Notes: a model not told the origin generated them from the letters alone. A DNA stretch of 64,000 nt from Gemmatimonas sp. (GCA_965279375.1 OZ257156.1:1024001-1088000), one strand, 5' to 3'; positions 1 through 64,000 are shown, counted from the first letter of the stretch. Translations and numbers: made by a program.

Positions 1-2
1 GC

Positions 3-359
3 ACGGCCGCAGCGATGCTCGAGCAGCTGCGTGGCGAGATCGTGAAGGGCGGCTTCCGTATGCAGGACACGTTCAACGAAGTGACGAACGACGGCAAAGT
101 CGAAGTGATGATCGGCTGTCACTCGGTGGGCGATCGCGGCCACGGCAGCGGCCCATCGATCGCGGCGTTCAATCCACGCCAGCTCACGTTCCCGATCAAG
201 GCGTTCAACCCCTTCTCCATCGAGCTGTTCGCCTGGACGCCAGCCCCCGAGTGGAACGGCGCCAAAGTGCGCATCCCGCTCGAGGACGACGCCATCGTCA
301 CGTCTCGCGGGGTGGAGTGGCTCTACCCCGTCAATTCGCGCATCCTGCTGGTGCGTTGA
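3..359 (+). CDS. M24 family metallopeptidase (Xaa-Pro aminopeptidase-like), C-terminal part; 5' end lies outside the window
   Basis: Frame is open from the window edge. Pita-bread-fold motifs GCHSVGDRGH, FSIE and PLEDDAIVT. Confidence 0.7.
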   Translation, partial: TAAAMLEQLRGEIVKGGFRMQDTFNEVTNDGKVEVMIGCHSVGDRGHGSGPSIAAFNPRQLTFPIKAFNPFSIELFAWTPAPEWNGAKVRIPLEDDAIVTSRGVEWLYPVNSRILLVR

Positions 360-384
360 TGCCGTCTCTCGCACGAAGCTGCGC

Positions 385-771
385 GTGAACCCGATCGAAC
401 TCGCAATTCGCGCAGCACGCACAGCGTCCAATCAGGCCATCGCTGCACGCGATGCGGATCTGGTGGTGACGTACATGTTGGCCGACGTCACGGTCGCAGT
501 CGCCGGTGGCCCCGTGCTCAAGGGCCACTCGGCGTCGCGAGACGCATTCGCTGAACAATTCGCTGATCGCAGCTTTGCGGGCTACGTGCGCGACCCGCAG
601 TCAGTCGTGGTGCAGGATCCGCCGACGCGTGCGACCGAACACGGACGCTGGACGGGTCGGTGGCGCACCGGGCTGCGCGAACAGCTGATGCAGGGGGAGT
701 ATGACGCCGAGTGGCGGTTGACGGATATGGGATGGCGTATCGCGTCTGAGGTGTATCGGTCGAGCCGTTAG
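385..771 (+). CDS. SnoaL/NTF2-like (DUF4440-type) protein
   Basis: 128 aa, GTG start. 'SNQAIAARD...G' N-terminus and 'GEYDAEWR...WRI..E' C-terminal strand pattern. Confidence 0.7.
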   Translation: MNPIELAIRAARTASNQAIAARDADLVVTYMLADVTVAVAGGPVLKGHSASRDAFAEQFADRSFAGYVRDPQSVVVQDPPTRATEHGRWTGRWRTGLREQLMQGEYDAEWRLTDMGWRIASEVYRSSR

Positions 772-785
772 GCGGCGGGGGTCAC

Positions 786-1247
786 GTGCGTTTGTTGTTC
801 GACACGCTGCTGCGGTTGCTCTTCCCCACATGGGCGTTCTTCGATGTGTCAGGCGCACCGCCGTCACTCGAGGTGCGTCGAATTGTCGCACCCGATGCGG
901 CCGGCGCGTGGGAGCCTGTCGTGCGTGCATCGCCGCGTCGTTGGTGGCATCTGTTCTACAATCCCGCCGGCACGTATACGCTCGCTGCGCAGACACTCGT
1001 GGAGCGGCTCTACACGGAATTGCGGGACGCTGAGGGCCGCCCGGTTGGTGCTGACGCCGCCGCTGCAGAGTCGCGAATGGCCGAAACGGAGGCGCTGGTA
1101 GCGAACCTCGCTGAATCGGTTCTGCTGGCGTCGTGGCGAGAAGACGCGCGCGCAAGCGGCAGCGCGAAGGCAACGTGGCAATGGCGCATCGTCGTGCGCG
1201 ACGGTGCTGACGATGCCGAGTGGTACCTCGGCGCCGTGCAGCGCTGA
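786..1247 (+). CDS. Hypothetical protein, putative SdpA/DUF5819-like partner of the HTTM protein
   Basis: 153 aa with N-terminal 'LFPTWAFFD' motif. Its stop overlaps the next start (TGATG). Confidence 0.55.
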   Translation: MRLLFDTLLRLLFPTWAFFDVSGAPPSLEVRRIVAPDAAGAWEPVVRASPRRWWHLFYNPAGTYTLAAQTLVERLYTELRDAEGRPVGADAAAAESRMAETEALVANLAESVLLASWREDARASGSAKATWQWRIVVRDGADDAEWYLGAVQR

Positions 1248-2032
1248 TGGTCGAGTTGGCGCTCCCGGCAGTGCTCGCGATCGCGACGCAATGGAGCGCG
1301 CGGATCGCTGCCGTCGCCGTCGCCGTTAACGCAATTGAGATGTTGTCGTTGCGTAGTGCGTTCGGAGTGCGCGGCGTCTGGCGTGACGAAACACTGTCGG
1401 CATCGTGGGGAGTATTTGGCGCGGTGCTGCGTGCCGAAAGGTTTCGTCTGCTGCTGGCGGGGCAGCTGCTCGCGGCGGTTGGACTTCTTGCGCTTGCCGG
1501 CACGCGTGCGGGTGGTGTGTGTGCCGTGTTGTGTGGGATTAGTACCGTGCTGTGCGCGATGCGCTTTCGCGGCACGGTGAATGGCGGCAGCGATGGGATG
1601 CTCTTCACGGTGCTCGTCGGACTATCGCTCACGCAGCTCGCGCCCGAAGGCTCCATGGTGGGTGAGGCGGGCATGCTCTATGTCGGCGCGCAGCTCGCCC
1701 TGTCGTACCTGCGCGCAGGATGGGTGAAACTGCGCGAGCTGGGGTGGTGGAATGGGCGCTCCATGGCGGCGTTCCTTTCGCTGCCCGCCTATGGCACACC
1801 GATGTGGGTGCCGAGGCAGCGCCGTGTGCTGCAGCTCGCTGGGATGGGAGTGGTTCTGTTTGAGTGCCTGGCGCCCTTCGCGCTGCAGAGCCCGCGTTCC
1901 AGTGTGCTCTTCATCGGCTTTGCGCTGTGCTTCCATGCCGCCGTCGCGGTGGTCTTCGGCCTCAACCGGTTCCTGCTGGCGTGGGGGGCGGCGCTCCCGA
2001 CGCTCTGGTACCTGGCGCACCGGGTGGGATGA
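1247..2032 (+). CDS. HTTM-domain membrane protein (SdpB / vitamin K-dependent carboxylase-like TM domain)
   Basis: Multiple TM helices with NGGSD, Q....YLRAGWVKL...WWNG, V.FE and FH......GLNRF motifs. ATG overlaps the upstream TGA. Confidence 0.75.
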   Translation: MVELALPAVLAIATQWSARIAAVAVAVNAIEMLSLRSAFGVRGVWRDETLSASWGVFGAVLRAERFRLLLAGQLLAAVGLLALAGTRAGGVCAVLCGISTVLCAMRFRGTVNGGSDGMLFTVLVGLSLTQLAPEGSMVGEAGMLYVGAQLALSYLRAGWVKLRELGWWNGRSMAAFLSLPAYGTPMWVPRQRRVLQLAGMGVVLFECLAPFALQSPRSSVLFIGFALCFHAAVAVVFGLNRFLLAWGAALPTLWYLAHRVG

Positions 2033-2189
2033 GTCGGCCCGCGCCGTCCACCGGCGCAGTCCAACTGCGATGTCGATCTCGCGCCAAACGTCATCGGGAC
2101 GCATCGTTCTGAGCCACAGTGCTGTTGATCGCAGCTTCGCTTCCCTCCCCAGCACCTCCTCCGCACCTCCTCCCGCCGGAGTCCAGCCG

Positions 2190-3155
2190 ATGTCTGCCTC
2201 GCCATCCTTGCGTCCATCCCTCGCTCGTGCGCTGCCAGTCGCGGGCACGTTGCTCGCACAGGCGCTGCTCGCTGCCGCGCTCGTTACTCCGCTTCAGGCG
2301 CAGAACGCGCCCGCACCAGCAGGGCGCAACATGGGTGGCGGCAACTGCGCCAACAACGCGTACAACTGCGCCGATGCGACCAATCCACTGCCGACAGCCA
2401 ACACGGTGTGGCTGGAAGAGATGACGTGGATGGATGTGCGCGATGCGATGAAGGCGGGCAAGAAGACGGTGATCATCCCCACGGGCGGCATCGAGCCGAA
2501 TGGACCGTGGCTCGTGCTCGGCAAGCACAACTACGTGTTGCACACGAACTGCGAAGCGATTGCCCGCAAGATGGGCAACGCGCTGTGCGCGCCGATCGTG
2601 AAGTTCGTGCCGGAAGGCGGATTCGAGCCGCCCACTGGGCACATGGCCTCGCCGGGCACGCTCACGTTGCGCGAGGCGACGTTCCGCTCCCTGCTGACGG
2701 ATCTGTTGGCGAGCCTCAAGGCGCACGGCTTCGAAACGATGATCCTCATCGGCGACAGCGGCGGCAATCAGGGCGGACAGCGCGCCGTGGCCGATTCGCT
2801 CACAAAGTCGTGGGGCGGAGCGCCGATCGTCGCACACATCCAGGAGTACTACGACTACGCCAGCGCAGCGGCCTACATGAAGGAGCATGGCATTGTCGAT
2901 GGCGCTGCGGAGAATCTGCACGACGATCCAATCATCTCGCTCAACATGTTCATCGACGATCCACGCTCGATTCGCTACGATGAACGGGTGAAGACGGGCA
3001 AGGCGAGCATCAACGGCGTCTCCCTGGCCGACAAGAAGAAGAACACCGAGCTGGCCAAGCAGATCGTCGAGTTCCGCGCCAGCACCACGGTGGAAGCCAT
3101 CAAGAAGGCGATTGCCAACAAGGGCACGTTGCCGGCGCCGCCGCGCCGTCCCTGA
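2190..3155 (+). CDS. Secreted creatininase-family protein
   Basis: LEEMTWMDV, IPTGGIEPNGP, PGTLTL and GDSGGN motifs. Hydrophobic N-terminus ending LQA-Q resembles a signal peptide. Start chosen at ATG 2190. Confidence 0.75.
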   Translation: MSASPSLRPSLARALPVAGTLLAQALLAAALVTPLQAQNAPAPAGRNMGGGNCANNAYNCADATNPLPTANTVWLEEMTWMDVRDAMKAGKKTVIIPTGGIEPNGPWLVLGKHNYVLHTNCEAIARKMGNALCAPIVKFVPEGGFEPPTGHMASPGTLTLREATFRSLLTDLLASLKAHGFETMILIGDSGGNQGGQRAVADSLTKSWGGAPIVAHIQEYYDYASAAAYMKEHGIVDGAAENLHDDPIISLNMFIDDPRSIRYDERVKTGKASINGVSLADKKKNTELAKQIVEFRASTTVEAIKKAIANKGTLPAPPRRP

Positions 3156-3203
3156 GCACGTCGCGAATCCAACGCTTTTCATTTACGCAAGCACTCGTCA
3201 CTC

Positions 3204-3593
3204 ATGCGCATTTCCCTCAGCAGCATCACGGTCACCGATCAGGAAGCGGCGCTCATCTTCTACACGGATGTGCTGGGCTTCGAGAAGTGCAACGACATTC
3301 CGATGGGCAAGTACCGCTGGCTCACGGTGACCTCGCCAGAGGGTGTGGATGGTGTGGAACTGGTGCTCGAGCCACTCGGCTTTCCGCCGTCGCGCGAGTA
3401 CCAGAAAGCGCTGTACGACGCGGGCATTCCGGCCACGGCGTTTCTGACCTCCGATATCGCGGCCGAGTACGCACGGCTGACGATGTTGGGTGTGAATTTT
3501 CGCAGTGCGCCGATCGAAATGGGTCCGATCACGACTGCGATCTTCGACGATACGTGCGGGAATCTCATCAACCTCGTCCAACCGTCCGTCTGA
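3204..3593 (+). CDS. VOC/glyoxalase family protein
   Basis: 129 aa with V.DQ.AAL.FYT.VLGF, RWLTV.SP and FDDTCGNLI.L motifs. Confidence 0.9.
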   Translation: MRISLSSITVTDQEAALIFYTDVLGFEKCNDIPMGKYRWLTVTSPEGVDGVELVLEPLGFPPSREYQKALYDAGIPATAFLTSDIAAEYARLTMLGVNFRSAPIEMGPITTAIFDDTCGNLINLVQPSV

Positions 3594-3613
3594 TTTCCCG
3601 CTACTCGCGCGCC

Positions 3614-6348
3614 ATGAGCGCGCTCCGAATGACGCGCGTGCACTCCGCAGTAGTGGTAATGGTCGCCGCAGCTTTGAAGGCGACGATCCTCGCGGTCGCG
3701 GTGTCGGCTGGCGCATACGCGCAGTCGGCACCGCGCGCAGGCGCGACGGATGACGCCTCGCGCGCCGCGCCTTCGCTGCGCGCCGCGTGGGTGACGACTG
3801 CACCACGCATTGATGGCAAGCTCGATGACGCCGCATGGCGCACGGCGGATGTCGCAACGGACTTCGTGCAGCGCGTGCCAGTGGGCGGCGCCGCAGCTTC
3901 GCAACGCAGCGAAGTGCGCGTGGTGTACGACGAGGCCGCGATTTACGTTGGCGTGCGCAACTGGGATACGGCCCCGGACTCCATCGCGCGTCAACTTGGA
4001 CGACGCGATCCCTTCGACATCTTCTCCGACTGGTTTGTCGTCGGCTTCGACAGCTACGGCGATCGCCGAACGGGCTTCATCTTCGGTGTGTCGCCGCGCG
4101 GCGTCTTGCGGGATTCTTACATCTCCAACGACGGCGATGAAGACGATTCCTGGGACGCGGTGTGGAATGTCGTCGCGCAGATCGACAGCGCTGGGTGGAC
4201 GGCAGAGCTCCGCATTCCGCTCTCACAGTTACGGTATGACGTGAAGGGAAGCGTGGGCGCCGTTCGTCCATGGGGGATCAACTTCGCGCGCGAAATCGCG
4301 CGGCACGGCGAGGAGTCGCTGTGGGCACCGACGCCGGCCAACGCGCCGGGCATCATCTCCCGCTTCGGCACGCTCACCGGTCTCGATTCATTGCGTGCGC
4401 CGTCGCGAGCGGAGCTGTTGCCCTATGTGCGTACGCAGCTCGAAGCGCAGCCGTCGAGCGCTCAGAATCGCTTCGTGCCTGCGCGCCAAGGCGCGGTTGC
4501 GGCCGGTGCTGATCTGCGCGTGAAGCTTCCGCAGTCGATGACGCTGACGGCCACACTCAATCCGGATTTCGGTCAGGTCGAGGCCGATCCCGCCGTCGTG
4601 AATCTCTCCGCGTTCGAGATCTTCTTTCAGGAACGCCGTCCATTCTTTCTCGAGAACGCCGATGCATTCTCGTTCGGTCGGACGCGCACCAGCAACGACA
4701 ATGATCCACCCACGTTCTTCTACAGCCGGCGTATCGGTCGTGCACCGCAGCGCGCACCTGTAGGCAGTGATCTCGAAGCGGTTGGCATCGCCTCGCGCAC
4801 ACCGATCGCCGGAGCGCTCAAACTCTCAGGGACGACGCCGTCTGGGTGGCAGATCGGACTGCTCAACGCGCTGACGCCGCGCGAGTACGCCGATGTACAG
4901 CGTGCCGGCGATCGCATCAGCCGCGAGCCGGTGGAACCGCGCACCAACTACAACGTGACGCGCGTGCGTCGCTTGTTGCGTGGCGGAAACACAGGCATCG
5001 GCGTGTTTCTCGCCGATACTCGCCGAACGCTCAGCGATTCCCTGCTGTCGGCCCGCCTCGCATCATCGGCAACGATTTCAGGATTGGATTGGGAGCACGC
5101 CTGGCAGCGCCGCACGTGGACGGTGAGCGGTGTCTACGCACAGAGTACGGTCCGCGGAGCGCGTGGAGTGATCACGCGTTGCAGCGCGCGCCGTATCGCA
5201 GCTTCCAGCGCCCGGACGCGGACCATCTCTCGCTCGATTCCGCGCGCACGTCCATTGGCGGCAGCTACGGCGCGTTCTCGCTGGCCAAGACGGCGGGCGA
5301 TCGGCTCATCGCCTCGGTCACGTATGAACAGACATCACCGGGATTCGAGGCGAATGATCTGGGGTTTCAGGTGCGCGGCGACCTACGCTCAGTTTCTACG
5401 GCCGTCCAGTATCGCAACCCGACGCTCTCGTCGTGGGCGCGCGAATGGTCGGCGTCGCTCTACTCCACGATCAGCGACAACTTCGGTGGCGATCGCATCG
5501 AGGAGCGGGTCTCGTGGTTCGGCAACGTGACGCTACTCAACTTCTGGGAGCTGGGCACGTTCGGCTCGTTGTCGCCACAGGTGATCAACGATCGCCTGCT
5601 GCGTGGTGGCCCATTGGCGCAACGCCCGACGGCGTTTCGTCAGCAGTTCAGCATCGAGAGCGACTATCGAAAACCACTGTCGGTGAGCGTGGACGCGTTG
5701 GTTGGGTCGGACGCGAGCGGTTTTCGTTCGCGCAACATCGGTCTGTCGGTCGAATGGCGTCCACTCTCGCAGGCGCGCCTGCGGCTTGGTCCGTCGGTGC
5801 AGTCGGCGCACAGCACCGATCAGTACATCGATGCCATCGCCGATCCGCTGGCGACGATGACGTATGGGCGGCGCTACGTTTTTGCCAACGTGCGCCAACG
5901 CGAAGTGCGCCTCGACACGCGCATCGACTGGACGTTCTCGCCGTGGCTTTCCCTGCAAGTGTTCCTGCAGCCCTTTGCCTCTGCCGGCGAGTTCACACGC
6001 TTCAAGGAGTTCACCACGCCGCGCCGGTTTGCGTTCGCGGAGTATGGCGTGGATGCGGGCACGATCGCGAATACGCCCAACGGCTTTGTGGTGGATCCGG
6101 ACGGCGCGGGACGCGCGCAGCCGTTCGCCGTCGCGACGCAGGATTTCACCGTCCGCGCGCTGCGCGGTAACGCGGTGCTGCGCTGGGAGTACAGCCCGGG
6201 TTCGTCGCTGTTTCTGGTCTGGTCACAGCAGCGGGAACAGGCGCTCGACGATGCGCAATTCGACGTGGGCCGTCAACTGGGTCGCGCGTTCGCGGATCCC
6301 GGACAGCACGTGTTCCTGATCAAGTTCTCGCGGTGGATCGGGCGGTAG
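3614..6348 (+). pseudogene. CBM9-like + DUF5916 secreted/outer-membrane protein split by a 1-bp frameshift near 5176 (pseudogene or sequencing error)
   Basis: One frame carries P.IDG.LDD..W, NPDFGQVEAD, FFQERRPFF and FYSRRIG. The C-terminal half (LRWEYSPGS.LFLVW) continues in the ORF ending at 6348. Adding one G at ATCACG^CGTTG joins them as VITALQRAPY. Confidence 0.8.
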
Positions 6349-6378
6349 TTTCCGTCCACCGCGCTCAACGTACCGCGC

Positions 6379-7101
6379 TCAACGCATCGACGACGGCTTG
6401 AGTCCCAACGCGCCGTTCAACCAGCGAATGAACGGTGCCATCGCTGCGAAGTGCTTGCCGAGCGTATCGGGCAGCTTCGCGCTCTGAATCTCGTCGTTCG
6501 TGAGCTCGCGTCCTGCGGTGAACGACTGATGCCGGAGCCATGTGCCTGCCGGATGCTCCGGATCGAAGCCACGCGGCATGCGCGTAAGCATCGCCTCGGG
6601 ATCGAGTGCACCGAAGCGCCGCTTGAAGCCGGGGGACAGCACGATCTCCTCGAAGCCTTCCTGATCGTCCGCCAGCGACTGACGAATCTTGTTGAGCGCT
6701 GGGCGCGGCGGCATCCAGATGCCACCGCCGCAGAAGGAGCCCGTGGGCGCCATGTGGAAGTAGAAGCCTGCCCCGCCATGCGCCGCGTCACCACCGACGC
6801 CATGCCCCGCGTCGCGATGAAAGAACCAGCAGGCCACGTGCGTCTTGTACGGCGACTTGTCCTTGGAGAAGCGCACGTCACGATGAATGCGGAACGACGA
6901 CTTCTTGGGCGAGCCGATGATCTCCGGCGTGCTCGTGGCGAGCCGCACGTCCACCTCCTCGATCAGCTGCGCGAGAGGCTGCTTGAGGAACTGCTCGTAC
7001 TCGCCGCGATGCTCCTCGAACCATTCCTTGCGGTTGTTCTTCGTGAGTCCACGCAGGAACGTCATCGCCTTGGGAGAGAAGCCGCCGAACTTGTCGCTCA
7101 T
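6379..7101 (-). CDS. DUF2461 (TIGR02453-like) family protein
   Basis: FL..L..NN.KEWF.EHR..Y, FRIHRDVRFSKDKSPYK and GG.W.P motifs. Start at ATG 7101. Confidence 0.9.
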   Translation of the reverse strand: MSDKFGGFSPKAMTFLRGLTKNNRKEWFEEHRGEYEQFLKQPLAQLIEEVDVRLATSTPEIIGSPKKSSFRIHRDVRFSKDKSPYKTHVACWFFHRDAGHGVGGDAAHGGAGFYFHMAPTGSFCGGGIWMPPRPALNKIRQSLADDQEGFEEIVLSPGFKRRFGALDPEAMLTRMPRGFDPEHPAGTWLRHQSFTAGRELTNDEIQSAKLPDTLGKHFAAMAPFIRWLNGALGLKPSSMR

Positions 7102-7103
7102 CG

Positions 7104-7943
7104 TCAGGCCTTGCTGTCGGCAGGAAACAGGAACTTGAGGAACAACCCTGTGCGCTCGCCCCACGCTCGCTCATCGTGACGAGCACCTTCCGCCTCGAGG
7201 TACTGCAAGTTCACGCCGGGCGTCCACCCTTTGCGAATCAGCATGCGGTGCAACAGCTGCGTGCCCTTGAGCATGCGCGGCTCACCGGTGCCCACGTCCA
7301 GCCAGATCGACAACGCCGGGCGAACCTCGCTGCTCGCCACCAACGATCGCACGATCCATCGATCGTCCCACCACACCGAGGGTGAGAGCAACGCGAGCTT
7401 GCCGAATATCGCTGGATGCGTCAACCCAAGATGCAGTGTGAGGAGCCCGCCAAGGGAACTGCCGGCGAGCCCGGTGTGCTGCGCGCCGCGCTTGGTGCGA
7501 TAGCGATGATCGATGAACGGCTTGATCTCGTAGACGAGCATCTGTCCGTAGCGATCGGCCATACCGCCGGCATCGTGGTTGGAATCGCGCGTGGGCGTGT
7601 ACTCGTCGATGCGATCTCGCCCCGCATTGCCGATGGCCACGATAATGATTGACTCGACGATGCCCGCGTTGATCAGTGCGCGTGCTGTCGTGTCCACGCC
7701 CCACTGCACGCCGAACGGCGACATCGGCAGATCGTCGAACACGTTCTGTCCGTCGTGCAGATACAGCACGGGATACCTGCGATCCGGCTCGTGCTCGTAG
7801 TTCGGCGGCAGACAGACGACGAGATCGTGTGCGTGCGGGACAAATCGCGACCGCACATCGGGAAAATGCTCCAGCGAACCAACGCGCCGTGCTTCGAGCG
7901 GTTGGCTGGCGAGGTCGTCGGGCACTCCGGCGTGTATCGTCAT
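7104..7943 (-). CDS. Alpha/beta hydrolase (putative esterase, Fes/IroE-like)
   Basis: YPVLYLHDGQNVF, nucleophile elbow GSSLGG and H.E.AW motifs. Confidence 0.85.
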   Translation of the reverse strand: MTIHAGVPDDLASQPLEARRVGSLEHFPDVRSRFVPHAHDLVVCLPPNYEHEPDRRYPVLYLHDGQNVFDDLPMSPFGVQWGVDTTARALINAGIVESIIIVAIGNAGRDRIDEYTPTRDSNHDAGGMADRYGQMLVYEIKPFIDHRYRTKRGAQHTGLAGSSLGGLLTLHLGLTHPAIFGKLALLSPSVWWDDRWIVRSLVASSEVRPALSIWLDVGTGEPRMLKGTQLLHRMLIRKGWTPGVNLQYLEAEGARHDERAWGERTGLFLKFLFPADSKA

Positions 7944-8007
7944 CGCGTTCGGAACGTAATCTCCTGCACCACGCAACGCAGAGCCCTGACGATCCTCCGG
8001 CAACGAC

Positions 8008-8997
8008 CTACGACGGCACGACGAGATCCGGCGGCACCTGTCCTGCAACGAACGCGTCGATGTTGGCCAATGCGCGCATTCCCATCGCCGTACGTGTCTC
8101 CATCGTACCGCTCCCCTGGTGCGGGAGCAGCACAACGTTCTCCAGCTCCTTCAGTTCCGCCACCACCGACGGCTCGAACTCGTACACATCGAGCCCGGCG
8201 CCCGCGATACGCCGCTCGCGCAACGTGGCCGCGAGCGCGTACTCATCCACGATGTCACCGCGAGCGGTGTTGATCAGATACGAACTCGCGGGCATCATCG
8301 CCAAACGCTCGGCGTTGATGAGATGGCGCGTATCCGCCGTCGCGGGGCAGTGCAGCGACACCACGTCGGCGCGTGCGAGAAGCTCCTCCACCGAATCGAC
8401 CCGCACCGCACCGGCGGGTCCTGCCGTCGACGGATCATCGATCTTTGGCGTACGTGGCGCGTAGTAGATGATGTGCATGCCAAGTGCGTCCGCCGCACGA
8501 CGCGCGACGGCGCGCCCGATGCGGCCGTAGCCGATGATGCCAAGCGTTTTGCCACGCGGGCTGCGCCCGATCATGTGCGTGGGACGCCAGCCGGACCACG
8601 CACCACTGCGCACATGGCGCTCGCCCTCACCGAGGCGACGCATGCTCATGAGAATGAGCGCCAGCGCAACATCGGCCGTGTCCTCGGTGAGAACGTCCGG
8701 CGTGTTCGTCACCGCGATGCCCGCCTGCGCCATCGCCACGCGATCGATGTGATTGACGCCAACACCAAAGTTGGCGAGCAGCCTCACGCGCACACCGCTG
8801 CCGCTCACGTGCTCCGCACGAATCTTGTCGGTGACAGTGCAGAGCACGATGTCCACCTGACGCATGAGCTGCGTCAGCCCTTCGGTACTGAGCGCGATAT
8901 CCGTGCGATTGAGCCGCACATCGTATCGTTCGGCGACGGCCGCCTCGACCTCCGGCGTCAGCTTGCGCGTGATCGCGACGACCGGGCGATCGCTCAC
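8008..8997 (-). CDS. D-isomer-specific 2-hydroxyacid dehydrogenase (glyoxylate/hydroxypyruvate reductase, GyaR-like)
   Basis: GVGVNHID, TNTPDVLT, G.GRIG, INTARG, AGLDVYEFEP and LPH motifs. Confidence 0.9.
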   Translation of the reverse strand: MSDRPVVAITRKLTPEVEAAVAERYDVRLNRTDIALSTEGLTQLMRQVDIVLCTVTDKIRAEHVSGSGVRVRLLANFGVGVNHIDRVAMAQAGIAVTNTPDVLTEDTADVALALILMSMRRLGEGERHVRSGAWSGWRPTHMIGRSPRGKTLGIIGYGRIGRAVARRAADALGMHIIYYAPRTPKIDDPSTAGPAGAVRVDSVEELLARADVVSLHCPATADTRHLINAERLAMMPASSYLINTARGDIVDEYALAATLRERRIAGAGLDVYEFEPSVVAELKELENVVLLPHQGSGTMETRTAMGMRALANIDAFVAGQVPPDLVVPS

Positions 8998-10160
8998 GCC
9001 GGCACGCGCCAGTGCGAGAGCGCCGCGCCGACACCGCTGCCGAGCGTGAGCGGCACACCCACGTCGGCGAGTGCCATCTCAACACCGCTCAGCGCCGCAG
9101 CGAGTGTGAGCGCGTTGGTATCACCGAGATGTCCGATGCGGAACACCTTGCCGGCAACCTCGCCAAGTCCCGCGCCGAGCGAGATGTCGTAGCGCTTGAA
9201 CGCCACGTCCACCACCTTCGCGGAATCGATTCCCTCGGGCATCACGACTGCGGTGAGCGTGTTGGACTCGATCGACGTGTGACGCGCACACGGTGCGAGT
9301 CCCCACGCGCGCACTGCGGCGCGCACACCCGTCGCCAGGCGCTGGTGACGCGCTGCAACGTTGGTCATCCCTTCTTCGAGCAACATCGTCAGCGACTCGT
9401 CGAGTCCGAAGAGCAGCGACAGCGCCGGCGTGCTGGGGAAGTATCCGTTGGCGTTCTGTGCGCGCATGGGGCGCAGATCGAAGTAGGCACGCGGCGTAGT
9501 TGCCGCATCGATCCGACCCATCGCCTTTTCGCTCACATACAGAATGCCCAGACCACCGGGCAGCATGAATCCTTTCTGCGAGCCGGTGATGGCGAGATCC
9601 ACACCCCACGCATCAAACTGAAATTCGAGACTCGCGATGGAGCTCACGCCGTCCACATACAGCAGCGCCGGATGCTGCGCGCGATCCATCGCTGCGCGCA
9701 CGGCGGCCACGTCGCTGGTAACACCGGTGGCCGTTTCGTTGTGCACCAGCAGCAACGCCTGATACTCGTGTGCGCTGTCGCCGCGCAACGCTTCCTCGAT
9801 CTTGTCCGCCGGCGCGCCCTCACCCCACGGCACTTCGATCACGTCCACCTGATAGCCGAGCGCGCGCGCGGTGGCGATGAAGAGGTGCGAGAACTGACCG
9901 AAGCGTACCGCGAGCAATCGTGCGCCGGGATTGAGCGTGTTCACCATCGCCGCTTCCCACATCGCCGTACCCGACGCCGGAAAGACGAACGCCTGGCCAT
10001 TGGTCTGGTTCACGATCTGCGGCAACCGCGACAGAATCGAACGCGTCAGCTCGGGAAACGCCGAGGAGCGGTGGTCTTCCTGCTGGCGGTGCATCGCGCG
10101 CAGCAGGCGATCGGGGACCGGGGTCGGACCCGGAATCTGAAGAAAGTGCCGTCCCGGCAT
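8994..10160 (-). CDS. Class V PLP aminotransferase, serine/alanine-glyoxylate aminotransferase (SgaA-like)
   Basis: GRHFLQIPGPT, HNETATGV, VDGVSS, GSQKG (PLP lysine) and FRIGHLGD motifs. Confidence 0.9.
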   Translation of the reverse strand: MPGRHFLQIPGPTPVPDRLLRAMHRQQEDHRSSAFPELTRSILSRLPQIVNQTNGQAFVFPASGTAMWEAAMVNTLNPGARLLAVRFGQFSHLFIATARALGYQVDVIEVPWGEGAPADKIEEALRGDSAHEYQALLLVHNETATGVTSDVAAVRAAMDRAQHPALLYVDGVSSIASLEFQFDAWGVDLAITGSQKGFMLPGGLGILYVSEKAMGRIDAATTPRAYFDLRPMRAQNANGYFPSTPALSLLFGLDESLTMLLEEGMTNVAARHQRLATGVRAAVRAWGLAPCARHTSIESNTLTAVVMPEGIDSAKVVDVAFKRYDISLGAGLGEVAGKVFRIGHLGDTNALTLAAALSGVEMALADVGVPLTLGSGVGAALSHWRVPA

Positions 10161-10196
10161 GGCTCTCGAGTGTGAAGTAGAGGAAGGAGTGCGCGT

Positions 10197-10865
10197 CTAC
10201 TGCGTGTCTGGCGATGCGTTGTCTTCATCTTCGTGCGCCGCCGCCGTGTCCGTCGTAATGTCGTCAGCATCAGCGGATGCCTCAGCGGATGCCTCAGCGG
10301 GTGCATCGTCGACCGACTGACTATGCGGCAGCACGACGGTTACCTCTCCGTCGGCGTCCTGCTCATCGTCATCGTCGCTGGCATCGGCCGAGTCGTCTGA
10401 GGGGTCCAGCACGTTGAGCAGGCGACGGCAGAGGCGCGCCAATCGAGCGCGCTGCTCTCCCGTGAGCTCGCTCATCAGATCGACGATGGCGGCGGAGCGA
10501 ACTGGCGCGGCATTTGAGAGCACCGCGATACCATCGAGTGTGAGATGCACCGTCATGAAGCGTCGATCGGTCGCGTGGCGTTCACGACGCACGAGCGCCT
10601 TCTCTTCCAGCGCATCGATGATCGCCGTCATCTGTGCCTTGCTTCGCCCCAGCGCCTCGGCGAGCTCCTGCTGATGCACCGAGCCGCGCGACTGCAGGGT
10701 GTCGAGCACACCGAACTGCGATGCCGACAGACCGAACGCCTGCACCGCCGCATCAACGCGTGATGCCGACAGCGCCGCTGCCCGCTGCAAACGTGAATAG
10801 GCATCGAGTGCCCGTCGCCGCTTCTTTTCGCCCTTTCCGCTCATGCCTTTCGCTCCATAGGTCAC
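10197..10865 (-). CDS. MarR family transcriptional regulator with long acidic C-terminal tail
   Basis: GLS.SQF.VL, HTH 'QQELAEALG.SKA.MT.IIDALE.K.LV.R' and DRR wing. GTG overlaps the upstream stop; alternative start ATG 10844. Confidence 0.85.
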   Translation of the reverse strand: MTYGAKGMSGKGEKKRRRALDAYSRLQRAAALSASRVDAAVQAFGLSASQFGVLDTLQSRGSVHQQELAEALGRSKAQMTAIIDALEEKALVRRERHATDRRFMTVHLTLDGIAVLSNAAPVRSAAIVDLMSELTGEQRARLARLCRRLLNVLDPSDDSADASDDDDEQDADGEVTVVLPHSQSVDDAPAEASAEASADADDITTDTAAAHEDEDNASPDTQ

Positions 10866-13012
10866 CCGCGCGTGATGCCGGCGTGCCGGCTGGCAATGCG
10901 ATCGGCCAACACCGACGCGACCGCCATGATGGTTTCCTGAGGGTTCACGCCAAGCGCGGTTGGCAGGAGTGACCCGTCGGAAATGTACAGGCCGCGCACC
11001 CCATGGCGCTCGCCGTCCGGGGTTGCGCCGCTCGTACGAGGATCGGTGCCCATGCGGCAGGTGCCGTTCACGTGCGCCGAGAAGAGCCCGATGTCGTTCG
11101 GGGCAAACGAGGCGTGATCGAGCTGCGCCAGATCGGCCTCGTTCCGTATCCGCACCGGCGAGGTGTGGAATGTCCCGACCTCGCTGGCGCCATTGGCCAG
11201 ATGCAACCGTGCCGACGCCACGACCGAGGCCCGGACCCGCTCTCGGTCTGCGTCCGTGAGGCGATAGTGAATGCGCGTTCGACCTGCCCTATCCACTGTC
11301 ACAGTCCCGCTCGACGTCTGCCGATCGGCTCCGTCGCGCGTCAGCCCGATCAGCACACCCAGTCGGTTGAACTCGCGCATGCGCGCCGCGTGCGCCGCGC
11401 CAAAGCCCGGCATCGCCGCGGCGGTGAATGACGGGTGCATCGGCGGGCACTGTATCCAGAAGCCGTAGTCGGTGCCGTTCCAGCGAATGAACTCATCGCA
11501 CATCGTCGTCATCGGAATACCGGTGCTGGTGATGACGTCGTGTTCGTAGCGACCGAAGATGGCCGTCGTCGGATGCAGCCTGAGCCACGATCCCACGCCA
11601 CCCCCGCCAAACCCGGAGCGCTGCAGCAGCGCGGGCGTCCCGATGCCTCCGCCAGCCACGATCACCAGCGGCGCGTCGACGGTGAGCGCATGCGATCTGC
11701 CCGGCTGCTGTCGATCGTGCATGCGCGCATGGACACGCTTGAGCGGCGGCGTACCGGCGCCGCCATCGCGTTCACGAAGTTCGATGCGCGTGACGTGCGC
11801 GTTGGCGTAGAGCGTCGCGCCGCGCGAGAGCGCATCCGGCAGATACGTGAGCAGCGTGGACTGCTTGGCATCGTGTCGACAGCCCACACCGCAGAAGCCG
11901 CAGCGAATACAGCCCGCAGCATTGATGGCCGCTGACCTCGCGCGCCACCCCAATTGCGTCGCACCGTCGAGGATGAGCCGGTTGTTCGCCGAATGTGCGT
12001 CGTTCGGTACCTGGCGTGCGTGCACCCGCTGCTCGACGCGATCGAAGATGGGCGCCATTTCGCCGGGGCTCATGCCGTACACCCCGGACTCGCGCGCCCA
12101 CTGCTCCAGCACATAGTCCGGCGTCCGCAGCATGATCATCCAGTTCACCGTGGTCGAGCCACCCACGGTGCTTCCCTGCACCATCGCCACCGACATGTCT
12201 TCCGTAGCGCGCAGCGCGCCGTCCGCGTAGAGACGCTCCGTTAGGTCGGCCTCACGCTCATCGAAGTCGGCTTTGGTGAAGTAGCCACCCTCCTCGAGCA
12301 TCACGACGGAAAAGCCCGCAGCGGCAAGTCGGGCCGCAGTGACTGCGCCGCCTGCTCCCGTGCCGATCACCACTGCGTCGACCGTGCGATGCTGGTCGGC
12401 GGAGAATCTCGCGGCCGTCTGCACTCCAGTCGGCAACGGTTCACGCGCAATCACCGCGGGTAGCGCGACGTGACCGCGACGCACCGGCTCCGCGTCGGTA
12501 TCCAGACCGGCGAGCGGACCCTCCCACGGTGCCTGTGGCACCCGCGATTGCAGCGGGCCCGCGTAGTGCATGGCGGCCGCAACTTCCGCGCGCGAGTAGT
12601 GCACGGCCAGGACCAGTCGTCGAACCGCCTGGAACGCAGACTTGATCTGCGGAATGCGCGAGATCGACCATGACGTGAAGCAGCGCGCTTGTTCGTCGCG
12701 CGAGAGTGCGGCGAAAGGCGTGGGCCGTCCGATAGCCAGCAGAACACCGGCGCGGCCGCTCAACACCGTGATTGCGGTGCCCAGTTCGCGCTGCTTGTGC
12801 GGCGCGAGTGATGCGAGTCGGGCATCGCATCGCATCACGAACTGCGCAATCGTCTCGTTGCCGGGGGCAGCGCCATCGAGCACGCACGGCGCCAACGCTC
12901 CGAGTCGCACGCGCTGATCCGCGGTCAGATGCTCGACCGTCGGATGTGCGTGCGGTGAGGGTCCATTCGGCAAGGCGGCGGGAGACACGACGGGTAGGCT
13001 ACTTGTGTCCAA
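10862..13012 (-). CDS. GMC family oxidoreductase (long-chain alcohol oxidase-like)
   Basis: GTGAGG FAD motif, GSTVGGSTTVN, C..CG.C..GC, SAH..GTCRMG and GVNP..TIMA motifs. Confidence 0.9.
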   Translation of the reverse strand: MDTSSLPVVSPAALPNGPSPHAHPTVEHLTADQRVRLGALAPCVLDGAAPGNETIAQFVMRCDARLASLAPHKQRELGTAITVLSGRAGVLLAIGRPTPFAALSRDEQARCFTSWSISRIPQIKSAFQAVRRLVLAVHYSRAEVAAAMHYAGPLQSRVPQAPWEGPLAGLDTDAEPVRRGHVALPAVIAREPLPTGVQTAARFSADQHRTVDAVVIGTGAGGAVTAARLAAAGFSVVMLEEGGYFTKADFDEREADLTERLYADGALRATEDMSVAMVQGSTVGGSTTVNWMIMLRTPDYVLEQWARESGVYGMSPGEMAPIFDRVEQRVHARQVPNDAHSANNRLILDGATQLGWRARSAAINAAGCIRCGFCGVGCRHDAKQSTLLTYLPDALSRGATLYANAHVTRIELRERDGGAGTPPLKRVHARMHDRQQPGRSHALTVDAPLVIVAGGGIGTPALLQRSGFGGGGVGSWLRLHPTTAIFGRYEHDVITSTGIPMTTMCDEFIRWNGTDYGFWIQCPPMHPSFTAAAMPGFGAAHAARMREFNRLGVLIGLTRDGADRQTSSGTVTVDRAGRTRIHYRLTDADRERVRASVVASARLHLANGASEVGTFHTSPVRIRNEADLAQLDHASFAPNDIGLFSAHVNGTCRMGTDPRTSGATPDGERHGVRGLYISDGSLLPTALGVNPQETIMAVASVLADRIASRHAGITRG

Positions 13013-13073
13013 CCTCTGCCGCCAGAGTCGCGCACGTCACAGCCTCGTGAGCGACGAGCGTGAGCGTCAAACG

Positions 13074-13589
13074 TCAGCGCGGACCCGAATTCGCCGTGAG
13101 CGCAGCCGACGCCGAATGAATGGCCTCACGGATGCGCGGATACGTGCCGCAGCGACAGAGATTGCCGGCCATGGCCCGATCGATATCCGCATCGGTGACC
13201 GCTGGCGTCGCGCGCAGCAGGGCACAAGCCGACACTATCTGCCCCGGCTGACAGTAACCGCACTGCACCACGTCCACCTGCGCCCACGCTGCCGAAAGCG
13301 CCGTCGCCTCTTTCCCGCTTAGTCCTTCGATCGTCGTGACGTCCTTCATACCAACTGCGGACAGCGGCGTGACGCAGGCGCGAACAGGTGCGCCGTCGAC
13401 CAACACGGTGCAGGCACCACAAACCGCGATGCCGCAGCCGAACTTGGGCCCCGTCTGCTGCAACTCGCCGCGTAGCACCCAGAGGAGCGGTGTGTCGGGC
13501 GGCGAAGAGACGGACAGCACGGCACCGTTCACGCGCAGCGACATCGGCGGCTCATCGTTCGCGACTGGTGTCGACGGAGACTGGCTCAT
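13074..13589 (-). CDS. iorA: (2Fe-2S)-binding small subunit, isoquinoline 1-oxidoreductase alpha-like
   Basis: PLLWVLR, KFGCG...CGACTV, QCGYCQ.GQ and GNLCRCGTY motifs. Confidence 0.85.
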   Translation of the reverse strand: MSQSPSTPVANDEPPMSLRVNGAVLSVSSPPDTPLLWVLRGELQQTGPKFGCGIAVCGACTVLVDGAPVRACVTPLSAVGMKDVTTIEGLSGKEATALSAAWAQVDVVQCGYCQPGQIVSACALLRATPAVTDADIDRAMAGNLCRCGTYPRIREAIHSASAALTANSGPR

Positions 13590-13596
13590 GAGGCGT

Positions 13597-15882
13597 TCAC
13601 GTCGCGTTCTCGCCGGCAAGTCGCAAGGGCAACGCGCGTAGTCGTTGACCCGTGGCGGCAAAGACTGCATTGGCCACCGCGGGCGCGATGGGCGGCACGG
13701 CGACTTCGCCCATTCCTTCGGGTGGTTCGAGCGACTGCACGATCTCCGTTTCGATCACAGGGCACTCGTCAATGCGCAGCGGCGCGTAGTCGTGAAAGTT
13801 GTGCTGCTGCACCTGACCGTTCACGATCGTGATCTCGCCACGCAGCGCGGCTGACAAGCCAAACACGATACCGCCCTCCATCTGCTGGCGAATGATGTTG
13901 GGGTTCACGGGGAAGCCACAGTCCACGACGGCATACACACGCATCACGCGGATCTGCTGCTCTGCATCCACGGCAACCTCCGCGACCTGCGCCACAATGC
14001 TGCCGAATGACTGATGCAGCGCGACACCACGCCCGATGCGCGTTCCCACTGTCGTTGGTTGAGCGAGCGGCGTGTTCCAGTGGGATAGCGCTGCGACGCG
14101 CTGCAACACATGCGCGTGTCGTGGATGCGACGTCAACAGTCCAAGCCGAAACGCGACGGGATCTGCACCGGCGGCATGCGCCACTTCATCCATGAAGCAT
14201 TCCTTGAAGAACGCCTGGTGCGAGTGACCGACGCTGCGCCAATAGCCGATGGGCACCGGGAGCGTGACGTCTTCGTGCGCGATTCGCGCCGTCGGATATT
14301 CGTACGGCTGGTCGAACGCACCTTCGCTCGTGGACTTGTCGTACGTGCGTGCCGGCAAACCAAAGTATCGATCGAATATCTGCGGGACGATCGCTTGTCC
14401 GGCCGACGTGTTCTTCCACGCCACGAGTGCGTGTGCCGCATCGAGCCCCGCCGAGAAGCGCGCCACGCACGCCGGTCGGTAGAAGTCGTGCTGAATGTCT
14501 TCCTCGCGCGACCAGAAGGTCTGCACCGGCACACCTTGCGCATGGTTCGCAATCGCTGCAGCCTGCGCGATGAAGTCCACGTCGAGACGACGTCCAAAGC
14601 CTCCGCCGATCAACTGCACGCGCATGTCGATGGCGTCCTGCGGCAGCTCGATCGCCTTCGACACGGCACGACGCGCCACATCCGGCGCTTGCGTCGCCGC
14701 CCAGACGGTCGCGCGACCGTTGTCCACCTGCACCGTGCAGGAGATCGGTTCCATCGTGGCGTGCGCAAGGTACGGCGCACGATACTCCGCCTGCACACGC
14801 TGCGTGGCGCTGGCCAGCGCAGCGTCCACGTCACCGTGCGAGTAGAACGAGTGCCCGTCATGATCATCGAGCGTGCGCGCAAGCTGCTGCATGATGTCGG
14901 CGCTCGAGACGTTGGCCATCGCGCCATGATCCCACGTGATCTCCAGCGCCTTGAGCGCGTTGAGCGCCTGATGCGGCAACGCAGCAATCACGGCCATGCC
15001 CGCCGTGCCGCCGTTGTAGCCATTCACCACAAACACATCCGTCACGCCAGGCAGCGCGCGCGCCGCACTGGCATCGAATCCGCGCACGGTGCCACCGATG
15101 GTCGGACACATGCGCACACTCGCGTAGCGCATCTTGGGCACGATCACATCCAGACCGAACGTCGCGCTGCCCGCTGCCTTCTCGGCGCCATCACGTCGAT
15201 GGATCGGCGTACCGATGATGCGAAACTGTCCCGGCGCCTTGAGTGGCGCGTTGGCATTCAGCGACTGCGAGGCCGCACCCTCGATGAGGGCGCCGTACGT
15301 CGCGCGCTTGCCACTCGCGTGGATGACGGTGCTTTGCTCGGTCGTCAGCTCCGATACAGGTACCTTCCACTGCTCGGCGGCGGCCGCCAGCAGCATCGCC
15401 CGCGCCGACGCACCCGCCTGACGCATCGGAAGCCACAGATCCTTCATGCTCGACGAGCCGCCGGTGAGCATGAGCCCTGCTTCGCGCATCCCCTTTGCCG
15501 TCAGCCACTGCGCGGTGCGCTTCATCAGTCCGTGATCGTCCGGATGAAACGGGAGTCCGTCCACTACGCTGGTGATCTTGTTGTAGATCGGGTCGATAGG
15601 CGACATCTCGGTGCGCACCAGCGACCAGTCGGCGTCGAGCTCGTCGGCAAGCAGCATGGCGAGTGCCGTGTGCACACCTTGCCCCATCTCCGACTTCGCC
15701 ATGATCACCGTGACGTGATTGTCGGCGCCGATCTTCACCCAGCCGTTCAAGGCATGTTCGCCCGCACCCTCAGGCAGTGGCCTGCGCGTGCTCAGTCGGC
15801 TGCGTGGCGGCAGCAGTGTCCATCCAATGCCGACGGCTCCCACGGTGGCAAGACTTCGCAAGACGAACTGGCGGCGATTCAT
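13597..15882 (-). CDS. iorB: Molybdopterin-binding large subunit, isoquinoline 1-oxidoreductase beta / aldehyde dehydrogenase-like, with Tat signal
   Basis: MNRRQF Tat motif, SEMGQG, TGGS.S, HATMEP, GGGFGRR, WRSV and GMGE...PP.APA.ANA motifs. Confidence 0.85.
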   Translation of the reverse strand: MNRRQFVLRSLATVGAVGIGWTLLPPRSRLSTRRPLPEGAGEHALNGWVKIGADNHVTVIMAKSEMGQGVHTALAMLLADELDADWSLVRTEMSPIDPIYNKITSVVDGLPFHPDDHGLMKRTAQWLTAKGMREAGLMLTGGSSSMKDLWLPMRQAGASARAMLLAAAAEQWKVPVSELTTEQSTVIHASGKRATYGALIEGAASQSLNANAPLKAPGQFRIIGTPIHRRDGAEKAAGSATFGLDVIVPKMRYASVRMCPTIGGTVRGFDASAARALPGVTDVFVVNGYNGGTAGMAVIAALPHQALNALKALEITWDHGAMANVSSADIMQQLARTLDDHDGHSFYSHGDVDAALASATQRVQAEYRAPYLAHATMEPISCTVQVDNGRATVWAATQAPDVARRAVSKAIELPQDAIDMRVQLIGGGFGRRLDVDFIAQAAAIANHAQGVPVQTFWSREEDIQHDFYRPACVARFSAGLDAAHALVAWKNTSAGQAIVPQIFDRYFGLPARTYDKSTSEGAFDQPYEYPTARIAHEDVTLPVPIGYWRSVGHSHQAFFKECFMDEVAHAAGADPVAFRLGLLTSHPRHAHVLQRVAALSHWNTPLAQPTTVGTRIGRGVALHQSFGSIVAQVAEVAVDAEQQIRVMRVYAVVDCGFPVNPNIIRQQMEGGIVFGLSAALRGEITIVNGQVQQHNFHDYAPLRIDECPVIETEIVQSLEPPEGMGEVAVPPIAPAVANAVFAATGQRLRALPLRLAGENAT

Positions 15883-15989
15883 GCGCGAACTCTATGCGAT
15901 CGCCCATGATGGCGCGACGCACGAACGGGGACTCCGCGAGCCTTCCGCAGTAGTCCCCGTTCCATCTACCTGATCGCGCACTACATGTG

Positions 15990-16352
15990 CTACAGCGCCG
16001 ACGCGAACTCCCGCTGCGTTTCGTCGTTCAACAGCACCCACAGCGAGTAGCCGCCAAAGAGCGTACCGAACGGCCACTTGAAGAGACGGAAGGCCGAGAC
16101 GGCAATGATGACGTACCGCGCCCATTGCTGGTGATTGAGCAAGCCGAAGCCGGCAATGACGCCGAAGAGGCTGAAGGCGCCGAGGATGACAGCACCGATG
16201 ACGCTGGCGACGGTCACCGCGAGGAAGCTGAAGAGGCCTCCCGAGAACAGGCCGCCGAAGATGCCACCCACGAGCACGCCCGCTGCGGCGAGCAGACCCA
16301 GCGCGCTGTAGAGGATGTTGACGATGGCGACCACCTTGATGTGCGAGCGCAT
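15990..16352 (-). CDS. Small hypothetical membrane protein
   Basis: 120 aa with about 4 hydrophobic segments and a 'WAR...PFGT..G.Y.LWVL' pattern. Confidence 0.75.
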   Translation of the reverse strand: MRSHIKVVAIVNILYSALGLLAAAGVLVGGIFGGLFSGGLFSFLAVTVASVIGAVILGAFSLFGVIAGFGLLNHQQWARYVIIAVSAFRLFKWPFGTLFGGYSLWVLLNDETQREFASAL

Positions 16353-16515
16353 GCCGGGATTCCCCGCGAAATAGTTGACGAGCGTTGAGATCGGTACCGT
16401 AACAGGCGGACGGTGCGTCCGCGGCGACAGCGCTCCCTACGCGACGGGTTTCGCGGAGGATTCAGAGAGTCACCCGAGAGTCTTCTTGCCGGGACGAAGA
16501 TTCCCGGCCAGCGCC

Positions 16516-17493
16516 TCAGGCCGACGCGAGTCGCTTGCGCAGGTGCGGCGCGAGCGAGACCAGCGCCACACCGCCGACGATGACGATCATCGCCAGGAAC
16601 GCCCGCGGCGGGAACGCCTCGCCGAGGATGACCACACCCAGAAGCACCGCGACGACCGGGTTCACGTAGGCGTACGTCCCCACCGCAGTTGGGCTCGCCA
16701 CGCTCAGCAGCCACATGTAGGTGCTGAAGCCCACCAGCGATCCGAACACGATGAGATACGCGAGCGCACCCATCGAGGACGCCGACACATGCGCAGTCGC
16801 CCAGAGGTGGCTCACTTCGCCGGTGGCCAGCGCGAGCAGCCCGAGCAATGTGCCGCCCACGAGCATCTGCATGGCGATGGCCAGCGACGCCGGTTTGGCG
16901 AGTTTGGCTTTGCGAGAGTACAGGGACCCGATTGTCCACGAAAGCGCACTGCAGGAGAGGAGCAGGGCGCCCAGCGGATCGACGGCGGCGCTTTTCCAGT
17001 CGCCGTTGGCCGGCAGCACGAGCAGCCCCACGCCCACCAACCCGATGGCCACACCGATCAGCTTCTCCGGCGTGGCGCGCGTGCCCTGCCACCGTTCGCA
17101 GAGGACGAGCCAGAAGGGGACGGTGGCGACAAGGAGCGAGGTCATGCCGGAGCTGACCCGTTGCTCCGACCAGGAGACAGCGCCGTTGCCGACAAACAGG
17201 AGCAGCGCGCCCACGATCGCCGATGCGCGCCATTCTTCTACTGTCGGCTTTTCAGCGCCACGAAAGCGGCTCCATGCGTACAACATCGAGCCAGCTACCA
17301 GAAATCTTGCCGATCCGAGCACGAACGGCGGCAAGGTTTCCAGTGCCACTCGGATCGCCAGATATGTCGAGCCCCATACCACATAGATCACCAGGAATCC
17401 GACCAGCAGCTGCAGCCGCGTGGCGGTGTGGTCGTGGGGGGGTGCTGCCGTCGGCCCGTCGGCAGAGGTTCCGCGAGAACGGGCGTCAGTCAT
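16516..17493 (-). CDS. EamA/DMT family transporter (YedA-like)
   Basis: YVVWGSTYLAIR, PPF....RF..AG and YAYVNPVVAVLLG motifs; about 10 TM helices. Confidence 0.9.
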   Translation of the reverse strand: MTDARSRGTSADGPTAAPPHDHTATRLQLLVGFLVIYVVWGSTYLAIRVALETLPPFVLGSARFLVAGSMLYAWSRFRGAEKPTVEEWRASAIVGALLLFVGNGAVSWSEQRVSSGMTSLLVATVPFWLVLCERWQGTRATPEKLIGVAIGLVGVGLLVLPANGDWKSAAVDPLGALLLSCSALSWTIGSLYSRKAKLAKPASLAIAMQMLVGGTLLGLLALATGEVSHLWATAHVSASSMGALAYLIVFGSLVGFSTYMWLLSVASPTAVGTYAYVNPVVAVLLGVVILGEAFPPRAFLAMIVIVGGVALVSLAPHLRKRLASA

Positions 17494-18490
17494 GGGCGCG
17501 GTCCCGAATGGCGCGCATGGCCGCATCTCCCGCCGCGATTCCGCCGGCGACGATGTACAGATAGAAGGTGTAGAAGCGCCACCAGATCAGCGTCGCCGCA
17601 AAGATGCCGGCCGGGATCGCGTTCTTGAGCGTCGCCGCGAATGCACCCTCGATGAAGCCGCCGCCGCCCGGCGCCGGCACTACCACTCCGCCGTAGAAGA
17701 GCGCGAGCGGCCAGAGCACCAGCGGCGCCAGAGTGTCCATGCTCAGCGGAAAGCTGCGGTCGCCCAGATATACCAGAATGGGGAGCGTGGCCACCTTGAA
17801 GAGCACGTGCACCACCGACCCAAGAAAGGCGATGAACATCAGCCCCGGCTTGGCGGTCTTGAGCGACTGCACCGACTGCCGCAGCTGCCGAAGTGTGCGC
17901 TGCACGCCGCGCCACCGTCCGGCGTGCAACCCGATTCGCTTGGCCCACGCGGGCGGCGGCCCGTTGGCGCTGTTCCGCGCCAACAGCAGACCGATCGCGC
18001 CAGCGCCGAGTACGGCGGTGCTGTAGCCACCGACCAATCCGAGGAGCCCAGCGATCGACGCGCCGCGCCCGCGAAAGAAGAACGCGAGGAGCAGACAGAC
18101 CAGCGCCAGCGAGCACATCTCGAGAAACAGCTCGAGAAACAAGACGACCACCCGCCCCGCGGCCGCCATCCCGCTCTCCGCCAGCACCAGAAACCGTGCA
18201 GGCTCGGCGCCGGATCGGGCCGGCGTGATCGCGGCGGCAAAGTCTCCGCCCAGACAGACGCGAACGGCCGTGCCAAAGCGGAGGGGGAGCCGAACAGCGT
18301 GCGCCGATGCCTGGATCTTGAGTGACCGGGTCATCACTTCGAGAAAGGCGGCCATCAGCGCCGCGCCGTGGGCGCCCCACGCCAGCGACGGCATGCCTCC
18401 TGCCGGCCAGTTGGTTGCGACCACCCAGATGGACGCGCCAAACATGAGCCCGAACGACAGAATGGTGACGAGCCAGCGATTTCGGTTCAT
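17486..18490 (-). CDS. Lysylphosphatidylglycerol synthase TM-domain (UPF0104, flippase-like) protein
   Basis: ITP..SGAEP, PAPGGGGFIE and WRFYTFY motifs. Confidence 0.85.
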   Translation of the reverse strand: MNRNRWLVTILSFGLMFGASIWVVATNWPAGGMPSLAWGAHGAALMAAFLEVMTRSLKIQASAHAVRLPLRFGTAVRVCLGGDFAAAITPARSGAEPARFLVLAESGMAAAGRVVVLFLELFLEMCSLALVCLLLAFFFRGRGASIAGLLGLVGGYSTAVLGAGAIGLLLARNSANGPPPAWAKRIGLHAGRWRGVQRTLRQLRQSVQSLKTAKPGLMFIAFLGSVVHVLFKVATLPILVYLGDRSFPLSMDTLAPLVLWPLALFYGGVVVPAPGGGGFIEGAFAATLKNAIPAGIFAATLIWWRFYTFYLYIVAGGIAAGDAAMRAIRDRAHD

Positions 18491-18604
18491 GAAAGCGGTG
18501 AAGATTCGCGCAATGAAGGGACGAGCAGTAAAGTAGCGAGGTAGAACCGACCGTCGGCGCAGGGTGCGTCACGGCAACTGAACGCAGTGAAAGCGAGGCG
18601 ACTC

Positions 18605-19780
18605 ATGTCCGGTTCCATGTCCCGCCGCCAGTGGTTGGTCGCATCAGGCCTCAGCGCGACCGCTACGCTCACGCTCCCGCAGATGCTGCGCGCGAGCGGC
18701 TCCCCGTCGCTCGATCCACACGCCCCTGTCGACTACGACGCGCTCGCGCGCGCGGCGACGGAAGCGCGGCGAGCCGCGGGCCCTATACGGTTGTGCTTCA
18801 ACGAGAATCCGTTCGGCATGTCGCCCAAGGCGAAGGCCGCGATCATGACCTCGTGGGATCAGCACAACAAGTATCAGCTCCCCGCCGTCGCGGAGCTGCG
18901 TGCCGCGTTCGCCAAGAGTGTGGGTGTGCCGACCGAAAACGTGCTGGTGACGCAGGGTTCGGGCGAAGTGCTCGACATCGCCGCCCTCGCGTACAGCATG
19001 CACGGCGGCGAGATCGTCACGGCGTGGCCCACGTTCGAAGGGCTGCCGCGCTACGCCGAAGCGATCGGCGCGACGGTGCACAAGTTGCCGCTGACCGCAT
19101 CACTCGGGCAGGACTTTGCAGCGATGGACACGCGCATCACCAACTCGGTGTCGCTTGCCTACGTCTGCAATCCCAACAACCCCACGGGCACGCTCTCCGA
19201 CACGAAGCAGTTGCACGACTTCGTGAGCAGTGCGTCACGCCGCGCAGTGGTGGTGGTGGACGAAGCATACCATGACTTCGTCGATGATCCGTCGTATCGC
19301 TCGTGCATCGATCTGGTGCTCAAGGGCGAGAACGTGATCGTGTCGCGCACGGCCTCCAAGATTCACGGCATGGCCGCGCTGCGCGTCGGCTTCGCAATTG
19401 CGCGCGCGGACATCATCGAGCGATTGCAGAAGTGTGTCACGGGTACGCCCAACGTCTTTGGCGCGCAGGCCGTGATCGCCTCGATCGCGGACACGGAATA
19501 CCAGAATTTCGTGAAGGCCCGGAATCGCGAAGGACGTGCACTGCTGGTGGACACGCTCACCAAGCTGGGCAAGCGCGTTGCGCCATCGCAGGCCAACTTC
19601 GTCTTCTTCCAGGCGGGGATGTCGGGCGAAGCGTTGCGCGTCTCGATGCTGGCCAAGGGTTTCATGATCGGCCGCGCGTTCCCGCCGTACAACGACTGGT
19701 CACGCGTGAGCATCGGTACGCCCGACGAAATGCAGGCGTTCGTTAAAGCGCTTCCCAGCTCGATGGCTGGCGCGGGCTAA
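18605..19780 (+). CDS. Class I/II PLP aminotransferase (HisC-like) with twin-arginine signal peptide
   Basis: NENPFG, CNPNNPTG, DEAY and RTASKIHGMA.LRVG motifs. N-terminal SRRQWL followed by a hydrophobic stretch. Confidence 0.85.
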   Translation: MSGSMSRRQWLVASGLSATATLTLPQMLRASGSPSLDPHAPVDYDALARAATEARRAAGPIRLCFNENPFGMSPKAKAAIMTSWDQHNKYQLPAVAELRAAFAKSVGVPTENVLVTQGSGEVLDIAALAYSMHGGEIVTAWPTFEGLPRYAEAIGATVHKLPLTASLGQDFAAMDTRITNSVSLAYVCNPNNPTGTLSDTKQLHDFVSSASRRAVVVVDEAYHDFVDDPSYRSCIDLVLKGENVIVSRTASKIHGMAALRVGFAIARADIIERLQKCVTGTPNVFGAQAVIASIADTEYQNFVKARNREGRALLVDTLTKLGKRVAPSQANFVFFQAGMSGEALRVSMLAKGFMIGRAFPPYNDWSRVSIGTPDEMQAFVKALPSSMAGAG

Positions 19781-19784
19781 CTCG

Positions 19785-20474
19785 TCATCGTTCGCATGAG
19801 GTGACAACGGGGGCCTTCGCAAGAATCGCGACGGCCCCCGTTCGTTGTACCAAAGGTCTCCGTCGAATCAGCCACTCCGCCACCAGCGCATTGATCGCCC
19901 ACGCTGATCCCATCATGATGGCGCGCGGTAGCTCGGGTGGTTTCCCCTGCATGAAGAGAAACCATGGCAGGTGCGTGAGCACCTGGGTGCCTGCACCCAT
20001 GCCCAGCGCGTACGCGCGGATCATCCGGTGTCCGTGCGCCACGAAATCGCGACAGCGAATGGCGACGATCGACGCCACGAGACTTGCCAGCATTGCCGTG
20101 CCTACCACCAGGCGCTCCAGGTAGACCAGCACGCCGTCTCCCTCGGGCCATGGATACGTTTGCGCCATGTACAGGCCGGTGAGCGCCGTCAGCAGTCCGG
20201 CCAGCAGCACGACGCGACCGGCCATGCGATGCCAGCTGCGCCACCGACGTCTGAGGCCGTCGGAGAACTGCAACGCCCCGACGATGCTGAACAACGACAC
20301 GGCTACGACGTGCAGCGCGGTGGAGACCGGTGCCGCCATGAAGCGCGCGTTCTCCGGCGTGCTGGCGACACCGTTGAGCACTTGCACGAGCCGCGCCGCG
20401 CCGGCGAGTGCCGGCACGACGCTCAAGGTCACCAACGCAGCGGGAAGATACCAATCGACTCGGCGCGTATTCAT
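19785..20474 (-). CDS. DUF2306 domain membrane protein
   Basis: LH......GALQF....RR....HR..GR, H...MIR.YA...GAGTQ and W.IN..VAEW motifs. Confidence 0.85.
   Translation of the reverse strand: MNTRRVDWYLPAALVTLSVVPALAGAARLVQVLNGVASTPENARFMAAPVSTALHVVAVSLFSIVGALQFSDGLRRRWRSWHRMAGRVVLLAGLLTALTGLYMAQTYPWPEGDGVLVYLERLVVGTAMLASLVASIVAIRCRDFVAHGHRMIRAYALGMGAGTQVLTHLPWFLFMQGKPPELPRAIMMGSAWAINALVAEWLIRRRPLVQRTGAVAILAKAPVVTSCER
19803..19847. repeat. REP-like GC-rich hairpin, copy 1 (possible terminator)
   Basis: GACAACGGGGGCCTTCGC-AAGAATC-GCGACGGCCCCCGTT is near-identical to the reverse complement of 23755-23799. Confidence 0.7.
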
Positions 20475-20504
20475 CAGTGTCCTCGCCTGGGTCGACGGCG
20501 AGTA

Positions 20505-21143
20505 TCAGTTCGTGCTCGAGCGACGACGCTTGATCGACAATCCTGCCGTGATCACGACATCGTTTCGCGTGGACGACGTGCCCGCGCCGACGAGCGGCTT
20601 GAAGCCCGTCGCGTAGTCACGCGCTTCCACGCGCAATCCCACGCGCCCCATCGACAGCTCGCCACCGGCGGCTGCGTAGCCGGCGAGGTTGTTCGTCGCG
20701 TCCACGTCGAGTTGCCGATAGTTGTAGCTGCGCGCGCCAACACCGGCACCGACGAACGGGCGGAGCGAGACGGCGCGATCGGCAAACAGCTGCACCGGTC
20801 GCACTTCCACGCCGGCGTCGCTCGTGAACACATCCAACTTGGGGCGCCCCGCCGTCAGCAGATCTCGGCTACGAGCCCACGCGAAGCTCCCCGTGACCGC
20901 GATGGCCGGATGGACGAGCCACGAGAGCTGCACGGCACTGACCTGCGCGTCCTTCAGGACATCGCGCTGCGCGCCCGTGCCCACGAGCGCGCCGCTGGTG
21001 AAGCGCAGCGCCCACGGCGACTCGGTCGTCGGGACGGTCTGTGCACAGATGGCGCGGGTGCCGACGATGCTCAGCAACCCCGCCGACACGATGGCGGCGC
21101 GGCGGACACGGACGAAGCAGGATGCGACGGATAGGATGGACAT
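20505..21143 (-). CDS. Putative outer-membrane beta-barrel protein
   Basis: Signal-peptide-like N-terminus, alternating amphipathic strands (PFVGAGVG, LRVEARDY, VITAGLS) and GGAG RBS. Confidence 0.65.
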   Translation of the reverse strand: MSILSVASCFVRVRRAAIVSAGLLSIVGTRAICAQTVPTTESPWALRFTSGALVGTGAQRDVLKDAQVSAVQLSWLVHPAIAVTGSFAWARSRDLLTAGRPKLDVFTSDAGVEVRPVQLFADRAVSLRPFVGAGVGARSYNYRQLDVDATNNLAGYAAAGGELSMGRVGLRVEARDYATGFKPLVGAGTSSTRNDVVITAGLSIKRRRSSTN

Positions 21144-21214
21144 GTGCGGCTCCTCGGAGGTTGACTAGGGGTGGCGCGTCGTGCGGCAGCTACCGTTTCC
21201 GCTGCGCCTGTATT

Positions 21215-21253
21215 AGTGTACGTGATACACTGTACGTGTGTACCATATACACA
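21215..21253. promoter_or_regulatory. Two tandem palindromic operators GTGTA-N5-TACAC, probable TetR binding sites
   Basis: AGTGTAcgtgaTACACT (21215-21231) and TGTGTAccataTACACA (21237-21253), 22 bp apart, between divergent genes, one of which encodes a TetR. Confidence 0.75.
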
Positions 21254-21289
21254 GTTTCAGATCTGTCAACTGGGAATTCGAGAATCGCG

Positions 21290-22102
21290 ATGCCGGGACG
21301 AAAAAAGTCGAAGGCGAAGTCCGAGGTCGTCACACACGACCTGCTGATGCAGTCCGCGATCCGGATCGATCCGGAGCTGCGCCGGCGGAGTCAGCTGCTC
21401 TGGGAGGAGCGCGCGCAGTCGGCGCGCGGTCCCAAGGCTGCCCTCACTCCAGACGACGTCGTGCAGGCCGCCATGGAGATCGCTGACGACAGCGGGATTG
21501 CGGCGGTGACGATGAGCGCGGTGTCGGCGCGCGTCGGCTACACGACGATGGCCGTGTACCGCTACTTCCCGAGCAAGGAAGCGCTGCTCGATGCCATCGT
21601 CGACGCCGGATTGGGCCAACCGCCGGTGCCCGCTGTACCGCGCGGCGACTGGCGTGCAGAGCTGGCGAACTGGGCGCGCGCCAAACGTGCGATGCTCTGT
21701 TCACGCCCCTGGCTCGCCGAACTGCCGTTCGTGGCGGCACCACATGGCCCCAACTGGCTGAGTTGGTTGGAGGCGGTGATCGACTCGCTCTCCGTCACGC
21801 AACTCAGCGCGGCCGACAAAGGCGAGGTGCTCAGCATTCTCGATGGCTACACGCGTGGCGCGAGCGACACGGCCATCTCACTCGCGCGAGCGCGCGCACG
21901 CGGAACATCGGACGCCGAGTGGGCGGCAGCGGTAGGCGCCGATCTAGGACGCGCGATTGGTGATCCGCGCTTTCCGATGTTCGCGGCTCTCATCACCGCG
22001 CCGCCAACGGGCGCGCCGCGTTCACTCGACGAGTCGTTCGAGTTCGGGCTCGCGCGAGTGTTGGATGGGATCGAGCAGTATGTGAATCGGGCGACGACGT
22101 AA
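21290..22102 (+). CDS. TetR/AcrR family regulator with TetR_C domain
   Basis: RGPK..LT...VV.AAM.IAD..G..AVTM..V...G..TMA.YRYFPSKE.L HTH; GPN; FEFGL.R.LDG. Confidence 0.92.
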   Translation: MPGRKKSKAKSEVVTHDLLMQSAIRIDPELRRRSQLLWEERAQSARGPKAALTPDDVVQAAMEIADDSGIAAVTMSAVSARVGYTTMAVYRYFPSKEALLDAIVDAGLGQPPVPAVPRGDWRAELANWARAKRAMLCSRPWLAELPFVAAPHGPNWLSWLEAVIDSLSVTQLSAADKGEVLSILDGYTRGASDTAISLARARARGTSDAEWAAAVGADLGRAIGDPRFPMFAALITAPPTGAPRSLDESFEFGLARVLDGIEQYVNRATT

Positions 22103-22133
22103 CGCGACAGGTCGTCCGCGAAGCTTCCGGCCC

Positions 22134-23693
22134 TTACCCGTCCAGCAACAGCTCGAGGAACGCCGCCCCGTACCGCTCCAACTTCGCCTCGCCCACTCCC
22201 GGCACCAGCAACAGCTCGCGCCGGCTCGTCGGTCGGCGCGCCACCATCTCCAGCAGCACCTTGTCGCCGAACACGATGTACGCCGGCACCCCCGCCTCAT
22301 CGGCCAACTGACGGCGCACCACGCGCAGCTTGTCGAACAGCTCGCGATCATCGTCGTCCAACATCGAGGCATCGGGCCCGCGTGCGGCCTTGGACGAACC
22401 GCCGCCGAGCCCAACGCGAACTCCGCGCACGGTGCTGCGCTGCGATTCCACCAACTCGGCGATGCGCACATCGATGGGCTGACCACTGCACACATCGCAC
22501 GAGCCCTCACACGGGCCGATCTCCTCATCGAAGTGCGCCACCAGCGCCTGATGTCGGCAGCGCGTGCGCTCCACCATGTCGAACAGCGCGATCGTCGACG
22601 CGCGCGTACGCGCCCGCAGGTCTTCCTCCAGTCCATCGAGGAAGCGCTCGTGCATCTTCACATCGGCCCACGAATAGAACATCACGCAGTCACTCGGCAA
22701 TCCGTCACGCCCCGCGCGACCGATTTCCTGATACCACGACTCGATGTCCTTGGGCATGTCGCGGTGAATGACAAAGCGCACGTTGGACTTGTCGATGCCC
22801 ATGCCGAACGCCACGGTGGCCACAATGACATCTACGTCGTCGCGCTGAAACGCTTCCTGATTCCGCGCGCGCTCATCGGCCTCGAGCCCGGCGTGATACG
22901 GCAACGCGCGAATGCCCTGCGCATTCAGAAACTCGGCCGTCTGGTCCACGCCTTTGCGACTCTGGCAGTACACGATGCCGCTTTCGCCCGCGTGTGCGCG
23001 AATGAGCGCAAGGATTTCGGCGCGCGTGTTGCCGCCCTGCCCCTTCTTTCGCACTGCGATCTGCAGGTTGGGGCGAAAGAACGAGCCCTTGAATCCAGCG
23101 GGCTTCCGCATGCCCAGTTGCCGCAGAATGTCGAGCGCAACCCGACGCGTGGCCGTCGCGGTGAGCGCGAGCACGGGCACGTCGAGTTGCTCCTTGAGTC
23201 CCTGCAGCCGGCGATACGACGGACGAAAGTCGTGCCCCCACTGACTGATGCAGTGCGCTTCGTCGACCACCAGCAGCGAGATGGGACAGTCGCGCACGAA
23301 ATCGCCGAGGTAGCCGTCGAGCGCTTCGGGCGCAAGAAAGACCAGTTCATACTTGCCCGCACGAAACGCGTCCATGCGTTCGCGCCGTTCGTCGAGCGAG
23401 AGCGTGGAGTTGATCGCCGCCACCGAGAAACCCAGGCCGGCCACTGCATCCACCTGGTCTTTCATGAGCGAAATGAGCGGCGAAATCACCAGCACCGTGC
23501 CCTTCAGCAGCCGCGCCGGCAGTTGATAGGTGAGCGACTTTCCCGCGCCGGTTGGCATGAGCGCGATGCAGTCCTTCCCCGCCAGCACCGCGTCAATGAC
23601 TTCGCGTTGACCGGGTCGGAATTCGTCAAACCCGAACACATCGCGGAGGATGGCTTCGGGGGTGCGGTCGCTGGTGTCGTGCGTATGGGGCAA
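22134..23693 (-). CDS. recQ: RecQ-family ATP-dependent DNA helicase (Zn-binding + HRDC, apparently no winged helix)
   Basis: [48 protein letters not shown]...C..SCD.C and C-terminal HRDC (VPAYIVF.D...GVG..K...YG). Confidence 0.9.
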
Positions 23694-23754
23694 CGTGAAG
23701 CGCGTGAGCGGAACGGCAGTACGGCAAGTGCGAGGGACGGCGTCAGCACAACAT

Positions 23755-23799
23755 AACGACGCGGGGGCCTTCGCGATCGATGCGAAGGCCCCCGTTGTC
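23755..23799 (-). terminator. REP-like hairpin, copy 2; putative terminator after the amidohydrolase gene
   Basis: Perfect 13-bp stem CGGGGGCCTTCGC/GCGAAGGCCCCCG (23762-23794) with a 7-nt loop, 35 bp past the stop. Confidence 0.65.
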
Positions 23800-23829
23800 T
23801 GCTTGCGTGCTTTCTGTGAAGCGGTGCTG

Positions 23830-26800
23830 CTACTTGGTGCTGGGCTGGGTGTAGGTCCACGGCTGCTTCGGCAGCGGACGCTGACGCGGATACAACTCGT
23901 CGAGCGTATTGCCGTCGTACAGGCGGCCGTTCACCATGACCATCCCCACCGAGTTGCTGTTGCGGATGTTCACGAGCGGATCCTTGTCGAGCACAATGAG
24001 GTCGGCGTACTTGCCCGCCTCGAGTGAGCCGATCTCCGCACCCAAGCCAATCGCTTCGGCGCCAACGATCGTCGCCGAACGCAGGGCATCATGCGTGGAG
24101 AGTCCGCCCGACTGCACGAGCCACAGCTCCCAGTGCATGCCGAGTCCCTGCAGCTGGCCGTGGCTGCCAATGCCGATGCGTCCGCCGGCATCGACAGTCT
24201 TCGCGATGTCCTCGGCGTGCTGCCACATCGCGTACTCTTCCTTCACCGCAAAGCCCGCAGGACCGGGGGCGTTACCCGATCCACGACGACGGATCTTGCC
24301 ATCAAGGTCCACTGGGTGCGTGAAGCGACGCAGCTTGGTGTCGTTCACGAGATCTTCCGTCTGATAGAACCAGCCTTCGCCGAACGGGCCGCCGTACTCC
24401 ACGATGAGTGTGGGTGAGTTGGTGACCTGCGTGGCCTTGTACCACTGGAAGACGTCGTCGTACTTGGGCGTGATCGGCAGCGTGTGTTCGATGCCCGGAT
24501 AGCCATCGATGCCGTGCGTCAGGTTGAGCTTCTGATCGAGGCCGCCTTCGGTGGTGGGCATGATGCCAAGCTCCTTGGCCGCCATGATGATCCACTGCCG
24601 CTGCTGCCGATTGCCGCTCATGTACATCTTGAGCGTCTTGGTGTCGTAGTACTTGGCGTAACGCGTCAGGATTTCCTTGGCGTGCTCGAGGCTGCGCACC
24701 GGTTCCTGCGCAAAGACGCCGGGGCCCGTGGTGTAGATGCGCGGGCCGATCATCTCGCCATCCTCAACGCGATCGGAGTACGAGAGGAAGTCGGTGCTGG
24801 ACGTCTGCGGGTCGCGCGTGGTGGTGGTGCCGTACGCGAGCGTGGTGAGGTACTGCCACGTCTGCGTGTTGTGGATCTGCGGCGTGAGCCACTGCGGGTG
24901 ATAGTGCGTATCCACCATACCCGGCATGATCACTTTGCCGGTGACGTCCATGATCTTCGCGCCATCGGGAATGGTCACGCTGCCACGTGCACCCACCGCG
25001 ACGATCTTGTTGTCGCGCACGACGATGTCGGCGTTCTCGATGATTTCCTTGCCCTTCATCGTGATCGTCTTCGCACCGCGGAACACGATCACACCGCGCG
25101 GCGTGTCGCGCGTGGCCTTGAGGGCAATCTTCATCTCCGCCGGCTTGTAACTCGGCGGCGTCTTCTTGGTGGTATCTGCCTTGGCGATGGAGTCAGCGCG
25201 CGTGACGCTGTCCTTCACGCTCTTGGTGGTATCGGCGCGAATGATCGCCTTGCGACGACCGTCGGCCTTGAGCGAATCGTCGACCACCTTGGCGCGATCC
25301 AGGTTATACGTCCACACGGCGTTGCCGAGTGCCCAGTGCACGTTCTTGCCGTCGGCGCTCCACGTGGGGAACTCGCCGCCGATCGTGTTGAGCTTGCGAA
25401 CGGGTACTGGCGCGGCTTCGGGCGCAGCGACGGACACCGTGGGTGCCGTACCGCCGGTTTGAGCGACGGTGACCGTGTACACGTCCATACCGACCATCGC
25501 GAGCGCCTGATCGCCCTTGGGCGCCATCAGAATGACGGACGCTGGCGGCGCCTGCGGCGGTGTGGGTTCGGCGTCATCGAGATGCATCGCGAAGCCCAAC
25601 GGACGCGCGGCGCGACCACCGATGTAGTGTCGTGCTTCGCGTTCCACGAGCGCGGCATCGAGCGTCGTGCCGCCACCCGTGCGCCCTGCGGCGACTGGAT
25701 CTTCACCGTCGGCGCCACCGGCGTTGGGCGGGAGCGGACCTGTTACGCGCAAATGTGTTTGCAGATCGGTGCCATCCCAACGGAACGACTGTAGCCCCGC
25801 ACGCCCTGATGCATAGATGCGCGTGGCGTCCTCGGTGAAGTGCGGCGAGCCCATGCCACCGGTGGGCATGATCATCGTCGCGGCGCCGCCGTTGGCGTTG
25901 AGCCAGATGAACTCGGCGGCGGCCGGTCCAAAGAATGCCGCACCAGCTTCCTGCATTTCGCGTGCAGCGGCGCGTACCGCGACGATGCGATCGCCTGCGG
26001 GCGACCACGCGAGATCGGTATACAATCCCGGGTTGGTGGTGATCGCTTTGGTGCTCCATCCCTTCTTGGGATCGAGCGTGGCGCGCATGATCTGTCCACC
26101 GGCCGCATCGGCCCACGTCACGTAGGCAATCGACTTGCCGTCGGGCGACCAGATCGGGTTGAATTCACCGGTCGTTCCCGTCGTGATGCGCGTTGGCGTG
26201 CCGTTGGGCAGCGTCATCACGTGAATCTTGCCGAGCGACGAGAAGGCGAGCTGCTTGCCATCGGGCGACGGCTGAATGTCGCGCACCTGGCGTGCGGTGA
26301 ACGTCGCTGCGGTATCGATGGTGTAGGCGAACTTCACCTCGGGTCCCATCTCGAGCTTCACTTCTGCTTCGAACGGAATCTTCACCGGCGCCGTCTTGTC
26401 GACGGGCACACGCCAGATCTCGCCGCCGTATGACACGATCACCGACTTGGAGTCGGGGGTGAAGGTGAAGCCCGGATAGGCGTCCATCGGCGCACGCGAT
26501 TCCATGTCGTCACGCTGCACCGGGAAGGCGAGCCAGCTCTCTTCCTGCGTGTTGAGATTGCGCAGACGGAGCCCCGTCTTGGTCTCGAAGCGCGTGCCGT
26601 ACACGAGGTACTGCCCATCGGGCGAGAGCGTCGGGCGGAAGCCCGAGCCAAAGCGCGTAGTCATCTGCGACGTGCGGCCGTTGTCGCGATCCCACACGTA
26701 GAGCTGATACTGCGCGCCGATGCTGTTGTACTGCCAGTCGCCAGTGCGCGCGGCAAACCACAGATAGCGCGGGTCCTTGCCGTATGCGGCACCAACCATC

Positions 26801-27369
26801 TTGAGCGTGGCCGGTACGGCCGGCGTCGTAGTGAGCGGTAAGCCGTTACCACCGTCCACGTGATAGGTCCACAGCTTGCCCGTGCCTCCGAGTCCGCCCG
26901 AGCGCGACACGACAATGTACTTGCCGTCCGGCGCCCACTCGGGCGACACGTACATGTTGTTGTTGCCCTTCGTGATCTGCGTGGTGTCCTTTCCGTCGAG
27001 CGAGAGCGTCCAGACGTTCTCACCACCGGAGCGATCGGACACGAACACAAGCTTCTTGCCGTCGGGCGAATAGCGTGGCTGTGCGTCGAACGCCATGCCG
27101 CTCGTGATGCGTGTGGCTTTGCCGCCGGCGATTGGCAGGGTGTACAGATCACCGAGCAGATCGAAGACGAGTTGCTGTCCGTCTGGCGAGATGTCGAGCG
27201 ACAGCCACGTGCCCTTGGTCGTGGTGAAGACCGAGGTACGTGCGGTCTTGAGCGGCAGCGTGTTGGCCGCTGCCGTCGCGGCCGCTGTGGGCGCGCCTTG
27301 CGCAGCAAGCGCTGCGGCGGCGAAGGGAAGCGCTGCGAGGGCAGCGATTGGAGACCAGCGAGTGCGCAC
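23830..27369 (-). CDS. Secreted amidohydrolase with N-terminal PD40/TolB-like beta-propeller repeats
   Basis: Repeated SPDG motifs, PG.VD.HYH, G.TT.RDP and GSLE.GK.ADL..LD.DPL. GTG start with GGAG RBS and a signal peptide. Confidence 0.88.
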
Positions 27370-27456
27370 GGTTTCGACTCCGGAATCAGCAGGGTTTACG
27401 ACACGGCACGCCATCACACACACCACCGTGTCCTGGCAACATGCCCCACACACGAG

Positions 27457-28659
27457 CTACAAATACGATAGCCACCAATCCGTGCGGCGCGCACGCAGGG
27501 CGCCAAACCAACGGCAGAGCGGATACATGAGCAGCAACACCACCAGCCACGCGAGATAGACCACGGGCAGATCGTAGCCGAAGTCCTTGGGAAAGGCCTC
27601 GGCCGGCCCACCCATCGACGGCGCAGCGCGAATGGCAAATCCGATCGCGCTCGCGCCATACCGCGCCATGCTCGCCACGATCATCATCACGTGCAGCAGG
27701 AAGAAGTGCCCGAGAAAGTAGAACAACGGCACGCGCCCGAATACCAGCAGCGGATTGGAGGCGGCAAACTCCTTGCCGGCAAGCCACGCGAGAAGCACGA
27801 GGGCCGGTCCGAGTGTCATCAGCAGAAACAGCAACGATGGCGGTTGCTTGTTTGCATTGAAGAACGACAGCACTGTCGTCACGGCCGCCGGTTGTGTGCT
27901 CCACGGCACAGGATCGCCGTACAGGTTGAGCGCACGCAGCAGCACGAAGGCCGCGATGCAGCCAACGCCGATGCGTCCAACAGTGCGTCGCCACGTGGTG
28001 GGCGCGCTGAGGATGAACTCGCCGAGGCAGTAGCCGAGCGCCATGACGGCGCACCACGGAATGAGCGGGTAACCATCGATGGCGATGATGGGCCCACCGA
28101 GGCGAAGAATGCCCGGTTGATGCAGCACCGTCCACAGCCACGACAGCGACCCGAGTTGCTCCGCGCGCACGCCGTCGAATGCGTTGTGGCCGAGCACCAC
28201 GAGTGCTGCGATCGGGGCGAGGATGCGCACGGGAATGTGCACGAGCGCGGCGAGCACGATCATCGACGCGCCGAGCGCGAAGAGCGTGATCAGCAGAATC
28301 GGTGACGCAAAGCTGAACGTGAAGTCGAACGCCAGCCGCATGAGGATGACTTCAGCGACGATCAGCCAGAGCCCGCGCGTAAAGAGGAAGCGCGAGAGTT
28401 GAGCCGTAGTTCGACCGGGTTTGGACAGCCAGAGTCGTGCGGCCGTGCCGGCGAGCAGCATGAACGTCGGCGCGCAGATGTGCGTGATCCAGCGCGTGAA
28501 GAACAGCTGCGGCGTGGTGGTGGCGAGATCGGTCGGTGAACCGGTCATCGCCCCGATGTGGAAGAAGTCACGCGTGTGGTCGATGGCCATGATGATCATG
28601 ACCAGACCTCGTAGCGCATCGATGGATGGCAGTCGAGGACGTTCCAATCTGCCTTCCAT
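27457..28659 (-). CDS. DUF1624 / heparan-alpha-glucosaminide N-acetyltransferase-like membrane protein
   Basis: R..SIDALRG.VM..MA.DH.R, RWITHICAP.F..LAG, YP.IPW, K.PPSL and FGRVPLFY motifs. Confidence 0.88.
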   Translation of the reverse strand: MEGRLERPRLPSIDALRGLVMIIMAIDHTRDFFHIGAMTGSPTDLATTTPQLFFTRWITHICAPTFMLLAGTAARLWLSKPGRTTAQLSRFLFTRGLWLIVAEVILMRLAFDFTFSFASPILLITLFALGASMIVLAALVHIPVRILAPIAALVVLGHNAFDGVRAEQLGSLSWLWTVLHQPGILRLGGPIIAIDGYPLIPWCAVMALGYCLGEFILSAPTTWRRTVGRIGVGCIAAFVLLRALNLYGDPVPWSTQPAAVTTVLSFFNANKQPPSLLFLLMTLGPALVLLAWLAGKEFAASNPLLVFGRVPLFYFLGHFFLLHVMMIVASMARYGASAIGFAIRAAPSMGGPAEAFPKDFGYDLPVVYLAWLVVLLLMYPLCRWFGALRARRTDWWLSYL

Positions 28660-28669
28660 AGGCGCGATG

Positions 28670-30568
28670 TTATCGTGTGATCATTCGTTCCTGCGCGGCG
28701 CGGAGCGCGTCGATGAGCGCACGCCTGCTGAACGGCTTCTGCAGAAATTCTACCTCGCGAATGGTCTGCACGCGACCGTCCACGCTCGCATCGAATCCGG
28801 AGAAGACAACGACTGGGCACTGAGGTGCACGGGCGCGAAGTCGCTCGATCAGACCGATGCCATCGAGTCCCGGCATTCGGATGTCGGTCAGGACCACGGC
28901 GATCGGCGCCGTGGACTCGCAGAACTGCCGCCAGCCTTCTTCGCCATTGTCCGCCACCAGCACCTTCCACCCTTGGCTCTTGAGCATGCGGGCTGTGGTA
29001 CCGCGGACCAGCGCATCGTCGTCCACCAGGAGGACCGTGCGGGGGGCGTCCGTTGCATCCTCGTGAGGCGGCGGCGGAGAGCTGGCCGACTTCTGGCTGA
29101 GCGGCAACACGACCCGCAATGTCGTTCCGGCCCCCACACAGCTCTCTGCGGTGATCGTGCCACCGGCTTGCGTCACCACTCCGTACGCGACGGCGAGACC
29201 CAGCCCGTTCCCTTCGCCTAACGGCTTGGTGGTAAAGAAGGGTTCGAACGCGCGGGCCAGCGTTTCGCCGTCCATGCCGACGCCCGAGTCGCGCACGACC
29301 AGTTCGGCGGTGTGCTGCGTGTCGTCAACAGCGACGCTGATCGCGAGCGTACCACCGTGCGGCATGGCATCTCGTGCGTTGAGCACGAGGTTGAGCAGTA
29401 CCTGCTCGAGCTGTCCGCGGTCCGCCTCAACCACTGCCGGTTTGGCGCCGTGGCTGAGGACAAGCGTGACGCCCATTGGGAGCGTCGAGCGAAACAATGG
29501 CTCCGTTTCGGCGACCAGCGCGGCGAGGTCAAGCTGCTCGCGAACGAGAGGCTGTCGTCGACTGAAGGCAAGCAGTTGCTGCGTCAGTCGCGCGGCTCGT
29601 GCGGTTGTCTCCTGCGCAGTGCGCAAGTCCTCGACAGATGCGGCGTCTGCCGGCAACTGCTCGACGGCGAGATCGATCGTGTTGCGAATGGTGGCGAGCA
29701 GATTGTTGAAGTCATGGGCGAGTCCACCGGCAAGCTGACCGACGGCCTCCATCTTCTGCGCGAGGTGCAGTCGACGCTGCAACTCCTCGCGCTCGCGTTC
29801 CATCTCGCGTTGGCGCGAGAGATCGTGCCAGGCCACCACAGAGATGCGACGGTTGTCCATCGTGGCATGCTGCACACTGACGCGGACGGGAACGATCTGA
29901 CCATTGGTGCTTCGGTGCTCCCAATCGAACGAGAGCTGCCCGTGTGCCTTGGTCAAGGCGCCGATCGCCCGGGACTTTTCGTCGGAGCGCTGGCCGTCCG
30001 GTTGCAACACCGGTGAGAACTCGGCGGGACGCCGTCCGATCAGCTCCGCCTTGTCGGCGAGACCGAGCAGTCGCAACGCCGCCGGATTGCAATCGAGCAC
30101 ACCGGTATCGTCGGCGAGGAGCAGTCCGTCTTGCGCGTGCTCAAAGATCAGTCGGAACCGTTGCTCCGCCTGCTTTCGCTCTGAGATGTCCTGCCCGATC
30201 GCCAGAATACCCGATGGCGTGCCGTCGGCGTCGAGGATGCGCGTGACGTTCCAGATCAACGTGCGCACCGACCCATCGGGGAGGATGGAATCGTCTTCGA
30301 AGTTGAGTGTCAGCTTGCCGGCGAGGACCTGCTCGATGTCGGCAGCGACAGCGGCCCGATGGGCCTCAACAATGAATGTTGCGATGTAGTTGAGGCCGAT
30401 CGCCTGCTCGCGCGGCGTCTGGTAGAGCACTTCCGCGGCCCGGTTCCACGCGAAGATCGTGTGATCTGGGCGTAGCCCGAGAATGACACTTCCGGCGGTG
30501 TCGACGACAGCGCGAAGAAGCATCGAATCCGCCGGCTGGCCATCGGCGAGAAACGAACTGAGTGGCAT
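28670..30568 (-). CDS. Cytoplasmic hybrid sensor histidine kinase (PAS-PAS-HisKA-HATPase-REC, CckA-like)
   Basis: AQKMEAVGQLAGGLAHDFNNLL, QVLLNL..NARDAM, FEPFFTTK, GLGL; receiver LLVDDD, TDIRMP, QKPF. Confidence 0.92.
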   Translation of the reverse strand: MPLSSFLADGQPADSMLLRAVVDTAGSVILGLRPDHTIFAWNRAAEVLYQTPREQAIGLNYIATFIVEAHRAAVAADIEQVLAGKLTLNFEDDSILPDGSVRTLIWNVTRILDADGTPSGILAIGQDISERKQAEQRFRLIFEHAQDGLLLADDTGVLDCNPAALRLLGLADKAELIGRRPAEFSPVLQPDGQRSDEKSRAIGALTKAHGQLSFDWEHRSTNGQIVPVRVSVQHATMDNRRISVVAWHDLSRQREMEREREELQRRLHLAQKMEAVGQLAGGLAHDFNNLLATIRNTIDLAVEQLPADAASVEDLRTAQETTARAARLTQQLLAFSRRQPLVREQLDLAALVAETEPLFRSTLPMGVTLVLSHGAKPAVVEADRGQLEQVLLNLVLNARDAMPHGGTLAISVAVDDTQHTAELVVRDSGVGMDGETLARAFEPFFTTKPLGEGNGLGLAVAYGVVTQAGGTITAESCVGAGTTLRVVLPLSQKSASSPPPPHEDATDAPRTVLLVDDDALVRGTTARMLKSQGWKVLVADNGEEGWRQFCESTAPIAVVLTDIRMPGLDGIGLIERLRARAPQCPVVVFSGFDASVDGRVQTIREVEFLQKPFSRRALIDALRAAQERMITR

Positions 30569-30704
30569 GGTCGAGAGTGAGCTTTCGCACCGTTGCACCA
30601 TGCCGGCGTCGACATGATCCGGTCCGCCGCGACGCGCAACGAACTCAGCCAATGTACAGCGTCCGGCGCATGCTCGCGCGCGGATGCTGCTTTGGTGGAG
30701 AAGC

Positions 30705-33701
30705 TTATCGCGCGAGTTGTTGCTTGAGCGCCTTGAATGCGGCGATGCGCGTGGTCGCCGCTTGCACCATGGCATCCGTTGCTGGCGCATCACCATCCTG
30801 CAGCGCGTCGATCACCGCTTGGTATGTGGACGCGATGCCGCCAAAGCCCTGCGGACCTGCGAGATCGGTCTTCCCCTTGGCGCGTGCGCTGGCGGCGAGT
30901 GCCGGCGCTTCGAGCATCGCGTCGTAGAGTGCGACGGAGAGATCATGCTGCTGCTTGAGCGCGGCAAGTGGCGTTTTTACGCGCGGGTCCATGCGTACGG
31001 TGAAGGTCTGCGTCTGCACCGCACCATCCACCGTGAGTCGCGCCGTGTAGGTCCCCGGCATCACCCACGGTCCTTCGGGCTCGCACTTGGTGTTGTAGGG
31101 CGTCGCCGAGATGGGGAGCGAGCAGCTGTCGTTGGGGCGCGCGTAGTGCAGGTCCCACGTGAACCGCTGCAGGCCGGCCTTGGCGGACGGTGCAGCGGCT
31201 GGGCGGAACCAGTACCATGGCCAGTTGCCTGCGTCGGCGGGCGCGGGCGTCGGATCGGTGTTGGCGAAGGTCTGCAGGACGCGACCTGCGGCGTTGAGAA
31301 TCTCGAGCTTCACCGACTGCGCGTCGCGCGCGAGATAGTAGTCGATCATCGCGCCATCGGGCGGATTCTCGGCGCGCGGTTCATCCGGCGGTACCGGTGT
31401 GTCGGTGTACATCGAGTAGCGCACACGTGTCGCAACCGCAGGCGCAAACAGCGTGGCCGCGGCCGACTCGGTACTCCCCTTCCACTGCCGCAGCGCGGTG
31501 ATGTTGTCGAGAATCCAGAAGCCGCGGCCGTGCGTGCCGACAGCGATGTCATCGTCCTTGACGATCAGATCGCGAATGGAGATCGCCGGCATGTTGGCGC
31601 GCAGCGAGTGCCAGTGGTCGCCGTCGTCGAGGGAGAACCAGACCTGGTTTTCACTGCCGGCGTAGAGCAATCCCGGGCGCTTGGGATCTTCGCGCACGAC
31701 GTTGATCGGTGCATCGGTGGCGATGCCGTTCACGATCTCCGTCCACGTCTTGCCGCCGTCCTTGGTGCGGAAGATGTGCGGACGCAGGTCGTCGAGACGC
31801 AGCGTGTTGATGGCCGCGTACGCGGTGTTGGCGCTGGTGTGCGACGCGTCCATGATGGAGACCTTCCACCACGGTCCGATCTGCGGAGGCGTGACGTTGC
31901 TCCACGTCTTGCCGCCGTTGCGCGTGACGTGAATCAGGCCGTCGTCGGTGCCGGCCCAGATCGTGTTGGAGTCCACGTAGCTGGGCGCAACGGTGTACAC
32001 GACGCCGCGACGCGTGGGCTTGGCGGCGGGCGTGTTGGCGTACTTGCCAACGCTTGCCGGAACTTCCCACGTTTCGCGCGAGAGATCATCGCTGAGTCGC
32101 TTCCACGTGGTGCCGCCGTTCACCGTCTGCCACACCACGTTGGTGCCGTAGTAGAGTTTGCGCGGATTGATCGGCGAGAAGAGAATCGGCATCGTGCGCA
32201 CGCCGCGGAAATAGTCCGGGCCTGCTGCCGCACCACCGCCACGACCGCGTCCGACCACTGGACTCACGTTCTGCGTCTGTCCCGTGCGTCGATCGAAACG
32301 CGAAACGGTGCCACCGTAGAGAATGTCCGGATTGAGTGGATCGGGCGCGACGTAGCTGTATTCACTCGCACCGACCGGGCGCCAGTCGCGATAGGTGATG
32401 CTGCCGTCGTTGCCGCGGCTGTTCACGCAGGCGGAGCCTGATTCCTGCTGTCCGCCGCACACGCGATAGGGCCACGCGTTGTCTGCCGTGACGTGGTAGA
32501 ACTGCGCCGTGCCCTGATTGTACCACGAGCTCCACGTCTCGCCGTTGTTGACCGTGATCACCGCGCCCTGATCGGCGACGAGCAGCATCATCTCGGGGTG
32601 CAGCGGATTGATCCAGAGCCGTTGGTAGTCGTCACCGCCGGGCGCGCCGCGCAGCGACTTCCACGTGACACCACCGTCGGTGCTCTTCCACGCGACGACG
32701 TTCATCGAGTAGACGGTGTTGGGATCGTTCGGATGCACAGTGATCGCGGCAAAGTCGTCGCCGCGACCGAAGATGCGATTGTCGGACGTCGTGCGCGTCC
32801 ACGTTGCGCCAGCGTCGTCGCTCTTGTAGATGCCGCTCTTGGCGCCCGCCGTCGCCGTGATGTAGATGCGCCTGGGATTGCTGGGGCTCAAGCCAATGCC
32901 GATGCGACCGAGTCCATCGGCGGTGGTGGGCAAGCCGCCGGCGAGCTGTGTCCAGGTGGCACCACCGTCGGTGCTCTTGAACAGTCCCGAGTTGGGACCG
33001 CTCCATGCCGCGTTCTCCCACGGTCCCTGTCGCGCTTCCCAGAGCACCGCGTACACGGTGTTGGGATCGTCGGGCGAGAGCACGACATCGGCGCCGCCTG
33101 TGTTCTCGTCCTTGTACAGCACCTTCTCGAACGACTTGCCGCCGTTTAACGAACGGTAGATGCCGCGTTCGGTGTTGGGGCCGTACGGGTGGCCGAGCAC
33201 TGCAACGAACAGTCGATCGGGGTTCTTGGGATCGATGGCGATGCGCGGGATCTGCTGGCCATCGCGCAGTCCAAGATGCGTCCACGTCTTGCCGGCATCG
33301 TTGGAGCGATACATGCCATCGCCGGTGGAGAGATCGGGGCGCTGCAGTCCTTCACCGCTGCCGACATAGATGACGTTCGGATCGGACGGTGCGACTTCGA
33401 CGGCGCCAACCGAGCCGGTGGCCTGCGCATCGAAGATGGGATTCCACGTGCGCCCGGCGTCGTTGGTCTTCCAGACACCGCCGTTCGTGGCGGCCATGTA
33501 GAAGACGTTCGGTTGCGTGGGTACACCGACGGCGCTCTTGGTGCGACCGGCGCGGAAGGGTCCGATGTGTCGCCACTTGGGGCCGTGCATTGCAGCGGCC
33601 GGAAACGTGGCCTGCGCGATGGCGAGGCGCGGCGTGGTCGCAAAAGGGAGTGCGGCCGAGAACAGCAGCGCGGAGAGGACGGAGCGGCGGGTGCGGGGCA
33701 C
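30705..33701 (-). CDS. Secreted BNR/Asp-box (VPS10/sortilin-like) beta-propeller glycosyl-hydrolase-like protein
   Basis: WR.IGPFRAGR and many S/T.DGG.TW Asp-box repeats, GTHGRGFW; signal peptide. GTG start is tentative. Confidence 0.85.
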   Translation of the reverse strand: MPRTRRSVLSALLFSAALPFATTPRLAIAQATFPAAAMHGPKWRHIGPFRAGRTKSAVGVPTQPNVFYMAATNGGVWKTNDAGRTWNPIFDAQATGSVGAVEVAPSDPNVIYVGSGEGLQRPDLSTGDGMYRSNDAGKTWTHLGLRDGQQIPRIAIDPKNPDRLFVAVLGHPYGPNTERGIYRSLNGGKSFEKVLYKDENTGGADVVLSPDDPNTVYAVLWEARQGPWENAAWSGPNSGLFKSTDGGATWTQLAGGLPTTADGLGRIGIGLSPSNPRRIYITATAGAKSGIYKSDDAGATWTRTTSDNRIFGRGDDFAAITVHPNDPNTVYSMNVVAWKSTDGGVTWKSLRGAPGGDDYQRLWINPLHPEMMLLVADQGAVITVNNGETWSSWYNQGTAQFYHVTADNAWPYRVCGGQQESGSACVNSRGNDGSITYRDWRPVGASEYSYVAPDPLNPDILYGGTVSRFDRRTGQTQNVSPVVGRGRGGGAAAGPDYFRGVRTMPILFSPINPRKLYYGTNVVWQTVNGGTTWKRLSDDLSRETWEVPASVGKYANTPAAKPTRRGVVYTVAPSYVDSNTIWAGTDDGLIHVTRNGGKTWSNVTPPQIGPWWKVSIMDASHTSANTAYAAINTLRLDDLRPHIFRTKDGGKTWTEIVNGIATDAPINVVREDPKRPGLLYAGSENQVWFSLDDGDHWHSLRANMPAISIRDLIVKDDDIAVGTHGRGFWILDNITALRQWKGSTESAAATLFAPAVATRVRYSMYTDTPVPPDEPRAENPPDGAMIDYYLARDAQSVKLEILNAAGRVLQTFANTDPTPAPADAGNWPWYWFRPAAAPSAKAGLQRFTWDLHYARPNDSCSLPISATPYNTKCEPEGPWVMPGTYTARLTVDGAVQTQTFTVRMDPRVKTPLAALKQQHDLSVALYDAMLEAPALAASARAKGKTDLAGPQGFGGIASTYQAVIDALQDGDAPATDAMVQAATTRIAAFKALKQQLAR

Positions 33702-33784
33702 GGGAAGCTCGGAGTGTGGGTGATGTATACCGAGAATGTACGGCAACAGAAACGCGACCGCCGTCGGCTGCGCTGCGCTCGCCC

Positions 33785-36469
33785 CTACGTCCCCCTCGGC
33801 TTCGCCCTCCGCGTCGCTTCCGCCGTCAACGGATCGTCCGGCCACGGATGCCGCGGGTACCGCCCCCGCAGCTCCTTCCGCACCTCGAAGTACGAATTCT
33901 TCCAGAACCCCGCCAAATCCCGCGTCACCTGCACCGGACGCTGCGCCGGCGACAACAGATGCATCGTCAGCGGCACGCGCCCATCCAGCAGCATCGGCGT
34001 GCTCGTCCAGCCAAACACCTCCTGCAGCTTCACCGCCAGCACCGGCGCCGCCGGGTCGCTGTAGTCCAACGCCACCCGCGAACCACTCGGCACCTCCAAA
34101 TGCGTCGGCGCCAAGCGATCCAGCGTCGCGCGACGCTCCCAGCCCAGCAGGCCGAGCAACGCCTCGCTCCAGTCCACACGCTCGAGCTCCGCGAACTTGC
34201 GCATGCCATCGAGATGCGGCGCGAGCCAGTCGTCGAGCGTGGCCAGCAGTGCGTCGTCCGACACGTCCGGCCAGGACGCGTCGCTCGTGTGCATGAACGC
34301 GTGGACAAACGCGAGTCGCTCACGTACCCGAGTGCCGGACGCACTCCACGGCAATGCAGCGATTCCTTCGCGCGCGATGCCACGCGACAACGCCTGCTGC
34401 ACCAGCGCCGAGTCAGGGTCGCGCAGCGGAATATCTTCCAATGCGATCGCGCCCAGCATCACGCAGCGACGCGCGCGCACCGTTCGCGTGGCCTCGTGCC
34501 ACTCCACCACATCCTCTCGCGCGAGCTGATCGCCGAACGTCTGCATCACCTCGGCCAGCGACAGTGGCGCCGCACGCGCGATGCGGTACTCGGGCGGCGC
34601 CCCATCCAGCTCCGCCACGGCGAGAAACGGTTCGTCGCGCAGGGCATCATGCTTGGGGAGCGCCGCACCAAGTCCGCTCCGCAGCAAGTAGCGCGGCTCC
34701 GCTCCGGCGCGCCGCATCGCCACACGGTCGGGGAAGGCGAGAGCGAGCAGCGGTCCAACATTTAACGCGTCGTTGACGTCGGCGTCGGAAGCGCGTGCAC
34801 CATCGCGTACTGCATCGCGTGCACCACGCCCCTCGATGCGACGACGCAGTTCCTCGGCCAGCGTGCGCACACGAAACACGCCGTCCCGGTCCACACGGGC
34901 ACCAGCCAACAGCATCGCATCGTCGGCACCACCTCCGTGCCCACCACTTCCACTGCCGCCACGACGCAGCGCCTCCACTCGCAGCCGCATGTCGGCAGGC
35001 GCAGCGAAATCGCCGCGCGCAACATGCCCTCCGCCAAACCCGCTCCCGAACTCGCCGCGCAGCACGTCCCGCTCCTCGAGCAACGCCGCCACCTCCGCCC
35101 CCAACCGCGTCGCGCCCTGCGACTGTGCGCCCAGCAGCAGATGCGACAGACGTGGTTGCACCGGCAGCGCGACCATTCGCTTGCCATGTGGCGTGATGCG
35201 ACCGCTCGCGTCCGCAGACGTGAGCGCACCCAGCTGCGCGAGCAGCTCCCGCGCCTGCGCGAAGGGCCCGCCACGCGGTACGTCGAGCCATCGCAGTGCG
35301 GTGGGATCGGCGATCCCCGCATCGGCCAGCTCCAGCGCCAGTGGCACGAGATCGGCATCGACAATCTCGGGCCGAGTGCGCGGCATCAGCGCGTGCTCCT
35401 CGTGCGCATCCCACAGTCGATAGCAGCGCCCCGGCGCGACACGACCAGCGCGACCGCGGCGCTGATCGGCCGAGGCACGGCTGACCTTCACCGTTTCGAG
35501 GCGCGTGAGACCAGCGCGCGGATCGAAGCGCGGCAATCGCGACAACCCTGCATCGACCACCACGCGCACGCCTTCGATGGTTAAACTCGTCTCCGCCACG
35601 CTGGTGGACAGAACGATCTTGCGCGTGCCTGTGGGCGCGGGTGCAATGGCCGCGCTCTGGGCGGCCAACGGCATGGAGCCATGCAGCTGATGCACTACAA
35701 CACCTGCGCGATCCAGTCCGTCGTCGCCAGCGAGTCGCTCTCCAAAGCGACGCTGCTCTGCCGCGCCGGGAAGAAACACCAGCACATCGCCTTCGCTCTC
35801 GGCGACAGCCTCGCGGATCACTCGCGCAACATGCTGCTCCAGGCGATCGCCCGGCCGAGCCGGCCGATGCAACGTCTCCACAGTATAAGCGCGGCCGGCG
35901 CTGCGCACGACGGGCACGCTGTCGCGCGCGTTGTCACCAGCCAGCAACTGCGCGACGGCCACGCCATCGAGCGTCGCCGACATCACGAGAATGCGTAGAT
36001 CCTCGCGCAGCAACGCCTGCGTCTCGAGCACGAGCGCAAGTCCGAGGTCCGCCTGCAGCGAGCGTTCGTGGAACTCATCGAACAGCACGAGCCCATACAG
36101 TTCGAGCGCTCCGTCCGACGACAGCAGGCGCGTGAGCACACCCTCGGTGACCACTTCGATGCGCGTGCGCGCAGAGACGCGCGATTCGCCGCGCACGCGG
36201 TAGCCAACCGTTGCCCCGACCGACTCGCCAAGCGAGGCCGCCATGAAGTGCGCAGCGGAACGTGCGGCGAGCCGACGCGGCTCGAGCATGATGATGCGAC
36301 GGCCGGCGAGCCACGACTCATCCAGCAGGGCGAGCGGAACACGCGTCGTCTTGCCGGCACCCGGTGGCGCTTCGAGCACCGCGCTCGTGTGCTCAGCCAG
36401 CGCGAGCCGAAGCTCGGGCAGTACGTCGTCGATTGGTAGTGCGACTGCAGGTGCCACTGGGTGTACCAC
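33785..36469 (-). CDS. hrpB: ATP-dependent RNA helicase HrpB
   Basis: APPGAGKTT, EPRRLAAR, DEFHERS, MSATL, QR.GRAGR and C-terminal LLSPA.RPVQVT.DL.GFW...Y......RGRYPRH.WP. GTG overlaps the upstream TAG. Confidence 0.95.
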   Translation of the reverse strand: MVHPVAPAVALPIDDVLPELRLALAEHTSAVLEAPPGAGKTTRVPLALLDESWLAGRRIIMLEPRRLAARSAAHFMAASLGESVGATVGYRVRGESRVSARTRIEVVTEGVLTRLLSSDGALELYGLVLFDEFHERSLQADLGLALVLETQALLREDLRILVMSATLDGVAVAQLLAGDNARDSVPVVRSAGRAYTVETLHRPARPGDRLEQHVARVIREAVAESEGDVLVFLPGAAEQRRFGERLAGDDGLDRAGVVVHQLHGSMPLAAQSAAIAPAPTGTRKIVLSTSVAETSLTIEGVRVVVDAGLSRLPRFDPRAGLTRLETVKVSRASADQRRGRAGRVAPGRCYRLWDAHEEHALMPRTRPEIVDADLVPLALELADAGIADPTALRWLDVPRGGPFAQARELLAQLGALTSADASGRITPHGKRMVALPVQPRLSHLLLGAQSQGATRLGAEVAALLEERDVLRGEFGSGFGGGHVARGDFAAPADMRLRVEALRRGGSGSGGHGGGADDAMLLAGARVDRDGVFRVRTLAEELRRRIEGRGARDAVRDGARASDADVNDALNVGPLLALAFPDRVAMRRAGAEPRYLLRSGLGAALPKHDALRDEPFLAVAELDGAPPEYRIARAAPLSLAEVMQTFGDQLAREDVVEWHEATRTVRARRCVMLGAIALEDIPLRDPDSALVQQALSRGIAREGIAALPWSASGTRVRERLAFVHAFMHTSDASWPDVSDDALLATLDDWLAPHLDGMRKFAELERVDWSEALLGLLGWERRATLDRLAPTHLEVPSGSRVALDYSDPAAPVLAVKLQEVFGWTSTPMLLDGRVPLTMHLLSPAQRPVQVTRDLAGFWKNSYFEVRKELRGRYPRHPWPDDPLTAEATRRAKPRGT

Positions 36470-39162
36470 TACCGCTTGCGGCGCACGGGAGGATCGAGCT
36501 GCTGCAGCAGCCACTGCTGTGCGCGATCGATCACCTCGTCCTGTCCGTTGCGAATGCCGCGCACCGTCGGATGTACTTCGACAGCAGGCGTGATGCCGAT
36601 GCGTTGCACCTGTCCACCGTCAGCGCGACGGATCTCCAGCACAGGAATTCCCACGCTCAGCGCGCCCGGCAGTTCGAGCGTGCTGGCCGGCGACGCTGCG
36701 CCCGCGCTCGTGCTCCCGACAAACGTCACCGACGCCGCGCTTTCCAGTGCAATCGCAAGTCGCTCCATCGCTCCCTGTGTGCGCTCGTCGATCAACATCA
36801 CCACACGGCCACGATAGCGTCCCACAGTGTCCACCGTCATCCATCGCGCCTGCTGTACGCGTTCGTCGGCGCACTTGAGCGCGGCATCACGCAACGTGCC
36901 CACCAGGCATGGCGACGACTGCACCCGCTGCACTTCGCGCTGACGCACGAAGGTCGGTTGCGTGGCGAGCTGGCGCAGTACGAGCTCCGCGCGACGTTCG
37001 ACCATCTCGCTATTGCGTCCACCTGCGTCGGCACGGCCGTCGAGCACGAGGGCACGCATGCCGCGCATCGACTGCAGCGCGCTGTCGAGTTGCGCCGCGC
37101 TCAAACGTTCCAGGTCGATGTAGCCGATGCCGCCGTCGAGTCGGCGTACGGCGTTGGCGTCAGGACGTTGCACCGTTGGCAACAACGCCGCGTACGCGGC
37201 GCGGCGCGGCAACTCCACGCTGCGCTCCTTGTTTGACGCGTCGCGCAACTTGAACAGCGCACTACCCTCGGGACCGCGCGTGATCACGCGCATCTGTTCG
37301 CGCGTGCGTGTCCATTCATTGGACGTTGCGCCGATGCGACGATGCTCTGCCTGCCAAGCGGCCAGCGGAAAGCCATCGGCGGCGACGATCTCCGTGCCAC
37401 TCGTCAACGCGAGCATGCTCGACGCAGCGTCACGCACGACATCGGTGATGATCGCGCGCCCTTCAATGAAGCGCACACGAAACGGCGCGACGCTGGTGCC
37501 CAGCCACGTTTCCACCGAGGGTCCACGCAGCACGCCTTCGGCATCGTCGAGCGCGGTGGCCAGATCGCCAATGGCGACGGCGTACTGCTGCTCGTTACGC
37601 GCCGCCTCCAGTCGCGGAATCACACGCTCGAATACCGCGTCGAGATCTTCGTCGTACAGATCGCGATTGACATGGCGGGTGCGCATCGCGCTCCAGAGAC
37701 GGAAGCCCGCGAGAAGACGCGCGCCCATCGTTGGATAGTTCTGGTTGTCCATGCGCACAGGCAACGCGGCCGCAGCGACGTCTGACATGGGTGTACGCTT
37801 GGCGCGCGGCATGCGACCGTTGCGCAACAGCTGCAGCGCAGCGCGCAGTGCAGGCGTGCTGTCCGGCGCACTCACGCTATTGCCGGCGGTCATCGCCACG
37901 GTCGTATCGGCGATCAGTCCAATCGTGCCATCGGCGTGCTGCAGTTCACCGGTGCGAACGCGCACGACGTAGCCCGAAGCGAGCGGCAGACGCACGGTCG
38001 ATACGCCAGCAGCCGCGTCGAGCGCGAGCGGTTCCGACGGTGAGGCACTCTCTCCCACCAGCGTCGCCGTTCCCGACGAAATCAGCGCCAGCACAGCGCT
38101 CGGCAGCACCGATGCACCATTGGCCAGCACCACGACACGTCGCGCCTGATTTGCGCCCGCACCGGCCGGCACCATGGCAACGTCTCGACGCAGCCAACCA
38201 TCGACGCCCTCATCGAGCGTGCGACCGCTTCCGTCGCGACCTGGCAGCGCCGCACCGCCGCCCACCTGCCGTACACGCTCCGCAGGCGGCACGATTGCCA
38301 CGGAGGTCAGTGCGCGAGCCATCGCGGTGCGTACCGCGAACGCCTGCCAGCGCGCGAATGCCGCAGCGCCCACGTCGTCATTCGCAGCGCTTGCACCCGC
38401 AGGCCCGCGCATGTCGATCACCACGCGCAGTGGGTCGCGCGCGAGCGCTTGTCTGGTTACCGCGTCGTCCGTCGAGTCGAGGGCGGCGCCTATCGGCAGT
38501 CGCAGCACCAGCGTGCCATCCGCGGTGGTCTCCGCACGCACGCGCTCCGGTGCGATGGTGACCGACGCACCTTCGCGCTCGACGCGCGTGAGCGGATCGT
38601 TCAGCACGCGCAGGAGTTGCGTCACTTCGGAGGCGAGTCGCTCGGGGTCGGTCGCACTGCGAATGCCGGGGATCGCGCGGACCAGCGCCGAATCCCATGC
38701 CACGCCGCGCGATGCGACGTACGGATGGAACTGCGCGACCGTCTGCCAAAGCGTCGCCAGCGCACGCAATCGCTGGATTCCCGCGGAGTCGGAGGCAGTC
38801 GGCTCAGGCTCGACAGGAGTCGGCTCGACGGGCGGTGGTGCTGGTGCGGGCGCCGGTGGCGGCGCAGCATTCCTGCCGCGCGGTGTGCGAGCTGGTGGCT
38901 TGGGCGCCGGTTCCTTCACCGGCTCGGCCTTTGTCGGCTCGGTTGGCGGCGGCGTCTTGGGCTTGTCCGCCGGCTTCGCCGCTGGCTTGTCAGCTGGCGT
39001 CGCGGCGGGCTTGGCGGTCGTCGGCGTCGGCTCCTGCCCTTGCGGCGTCACCTTGAAGAAGCCGCTGCACCCTGCGCCGAGTAGTGGAAGCAGCAGGGCA
39101 AGCACTGGGAGCGTGCGCGACGTGGCGACCGGTGCGCGTCGCGTTGTTGAGTTGGGCGCCAT
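36469..39162 (-). CDS. S41/tail-specific-protease-like lipoprotein with Pro-rich N-terminal linker, probably catalytically degenerate
   Basis: Lipobox LGAG-C, PDZ-like segment, IGYI.L, LVLD.R, VG..SAGA and G.QVQRIGI.P motifs. The nucleophile position reads TQGAME. Confidence 0.7.
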   Translation of the reverse strand: MAPNSTTRRAPVATSRTLPVLALLLPLLGAGCSGFFKVTPQGQEPTPTTAKPAATPADKPAAKPADKPKTPPPTEPTKAEPVKEPAPKPPARTPRGRNAAPPPAPAPAPPPVEPTPVEPEPTASDSAGIQRLRALATLWQTVAQFHPYVASRGVAWDSALVRAIPGIRSATDPERLASEVTQLLRVLNDPLTRVEREGASVTIAPERVRAETTADGTLVLRLPIGAALDSTDDAVTRQALARDPLRVVIDMRGPAGASAANDDVGAAAFARWQAFAVRTAMARALTSVAIVPPAERVRQVGGGAALPGRDGSGRTLDEGVDGWLRRDVAMVPAGAGANQARRVVVLANGASVLPSAVLALISSGTATLVGESASPSEPLALDAAAGVSTVRLPLASGYVVRVRTGELQHADGTIGLIADTTVAMTAGNSVSAPDSTPALRAALQLLRNGRMPRAKRTPMSDVAAAALPVRMDNQNYPTMGARLLAGFRLWSAMRTRHVNRDLYDEDLDAVFERVIPRLEAARNEQQYAVAIGDLATALDDAEGVLRGPSVETWLGTSVAPFRVRFIEGRAIITDVVRDAASSMLALTSGTEIVAADGFPLAAWQAEHRRIGATSNEWTRTREQMRVITRGPEGSALFKLRDASNKERSVELPRRAAYAALLPTVQRPDANAVRRLDGGIGYIDLERLSAAQLDSALQSMRGMRALVLDGRADAGGRNSEMVERRAELVLRQLATQPTFVRQREVQRVQSSPCLVGTLRDAALKCADERVQQARWMTVDTVGRYRGRVVMLIDERTQGAMERLAIALESAASVTFVGSTSAGAASPASTLELPGALSVGIPVLEIRRADGGQVQRIGITPAVEVHPTVRGIRNGQDEVIDRAQQWLLQQLDPPVRRKR

Positions 39163-39187
39163 ATTGCAAAAGATACCACACCATTCG

Positions 39188-40363
39188 ATGACTGATCGCC
39201 TCTACTATACCGACGCCTACACGCATCGCTTCACCGCCACCGTCGTCGAACTCGCCGACGAGGGCCGCCGAGTGTATCTCGATCGCTCCGCGTTCTATCC
39301 CACCTCCGGAGGACAGCCGCACGATCTGGGCATGCTCGGCGGTGTGCCCGTGGTGGACGTGGTCGACAAAGAGGATCGTGTGGCGCACCTGCTGGCCGCG
39401 CCGCTTCAAGCGCCGGTCGGCGCGACGGTGGACTGTGTGATCGACAGCACGCGCCGCTTCGACAACATGCAGCAGCACACGGGACAACATCTGCTGTCTG
39501 CGCTTTTCGCCGATCAATACGGATGGCCGACGGTCAGCGTGCACTTCGGCGATGACTACTCGACAGTCGACATCGCCGGCACCGGCCTCGATATGGATCT
39601 GCTGCGCGACGTGGAGTCGCGGGCCAACGCACTCATCGTGGACAACCGCGACGTCACGGTGTCCTTCGAGGAGTCCGCCACCGCCACGGGACTCCGCAAG
39701 CCGAGCGATCGCGACGGGACGTTGCGCATCGTGACGATCGCGGGACTCGATCGGAGTGCCTGTGGTGGCACGCATGTGCAGCGCACCGGTGAGATCGGCA
39801 GCATGCTGCTGCGTCGCGCTGAACGCACCAAGGGCAACACGCGCGTGGAGTTTCTCTGCGGCACCCGCAGCGTCACGCGTGCGCGACTCGACGCGTGGTT
39901 GCTCACGCAAACGGCGCGCCTCTTCACCGCCGCGCCGGACGACGTGCCCGCACTCGTCGAGAAGCAGCAGCAACGCGTGCAGGAGCTGGAGCGCGAGAAC
40001 AAGCGGCTCGCCCTCGAACTCGCCGCGCACGACGCGCGGACTCGCTGGTCTGCCACCACGCCCAGCAGCGATGGAATCCGTCGCATACGTATCGCACTAC
40101 CCACCGGCGCCGTGCGCGACGTGGAGCCCTTGGCGCAGGCGATCACCGCGCTCGGCGGCTGCATGGTGCTGGTGACGGTCGAATCGCCTTCGGCGCTTAT
40201 GCTGGCCACCTCCGCCGACAGCGGTATCGACGCGGGCCCCGCTCTCAAGCCCGCGCTCGCGGCGGCTGGCGGACGCGGCGGCGGTTCACCACGACTCGCG
40301 CGGGGGAGCGTACCGGACGCGGCAGCACTCGCGTCGATCGCGTCCTCCTTCAGCTTCGACTGA
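39188..40363 (+). CDS. alaX: Alanyl-tRNA editing protein, AlaX-L type (with DHHA1 domain)
   Basis: T.RLYY.DAY, FYPTSGGQP.D.G, MQQHTGQHLLS, CGGTHV and C-terminal GGRGGGS. Confidence 0.88.
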   Translation: MTDRLYYTDAYTHRFTATVVELADEGRRVYLDRSAFYPTSGGQPHDLGMLGGVPVVDVVDKEDRVAHLLAAPLQAPVGATVDCVIDSTRRFDNMQQHTGQHLLSALFADQYGWPTVSVHFGDDYSTVDIAGTGLDMDLLRDVESRANALIVDNRDVTVSFEESATATGLRKPSDRDGTLRIVTIAGLDRSACGGTHVQRTGEIGSMLLRRAERTKGNTRVEFLCGTRSVTRARLDAWLLTQTARLFTAAPDDVPALVEKQQQRVQELERENKRLALELAAHDARTRWSATTPSSDGIRRIRIALPTGAVRDVEPLAQAITALGGCMVLVTVESPSALMLATSADSGIDAGPALKPALAAAGGRGGGSPRLARGSVPDAAALASIASSFSFD

Positions 40364-40410
40364 AGTCGCCAAGACTGAGCACGCCCACCCAACTCCTGGA
40401 GCACAACGAC

Positions 40411-40959
40411 ATGTCGGACTCGACGTCCATCTCCCGCCCCGCATCCACTGAGCACTCGACCTTTGCGCTCACGTACGTCGATGCGACGGCGCGAGCGCTT
40501 GCTGCCGCCGGCCACGACGACGTGGTCGCGTTGCTCGACACGCAGGTGACGCAGCTGCGCACGATGCTCTCGGAATCGTCCGTAACGGGATCGTTCGCGT
40601 ACGCGCCGGGCAAGTGGACGCTCTCCGAGTCGCTGCTGCATGTCGCGGACACGGAGCGCGTCTTCAGCTACCGACTCCTTCGCATCGCCCGGGGCGACCA
40701 GACGCCGCTCCCCGGCTTCGATCAGGACACTTGGGTGCCGAATAGCCGCGCCGGCGACCGATCGCTCGACAGCGTCCTCGCGGAGATCGACGCAGTCCGC
40801 AGTGCCACGCTCGCGCTGGTCCGATCGCTCGACGCTGAGGCCGTATCGGCGACCGGGACCGCCAGCGGTGCGACGGTCTCGGTCCGTGCGCTGGTGTGGA
40901 TGGTCGCTGGCCACTTCGCCCATCACCTCGATCTGACGCGCGATCGCTACCTCGCCTGA
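40411..40959 (+). CDS. DinB/YfiT-like family protein
   Basis: YAPGKWT..E...H..D.ERVF.YR.LRIARGD.TPLPGFDQD and GH..HH motifs; GGAG RBS. Confidence 0.9.
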   Translation: MSDSTSISRPASTEHSTFALTYVDATARALAAAGHDDVVALLDTQVTQLRTMLSESSVTGSFAYAPGKWTLSESLLHVADTERVFSYRLLRIARGDQTPLPGFDQDTWVPNSRAGDRSLDSVLAEIDAVRSATLALVRSLDAEAVSATGTASGATVSVRALVWMVAGHFAHHLDLTRDRYLA

Positions 40960-41075
40960 GCACGAGAGCGCGTATTCGTGGCTGACGTGCCCCGAGAGCG
41001 GCGCTAACTTTCCGACGCCGTGGCGCCCCGGGATTCGGGTTGCGCCGGCCCCTGACTGACGCCTCCGGAGCTCTC

Positions 41076-43127
41076 GTGTCCGCTGCACCAAACGTTGGAT
41101 CCCCCGTCGCCCTGACCGCGTCCCCTGAGACGGTGCGTCTCGCGATCGACACCGTCCGCACTCTTTCCATGGACGCGGTGCAGGCCGCCGAGTCGGGACA
41201 CCCCGGCACGCCGATGGCGCTGGCACCGTTGGCCTACGCGCTCTACACGCGCCATATGCGGCACGACCCGGCTTCGCCGTCGTGGCCGGATCGCGATCGG
41301 TTCGTGCTGTCGGTGGGTCACGCGTCGATGCTGCTCTACAGCTCCCTGCACCTCTCCGGCTACGCGCTGTCCCTCGATGACCTGCGCCACTTCCGTCAGT
41401 GGAAGAGTCTCACGCCGGGCCATCCGGAAGTGCATCACACGCCGGGCGTCGAAACCACCACGGGTCCACTCGGCCAGGGCGTGGCCAACGCGGTCGGCTT
41501 TGCCGTCGCCGAGGCGCATCTCGCCGCCGAGTTCAATCGCCCCGGTCACCACATCGTCGACCATTACACGTACTTCATCGCGGGCGATGGCTGCCTCATG
41601 GAAGGCATCTCGCACGAAGCGGCGTCGTACGCTGGGCACAACAAGCTCGGCAAGTTGATCGGCTTCTTCGACGACAACCGCATCACGATCGACGGCAGCA
41701 CGGACCTGAGCTGCAGCGACGATGCCGCCGCGCGCTTCGCGGCGTACGGCTGGCAGGTGCTGCACATCGCCGACGTGAACGACATCGCCTCCATCGACGC
41801 GGCAATCGCGCAGGCGAAGTCCGACCTCACACGTCCGACGCTCATCATCACGCGCACGCACATCGGCTTCGGCTCGCCCAATCGGCAGGATACCGCCAAG
41901 GCGCACGGCGAACCGCTCGGCAAGGACGAGATCGCGCTCACGAAGGCGGCGTATGGATGGCAGTATCCCGACCCGTTCACCGTGCCCGAGGAAGCGCTCG
42001 CGCATTGGCATGCGTCGGTCGCGGTGCGCGCCGCGTCGCACGCGGAGTGGGCCACGCGCTGGGCCGCGTACGCGGAGGCGTTTCCGGCGGAAGCAACGGA
42101 GCTCAAGCGGCGGTTGGAAGGCACGCAGCGCGCAGAGCTGGGCACGTCGTTCCCGACCTTCGACGCGAAGAGCGGCAACATCGCGTCACGCGCAGCGTCT
42201 GGCGCCGTGATCAACGCCATCGCACCGCACATTCCGGAATTGGTTGGTGGCTCGGCGGACCTTACCGGCTCCAATCTCACGAACGTGAAGGGCGCGTCGT
42301 ACTTCGCGCCATCGATTCCGGCCGGTCGCAACTTCCACTTCGGCATTCGTGAGCACGCCATGGGCGCGATCATGAATGGTATGGGATTGCACGGCGGCAT
42401 CATTCCCTACGGCGGCACGTTCCTCGTCTTCTCCGACTACATGCGTCCCGCTATTCGCCTTGCGGCGTTGATGGGCACGCACGCGATCTACGTCTTCACG
42501 CACGACTCCATCGGACTCGGCGAAGACGGTCCCACGCACCAGCCGGTGGAGCATCTCACGGCGCTGCGCTGCATTCCCAATCTCGTCGTGCTGCGCCCCG
42601 CCGACGCCGACGAAGTGTCCGAAGCATGGCGCGTCGCGTTGCACCACAAGACGGGCCCCGTGGCCATCGTGCTGACGCGACAGAAGCTCTCGTACCTCAA
42701 CGAGCACGCGCGCATTCGCGCGGGTGTGCCGCGCGGTGCCTATGTGCTCGCCGATGGTGTCTCCGGCACGCCGGATGTGGTGCTGCTGGCGACAGGTTCC
42801 GAAGTGGAGATCGCGCTCGCTGCGCGCGCCGAGCTGGCGGTACAGGGCGTGTCCGCGCGGGTGGTAAGCTGCCCGTCGCTCGAGCTGTTTGCGCAGCAGT
42901 CGCAGGAATATCGCGATCTCGTGTTGCCGCCAACGGTGCGTCGTGTGGCGATCGAGGCCGCCCATCCGATGTCGTGGTATCGCTGGGTCGGCTCCACGGG
43001 CGCAGTCGTTGGCATCGAGACGTTCGGCGCGAGCGCGCCGTATCAGACGCTCTATCGTGAGTACGGCATCACGGCGGAGCATCTGGCGCAGGTGGCGCAG
43101 GTGGCGCGCAAGGTCATCACGGCATGA
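41076..43127 (+). CDS. tkt: Transketolase
   Basis: [41 protein letters not shown] and [16 protein letters not shown] motifs. Confidence 0.97.
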
Positions 43128-43552
43128 GCGCGCAACCGCACGGCGTTCGTGGCATGACGCGTGTCGCTTTGGCGGCGCTTGCCGCAGTGCTGCTCGGCGC
43201 ATGCGGTGAAAGTCTGTCGACGATGACCACGACGGCGATGGACGGTTGCATCGCCGCGCGTAACCCTGTGTTCATGAGTGGACACGGGGCAGACGCGCTC
43301 AAGACGCCGCTGCCGAAGGACGTCGAAGCGCTCGCCATGCGCCTGCGCTACGATCGCGCGTTCAAGACGCTCAAGGTGATCGCCGAGAACGCGAAGGATC
43401 AGGTGACGCTGGTGTGCGCGCTGGACATCATGTCGCATAACGGCTACATCGATGTGCGCCTTTTCGTGGAGCGCTATCTGAAGCATCCTTCGCCCGATGT
43501 GGCGTTGAATGCGCGCTTGCTTCTCGATCGACCGGTTCCGACCGGACTCTAA
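43124..43552 (+). CDS. Hypothetical lipoprotein
   Basis: ATGA overlap with the tkt stop, lipobox LLGA-C, HEAT-like end (L.HPSPDVA.NA..LL). Confidence 0.6.
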
Positions 43553-43561
43553 CGGCCCAAC

Positions 43562-43996
43562 ATGTCCAACGGATCTCCTGGTATCGGCGGTATCGCCGTG
43601 CGCGCGGTGTTCGCGCTGCTGCTCGTGTTCGCGACATACAATCCGGAAGGCGTGTCGTTCTATCACTGGGCGATCGCGCCGCTCCTGGGACACGCGCCAT
43701 CCACGGGCTCCGCGCCGCTCAAATTTCTCACGGGTGTCGGTCTGTTGAGCGGTTGGGTGGTGTTTCTGAATGCGACTCGCCGATCGATCGGCATTGGCGG
43801 GTCGGTGTTGGTGCTGGCGATCGCCGGCGGCCTCGTATGGCTGCTTGTTGATACGGGCATGGTGAGCGCACGATCTGCGCGTGGCATCACGTACGTGGTG
43901 GAAGTGTGCACGGCCGTGCTGCTGGCGGTGGGGATGTCGTGGTCGCATGTGTCGCGCTCGCTCAGCGGGCAGATGGATACGGACCAGGTGGATTGA
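43562..43996 (+). CDS. DUF6524-like small membrane protein
   Basis: LVFATYNP.G.SF.HW, ATRRS.G..G and LA.GMSWSHV.R.LSGQ.D.D motifs. Confidence 0.75.
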   Translation: MSNGSPGIGGIAVRAVFALLLVFATYNPEGVSFYHWAIAPLLGHAPSTGSAPLKFLTGVGLLSGWVVFLNATRRSIGIGGSVLVLAIAGGLVWLLVDTGMVSARSARGITYVVEVCTAVLLAVGMSWSHVSRSLSGQMDTDQVD

Positions 43997-44009
43997 TCAC
44001 CTGTTGCGA

Positions 44010-46232
44010 ATGCAGATGATGGCGCGCCGAGTTGCCCTGTGCGCACTCGGCCTGGCGTGTACCCTGGGGCTCGGAACGATCGCGTACGCGCAGCGGGATC
44101 CGTCTGCGGGCTTTGTGTGGGATTCTCTGCCTCGTGGTCCGCGCGCCTTCCGCACCACGCGGGCCATCAAGCTCGACGGAGTCTTCGCGGAGCCGGAGTG
44201 GGCAATGGCCGACTCCATCACCGACTTCACACAACGCGATCCGCAGGAAGGGCAGCCTGCGTCTGAGCGGACCGTGGTGCGTCTGCTCGCCACGCCGAAC
44301 GGCTTGGCGATCGGTTGGTGGTGCTACGACAAGCAGCCCGAACTCATCGTACGCTCGCAGCTGCGGCGTGATGCGTCGTTGAGCTCGGACGACTACGTCT
44401 CCGTCGCCATCGACGGACTCTACGACAAGCGCAGCGGCTTCTACTTCCGCACCAACGCCAACGGTGCGCTGTGGGACGGTGAGCATCTGACGTTCGAGTC
44501 GGGGAACGAGAACTGGGATGGCGTGTGGGATGCGCGCTCCCGCGTGACGGCTGACGGCTACTTCGTGGAGATGCTGATCCCGTGGGCAACGCTGCGCTAT
44601 CGCAGCGACCTGTTCGTGTGGGGCATGAACTTCCGCCGCTTCATTCGGCGCAAGAACGAAGAGCAACTCTGGCGTGCATGGAAGCGCACCGAGGGCTTTC
44701 GATTCCTCGAGCGCGAAGGCGACGTTGCCGGCTTCGACAGCTTGCCCAATCGCGCGCGCGTCGAGTTGCGACCGTACGCGCTGAGCGAGAGTCGGCTGGC
44801 CAATCGCGTGCTGTTGCCGAGTGGCGGCGACTCGGTCACCAGTCCAGCAGGCTCGTACGGACACGTCGGTCTCGACGTGAAGATTCCCATCACGCGCACG
44901 CTCACGAGCGACATCACGCTCAATCCGGACTTCGCGCAGGCGGAAGTAGACCGTCAGGTGGTCAACCTGACACGCTTCCCACTGTTCTTTCCGGAGCAAC
45001 GCCTGTTTTTCACCGAAGGCGCCGGCATCTTCGACTTCGGGCGCATCCAGCAGACGCAAATGTTCTACTCGCGTCGCATTGGCCTCAGTCGGAACGGCAC
45101 GCCTGTGCACATCCCGTTCGGCATTCGCATGCAGGGTCGCGCGGGGAGCAACCAGATTGGGCTCTTGGCTGCACGCACGGGCGATGGCGAGAACGCCAAC
45201 AATCTCGTGGCGCGCGTCAAGCACGACGTGCTCGGTCGCGGCTATGTGGGCGCGATGTCCACACTCAACGATCGCGCGAACGGCACCACCAACCTGGCCG
45301 GCGGCGTGGACTTCAACCTGCCGTACATCGTGCGCGGCGGACAGAACCTCGTCTTGCTCGGCAACGCGGCATGGAGCCAGGATAGCGCCGGCGGACCGGT
45401 GGGTGGCCACTATCGACTCATCGCCGACTATCCGAACGACAAGGCGGACATGGTCATTCGGCTCGATCGCATCGATCGCGCCTACAACCCATCGCTCGGT
45501 TTTGTGCAGCAGCGCGGCGTTAACCGGCTCGGCGGCAGCACGAGCCTGACGCCACGACCGAAATCCGGGCCCATTCGCCGGCTCGAGTTCGATCTGCTCT
45601 CGTACAACGTGGTGTGGGACCTCGATTGGCGCCTGAGCAACGCGTCGTTTGAAGTGAAGCCGATCGGGCTGCAGTTCCAGTCGGGCGACAGAGTCGAGAT
45701 CAATCTGCAGCGCGCGTTCGACGCACCAGACGAGGCGTTCGAGATCTTTCCCGGATCCACGCTCGCGGCCGGTGGCTACTGGTGGAACCGCGTCGAGGCG
45801 CAGTACAGCGGCAGCGAAGCGCGCGTTGTTCAGTACTCGGTCAACGCCAGTACTGGCGAGTTCTACGACGGACGCTCGAGCGAAGTGAGCATTGGCATGC
45901 GTCTGCGTCGGTCGCCCCATTTGCTTGCGCAGCTGGATTTCGTGCACTCCGCGGTCACGCTGGGCGATGCCTCCTTCGCCGCGCAGACCGCGCGCTTGCG
46001 TGCCGACTATGCCGTCGGGCCACGACTCAACACGACGCTGTTTGCGCAGTGGGACAACGAATCCGACCGCGCATCGATCAACGCGCGCATGCGCTGGACC
46101 ATCGTGCCCGGGAGCGATCTGTACGTCGTGTGGAACAGCAACTGGGACACCGAAGTCGCGTCACACGTACGGTGGACGCGACCGCAGCGCGGTGGCCTCG
46201 TGGCCAAGTACGTGTACTTCTTCCGAAAGTAG
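44010..46232 (+). CDS. CBM9-like + DUF5916 secreted/outer-membrane protein (intact paralogue)
   Basis: LDG...EPEW, EM.IPW.TLRY, NPDFAQ.E.D...VNLTRF.LFFPE.R.FF.EG and FYSRRIG motifs. Confidence 0.85.
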   Translation: MQMMARRVALCALGLACTLGLGTIAYAQRDPSAGFVWDSLPRGPRAFRTTRAIKLDGVFAEPEWAMADSITDFTQRDPQEGQPASERTVVRLLATPNGLAIGWWCYDKQPELIVRSQLRRDASLSSDDYVSVAIDGLYDKRSGFYFRTNANGALWDGEHLTFESGNENWDGVWDARSRVTADGYFVEMLIPWATLRYRSDLFVWGMNFRRFIRRKNEEQLWRAWKRTEGFRFLEREGDVAGFDSLPNRARVELRPYALSESRLANRVLLPSGGDSVTSPAGSYGHVGLDVKIPITRTLTSDITLNPDFAQAEVDRQVVNLTRFPLFFPEQRLFFTEGAGIFDFGRIQQTQMFYSRRIGLSRNGTPVHIPFGIRMQGRAGSNQIGLLAARTGDGENANNLVARVKHDVLGRGYVGAMSTLNDRANGTTNLAGGVDFNLPYIVRGGQNLVLLGNAAWSQDSAGGPVGGHYRLIADYPNDKADMVIRLDRIDRAYNPSLGFVQQRGVNRLGGSTSLTPRPKSGPIRRLEFDLLSYNVVWDLDWRLSNASFEVKPIGLQFQSGDRVEINLQRAFDAPDEAFEIFPGSTLAAGGYWWNRVEAQYSGSEARVVQYSVNASTGEFYDGRSSEVSIGMRLRRSPHLLAQLDFVHSAVTLGDASFAAQTARLRADYAVGPRLNTTLFAQWDNESDRASINARMRWTIVPGSDLYVVWNSNWDTEVASHVRWTRPQRGGLVAKYVYFFRK

Positions 46233-46239
46233 CGGCTGA

Positions 46240-47382
46240 CTACTGCTTGGCGTACGGCGCGCACAGCGGATCGCCGATGACCAGGTCCTTCCACAGCACC
46301 ATCAGCGACGCGGCGTAGAACGCCTCCGCCAGCGTGAACCCGCGCAGGTATCGATCGAAGAGGATCCCGGGATTCACGAGCGCTGCGGTGTAGGGTTCGC
46401 TCACGTACCCCTTCGCACCGGTGACACCCTGTGCAATCAGATCGACGATGCGGCTCTGCCCGCCGATGACCGGACCAAAGCTTCGCGCACTCGTGGATAC
46501 GAAGGTCTCGGCCAATGCCCCCGGAAGAAAGCGAATGGCGTGATAGGTCTTTGGATCGAACGCGCCGTCGTTGCTCCCCCAACTCGTGTAACCCATCACG
46601 GGCGAAGTCGGAGCCACGAACGCAGTCGTCGAATCGAACTGCACGTTGAATCCTCCGATCTTGAGCCACGTCGCAGCCTGATACAGCTGTCGATTCGTCA
46701 TCTCGTATCCATCGATCTTCCTTCCCGTCGGTCTCGCGTCGAACAGAAATGGACCCCGAACCGGGCGCGCAGCAATCGAGCGATCAACGAGCGCCAGACA
46801 GTCGGCGACCTTCGCGCAGTCGAGTCGCGTGACGAGATACATCCCGAACCGCTCGCTGTTGAACGGCTCCTTCGAGTTGAAGTACGGGCTGCGATGGCGC
46901 GCCAGCCAGGCGGTGTCGAAACCAACCATCGGAGGAATCGACAGACGCATGCCGGCTAGGTGCGCATCCACCGCATAGCCACTGCCACCGCGAATGCGCA
47001 ACGGCGTCCCCGTCGTCAGGACGATGAAGTCGATGCGCTCTGGTAGCGCGTCGATTGCCTCGCGAATGGGTTCCAGAAGCTTTGTGCGAAAGTCAGCCCG
47101 CGTGATCTCGTCACGTGGCGAAACACTCACGCGAACCACATGCGACGCGGCAATGCCGCGGTGCTGCACGTAGTAGCGTCCGACGGTGCCACTCGCAGCG
47201 CTTTGCTTGTTGATGACCACCAGCACGCGATCGGGGCCAGTGCGTGGTGGCGTTTTGACTGCCTGCGCCGAAGCGTTGCCTCCAACGATCAGGCTCGCGA
47301 CAGCCGCGCCGAACAGGCGCAGCAGCGGCCATCGCACCGCGGTGCATGCACGGTGGTTGGGGGTTGGGCGGGATACGATCAT
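46240..47382 (-). CDS. TIGR03790-like secreted protein
   Basis: VLVVIN....S...G.YY...RGI, YLVTRLD, F.PGA.A....STS, G.TG..G.V.EPY and GDPL..PY motifs. Start uncertain (47382 or GTG 47337). Confidence 0.75.
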   Translation of the reverse strand: MIVSRPTPNHRACTAVRWPLLRLFGAAVASLIVGGNASAQAVKTPPRTGPDRVLVVINKQSAASGTVGRYYVQHRGIAASHVVRVSVSPRDEITRADFRTKLLEPIREAIDALPERIDFIVLTTGTPLRIRGGSGYAVDAHLAGMRLSIPPMVGFDTAWLARHRSPYFNSKEPFNSERFGMYLVTRLDCAKVADCLALVDRSIAARPVRGPFLFDARPTGRKIDGYEMTNRQLYQAATWLKIGGFNVQFDSTTAFVAPTSPVMGYTSWGSNDGAFDPKTYHAIRFLPGALAETFVSTSARSFGPVIGGQSRIVDLIAQGVTGAKGYVSEPYTAALVNPGILFDRYLRGFTLAEAFYAASLMVLWKDLVIGDPLCAPYAKQ

Positions 47383-47448
47383 CTGCACACAATGCGCTGC
47401 GGAGTGCGTTGTGGGAACCGGCAGCGGCGGCTCAATGCTTTCTTCGGC

Positions 47449-49044
47449 ATGTCCTCCACCCTGACACTCGCCTTCGTTGCACCGTGGGAATGCTCGCGTG
47501 CGGTAGCCAACATACCCCGCCAACCTCGAAGCGATGTCGTGGTCGTTCTCCTCGAGTCCGTCGCCAAGGGCGCGTCCTTGCCGTGGCACCGACAGAAGCT
47601 CGTCCTCGTCCTGTCGGCGATGCAGCACTTCGCCAAGGCACTGGAGACGGCCGGCTTTCGCGTGCTCTACCGGCGCGTGCCCAGCTACGCCGATGGGCTC
47701 GTGGCGGTCGCGCAGGAGCTCGGGGCAAGCCGTGTCGTGGCGACGGAGGGACGAGAGCAGGACATGGTGGACGAACTCTCGCGCGCGGACGTATGGCTGC
47801 GCGAGATCGGCGTACCACTCGTGCTGCGCGAGGATCGCGGGTTTCTGGCGTCGCGCGGCGAGTTCGTGGAATGGGCCGCGGGCAAGAAGGAGCTGCGCAT
47901 GGAGTGGTTCTATCGGCAGATGCGTCGCAAGCATGGCATTTTGATGGAGCCCGATGGCACGCCGACCGGCGGTGCGTGGAACTTCGATGTCGAGAACCGG
48001 AAGCCCTGGCCGCGTGATCGCGCCGTGCCTGCACGCCTCGCCACCCCGCCCGACGAGCTCACCGCTTCCGTGATGCAGCGCGTGGCCGCTTGGCGTGGGC
48101 GTTGGGGAACGGTGGACTCGTTTGCCTTGCCGACCACACGCGCTGGCGCGAAGGCGTGGCTCGAACGCTTCATCGTCGAACGTCTGCCTGAGTTCGGGCC
48201 GTACGAAGATGCGCTCGTCTACGGTGAAGCAGACCTGCTGCATTCAGCGTTGTCATCGCTGCTCAACGTGGGCCTCCTGCATCCGCTGGAGATCGTTACG
48301 CGCGCCGAACGTGCGTATCGCGAGGGTCTGGTCCCAATCGCCTCCGCCGAAGGATTCATTCGCCAGATACTCGGCTGGCGCGAGTACATCCGCGGCATGT
48401 ACTGGCATCTCATGCCGGGGCTGCGCACGGCCAATGCGCTCGAAGCGCCGCTGCCACTGCCAGCGTGGTTCTGGGCCCCGGATGGTGAAGCGTACACCGA
48501 CTCGCACGAGGCTTCGTCGCCGTGCGGCATGCGCTGTCTCGCAGACAGCATTCGCTCGGTGCGCGATCATGGGCGCGTGCATCACATCGCGCGGCTGATG
48601 GTGCAGTGCAACTTTGCCACGTTGCTTGGCGTGGAACCGGCCGCCCTCGCGCGCTGGTACTGGAGCGCGTTCACGGACGCCTACGAGTGGGTGCAGCTCC
48701 CGAACGTGGTGGGCATGGGCACGTGGGGCGATGGCGGGGCACTGGCGTCCAAGCCCTACGTGGCATCGGGCGCGTACATCAATCGCATGAGCAACTACTG
48801 CGGCGGCTGTCAGTACAACGTCAAGGAACGCACCGGTGCCAAGGCATGCCCGGTCAACCTGCTCTACTGGGACTTCCTCGATCGACATCGCGCCCGCTTC
48901 GCGTCACATCCGCGCATGTCGATGATGATTCGCCACGTCGAGAAGATCCCTGATCCCGAGCTGGTGACGATTCGCCGAGAGGCGCAGGCGTTTCGCGCGT
49001 CGTTGGCATACGACAGCGACTTCGGGCCGCGCGTTCCGTTGTAG
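47449..49044 (+). CDS. FeS-cluster bacterial cryptochrome/(6-4) photolyase (PhrB/CryB-like)
   Basis: H.QKL....SAM.HFA, RME.FYR.MR, GG.WNFD.ENR, RQILGWREY.RG.YW, MRCL, HHI.RLM, DAYEWV..PNV.GM, KPY.ASG.YI.RMS.YC..C and ACP motifs. Confidence 0.92.
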   Translation: MSSTLTLAFVAPWECSRAVANIPRQPRSDVVVVLLESVAKGASLPWHRQKLVLVLSAMQHFAKALETAGFRVLYRRVPSYADGLVAVAQELGASRVVATEGREQDMVDELSRADVWLREIGVPLVLREDRGFLASRGEFVEWAAGKKELRMEWFYRQMRRKHGILMEPDGTPTGGAWNFDVENRKPWPRDRAVPARLATPPDELTASVMQRVAAWRGRWGTVDSFALPTTRAGAKAWLERFIVERLPEFGPYEDALVYGEADLLHSALSSLLNVGLLHPLEIVTRAERAYREGLVPIASAEGFIRQILGWREYIRGMYWHLMPGLRTANALEAPLPLPAWFWAPDGEAYTDSHEASSPCGMRCLADSIRSVRDHGRVHHIARLMVQCNFATLLGVEPAALARWYWSAFTDAYEWVQLPNVVGMGTWGDGGALASKPYVASGAYINRMSNYCGGCQYNVKERTGAKACPVNLLYWDFLDRHRARFASHPRMSMMIRHVEKIPDPELVTIRREAQAFRASLAYDSDFGPRVPL

Positions 49045-49081
49045 CGTTCCATAGCGACGCACCGTCGCATAGCATTCAGGC

Positions 49082-50239
49082 GTGGAGACTCCCCCAACGC
49101 GCCTGCACGTCAAGCCACCGCAGTCCACGCCCGCGCAACGCAAGGCGCTGCGCGAGGTCGTGCGCGCGTCATGCGAGAATCTGCCGGGCACGTATCGCAT
49201 GCTCGGCACCACGGGGATGGTGCTCTACGTAGGACAGTCGCGAAAGCTGCGCACGCGGCTGCTCTCTTACTTTCGCGCGAAAGGACGTCGCAACAAGGCC
49301 GCGCGTATCCTGCGACACGTCTTCCAGATCGAATGGGAGTACGCGCACACCGAGTTCGGTGCGCTGCTGCGCGAGCTGCGGCTCATCAAGCAATACCGAC
49401 CGCCGTTCAATGCGATGATGGTGACCGACGATTGGCCGCGCGGTTACCTCGCGCTCACCGGTGGACCCGTGCCCGGGTTGCGTGTCGTTCCGCGATCGGA
49501 TGATCCATTGGCGGTCGCGCTCTTCGGGCCGTTCCGCAAAGTGTCGGCGCTCCGTGAAGCGACGCGCGCCCTCGCTGAAGCGACCGGCCTTCGCGACTGT
49601 ACGCTCGAAGACGCGCGATCGGCGCGCGGTACGACTTCGCTGTGGTTTCAGGACGACGACACGCCGCGTAGCGCGACGCGTAAGGCGAGCACGCGCACCC
49701 GTGCGCCCGGCTGTCTGCGCCATGATGTGGGAACGTGCCCCGGGCCGTGTATCGGCGCGGGGGAAAGCGCGCGCTATCGCGACGCCGCGCGTGATGTCCG
49801 CGAGTTTCTCGAAGGGCGCAGCGATGCACCGGTGGCAACACTCACCCAGCAGATGCAGTCCGCTTCTGAATGCATGGAGTTCGAGCGTGCCGGGGTGTTA
49901 CGCGATCGCCTTGCCCGTGTTCGCTGGCTGCACGAGCGCGTGCAGCATTTTCACGCGAACGTCGACCGTCTTACCTTTCGCTACCACGCCGTGGGTCCGG
50001 GCGACCGCGAGTGGGTGTACCTCGTGCGCCGTGGGACTGTACGCGCCGAACTGCCAGCGCCTGTGACAGATGCGGAACATGCAGCGTTGGCCGCGCAGCT
50101 CGAACGCATCTACAACGGACCGGATCCCACCGGTGCCGACATTCCCACGCACGACCTCGACGAGTTCTACCTCGTGGCGAGTTGGTTTCGCCGGCGCCCG
50201 CACGAGCGGGCCCGCGTGGTGCGATCAGCTCACCGATAG
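49082..50239 (+). CDS. GIY-YIG nuclease with UVR domain (UvrC N-terminal / Cho-like)
   Basis: PG.Y......VLYVG.S..LR.RL.SYF, E..A.L.E..LIK...P.FN, Cys-rich region and M..AS..MEFE.A...RD. Confidence 0.85.
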   Translation: METPPTRLHVKPPQSTPAQRKALREVVRASCENLPGTYRMLGTTGMVLYVGQSRKLRTRLLSYFRAKGRRNKAARILRHVFQIEWEYAHTEFGALLRELRLIKQYRPPFNAMMVTDDWPRGYLALTGGPVPGLRVVPRSDDPLAVALFGPFRKVSALREATRALAEATGLRDCTLEDARSARGTTSLWFQDDDTPRSATRKASTRTRAPGCLRHDVGTCPGPCIGAGESARYRDAARDVREFLEGRSDAPVATLTQQMQSASECMEFERAGVLRDRLARVRWLHERVQHFHANVDRLTFRYHAVGPGDREWVYLVRRGTVRAELPAPVTDAEHAALAAQLERIYNGPDPTGADIPTHDLDEFYLVASWFRRRPHERARVVRSAHR

Positions 50240-50346
50240 ATGCACGAAGTGCCCGGATATTACTCCGGGCACCTCGTGTCCTGCACACCGTCCGCTCGCT
50301 TCGGGTCCCGCCCCTGGTTGGCGGAACGGTGCTTTCCCTTTGGCAG

Positions 50347-50547
50347 TTACGCCGGCTTCTTGCCCTTCTTGTGCGTCGTGTCCGACTTGGACTTGGCGCT
50401 GTCCGGCTTGGCCATTGCCGCCTTCTCGGTCGGCTTGGCAGGGGCCGCTGCAGTAGCAGCAGCCTTCTTGGCCGGCGGCTGCTGCGCAGAGGCAGACGCA
50501 GCAAGGACGACTGAGGCGGCGGCGACGGCGAGGCGAATACGATTCAT
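50347..50547 (-). CDS. Small secreted Ala/Lys-rich low-complexity protein
   Basis: 66 aa, GGAG RBS, Sec signal ending ASA-QQ, basic disordered mature part. Confidence 0.75.
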   Translation of the reverse strand: MNRIRLAVAAASVVLAASASAQQPPAKKAAATAAAPAKPTEKAAMAKPDSAKSKSDTTHKKGKKPA

Positions 50548-50690
50548 GGGTAGCTCCGGTGAAGCGTGGTGGCACTATGCACTGGTGACTGCGAAAGGCG
50601 CTCGCTCACTTGTCTTGGCCCTGTATGACGCGCAGCGTGAGTGCAGCACGAGTCACTCACGGTGACGCGGTGTAGAGTAGAGACACCGAC

Positions 50691-50707
50691 CTTAACCGGC
50701 GATTAAC
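50691..50707. promoter_or_regulatory. Direct repeat TTAAC-N6-TTAAC, candidate OmpR/PhoB-family binding box
   Basis: TTAAC at 50692 and 50703 (11-bp period), between the small gene and the response regulator. Confidence 0.5.
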
Positions 50708-50735
50708 GATTTGAACTCCTCGCTCCCCTGCCATC

Positions 50736-51416
50736 GTGCGCCTGCTCGTCGTTGAGGATGATCCAAAGCTCGCTCGGCTGATCGCGCGTGGCTTGCGTGA
50801 GGCCGCCTATGCGGTGGACGTCACCGGGGATGGCCGCGACGCGATCGCGCAGGCCGCGATCAACAGCTACGACGCCATCATTCTCGACCTGATGCTGCCG
50901 GGCGCTGACGGACTGACCGTGTGCAAGACGGTGCGCGCGCGCGGCATCACGGCGCGCATTCTCATGCTCACCGCGCGCGACGCGATCGCCGATCGTATCG
51001 CGGGCCTCGACCAGGGCGCGGACGACTATCTCACCAAGCCATTCGACTTCGGTGAGCTGCTCGCACGACTGCGCGCGCTGCTGCGTCGGCCGGAGGTGCT
51101 GCAGCCGTCGCGACTACGAGTGGGCGACCTGGAGATCGATGCACTCGCGCAGTCTGTCGTACGCGCTGGTGTGCCGATCGCACTCACGTCCAAAGAGTAT
51201 GCGCTGCTCGACCTGCTCGCGCGGCGCGTTGGGCAGGTGGTGTCGCGAGCCGACATCGTCGCACACGTGTGGGACGACAATCACGACCCGTTCACCAACG
51301 CCGTCGAGGTTTACGTCAATCGACTGCGCGGCAAGATCGATCGGGAGCCGTGGTCTCCGCTCATCCACACTCGCCGCGGCGCTGGCTACATGCTCGCTGA
51401 ACGTCCGCCTGCCTGA
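50736..51416 (+). CDS. OmpR/PhoB-family response regulator (CusR/CzcR-like)
   Basis: LLVVEDD, ILDLMLP, LTARD, GADDYLTKPF, LT.KE..LL and IHT.RG.GY motifs. Confidence 0.95.
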   Translation: MRLLVVEDDPKLARLIARGLREAAYAVDVTGDGRDAIAQAAINSYDAIILDLMLPGADGLTVCKTVRARGITARILMLTARDAIADRIAGLDQGADDYLTKPFDFGELLARLRALLRRPEVLQPSRLRVGDLEIDALAQSVVRAGVPIALTSKEYALLDLLARRVGQVVSRADIVAHVWDDNHDPFTNAVEVYVNRLRGKIDREPWSPLIHTRRGAGYMLAERPPA

Positions 51417-51421
51417 TCGCG

Positions 51422-53008
51422 ATGCGTACCTCGATTCGCCTGCGGTTGACGCTCTGGAACGCCAGTGTGCTGGCGATGGTGCTCATTGCGTTCGCCACCG
51501 CTGGGTGGTTCACGCTCGCCGCGGTGTTGCGTGAACGTGGCGACGCGTCGGTGCGCGAATCCGCCGAGGCGATTGCAGGGGCCGTCCGCGCCGAACGTTT
51601 GGCAGCGCAGGCACGCGGCGAAGCAGTACCCGTGCGTGGTGACGCTGCGCGCGCGGCGCTGCGCGAGCTGCGCACGCACGATCTCGACATCTTCATCGCG
51701 GACGAGGCCGCGCGGGTGGTGGCCACCAGCCGCAGTGCCGCGCGTACTCGTTCTGGCGCATCGAAGCCGCGCGCGGTGGCGGCGGCGCCACGGCTGCCGG
51801 TGGAGGCAGACACCCTCGCGATTCCCGCGCCGGTGCGCGCGCTGCTGCAGGAGGGCGCGCGCACGGGCGAAGTGTTGGTTCAGAGTATCCGCTTTGACGA
51901 CGTGAACTGGCGCGCGGCAGTAACCCGCGTGTCTGGCGACTCCACGCGAGACGGCGACCGAGCGCTCGTCGTCGGTGTGCTGCGCTCGAGCGACGAAGAC
52001 CACGCCGTGCTGGTGCGCGTGCGAACAACGCTGCTCTTCGCGATCCCGTTCGCACTCATCGTATCGGTGCTCACGGGCTACGCGATCGCGAGACGCAGTC
52101 TGGCACCGATGGACGAGATGGCGGCACGCGCCGCGCGCATCTCTGCCGCGACGCTCAGCGAACGCCTTCCCGTCAACAATGCGCACGATGAGTTGGGTCG
52201 GCTCGCCACGGTCATCAACGATCTGCTCGGCCGCGTCGACGTCGCCTTCCGCAAACAGAAGCAGTTCGTCGCCGATGCCTCGCACGAGTTGCGCACGCCG
52301 ATCGCCATCGTTCGTGGCGAAGCCGATGTGACCCTCCAGCGGCCGGAGCGTGAGGAGCCCGAATATCGGGAGGCGCTGGCCGTCATCCGCGATGAATCGG
52401 TGCGGCTCACGCGCATCGTCGATGACCTGTTCCTGCTCGCACGCACCGACGCTGGAAGTCCTCTCGATCGTCGGGAACGCGTGGATGTTGCGGAGCTGCT
52501 GGGCGCAGGGCTGCGCAGTGTACGAACGATTGCTGACGCGCGTGGTGTTCAGCTCGATCTGATCGTCCCAACCGCCACCGCGAGCGCGACGACCTCGGAC
52601 GTACCGACCGTAATTGGCGATCGCGGGCTGCTGCGTCGCCTGCTACTCAACCTGTTGGACAACGCGCTCAAGCATACGCCGCGTGGTGGACGCGTAGCGG
52701 TCACCCTCTCTGCTGCGCCGACCCAAGTCGTCTTCGTCGTATCGGATACCGGCCCTGGTGTTCCGGCCGAACTGCGCCCGCGCATCTTCGACCGCTTCGT
52801 GCGTGCGGAGCATACCGTCGGCGCTGACGGCACGGTGCCAGCGGCGTCCGCCGAGAGCAGCATGATGCCCGAGGTGCCGTCGGCGAGTGGTGCCGGCCTT
52901 GGCTTGGCGATCGCTCAGGCCATCGCGCATGCACACGATGGTGACATCGCGCTGGACACCGACGCGCCGTCAGGCGCGAGCTTTCGCGTGACGCTGCCTG
53001 CCTCGTGA
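51422..53008 (+). CDS. Membrane sensor histidine kinase (2 TM, HAMP, HisKA, HATPase)
   Basis: DELGRLA, FVADASHELRTP, NLLDNALK, DTGPG, IFDRF and GAGLGLAI motifs. Confidence 0.95.
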   Translation: MRTSIRLRLTLWNASVLAMVLIAFATAGWFTLAAVLRERGDASVRESAEAIAGAVRAERLAAQARGEAVPVRGDAARAALRELRTHDLDIFIADEAARVVATSRSAARTRSGASKPRAVAAAPRLPVEADTLAIPAPVRALLQEGARTGEVLVQSIRFDDVNWRAAVTRVSGDSTRDGDRALVVGVLRSSDEDHAVLVRVRTTLLFAIPFALIVSVLTGYAIARRSLAPMDEMAARAARISAATLSERLPVNNAHDELGRLATVINDLLGRVDVAFRKQKQFVADASHELRTPIAIVRGEADVTLQRPEREEPEYREALAVIRDESVRLTRIVDDLFLLARTDAGSPLDRRERVDVAELLGAGLRSVRTIADARGVQLDLIVPTATASATTSDVPTVIGDRGLLRRLLLNLLDNALKHTPRGGRVAVTLSAAPTQVVFVVSDTGPGVPAELRPRIFDRFVRAEHTVGADGTVPAASAESSMMPEVPSASGAGLGLAIAQAIAHAHDGDIALDTDAPSGASFRVTLPAS

Positions 53009-53038
53009 CGTGATGTGCGTGAAGACGGAGGCTGGTGG

Positions 53039-53353
53039 TTAAGCCTCCAGTTGAGCGCGTCGCGAAAAGGCGATCAGTCGCCAATACAACGCCCGAATCT
53101 CGTCGTCGGGCAGTCCGACTTCGCGCGCCAGTGCCGAGGCGCGCGCAACGACGGCCGCCTCGCGTGCCGGATCGGTGATCGGCTGCCCCATGGCCGTCTT
53201 CACGCGCCCAACGGCGCGTGAAAGGGCCATGCGTTCGGCGATCGCGTTGATGATCGTCGCATCGACGCGCTCGATCTCCGCGCGCAGCTCGGCCAGCGTG
53301 CGCTCGCGCGGCGCAGGCGCCGGCTTTCGCTCGGGTAGCAGCGCGGCGCTCAT
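53039..53353 (-). CDS. Chorismate mutase (AroQ type)
   Basis: LAELRAEI.RVD......AER......GRVK......DP.RE motif. ATGA overlap with the aroF stop. Confidence 0.9.
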   Translation of the reverse strand: MSAALLPERKPAPAPRERTLAELRAEIERVDATIINAIAERMALSRAVGRVKTAMGQPITDPAREAAVVARASALAREVGLPDDEIRALYWRLIAFSRRAQLEA

Positions 53354-54408
53354 GCCGCGCTCCGCGCAGCGATACCCGCATCCACGCACACGTCGCGCCC
53401 CACCGCGTTGGCGACTGCCTTGAGCTGATGCATCATCGCCGCAAATGCAGCCGGCTCCTGTGACTGTTCGCCGTCGGAACGCGCCTTCGCTGGATTCGGA
53501 TGCACTTCCACGATCAAGCCGTCCGCGCCGGCCGCAATGGCGGCCATCGCCAACGGTGCGACGAGATCGGCGCGTCCGCCTGCGTGACTCGGATCCACGA
53601 TCACGGGCAGATGCGTCTCGCGCTTGAGCACCGGAATCGCCGCCACGTCCATCGTATTGCGAGTCGCCGTTTCGTACGTGCGAATGCCGCGCTCGCAGAG
53701 CATCACATCACCGTTCCCCTGCGCCATGATGTACTCGGCGGCCATCAGCAACTCGGTGATGGTGCCCGAGAGGCCGCGCTTGAGCAGGACTGGACGCTGC
53801 ACCTTTCCGACTTCGGTGAGCAGCGGGAAGTTCTGCATGTTGCGCGCCCCGATCTGCAGCACGTCGGCGTAGGCGGCCACCAGCTCCACCTGTCGCGGGT
53901 CCATCACCTCGGTCACGATCGGCATCCCCGTTTCGGCGCGCACATCGGCGAGCAGTTGAAGACCCGGCTCGCCCATGCCCTGGAAAGCGTATGGCGAGCT
54001 GCGCGGCTTGAAGGCGCCGCCGCGGAGCATGCGGGCACCGGCCGCCTGAACCGCGTGCGCGGTCTCATGCAGCATCTCTCGTCCTTCCACCGAGCACGGT
54101 CCGGCAATCACCACGATCTCGCGTCCGCCAATCACGGTCTTGGCGGGGTCGCCGAAGCGAATGTGCGTGTTGCTCAGCGAGTACTCGCGCGAGGCCAGCT
54201 TGTACGGCTTGGTCACCGGCATCACCCGCTCGACACCGGGGAGCGCGGCCAGCGCCATCTCGTGCAGCTTGGCCTCCTCGCCGATGCAGCCGACGATGGT
54301 GCGCTGGTCACCACGGCTGACGTGGGCGCGGAGACCCGCTTGCTCGACGTACTCGACAATGCGGTCGAGGGCGTCCTGGGAAATGTTGGCGGCGGTCACG
54401 ATGATCAT
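53350..54408 (-). CDS. aroF: DAHP synthase, type I-beta with N-terminal ferredoxin/ACT-like regulatory domain
   Basis: [44 protein letters not shown] and DPSHA motifs. Confidence 0.95.
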
Positions 54409-54458
54409 CGAGCTCCTCTGGGGATTGGGTATCCGCGGGACTCGTGCAGGCCGGGCCG

Positions 54459-54497
54459 CAAACGACGCGAGGCCCGTGCTTTTGCACAGGCCTCGCG
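54459..54497 (-). terminator. Attenuator terminator hairpin upstream of aroF
   Basis: mRNA CGCGAGGCCUGUGC-AAAA-GCACGGGCCUCGCG (14-bp stem, one GU) followed by UCGUUUG. Confidence 0.75.
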
Positions 54498-54517
54498 GTA
54501 GTCAGGATTCTCAGCGC

Positions 54518-54601
54518 TTAGTCGCGCGCAGTCCGATCGCCGTGGCCCATGCTGGACGGCGTAAAATAAAATCGGCTGGCGGAGTAGAGCGCGGAGTTCA
54601 C
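54518..54601 (-). CDS. Phe/Tyr-rich attenuation leader peptide, MNSALYSASRFYFTPSSMGHGDRTARD (27 aa)
   Basis: GTG...TAA ORF with TAC and TTT-TAT-TTT codons, directly upstream of the hairpin and aroF. Confidence 0.8.
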   Translation of the reverse strand: MNSALYSASRFYFTPSSMGHGDRTARD

Positions 54602-54607
54602 GACCGC

Positions 54608-54636
54608 AGCCTAGGGCGCCAACGCGATTCTGTCAA
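54608..54636 (-). promoter_or_regulatory. Sigma70-type promoter for the [12 protein letters not shown] transcript
   Basis: TTGACA (54636-54631), 17-bp spacer, TAGGCT (54613-54608). The leader GTG begins 7 nt after the -10. Confidence 0.8.
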
Positions 54637-54649
54637 TATCTTTGCCCGC

Positions 54650-55249
54650 ATGCACGAATCCGCCGCAATCCCCGCCAGCGACGGCGCGTCCAACGCGCCG
54701 AGCGTTGCGTTTCAGGGAGAACTCGGCGCGTTCAGTGAGCTCGCCATTCGAACGTACTGGCCACACGGTGCGGTCGCGGTACCCTGCGCGACCTTCCCAG
54801 ACGCGATCGCTTGCGTGGTCGCGGGCGAGGCGGAGTTCGCGGTGATTCCGGTGGAGAATGCCATCGCCGGTATGGTGCACGCGGGACGAAAGGCGCTGGC
54901 GGACGCCGCCGATCAGATCGTGCAGCGCCACGAGGTGCGTGTCCCCATTCATCTGTGTCTCATGGCACCACGCGGAGCGTCGCTCGCTGAGCTTCGCGTG
55001 GTGCGCAGTCATCCGGTCGCCCTTGCGCAGTGTCGCATCTTTTTTGCGCGGCACGGCTGGCTGGAGCCTACTCCGCACGCAGACACGGCGGGAGCTGCGC
55101 GTGATGTCGGCGCGCGCGGCGATCGCACCGAAGGCGCCGTCGCTGGTGAAGCGGCCGCAACACGATACGGATTGGACATCATTGCGCGACATGTTGAAGA
55201 CGTGCCGGCCAACTGGACTCGTTTCGTCATCGTCAGCGCCACCGCGTGA
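54650..55249 (+). CDS. pheA: Prephenate dehydratase, catalytic domain only (no ACT domain)
   Basis: VAFQGE.GAFSE.A, VIPVEN...G, SHPVALAQC, DTA.AA and N.TRF motifs. Stops 7 residues after TRF. Confidence 0.85.
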   Translation: MHESAAIPASDGASNAPSVAFQGELGAFSELAIRTYWPHGAVAVPCATFPDAIACVVAGEAEFAVIPVENAIAGMVHAGRKALADAADQIVQRHEVRVPIHLCLMAPRGASLAELRVVRSHPVALAQCRIFFARHGWLEPTPHADTAGAARDVGARGDRTEGAVAGEAAATRYGLDIIARHVEDVPANWTRFVIVSATA

Positions 55250-55313
55250 GTCGGCATCGCCGCGCACGCGTCCCTCTTAGAGCACTGTGCGAAAGCACTG
55301 TACTGGAGTTTTC

Positions 55314-57080
55314 GTGAAGAGACCCTCGTTGCCGCGCGACGCTCGCCTCGTACTGTCCGCATCCGTTGCCGCGGGCGCGCTCCTGCTGCTCGCCACGACG
55401 TTGCGTGCGCAGACGGCACCCAAGCGCGCGCCAGTTCCCGCAGCGTTCGCTCCCATCACGCGCGGCATCGCCGGCGAACTCTCAGGCGATCGCGCGCTGC
55501 GCACGGTGGCGTTCGTGGAGCAGTTCTTTCGTCTGCCGGGCAATCGCGGTTTCGACGCGTCCATCGATACCGTTGCCGCGCTGCTCAATGCGGCCGGCTA
55601 CGTGCTCGAGTCGAACGCCAAGTCCAGCGATCGTCTCGTGTATCGCATCGAGTCGCGCCCCATGAAGGATCCTGCGTGGACCCCGGACGACGCTTCGCTC
55701 ACGATCGTTGGACGCAGCGCGCCGTTGCAGCAGTGGAAGACCAACCACAACATGCTGGCGATCAACTCGTTCTCCACGGCGCCAGGGGGGGTGACGGCAG
55801 CGCTGGTGGATGTCGGTGCTGGCACCGATGCCGATTTCGCCAAGACGGACGTGAAAGGCAAAATCGCGCTCGTCGACGGCAACGCGCGACAGCTGTTCCC
55901 CAAGGCGATGCAGCGCGGCGCTGTCGGCGTGCTCGCCACACAGAAGCTACCGTCCTACAACCAGCAGTCGAAGAACCCCACCTCCATTCAGTTCACCGGC
56001 ATCTCACGCGATACTGTCGCGCAGGGATGGTTGATCTTCGTCTCCTCGGCGTCGCGTGATTCGCTGCGTGCTGCACTGGCAGCGGGCCCGGTGCAGGTGA
56101 ACGCGATGGTGCGTGCACGCTTCGAAACTCGTCCTGAGCAGACGATCGTCGCGGAGATTCGCGGCAGCAGTGCGCCGAATGAACGGTTTGTGTACTCGGC
56201 ACACGTGCAGGAGCCGGGCGCCAACGACAACGCGTCGGGTGTGGGGTTGCTCGCCGAAATCGCGCGCACGGCGGCGGTGCTGGTGAAGAGTGGCCGCGCC
56301 AACCCCGCCCGTACGCTCACGTTCCTCTGGGGCGACGAGATTCGCTCCACTGGCCGCTTCCTCGCGGAAGACAGCGTGCGACGCAGCGGTGTGAAGTGGG
56401 GCATGTCGCTCGACATGGTGGGCGAGAACACCGCCAAGACCGGCGGCACGTTTCTCATCGAGAAGATGCCTGATCCGTCGGCGGTGTGGGTGCGCGGCGA
56501 AGACCAGCACACCGAATGGGGCGGACGTCCGCTCACGGTGGACGAGATTCGTCCGTACTGGTTCAACGACTTCGTGCGCCAGCGCTGCCTCGATCGCGCG
56601 GCAACCAACGGCTGGGTCGTGAAGGCCAACCCGTTCGAGGGCGGCAGCGACCACACGCCGTTCCTCACCAACAAGATTCCGGCTGTGTTGTTGTGGCACT
56701 TCACCGATCAGTTCTACCACACCGATCTCGATCGCATCGAGATGGTGAGTGCCTCCACACTCGGCAACGTCGGCAACTGTGCGTTAGCCACGGGATTGCT
56801 GCTCGTGCAGGGTTCGCCAGCCATCGCCACGGCGGCGCTGAGCGAGATCGTCGCTGTCGCGGAGCGCGAGCTGGCCACGCAGGGCGCGCTCTCCTCGGCC
56901 GCCATCAAGGGCGGCGCTGACGCGAGCAAGGAGCGCCCGATCATCGATGCGTGGCGCGACTACTACGTGACCGCGCTCTCCAAGGTGCCGGAGATCGCCG
57001 TGACGCCGGGTGCGATGGACGCCGCCGTAGCTGCGGCACAGGAGCGGGTGAAGAAGGCGGCGGCCTCCGTCCGACCATAG
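55314..57080 (+). CDS. Secreted M28 family peptidase with PA domain
   Basis: Signal peptide, DVKGKI.LV (PA domain), SAH, GANDNASG, GDE, LDMVG, GSDH and YHT..D motifs; GGAG RBS. Confidence 0.88.
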   Translation: MKRPSLPRDARLVLSASVAAGALLLLATTLRAQTAPKRAPVPAAFAPITRGIAGELSGDRALRTVAFVEQFFRLPGNRGFDASIDTVAALLNAAGYVLESNAKSSDRLVYRIESRPMKDPAWTPDDASLTIVGRSAPLQQWKTNHNMLAINSFSTAPGGVTAALVDVGAGTDADFAKTDVKGKIALVDGNARQLFPKAMQRGAVGVLATQKLPSYNQQSKNPTSIQFTGISRDTVAQGWLIFVSSASRDSLRAALAAGPVQVNAMVRARFETRPEQTIVAEIRGSSAPNERFVYSAHVQEPGANDNASGVGLLAEIARTAAVLVKSGRANPARTLTFLWGDEIRSTGRFLAEDSVRRSGVKWGMSLDMVGENTAKTGGTFLIEKMPDPSAVWVRGEDQHTEWGGRPLTVDEIRPYWFNDFVRQRCLDRAATNGWVVKANPFEGGSDHTPFLTNKIPAVLLWHFTDQFYHTDLDRIEMVSASTLGNVGNCALATGLLLVQGSPAIATAALSEIVAVAERELATQGALSSAAIKGGADASKERPIIDAWRDYYVTALSKVPEIAVTPGAMDAAVAAAQERVKKAAASVRP

Positions 57081-57288
57081 CGCCGCGTCTCCCGTGAAAG
57101 ACACGACCAATAGCGCATCTTCGCGTCTGACTTCGGACACACGGGGTGTGGTGGTTCCCCCCACAGCAGGGCAAGCGTTCGCCGGATTGTCGACAAAGTT
57201 GCTTCACGACACCGTGAGGCCGTCGGCAATCGCCGAGTGAATGGCCCCACGCGCGAGATGCAGCGCGCCCTGCAGGAGAGAGTCCGAG

Positions 57289-58698
57289 ATGTCCAACGTG
57301 CGCGTTGCCACACCGCGTGAGTTCGTGTCGTATAGATCGAAACCGACGCAGGTCCCCAAGGTCTCGCAGACGCTTCTCAATCGCTACGACGTCTCGGTCC
57401 CTCGCTACACGAGCTACCCCACCGTTCCTGACTGGACGGGCGCGTTTGACGCGCAGATCTGGAAGGGCCATCTGGCGACGCTGGGCACCTCCAATGCCCC
57501 GTTGGCGCTGTACGTCCATCTCCCCTTCTGCGCGTCGCGCTGCCTGTACTGCGGCTGCAACGCTACGGTCACCACGCGCGCCGAAATCGTCGACCGCTAC
57601 CTCAATCGCCTCGAGCGCGAGATCGGCATGGTCGCCGAATCGATCGGCACGAGCCCGCGCATCGCCGAGATGCATTGGGGTGGCGGCACACCCAACTTCC
57701 TCAACGAAGCACAGATCGATCGGCTCTGCACACTGTTGCGTCGCAACTTCGCCATCGACGCACGCACCGAGATGTCGATCGAGGCGGACCCGCGCCTGGT
57801 GACCAAGAGCCAGCTCGTGCGCCTGCGCCAGCTCGGCTTCTCGCGCATCAGCTTCGGCGTGCAAGATCTTGATCCCGTCGTGCAGGAAGCGATTGGCCGC
57901 GTGCAACCGGAAGCGCTCGTCACCGAGGTCGTGCAACAGGCGCGCGACGTGGGCTTCAGCGGCATCAACCTCGATCTCATCTACGGACTGCCAGCACAAA
58001 CGTCCGAGAGCTTCGCGCACACCGTCGAAGCGGCGATCGGCCTCAACCCCGATCGCGTCGCCTGCTTTGGCTATGCGCACCTGCCGTGGATGCGATCGCA
58101 CCAAAAGCGCATCGACGAATCGCTGCTGCCAACCAACGGCGCACGCTTCGTGCTCTTCCGCAGCGCCGTCGAGCGCTTCGTCGACGCGGGGTACGCCTGG
58201 CTCGGCATCGATCACTTTGCCAAGCCGGAAGATCCACTCGCGCTGGCCGCCGACGCTGGTCGCCTGCATCGCAACTTCATGGGCTACACCACGCGCAGCG
58301 GCGAGCACCTGCTGGGCTTGGGAACGAGCGCGATCTCCGAAGTGAACGGCTGGTTTGCGCAGAACGCGCCGGAACTCGGCGGCTGGCAGCGCGACATCGA
58401 TGCGGGACATCTCCCACTGGCCCGCGGCCACGTCCTCTCGGATGACGACGTGCAGCGCAGCGCTGCCATCGCACACCTGATGTGCAACGCCGAGCTGCCG
58501 TACGACCTGTTCGTGGGAGATACCGCCGCACTCTGCGATCGCTACGAAGCCTTCGCCAACGACGGACTCGTCACCTTCGAAACCGATCGCCTGCTCGTGA
58601 CACCATTGGGCCGCTTCTTCCTGCGCAATCTCTGCGCAGCGCTTGACGCCTATCGCGGCGCGAGCGACGGCTCGCGGCGCTTCTCACGCGCAGTCTGA
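57289..58698 (+). CDS. hemN: Oxygen-independent coproporphyrinogen III oxidase (radical SAM)
   Basis: PRYTSYPT, LYVHLPFC...C.YCGC, HWGGGTP, S.GVQD, DLIYGLP.Q, DHFA and RNFMGY motifs; AGGAG RBS. Confidence 0.93.
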   Translation: MSNVRVATPREFVSYRSKPTQVPKVSQTLLNRYDVSVPRYTSYPTVPDWTGAFDAQIWKGHLATLGTSNAPLALYVHLPFCASRCLYCGCNATVTTRAEIVDRYLNRLEREIGMVAESIGTSPRIAEMHWGGGTPNFLNEAQIDRLCTLLRRNFAIDARTEMSIEADPRLVTKSQLVRLRQLGFSRISFGVQDLDPVVQEAIGRVQPEALVTEVVQQARDVGFSGINLDLIYGLPAQTSESFAHTVEAAIGLNPDRVACFGYAHLPWMRSHQKRIDESLLPTNGARFVLFRSAVERFVDAGYAWLGIDHFAKPEDPLALAADAGRLHRNFMGYTTRSGEHLLGLGTSAISEVNGWFAQNAPELGGWQRDIDAGHLPLARGHVLSDDDVQRSAAIAHLMCNAELPYDLFVGDTAALCDRYEAFANDGLVTFETDRLLVTPLGRFFLRNLCAALDAYRGASDGSRRFSRAV

Positions 58699-58709
58699 CG
58701 CGTCGTCCC

Positions 58710-59321
58710 ATGCTGCACACAATCAGTACCGCGCAGTTGCCAAGCCGCATCGGCCCGAACGCCATCATTCAAGTCGCGACGGCGCTCCGAGACCGGTTCG
58801 GCGCCACGCTGGCCGAGCCGCTGTTGCTACAGGCGACCGGCTATCGGATGACAGCGCTGCCGTCGGAGATGGTGGACGAGCGCGAAGCACAGGCGCTGGC
58901 CAAGGCCGTAGTGGAGCGCGTCGGACCATGGCTGGGCACGAGCGTGCTGCGCGAGGCGGGCCATCGCACAGGCGACTATCTGCTCGCCAACCGCATCCCG
59001 CAGATCGCGCAGCTGGCGATGCGTCTCGCGCCGAGACACATCGGGCTTTCGTTGTTGCTTGGTGCGATGTCCAAACATGCGTGGACGTTCGCCGGCAGCG
59101 GACACTTTCGCGTGGTGCGTACGTCGGGCGCGCCGGAGCTCGTCTTTGACGACTGTGCCATGTGCCGCGGCATGCATGAGCAGCGGCCAATGTGCGACTT
59201 CTATGCCGGTACCTTCGAGCGACTCATCCAGGCCGTCGTCGCCAAGCACGCCAGCGTGACCGAAGTGGAATGCATGGCCCAAGGCGCCGAGCGGTGCCGC
59301 TTCCAGCTGCACGGGGTCTAA
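58710..59321 (+). CDS. bchJ: Bacteriochlorophyll biosynthesis protein BchJ (V4R domain)
   Basis: RIGPNAIIQ, MVDE, AG..T.DYLLANRIP, HAWTFAGSG and C.....TFE.L...E..C.A.GA..CRF motifs. Confidence 0.9.
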   Translation: MLHTISTAQLPSRIGPNAIIQVATALRDRFGATLAEPLLLQATGYRMTALPSEMVDEREAQALAKAVVERVGPWLGTSVLREAGHRTGDYLLANRIPQIAQLAMRLAPRHIGLSLLLGAMSKHAWTFAGSGHFRVVRTSGAPELVFDDCAMCRGMHEQRPMCDFYAGTFERLIQAVVAKHASVTEVECMAQGAERCRFQLHGV

Positions 59322-59353
59322 CTGCTCGCTGCAGCCGGCCCGTACTTGCGCCG

Positions 59354-60103
59354 CTACGGCTTGAGCAGCTGCCGCAGCAGCACGCCGGGTTCGAGCATCG
59401 TCTCTATGCGCAGCACGGTGCGTGTGATATCGTCCAGCCAGAGGTGGGCATCGTTGTTGCGCCCCAGCTGCACGACCACGTGCACGAGTGCATTCTTGCC
59501 ACGCAACTCGCGATCGGCCACACGCACGGTGTAGCGTCGCAACTGCTGATCCACATCGTAGACCTGAATCACTGCGGCATCGCCCTCCTCGAGCGGAAGC
59601 GACTTCACCGCCAGGTCCCAGTTCGACGCGTCGAAGAACGCATCGCCCATCGTCGTGTCGATCATGCGCGCGGCCTTGGAAGTTGCATCGACTCGTCCCG
59701 CCACACGGGCGCCGTCGAACTCCAGCAGGATCGCGCGCTGTGGCTGCACGCCGTGATGCCAGCGCGGCGCCAGCGTCTGCGCGTCGCTGACAGTGCTGTC
59801 CACATACAATCCGCCGCCACGACGCGACGTCTGCACGCGCCGAATGACTGGCTCGTCCCCGCGAATGGGCAGGATCTCGTCGACGAGTGAGCCGAGCACC
59901 TGCTCCTCACCGTCGCGCAGCACGGACAGCACGTATTCGAATGTGCCGTAGCGGATGCGCGTCGGCTCTACGTTCGGCGAGCCTGGAATCGTCGTTTGTG
60001 CGGCAACTCGCGTTGGTCCCAGCAGTCCGCTGCACAGCGCCACGAGCAAGAGCGCGATGCAACCGAGGCGGGGACGGTTCGGGACGGGCTGACGGATGTG
60101 CAT
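59354..60103 (-). CDS. Hypothetical secreted protein
   Basis: Signal peptide ending VAA-Q and beta-rich body. Start uncertain (60103 or 60130). Confidence 0.65.
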   Translation of the reverse strand: MHIRQPVPNRPRLGCIALLLVALCSGLLGPTRVAAQTTIPGSPNVEPTRIRYGTFEYVLSVLRDGEEQVLGSLVDEILPIRGDEPVIRRVQTSRRGGGLYVDSTVSDAQTLAPRWHHGVQPQRAILLEFDGARVAGRVDATSKAARMIDTTMGDAFFDASNWDLAVKSLPLEEGDAAVIQVYDVDQQLRRYTVRVADRELRGKNALVHVVVQLGRNNDAHLWLDDITRTVLRIETMLEPGVLLRQLLKP

Positions 60104-60182
60104 GTCAGTGCGAACGTAGATCATCATCAAAAGTTAACCGATCGCGTGCAACTCTTTTTCGCATGCTGACGTCCTATCCGGC

Positions 60183-63100
60183 ATGCGATTTTCGATGCGA
60201 ATCTTCACTATTGCCGTGGTTTCCTGCGCCTTGGCGCGCCCGCTGGCCGCACAGTCCGCCGCCGACCTGATCCGCGGCCGCGTTGTCGATGACTCGAGTC
60301 GAGCGGTGGCGGGAGCGAGCGTGTTCATCACGCGAGGCCCCGATCGACTGGTCCAGCAGACGACCACAGATAGTGCCGGACGCTACCGCAGCCAGTTCGA
60401 GAACGGCACTGGTGACTATCTCGTCTCAGTCTCCGCTCCCGGCCTCAAGGCGGCGCGGCGGCGCGTGCAGCGTGTTGGGACGGAACGCGAGCTGATAGCC
60501 GACTTCATCCTTTCTCGCGATCTGGCCACGCTGGCCGCGGTGAAGGTGACGGCCGAGAAGCCGGTGCGCGCCAGAAACTCGGTGGGCAAGTTCAACACCC
60601 CGGAGCCCGGCGCCAACGAGGCCTGGTCAGGCGGGGTGAATGGACAGGTCGCGCCGGGACAGGCAGGCGACATCAACGCCATCGCCGGCACGGTCCCCGG
60701 CGTAACGATGACCGCCGGCGGACCCTCCATCATGGGCGCACCCAGCTCCTCCAATCTGAACACCCTCAACGGCATGGCACTGCCCGGCGGATCGCTGCCG
60801 CGCGCGGCCCGCACCGAGACCCGCGTCACCGGCGCCACCTTCGATCCCACACGTGGTGGTTTCTCCGGCGCCAACATCGACACGCGCCTCTCCCCGGGCG
60901 ACCGCGACTATCAGCAGCGCAACGCCTACTTCACGCTCGACGCCCCACAGCTCCAGGCCACCGATGCCGTCGGCCGCTCACTCGGCCTGCTCAACCAGAG
61001 CTTCCGTGGCAGCATCGGCGCGGACGGTGAACTGATTCGGAAGACGCTCACCTACAACATCGCCCTCGATCTCTCGCGCAGCAGCAGCGATCCGGCCACC
61101 CTGCTGGGCGGCTCGTCCGACGCCTGGCAGCGCGCCGGCGTCGCGCCAGACTCCGTTAACCGACTGCTGCAGCTCGCCACGGCGGCGCGTATTCCCACCG
61201 GAGGCGGCTCGATTCCCACGTCGCGTCAACGCGACGCCATCAGTTGGCTCGGCCGTCTAGACGATGTGCGCGACTCGCTGCGCACCCTGACGCTGACCAC
61301 GTACGCCAGCCGCAGCAGCGAAGGTGCGCTTGGCTTTGGCCCGCTCGCCACGCCCGCCTCGGGCGGCAGGAACGAAGAGCGGACGATGGGCGGGCAGTTC
61401 ACGCACTCCGTCTACGTGGGACCGGGCCGCTGGGTGCTGATGCAGAACAAGCTGTCGGCGAGCCGAGTGACGCAGCGCTCGACACCGTACCTCGTACTCC
61501 CCGGCGCCACGGTGCTGGTGCGCTCGGCCTCCGACGCCGCCGCCAACGATGTCGCGTCCCTAACCCTCGGCGGCAGTCCGTGGATCGCCACCGATGATGC
61601 GCGCTGGATTGTCGAAGGCTCGAACGAGCTGATCACGAACAAGCGCGGCACCAAGCACCGCTTCAAGTCGCTGCTGTGGGGACGCGCCGATGGACTCAGG
61701 CAGAGCGGACTCCCCAACAGCCTCGGGCAGTACGCGTACAACTCGCTCGCTGACTTCGCGGCCAACCGGCCAGCCTCGTATTCGCGCACAATCAGTCAGC
61801 CGACGCGCAGCGCAGAGTCGTACAATGGCGCGCTGGCCATCGCGCACCAGTGGAACAAGTCGCGCTGGTTCAGCATGCTCTACGGCGCGCGCGTGGAAGC
61901 CAATGCCTTCGGTGGCACGCCCCCGGTGAACAGCGCACTCGATGCCGCACTCGGTGTGCGCAGCGGTGTGGCACCGACACGCGTGCACGTCTCGCCGCGC
62001 ATGGGCTTCTCGTACACGTACAGCCGCGCGAAGGACAACGGCAACGGCATGAGCATGAACCAGCTCGGCTCGTTTCAACGTGCCGTGATGGGCTTCGTGC
62101 GCGGCGGCATCGGTGAGTTCCGCGATCTCTACAAACCCTCCACGCTGGCCGATGCAGTAGCGGGCTCCGGTCTCGTCGGCAGCACACTGGGGCTGTCGTG
62201 CGTGGGCGCTGCGGTCCCGGTGCCCGATTGGAACTCACTCGCCGCCAATCCGGGCGCGCTGCCTACATCGTGCGTCGACGGAACCAGTGCACTCGCGGAA
62301 CGCGCACCCTCAGTCACGCTGATCGATCCGTCGTTCGACGTGCCGCGCAGTTGGCGCGCATCGCTCGGCTGGGCGAGCAGCGTCGGCAAGTGGACCGTGA
62401 AGGTGGACGGCCTCGCGTCCTATGATCTGTCGCAACCCAGCACGCTCGACGCCAACTTCGCCGGTGTGTCGCGCTTTGCACTCAGCAGCGAAGGCGATCG
62501 CGCGATGTTCGTATCGCCCGCCGCGATCGATGCGGTATCGGGTGCAGTGTCGGCACGCGAGTCGCGGCGCTCGAATGCGTTCGGGCGCGTCGCGCAGCGC
62601 ACCAGCGATCTGCGCGGCTACGGTGGGCAGCTCACGGGCACCATAGCGCCCGACGTCTTCAAGTTCCGCTCGAAGCTGCAGGTCTATACATCGGCCTCGT
62701 ACACGCTGCAGCGGCTGCAGCAGCAGTTCCGCGGCTTCGACGGCGCCACCTTCAACGATCCGCGCGCCAAGGAGTGGGCCGTCGGCAGCAACGAGGCGCG
62801 TCACGCGTTTGTGCTGCAAGGTGGTATCGGCATTCCGAAGGTCGGCTTCTTCACGCTCTTCTCGCGCATCCAGTCCGGCATGCCATTCACGCCGCTGGTG
62901 CAGGGCGACATCAACGGCGACGGCCGCGCCAACGATCGCGCCTTCGTGCCCTCACTCGGTGGCACTACCGATCCCGCACTCGCGGCGCAGTTGCGCGCGC
63001 TACTGGCCGCGTCGCCAGGCAATGTGCGCAGCTGTCTCGAGTCGCAGCTTGGCGCCGTGGCAGGCCGCAATAGCTGCCGTGGCGCGTGGACGCAGTCGAT

Positions 63101-63899
63101 GAATCTGCAGTGGCAGCCGCGTGTGCCGATCAAGGTGCAGGGACGCAACATCGTCGCCAACGTCGCGTTTCAAAATCCACTCGGCGGACTCGATCAGATG
63201 CTGCATGGCGCCGCCAATCTGCGCGGTTGGGGCACACGCGCTGCGCCCGACCCCACGTTGCTCGTGCCGCGTGGCTTCGACGCCAGCACACAGCGCTTCA
63301 GGTACGACGTCAACCCTCGCTTCGGTGACACGCGCGCGTTCCGCACGTTGTCGCGCGAGCCGTTCCGCGTCACCGTCGATTTCTCGATCAACTTCAGCAC
63401 GCCGTACGATGTGCAGCAGTTGCGTCGCGCCATCGAGCCCGTGCGCACGCCGCGCGGCTGGGAGCGACGCACGGTCGACTCGCTCACCGCGTTCTACATG
63501 GACAAGTCGTCGAGCGTGCACCGCGTGCTACTGGCGGAGAGTGATTCGCTCTTCCTCACAAGGGACCAGATCGACAAGCTGGTCACCGCAGATTCAGTCT
63601 TCGGCAATCGCGTTCGCGAGATCTATCGACCGCTCGCCGAGTATCTGGCTACGCTACCCGGTGGTGTGCCGGGCAAGGCCGCGCTCGACAGCGCGAATGC
63701 GGTCGACAAGCGTTACTGGGTCATCTTCTGGGAGCAGGTGGACGTCGTGAGTCCGATCGTCACGGCGCAGCAGCGCGAACTGATGCCCTTCCTCAAGAAC
63801 ATCTTCGCCGTAACCGAGAAGGACCGGAAGAATTCCAAGTGGTACATGGGCTATCCCGTTCCCGCCGTGTACAAGCGTCCGAAGATCGGCTCGAGCTGA
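60183..63899 (+). CDS. Large outer-membrane TonB-dependent-receptor-like protein with N-terminal carboxypeptidase-regulatory-like domain and C-terminal helical extension
   Basis: Signal peptide, GRVVD.....V.GA.V...TD..GRY, plug-like FD..RGGFSG, SPR.GFSY and SG.PFTP.V.GDINGDG..ND motifs. Confidence 0.75.
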   Translation: MRFSMRIFTIAVVSCALARPLAAQSAADLIRGRVVDDSSRAVAGASVFITRGPDRLVQQTTTDSAGRYRSQFENGTGDYLVSVSAPGLKAARRRVQRVGTERELIADFILSRDLATLAAVKVTAEKPVRARNSVGKFNTPEPGANEAWSGGVNGQVAPGQAGDINAIAGTVPGVTMTAGGPSIMGAPSSSNLNTLNGMALPGGSLPRAARTETRVTGATFDPTRGGFSGANIDTRLSPGDRDYQQRNAYFTLDAPQLQATDAVGRSLGLLNQSFRGSIGADGELIRKTLTYNIALDLSRSSSDPATLLGGSSDAWQRAGVAPDSVNRLLQLATAARIPTGGGSIPTSRQRDAISWLGRLDDVRDSLRTLTLTTYASRSSEGALGFGPLATPASGGRNEERTMGGQFTHSVYVGPGRWVLMQNKLSASRVTQRSTPYLVLPGATVLVRSASDAAANDVASLTLGGSPWIATDDARWIVEGSNELITNKRGTKHRFKSLLWGRADGLRQSGLPNSLGQYAYNSLADFAANRPASYSRTISQPTRSAESYNGALAIAHQWNKSRWFSMLYGARVEANAFGGTPPVNSALDAALGVRSGVAPTRVHVSPRMGFSYTYSRAKDNGNGMSMNQLGSFQRAVMGFVRGGIGEFRDLYKPSTLADAVAGSGLVGSTLGLSCVGAAVPVPDWNSLAANPGALPTSCVDGTSALAERAPSVTLIDPSFDVPRSWRASLGWASSVGKWTVKVDGLASYDLSQPSTLDANFAGVSRFALSSEGDRAMFVSPAAIDAVSGAVSARESRRSNAFGRVAQRTSDLRGYGGQLTGTIAPDVFKFRSKLQVYTSASYTLQRLQQQFRGFDGATFNDPRAKEWAVGSNEARHAFVLQGGIGIPKVGFFTLFSRIQSGMPFTPLVQGDINGDGRANDRAFVPSLGGTTDPALAAQLRALLAASPGNVRSCLESQLGAVAGRNSCRGAWTQSMNLQWQPRVPIKVQGRNIVANVAFQNPLGGLDQMLHGAANLRGWGTRAAPDPTLLVPRGFDASTQRFRYDVNPRFGDTRAFRTLSREPFRVTVDFSINFSTPYDVQQLRRAIEPVRTPRGWERRTVDSLTAFYMDKSSSVHRVLLAESDSLFLTRDQIDKLVTADSVFGNRVREIYRPLAEYLATLPGGVPGKAALDSANAVDKRYWVIFWEQVDVVSPIVTAQQRELMPFLKNIFAVTEKDRKNSKWYMGYPVPAVYKRPKIGSS

Positions 63900-63938
63900 A
63901 CGCAAGCTGAACCAGACGAGCGACGGATATGGAAACGG

Positions 63939-63975
63939 ACGGGGTCGGTACGAATGTGCCGGCCCCGTTTCTGTT
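63939..63975 (+). terminator. Intrinsic terminator
   Basis: ACGGGGTCGGTAC-GAAT-GTGCCGGCCCCGT followed by TTCTGTT, 40 bp after the stop. Confidence 0.75.
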
Positions 63976-64000
63976 CGTGCGAAGTCGCAGATCGCGCGGT

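Follow-up and report, generated by a model that had tools for sequence, protein, structure and literature searches.

A predicted leaderless attenuator sensing tyrosine and phenylalanine ahead of a DAHP synthase-chorismate mutase operon in Gemmatimonas, with counterparts across the Gemmatimonadota

How might a Gemmatimonas cell match the expression of its aromatic pathway genes to its supply of aromatic amino acids? The question is raised by a 241-bp gap between two divergent genes in a complete 5.3-Mb Gemmatimonas-group genome, in which a promoter, a leader frame and several hairpins lie on the minus strand ahead of a DAHP synthase gene. An earlier note on this DNA had proposed that the gap holds an attenuator reading both Phe and Tyr codons on a leaderless transcript. 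Taking the window (the whole stretch of 64,000 nucleotides that was analysed, with positions counted from its first letter) together with related genomes, we conclude from sequence comparison that the element is very probably a ribosome-mediated attenuator of transcription that responds to Tyr and Phe and controls a DAHP synthase-chorismate mutase operon, the transcript being predicted to be leaderless, and that expression of the operon is likely raised when Tyr and Phe run short. The features on which this reading is built are as follows.

54631..54636, minus strand: -35 hexamer TTGACA; TTGAC(A/T) and the 17-nt spacer are kept in 14/14 complete same-genus upstream regions
54608..54613, minus strand: -10 hexamer TAGGCT (TAnnnT type); TAnnn(T/A/C) is equally spaced in relatives
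54518..54601, minus strand: leader frame of 27 codons from GTG to TAA (54520-54518), with the translation V/M-NSALYSASRFYFTPSSMGHGDRTARD-stop
54584-54586, minus strand: Tyr6 (TAC), inside the leader frame
54563..54571, minus strand: sensor codons TTT-TAT-TTT, that is Phe11-Tyr12-Phe13; 3-5 aromatic codons are likewise placed in relatives
54537..54562, minus strand: hairpin 1:2 (anti-antiterminator), ACGCCG..CGGCG(A), enclosing segment 2; -11.0 kcal/mol
54544..54552, minus strand: segment 2, GCAUGGGCC, which is like the terminator 3' arm and pairs with the 5' arm
54514..54527, minus strand: small hairpin GCGC-GACUAA-GCGC, whose loop contains the stop codon, read from the sequence
54484-54497, minus strand: terminator 5' arm, within which segment 3 lies
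54466..54497, minus strand: terminator hairpin 3:4 of 14 pairs, CGCGAGGCCUGUGC-AAAA-GCACGGGCCUCGCG; -29.8 kcal/mol
54459..54465, minus strand: weak U-tract in the tail UCGUUUG; the genus has UCGUUU or UUGUUU here, and distant relatives a UUUUUGUU-like sequence
54413-54418, minus strand: GAGGAG ahead of the DAHP synthase, read from the sequence
53350..54408, minus strand: DAHP synthase, type I-beta, 352 aa (PF00793, 5.9e-85; PF18152, N-terminal ferredoxin-like, 5e-22)
53039..53353, minus strand: chorismate mutase type II, 104 aa from ATG (PF01817, 80.5 bits)

Read on the minus strand, the positions that the earlier note had given for promoter, GTG, 27-codon frame, hairpin and tail all hold, translation returns Tyr6 and Phe11-Tyr12-Phe13 encoded as TTT-TAT-TTT, and the pairing that it had drawn between segment 2 and the terminator 5' arm can form at every position (GCAUGGGCC, 54552-54544, with GGCCUGUGC, 54492-54484; 9/9 pairs, two of them G-U). 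The control unit that it had named, aroF with chorismate mutase, stands as two overlapping genes and not as a fusion: the ATG of the former shares bases with the TGA that ends the synthase gene (ATGA), so that the two overlap, and a chorismate mutase gene lies behind the synthase in most related loci. The reading that chorismate mutase is absent here, the synthase carrying no fusion domain, was rejected, as the separate overlapping gene was found by family search and in the sequence.

The two promoter hexamers are separated by 17 nt, and the GTG (54601-54599) begins 6 nt past the -10. TAGGCT is identical to TATAAT at 3/6 positions, and a consensus promoter scan and a terminator scan at the leader each returned 0 calls. 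The proposed arrangement of a promoter directly before the start codon recurs in relatives, with the start codon 5-9 nt past the -10 in the 45 loci that pass a strict filter described below, a distance that leaves no space for a Shine-Dalgarno sequence. The leader transcript is predicted to be leaderless, with its first base at or beside the GTG. The start codon is GTG at the Gemmatimonas locus and in one relative, and ATG in the other same-genus relatives. Four public sequencing runs contain the stretch, and none of them is listed as RNA.

On the other side of the gap, the divergent gene encodes a prephenate dehydratase (54650-55249, plus strand) that has the PDT domain only, without an ACT domain. 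Its ATG has TATCTT 7 nt ahead of it, immediately next to the leader -35 (54637-54652, plus strand), and no good -35 was seen for this gene. By eye, TATnnT also stands 5-6 nt before the prephenate dehydratase ATG in six relatives (L002, L003, L005, L010, L012 and L014), and from this placement the prephenate dehydratase transcript looks leaderless as well.

Hairpin 1:2 begins directly after the aromatic run. For the whole 147-nt leader the folding z-score is -4.06, and none of 200 shuffles (0/200) folds as well. Taken by itself, the 2:3 duplex is only modestly better than mononucleotide shuffles: at the Gemmatimonas locus it reaches -19.8 kcal/mol against a shuffled mean of -15.1 kcal/mol, with 15/300 shuffles as good, and over 38 leaders the median z is -1.8 and none beats all 300 shuffles. 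The fold does respond to the ribosome in the way that the earlier note had expected. When a stalled ribosome is masked on the run in a transcript reaching to segment 3, 2:3 forms in 38-39/40 leaders, while in the free full-length leader the terminator forms in 39/40, and the Gemmatimonas leader folds likewise in both states. In single-sequence folds the 5' end also pairs over a long range with bases past the stop codon, a helix that is absent from the RNAalifold consensus.

From these parts we propose the following mechanism. The transcript would begin with the GTG or right next to it and be entered by a ribosome from its 5' end. If Tyr- or Phe-tRNA were scarce, the ribosome would stall at codons 11-13 with its front edge covering segment 1 (ACGCCGUCC); segment 2, thereby freed, would pair with the emerging segment 3, no terminator would form and the polymerase would enter the operon. 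With a good supply, the ribosome would translate as far as the stop codon, which lies 23 nt beyond segment 2. While it stands there, between segments 2 and 3, segment 1 would pair again with segment 2 in its wake; the 3:4 hairpin of 14 bp would form next and end transcription. The re-pairing behind the ribosome is the weakest step of this scheme.

It is also the step at which the proposal departs from the earlier note, which had full translation masking segment 2. That part fails, since segment 2 ends 23 nt ahead of the stop codon and a ribosome at the stop codon would leave it uncovered. Termination under sufficiency more likely depends on renewed 1:2 pairing once the ribosome has passed than on masking of segment 2. 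Among truncated leaders folded without a ribosome, 2:3 is preferred in 17/40 and segment 2 is paired upstream in 22/40, and with the stop-codon footprint alone masked, 2:3 is preferred in 28/40. Equilibrium folding is therefore insufficient to account for termination under sufficiency, and kinetic or steric arguments are needed.

Should the proposed mechanism operate, the entry to the shikimate pathway and the Phe/Tyr branch point would be co-regulated by the charging of Tyr- and Phe-tRNA, adding to a likely feedback through the ferredoxin-like domain of the enzyme. In the Thermotoga enzyme, this domain is described as binding Phe or Tyr (PMC5526877). Given the ferredoxin-like domain on the synthase, protein feedback and mRNA attenuation would answer to the same two amino acids.

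The element recurs in relatives, whose frames keep their aromatic codons (14/14 in the genus and 43/44 in the phylum), a check that the earlier note had asked for. The closest public DAHP synthase loci (77-85% identical) are from Gemmatimonas sp. or Gemmatimonadaceae bacterium entries. We assembled a genus set from the regions upstream of the orthologous synthase in 15 genomes, of which 14 were complete (proteins 73-85% identical), and all 14 keep TTGAC(A/T)-N17-TAnnnN, the frame, the aromatic run and the hairpin. Their start codons lie 6-8 nt past the -10, apart from an additional in-frame GTG of L010 at a distance of 1 nt, and their frames have 26-32 codons with YYF, YYYF, YFYF, FYY, YWYF or WYYY. 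The fifteenth region, cut by a contig end, retains everything from the aromatic run onward. The phylum set consisted of 80 further loci found by protein, 44 of them from Gemmatimonadota with sufficient upstream DNA. At least three consecutive aromatic residues are present in a short frame at 36/44 of these Gemmatimonadota loci, and seven of the remaining eight have an aromatic-rich leader in which the run is interrupted (for example MTTHATSYLAYFTSFWGYPPGSR), which brings aromatic-rich leader frames to 43/44 Gemmatimonadota DAHP synthase loci. The sole exception, L051, has its synthase directly behind a same-strand ACT-domain gene, a different operon layout.

A strict test, which combined the promoter, a start codon 5-9 nt past the -10, a frame of 12-45 codons and an aromatic run, was passed by 45/89 upstream regions, all 45 from Gemmatimonadota, and by 0/30 loci from other phyla; a loose test found four chance-like frames among 32 control loci from other phyla. 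As the related sequences are kin, such counts overstate their independence. As a sign that the element exceeds chance, conservation is far more telling than the fold z-score.

The aromatic codons themselves vary among TAT, TAC, TTT, TTC and TGG in relatives, yet remain aromatic. Across 1065 residues of 40 non-redundant leaders, Tyr makes up 12.8% and Phe 5.8%, compared with 1.9% and 3.1% in the long frames of the Gemmatimonas genome. Tyr is present in 40/40 leaders, Phe in 30/40 and Trp in 15/40, and by this measure Tyr is the constant predicted sensor residue across the phylum, while dual sensing of Tyr and Phe in the Gemmatimonas genome itself is plausible. TTT accounts for 41/62 leader Phe codons, against 16% in likely genes of the Gemmatimonas genome, and TAT for 54/136 leader Tyr codons, against 26%; these figures give a hint that the leaders favour the rarer U-ending codons, in a comparison that mixes genomes.

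Both alternative stems covary, which had been put forward as a check on the proposal. In A2, an alignment of 43 non-redundant leaders that begins at the final aromatic codons and extends through the tail of the terminator, the terminator stem 3:4 has 86.3% of its cells paired, as opposed to 27-52% in slid registers, with both partners changed in 9/14 pairs. The antiterminator stem 2:3 has 86.1% of cells paired, as opposed to 22-44% in slid registers, with 7/11 pairs double-changed. It is seen most clearly where the terminator stem has another sequence, in L053, L054, L065-L070, L067 and L078, and segment 2 is altered in step with segments 3 and 4. For hairpin 1:2, 15 same-genus sequences gave 94.1% of cells paired, as opposed to 32-44% in slid registers, in a stem that is mostly invariant, so that its covariation is thin (2/9 pairs double-changed).

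Spacing is fixed as well. The distance from the aromatic run to the core of segment 2 is 11 nt in 33/40 leaders, which is roughly how far ahead a ribosome would reach if the final codon of the run occupied its A site. From the end of segment 2 to the stop codon there are 20 or 23 nt in 34/40 leaders, with 23 nt at the Gemmatimonas locus. In the small hairpin around the stop codon, GCG is invariant in the genus (alignment A1), and similar GCGCG-nCUGA-CGCGC hairpins occur in many relatives across the phylum.

How the stalled ribosome would act on transcription deserves closer consideration. The UCGUUUG tail is weaker than the U-tracts of distant relatives, which have runs of 5-8 U, and weaker than that of a His leader in the same genome. 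Because the U-tract has decayed in the genus, the same Tyr/Phe stalling could there lead to Rho-dependent or factor-assisted termination, or to a change in mRNA stability or translation, in place of intrinsic termination. The tail itself, the terminator scan that made no call, and the genus-wide UCGUUU or UUGUUU at the position of those longer U runs would all agree with such an output. We consider it improbable, however, given that the genus, no less than other lineages, retains a covarying, G+C-rich hairpin of 14 bp with which segment 2 competes, likewise with covariation, and that the GAGGAG of the synthase is not sequestered by the hairpin.

Other readings would take the codons out of the mechanism altogether. 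The leader RNA is strongly structured (z = -4.06) and some stretches of the frame show conservation of the nucleotides themselves, as would be expected of a riboswitch-like or regulator-bound RNA that binds a ligand or protein and in which the reading frame is incidental. The aromatic positions, however, vary in nucleotides while staying aromatic and in frame with a promoter-proximal start phylum-wide, the same scaffold carries His codons ahead of hisG, and the leader has no Rfam family match (seven matches at E up to 10, none of them a leader family, the best at 22.7 bits against a threshold of 52), all of which makes a binding RNA quite unlikely. Slightly less likely again is a small protein acting by itself, with the hairpin as the ordinary terminator of a small gene. 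Conserved frame length (about 22-32 codons) and a conserved tail (..GxG..VR-D/G) would suit a functional product, whereas the N-terminal halves are not conserved, the conserved residues outside the aromatic run coincide with RNA pairing segments and change together with them, and the genes that the element immediately precedes always belong to an amino acid pathway corresponding to its codon run. Ribosome-mediated attenuation in response to Tyr and Phe accordingly is our preferred reading, and we use it in the comparisons below.

The closest known system is aroR-aroF of Corynebacterium glutamicum, likewise a Phe-Tyr-Phe leader before a DAHP synthase gene with a ribosome-stalling reading. The AroF of C. 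glutamicum is a type I-alpha enzyme, in contrast to the I-beta synthase with a ferredoxin-like domain in Gemmatimonas. The aroR leader peptide upstream of aroF contains Phe-Tyr-Phe (Neshat et al. 2014 via PMC11802643; Mentz et al. 2013, PMC4046766), and according to a review, transcription was raised by Phe limitation only, not by Tyr limitation (PMC11802643). In the Gemmatimonadota, by contrast, Tyr is kept without exception in the set of 40 leaders. The two systems, one from Actinomycetota and the other from Gemmatimonadota, were compared by description, and they likely arose independently. The earlier note had known of no leaderless mixed Phe and Tyr attenuator on a DAHP synthase operon in this lineage; the lineage is indeed new, but the kind is not, given that a Phe-Tyr-Phe leader on a DAHP synthase gene is already known from C. 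glutamicum.

In enterobacterial leaders the frame is preceded by untranslated RNA that includes a Shine-Dalgarno sequence, and the stop codon is placed so that the terminating ribosome covers segment 2. The Gemmatimonas frame, unlike these, starts 6 nt past the -10 and extends 23 nt beyond segment 2. On the proposed reading, regulatory codons in a short frame, alternative 1:2, 2:3 and 3:4 hairpins and a stall that frees segment 2 are shared with the enterobacterial trpL, pheL and hisL leaders. The classical leader-peptide attenuators trpL, pheL-pheA and hisL are named in PMC11802643.

Leaderless sensor frames have precedents too, in the three-hairpin attenuator described for C. glutamicum ilvBNC (PMC11857589) and the polycysteine leaderless short ORFs of mycobacteria (bioRxiv 10.1101/834739). 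In both, as is predicted for Gemmatimonas, the frame lies at the mRNA 5' end and supply is sensed through the progress of the ribosome; they differ from the Gemmatimonas leader in the amino acids read, in belonging to Actinomycetota and in their unrelated sequence. Within openly available full texts, we found no described attenuator of Gemmatimonadota; the papers listed there that name both the phylum and leader peptides, judged by their titles and opening lines, concern signal or RiPP leaders or other subjects. The element would extend leader-peptide attenuation, in its leaderless form, to a phylum that is common in soil and freshwater and little studied. In a Shine-Dalgarno survey (PMC10783764), Gemmatimonadetes have a low value of 22 in a table column of uncertain meaning; if this were the percentage of genes with a Shine-Dalgarno sequence, it would fit frequent leaderless or Shine-Dalgarno-less starts in Gemmatimonadetes.

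The architecture is not confined to aromatic codons. A strict scan of the Gemmatimonas genome for a promoter with a short frame gave three matches, including the aro leader and a His leader, listed here.

G000:C1:1639298-1639500, minus strand (L115): His leader MITNALRHHHAHHGHGPTGRGAVRVCG, with hisG downstream and, between the two, a terminator whose U-tract is good

This leader starts 9 nt past a TTGACG-N17-TACGCT promoter, and a segment resembling the terminator 3' arm sits 23 nt ahead of its stop codon. His leaders on the same scaffold precede hisG also in other Gemmatimonadota (L136, L139 and L140). Direct pairwise alignment of the aro and His leaders gave 64% identity, which is uninformative in G+C-rich DNA. 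A covariance model built from alignment A2 (R1) matched the aro leader of the Gemmatimonas genome with a score of 89.8 bits and the His leader with one of 23.6 bits; its other matches there (1747456, 4009061, 994446 and 4214013) were rejected as plain terminators or noise.

Among 151 sampled genomes of the phylum, 67 had an R1 match at E <= 0.001, a number that includes partial, terminator-only matches. We examined 28 of the best R1 loci and judged their downstream genes from the first residues of the frames. An FXD-type DAHP synthase follows at 11 of the 28 and a short DAHP synthase at four, an aromatic amino acid hydroxylase at six, hisG at three (behind His leaders), a chorismate mutase at one and a chorismate mutase-prephenate dehydrogenase at one (behind a Tyr-only leader), with two unclear; a Pfam check confirmed 14/14 of the downstream proteins submitted. 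The leaders before the hydroxylase genes, which belong to the biopterin-type family PF00351, hold Tyr and are free of Phe (L119, L120, L122, L127, L129 and L134), and would have Tyr made from Phe on Tyr shortage. We know of no description of attenuation control of an aromatic amino acid hydroxylase. In the Gemmatimonas genome, no hydroxylase of the PF00351 family was found. Across these loci the sensor codons match the target enzyme, as a codon-reading device predicts.

Tentatively, and with somewhat less than even confidence, we suggest that Gemmatimonadota carry one modular leaderless attenuator chassis, which would have been copied and re-coded for various amino acids and targets, and in which a ribosome parked at the stop codon would serve as a steric block. 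It would open with a 5'-terminal start codon and a sensor run. Segment 2 would come at a constant 10-11 nt from the run and the stop codon at a constant 20 or 23 nt from segment 2, and a terminator of the GGCCCGU type would close the element. The variants would comprise mixed Tyr/Phe/Trp runs ahead of DAHP synthase-chorismate mutase, His runs ahead of hisG, and Tyr-only runs ahead of phenylalanine hydroxylase-type genes and chorismate mutase-prephenate dehydrogenase. With the stop codon at this constant distance, the ribosome that terminates there would come to rest between segments 2 and 3 and so provide the block, in contrast to the enterobacterial model, in which segment 2 itself is masked.

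The phylum-wide spread, the shared scaffold with swapped sensor codons and the unusual, distance-conserved stop codon give the element added interest. For annotators, it is a recognisable unannotated element ahead of aromatic and histidine pathway genes. As a natural series in which one scaffold carries varied sensor codons, these leaders could also serve to test how codon choice and spacing set the specificity of an attenuator.

Broader scans of the Gemmatimonas genome added few candidates. A generic scan for a terminator with an upstream segment able to pair with its 5' arm returned 16, of which only the His leader was convincing; it missed the aroF element because of the weak U-tail. A frame with WW at 2646190 was rejected as a leader, being the end of an ordinary gene. 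A relaxed promoter scan for other leader peptides gave eight candidates, including the aro and His leaders. Frames with IVVV, CCC and one of two with WW were rejected, as they had no matching downstream gene. The second WW frame and a frame with QQQ were also among the eight.

Further copies of the two enzymes are encoded elsewhere in the genome. The second DAHP synthase paralogue (50% identical; G000:C1:3202468-3203499, minus strand) follows immediately upon another gene, and no leader frame precedes it. There is likewise a second chorismate mutase domain (G000:C1:3564516-3564752, plus strand; L145), contained in a 401-aa open frame that probably encodes a fusion enzyme.
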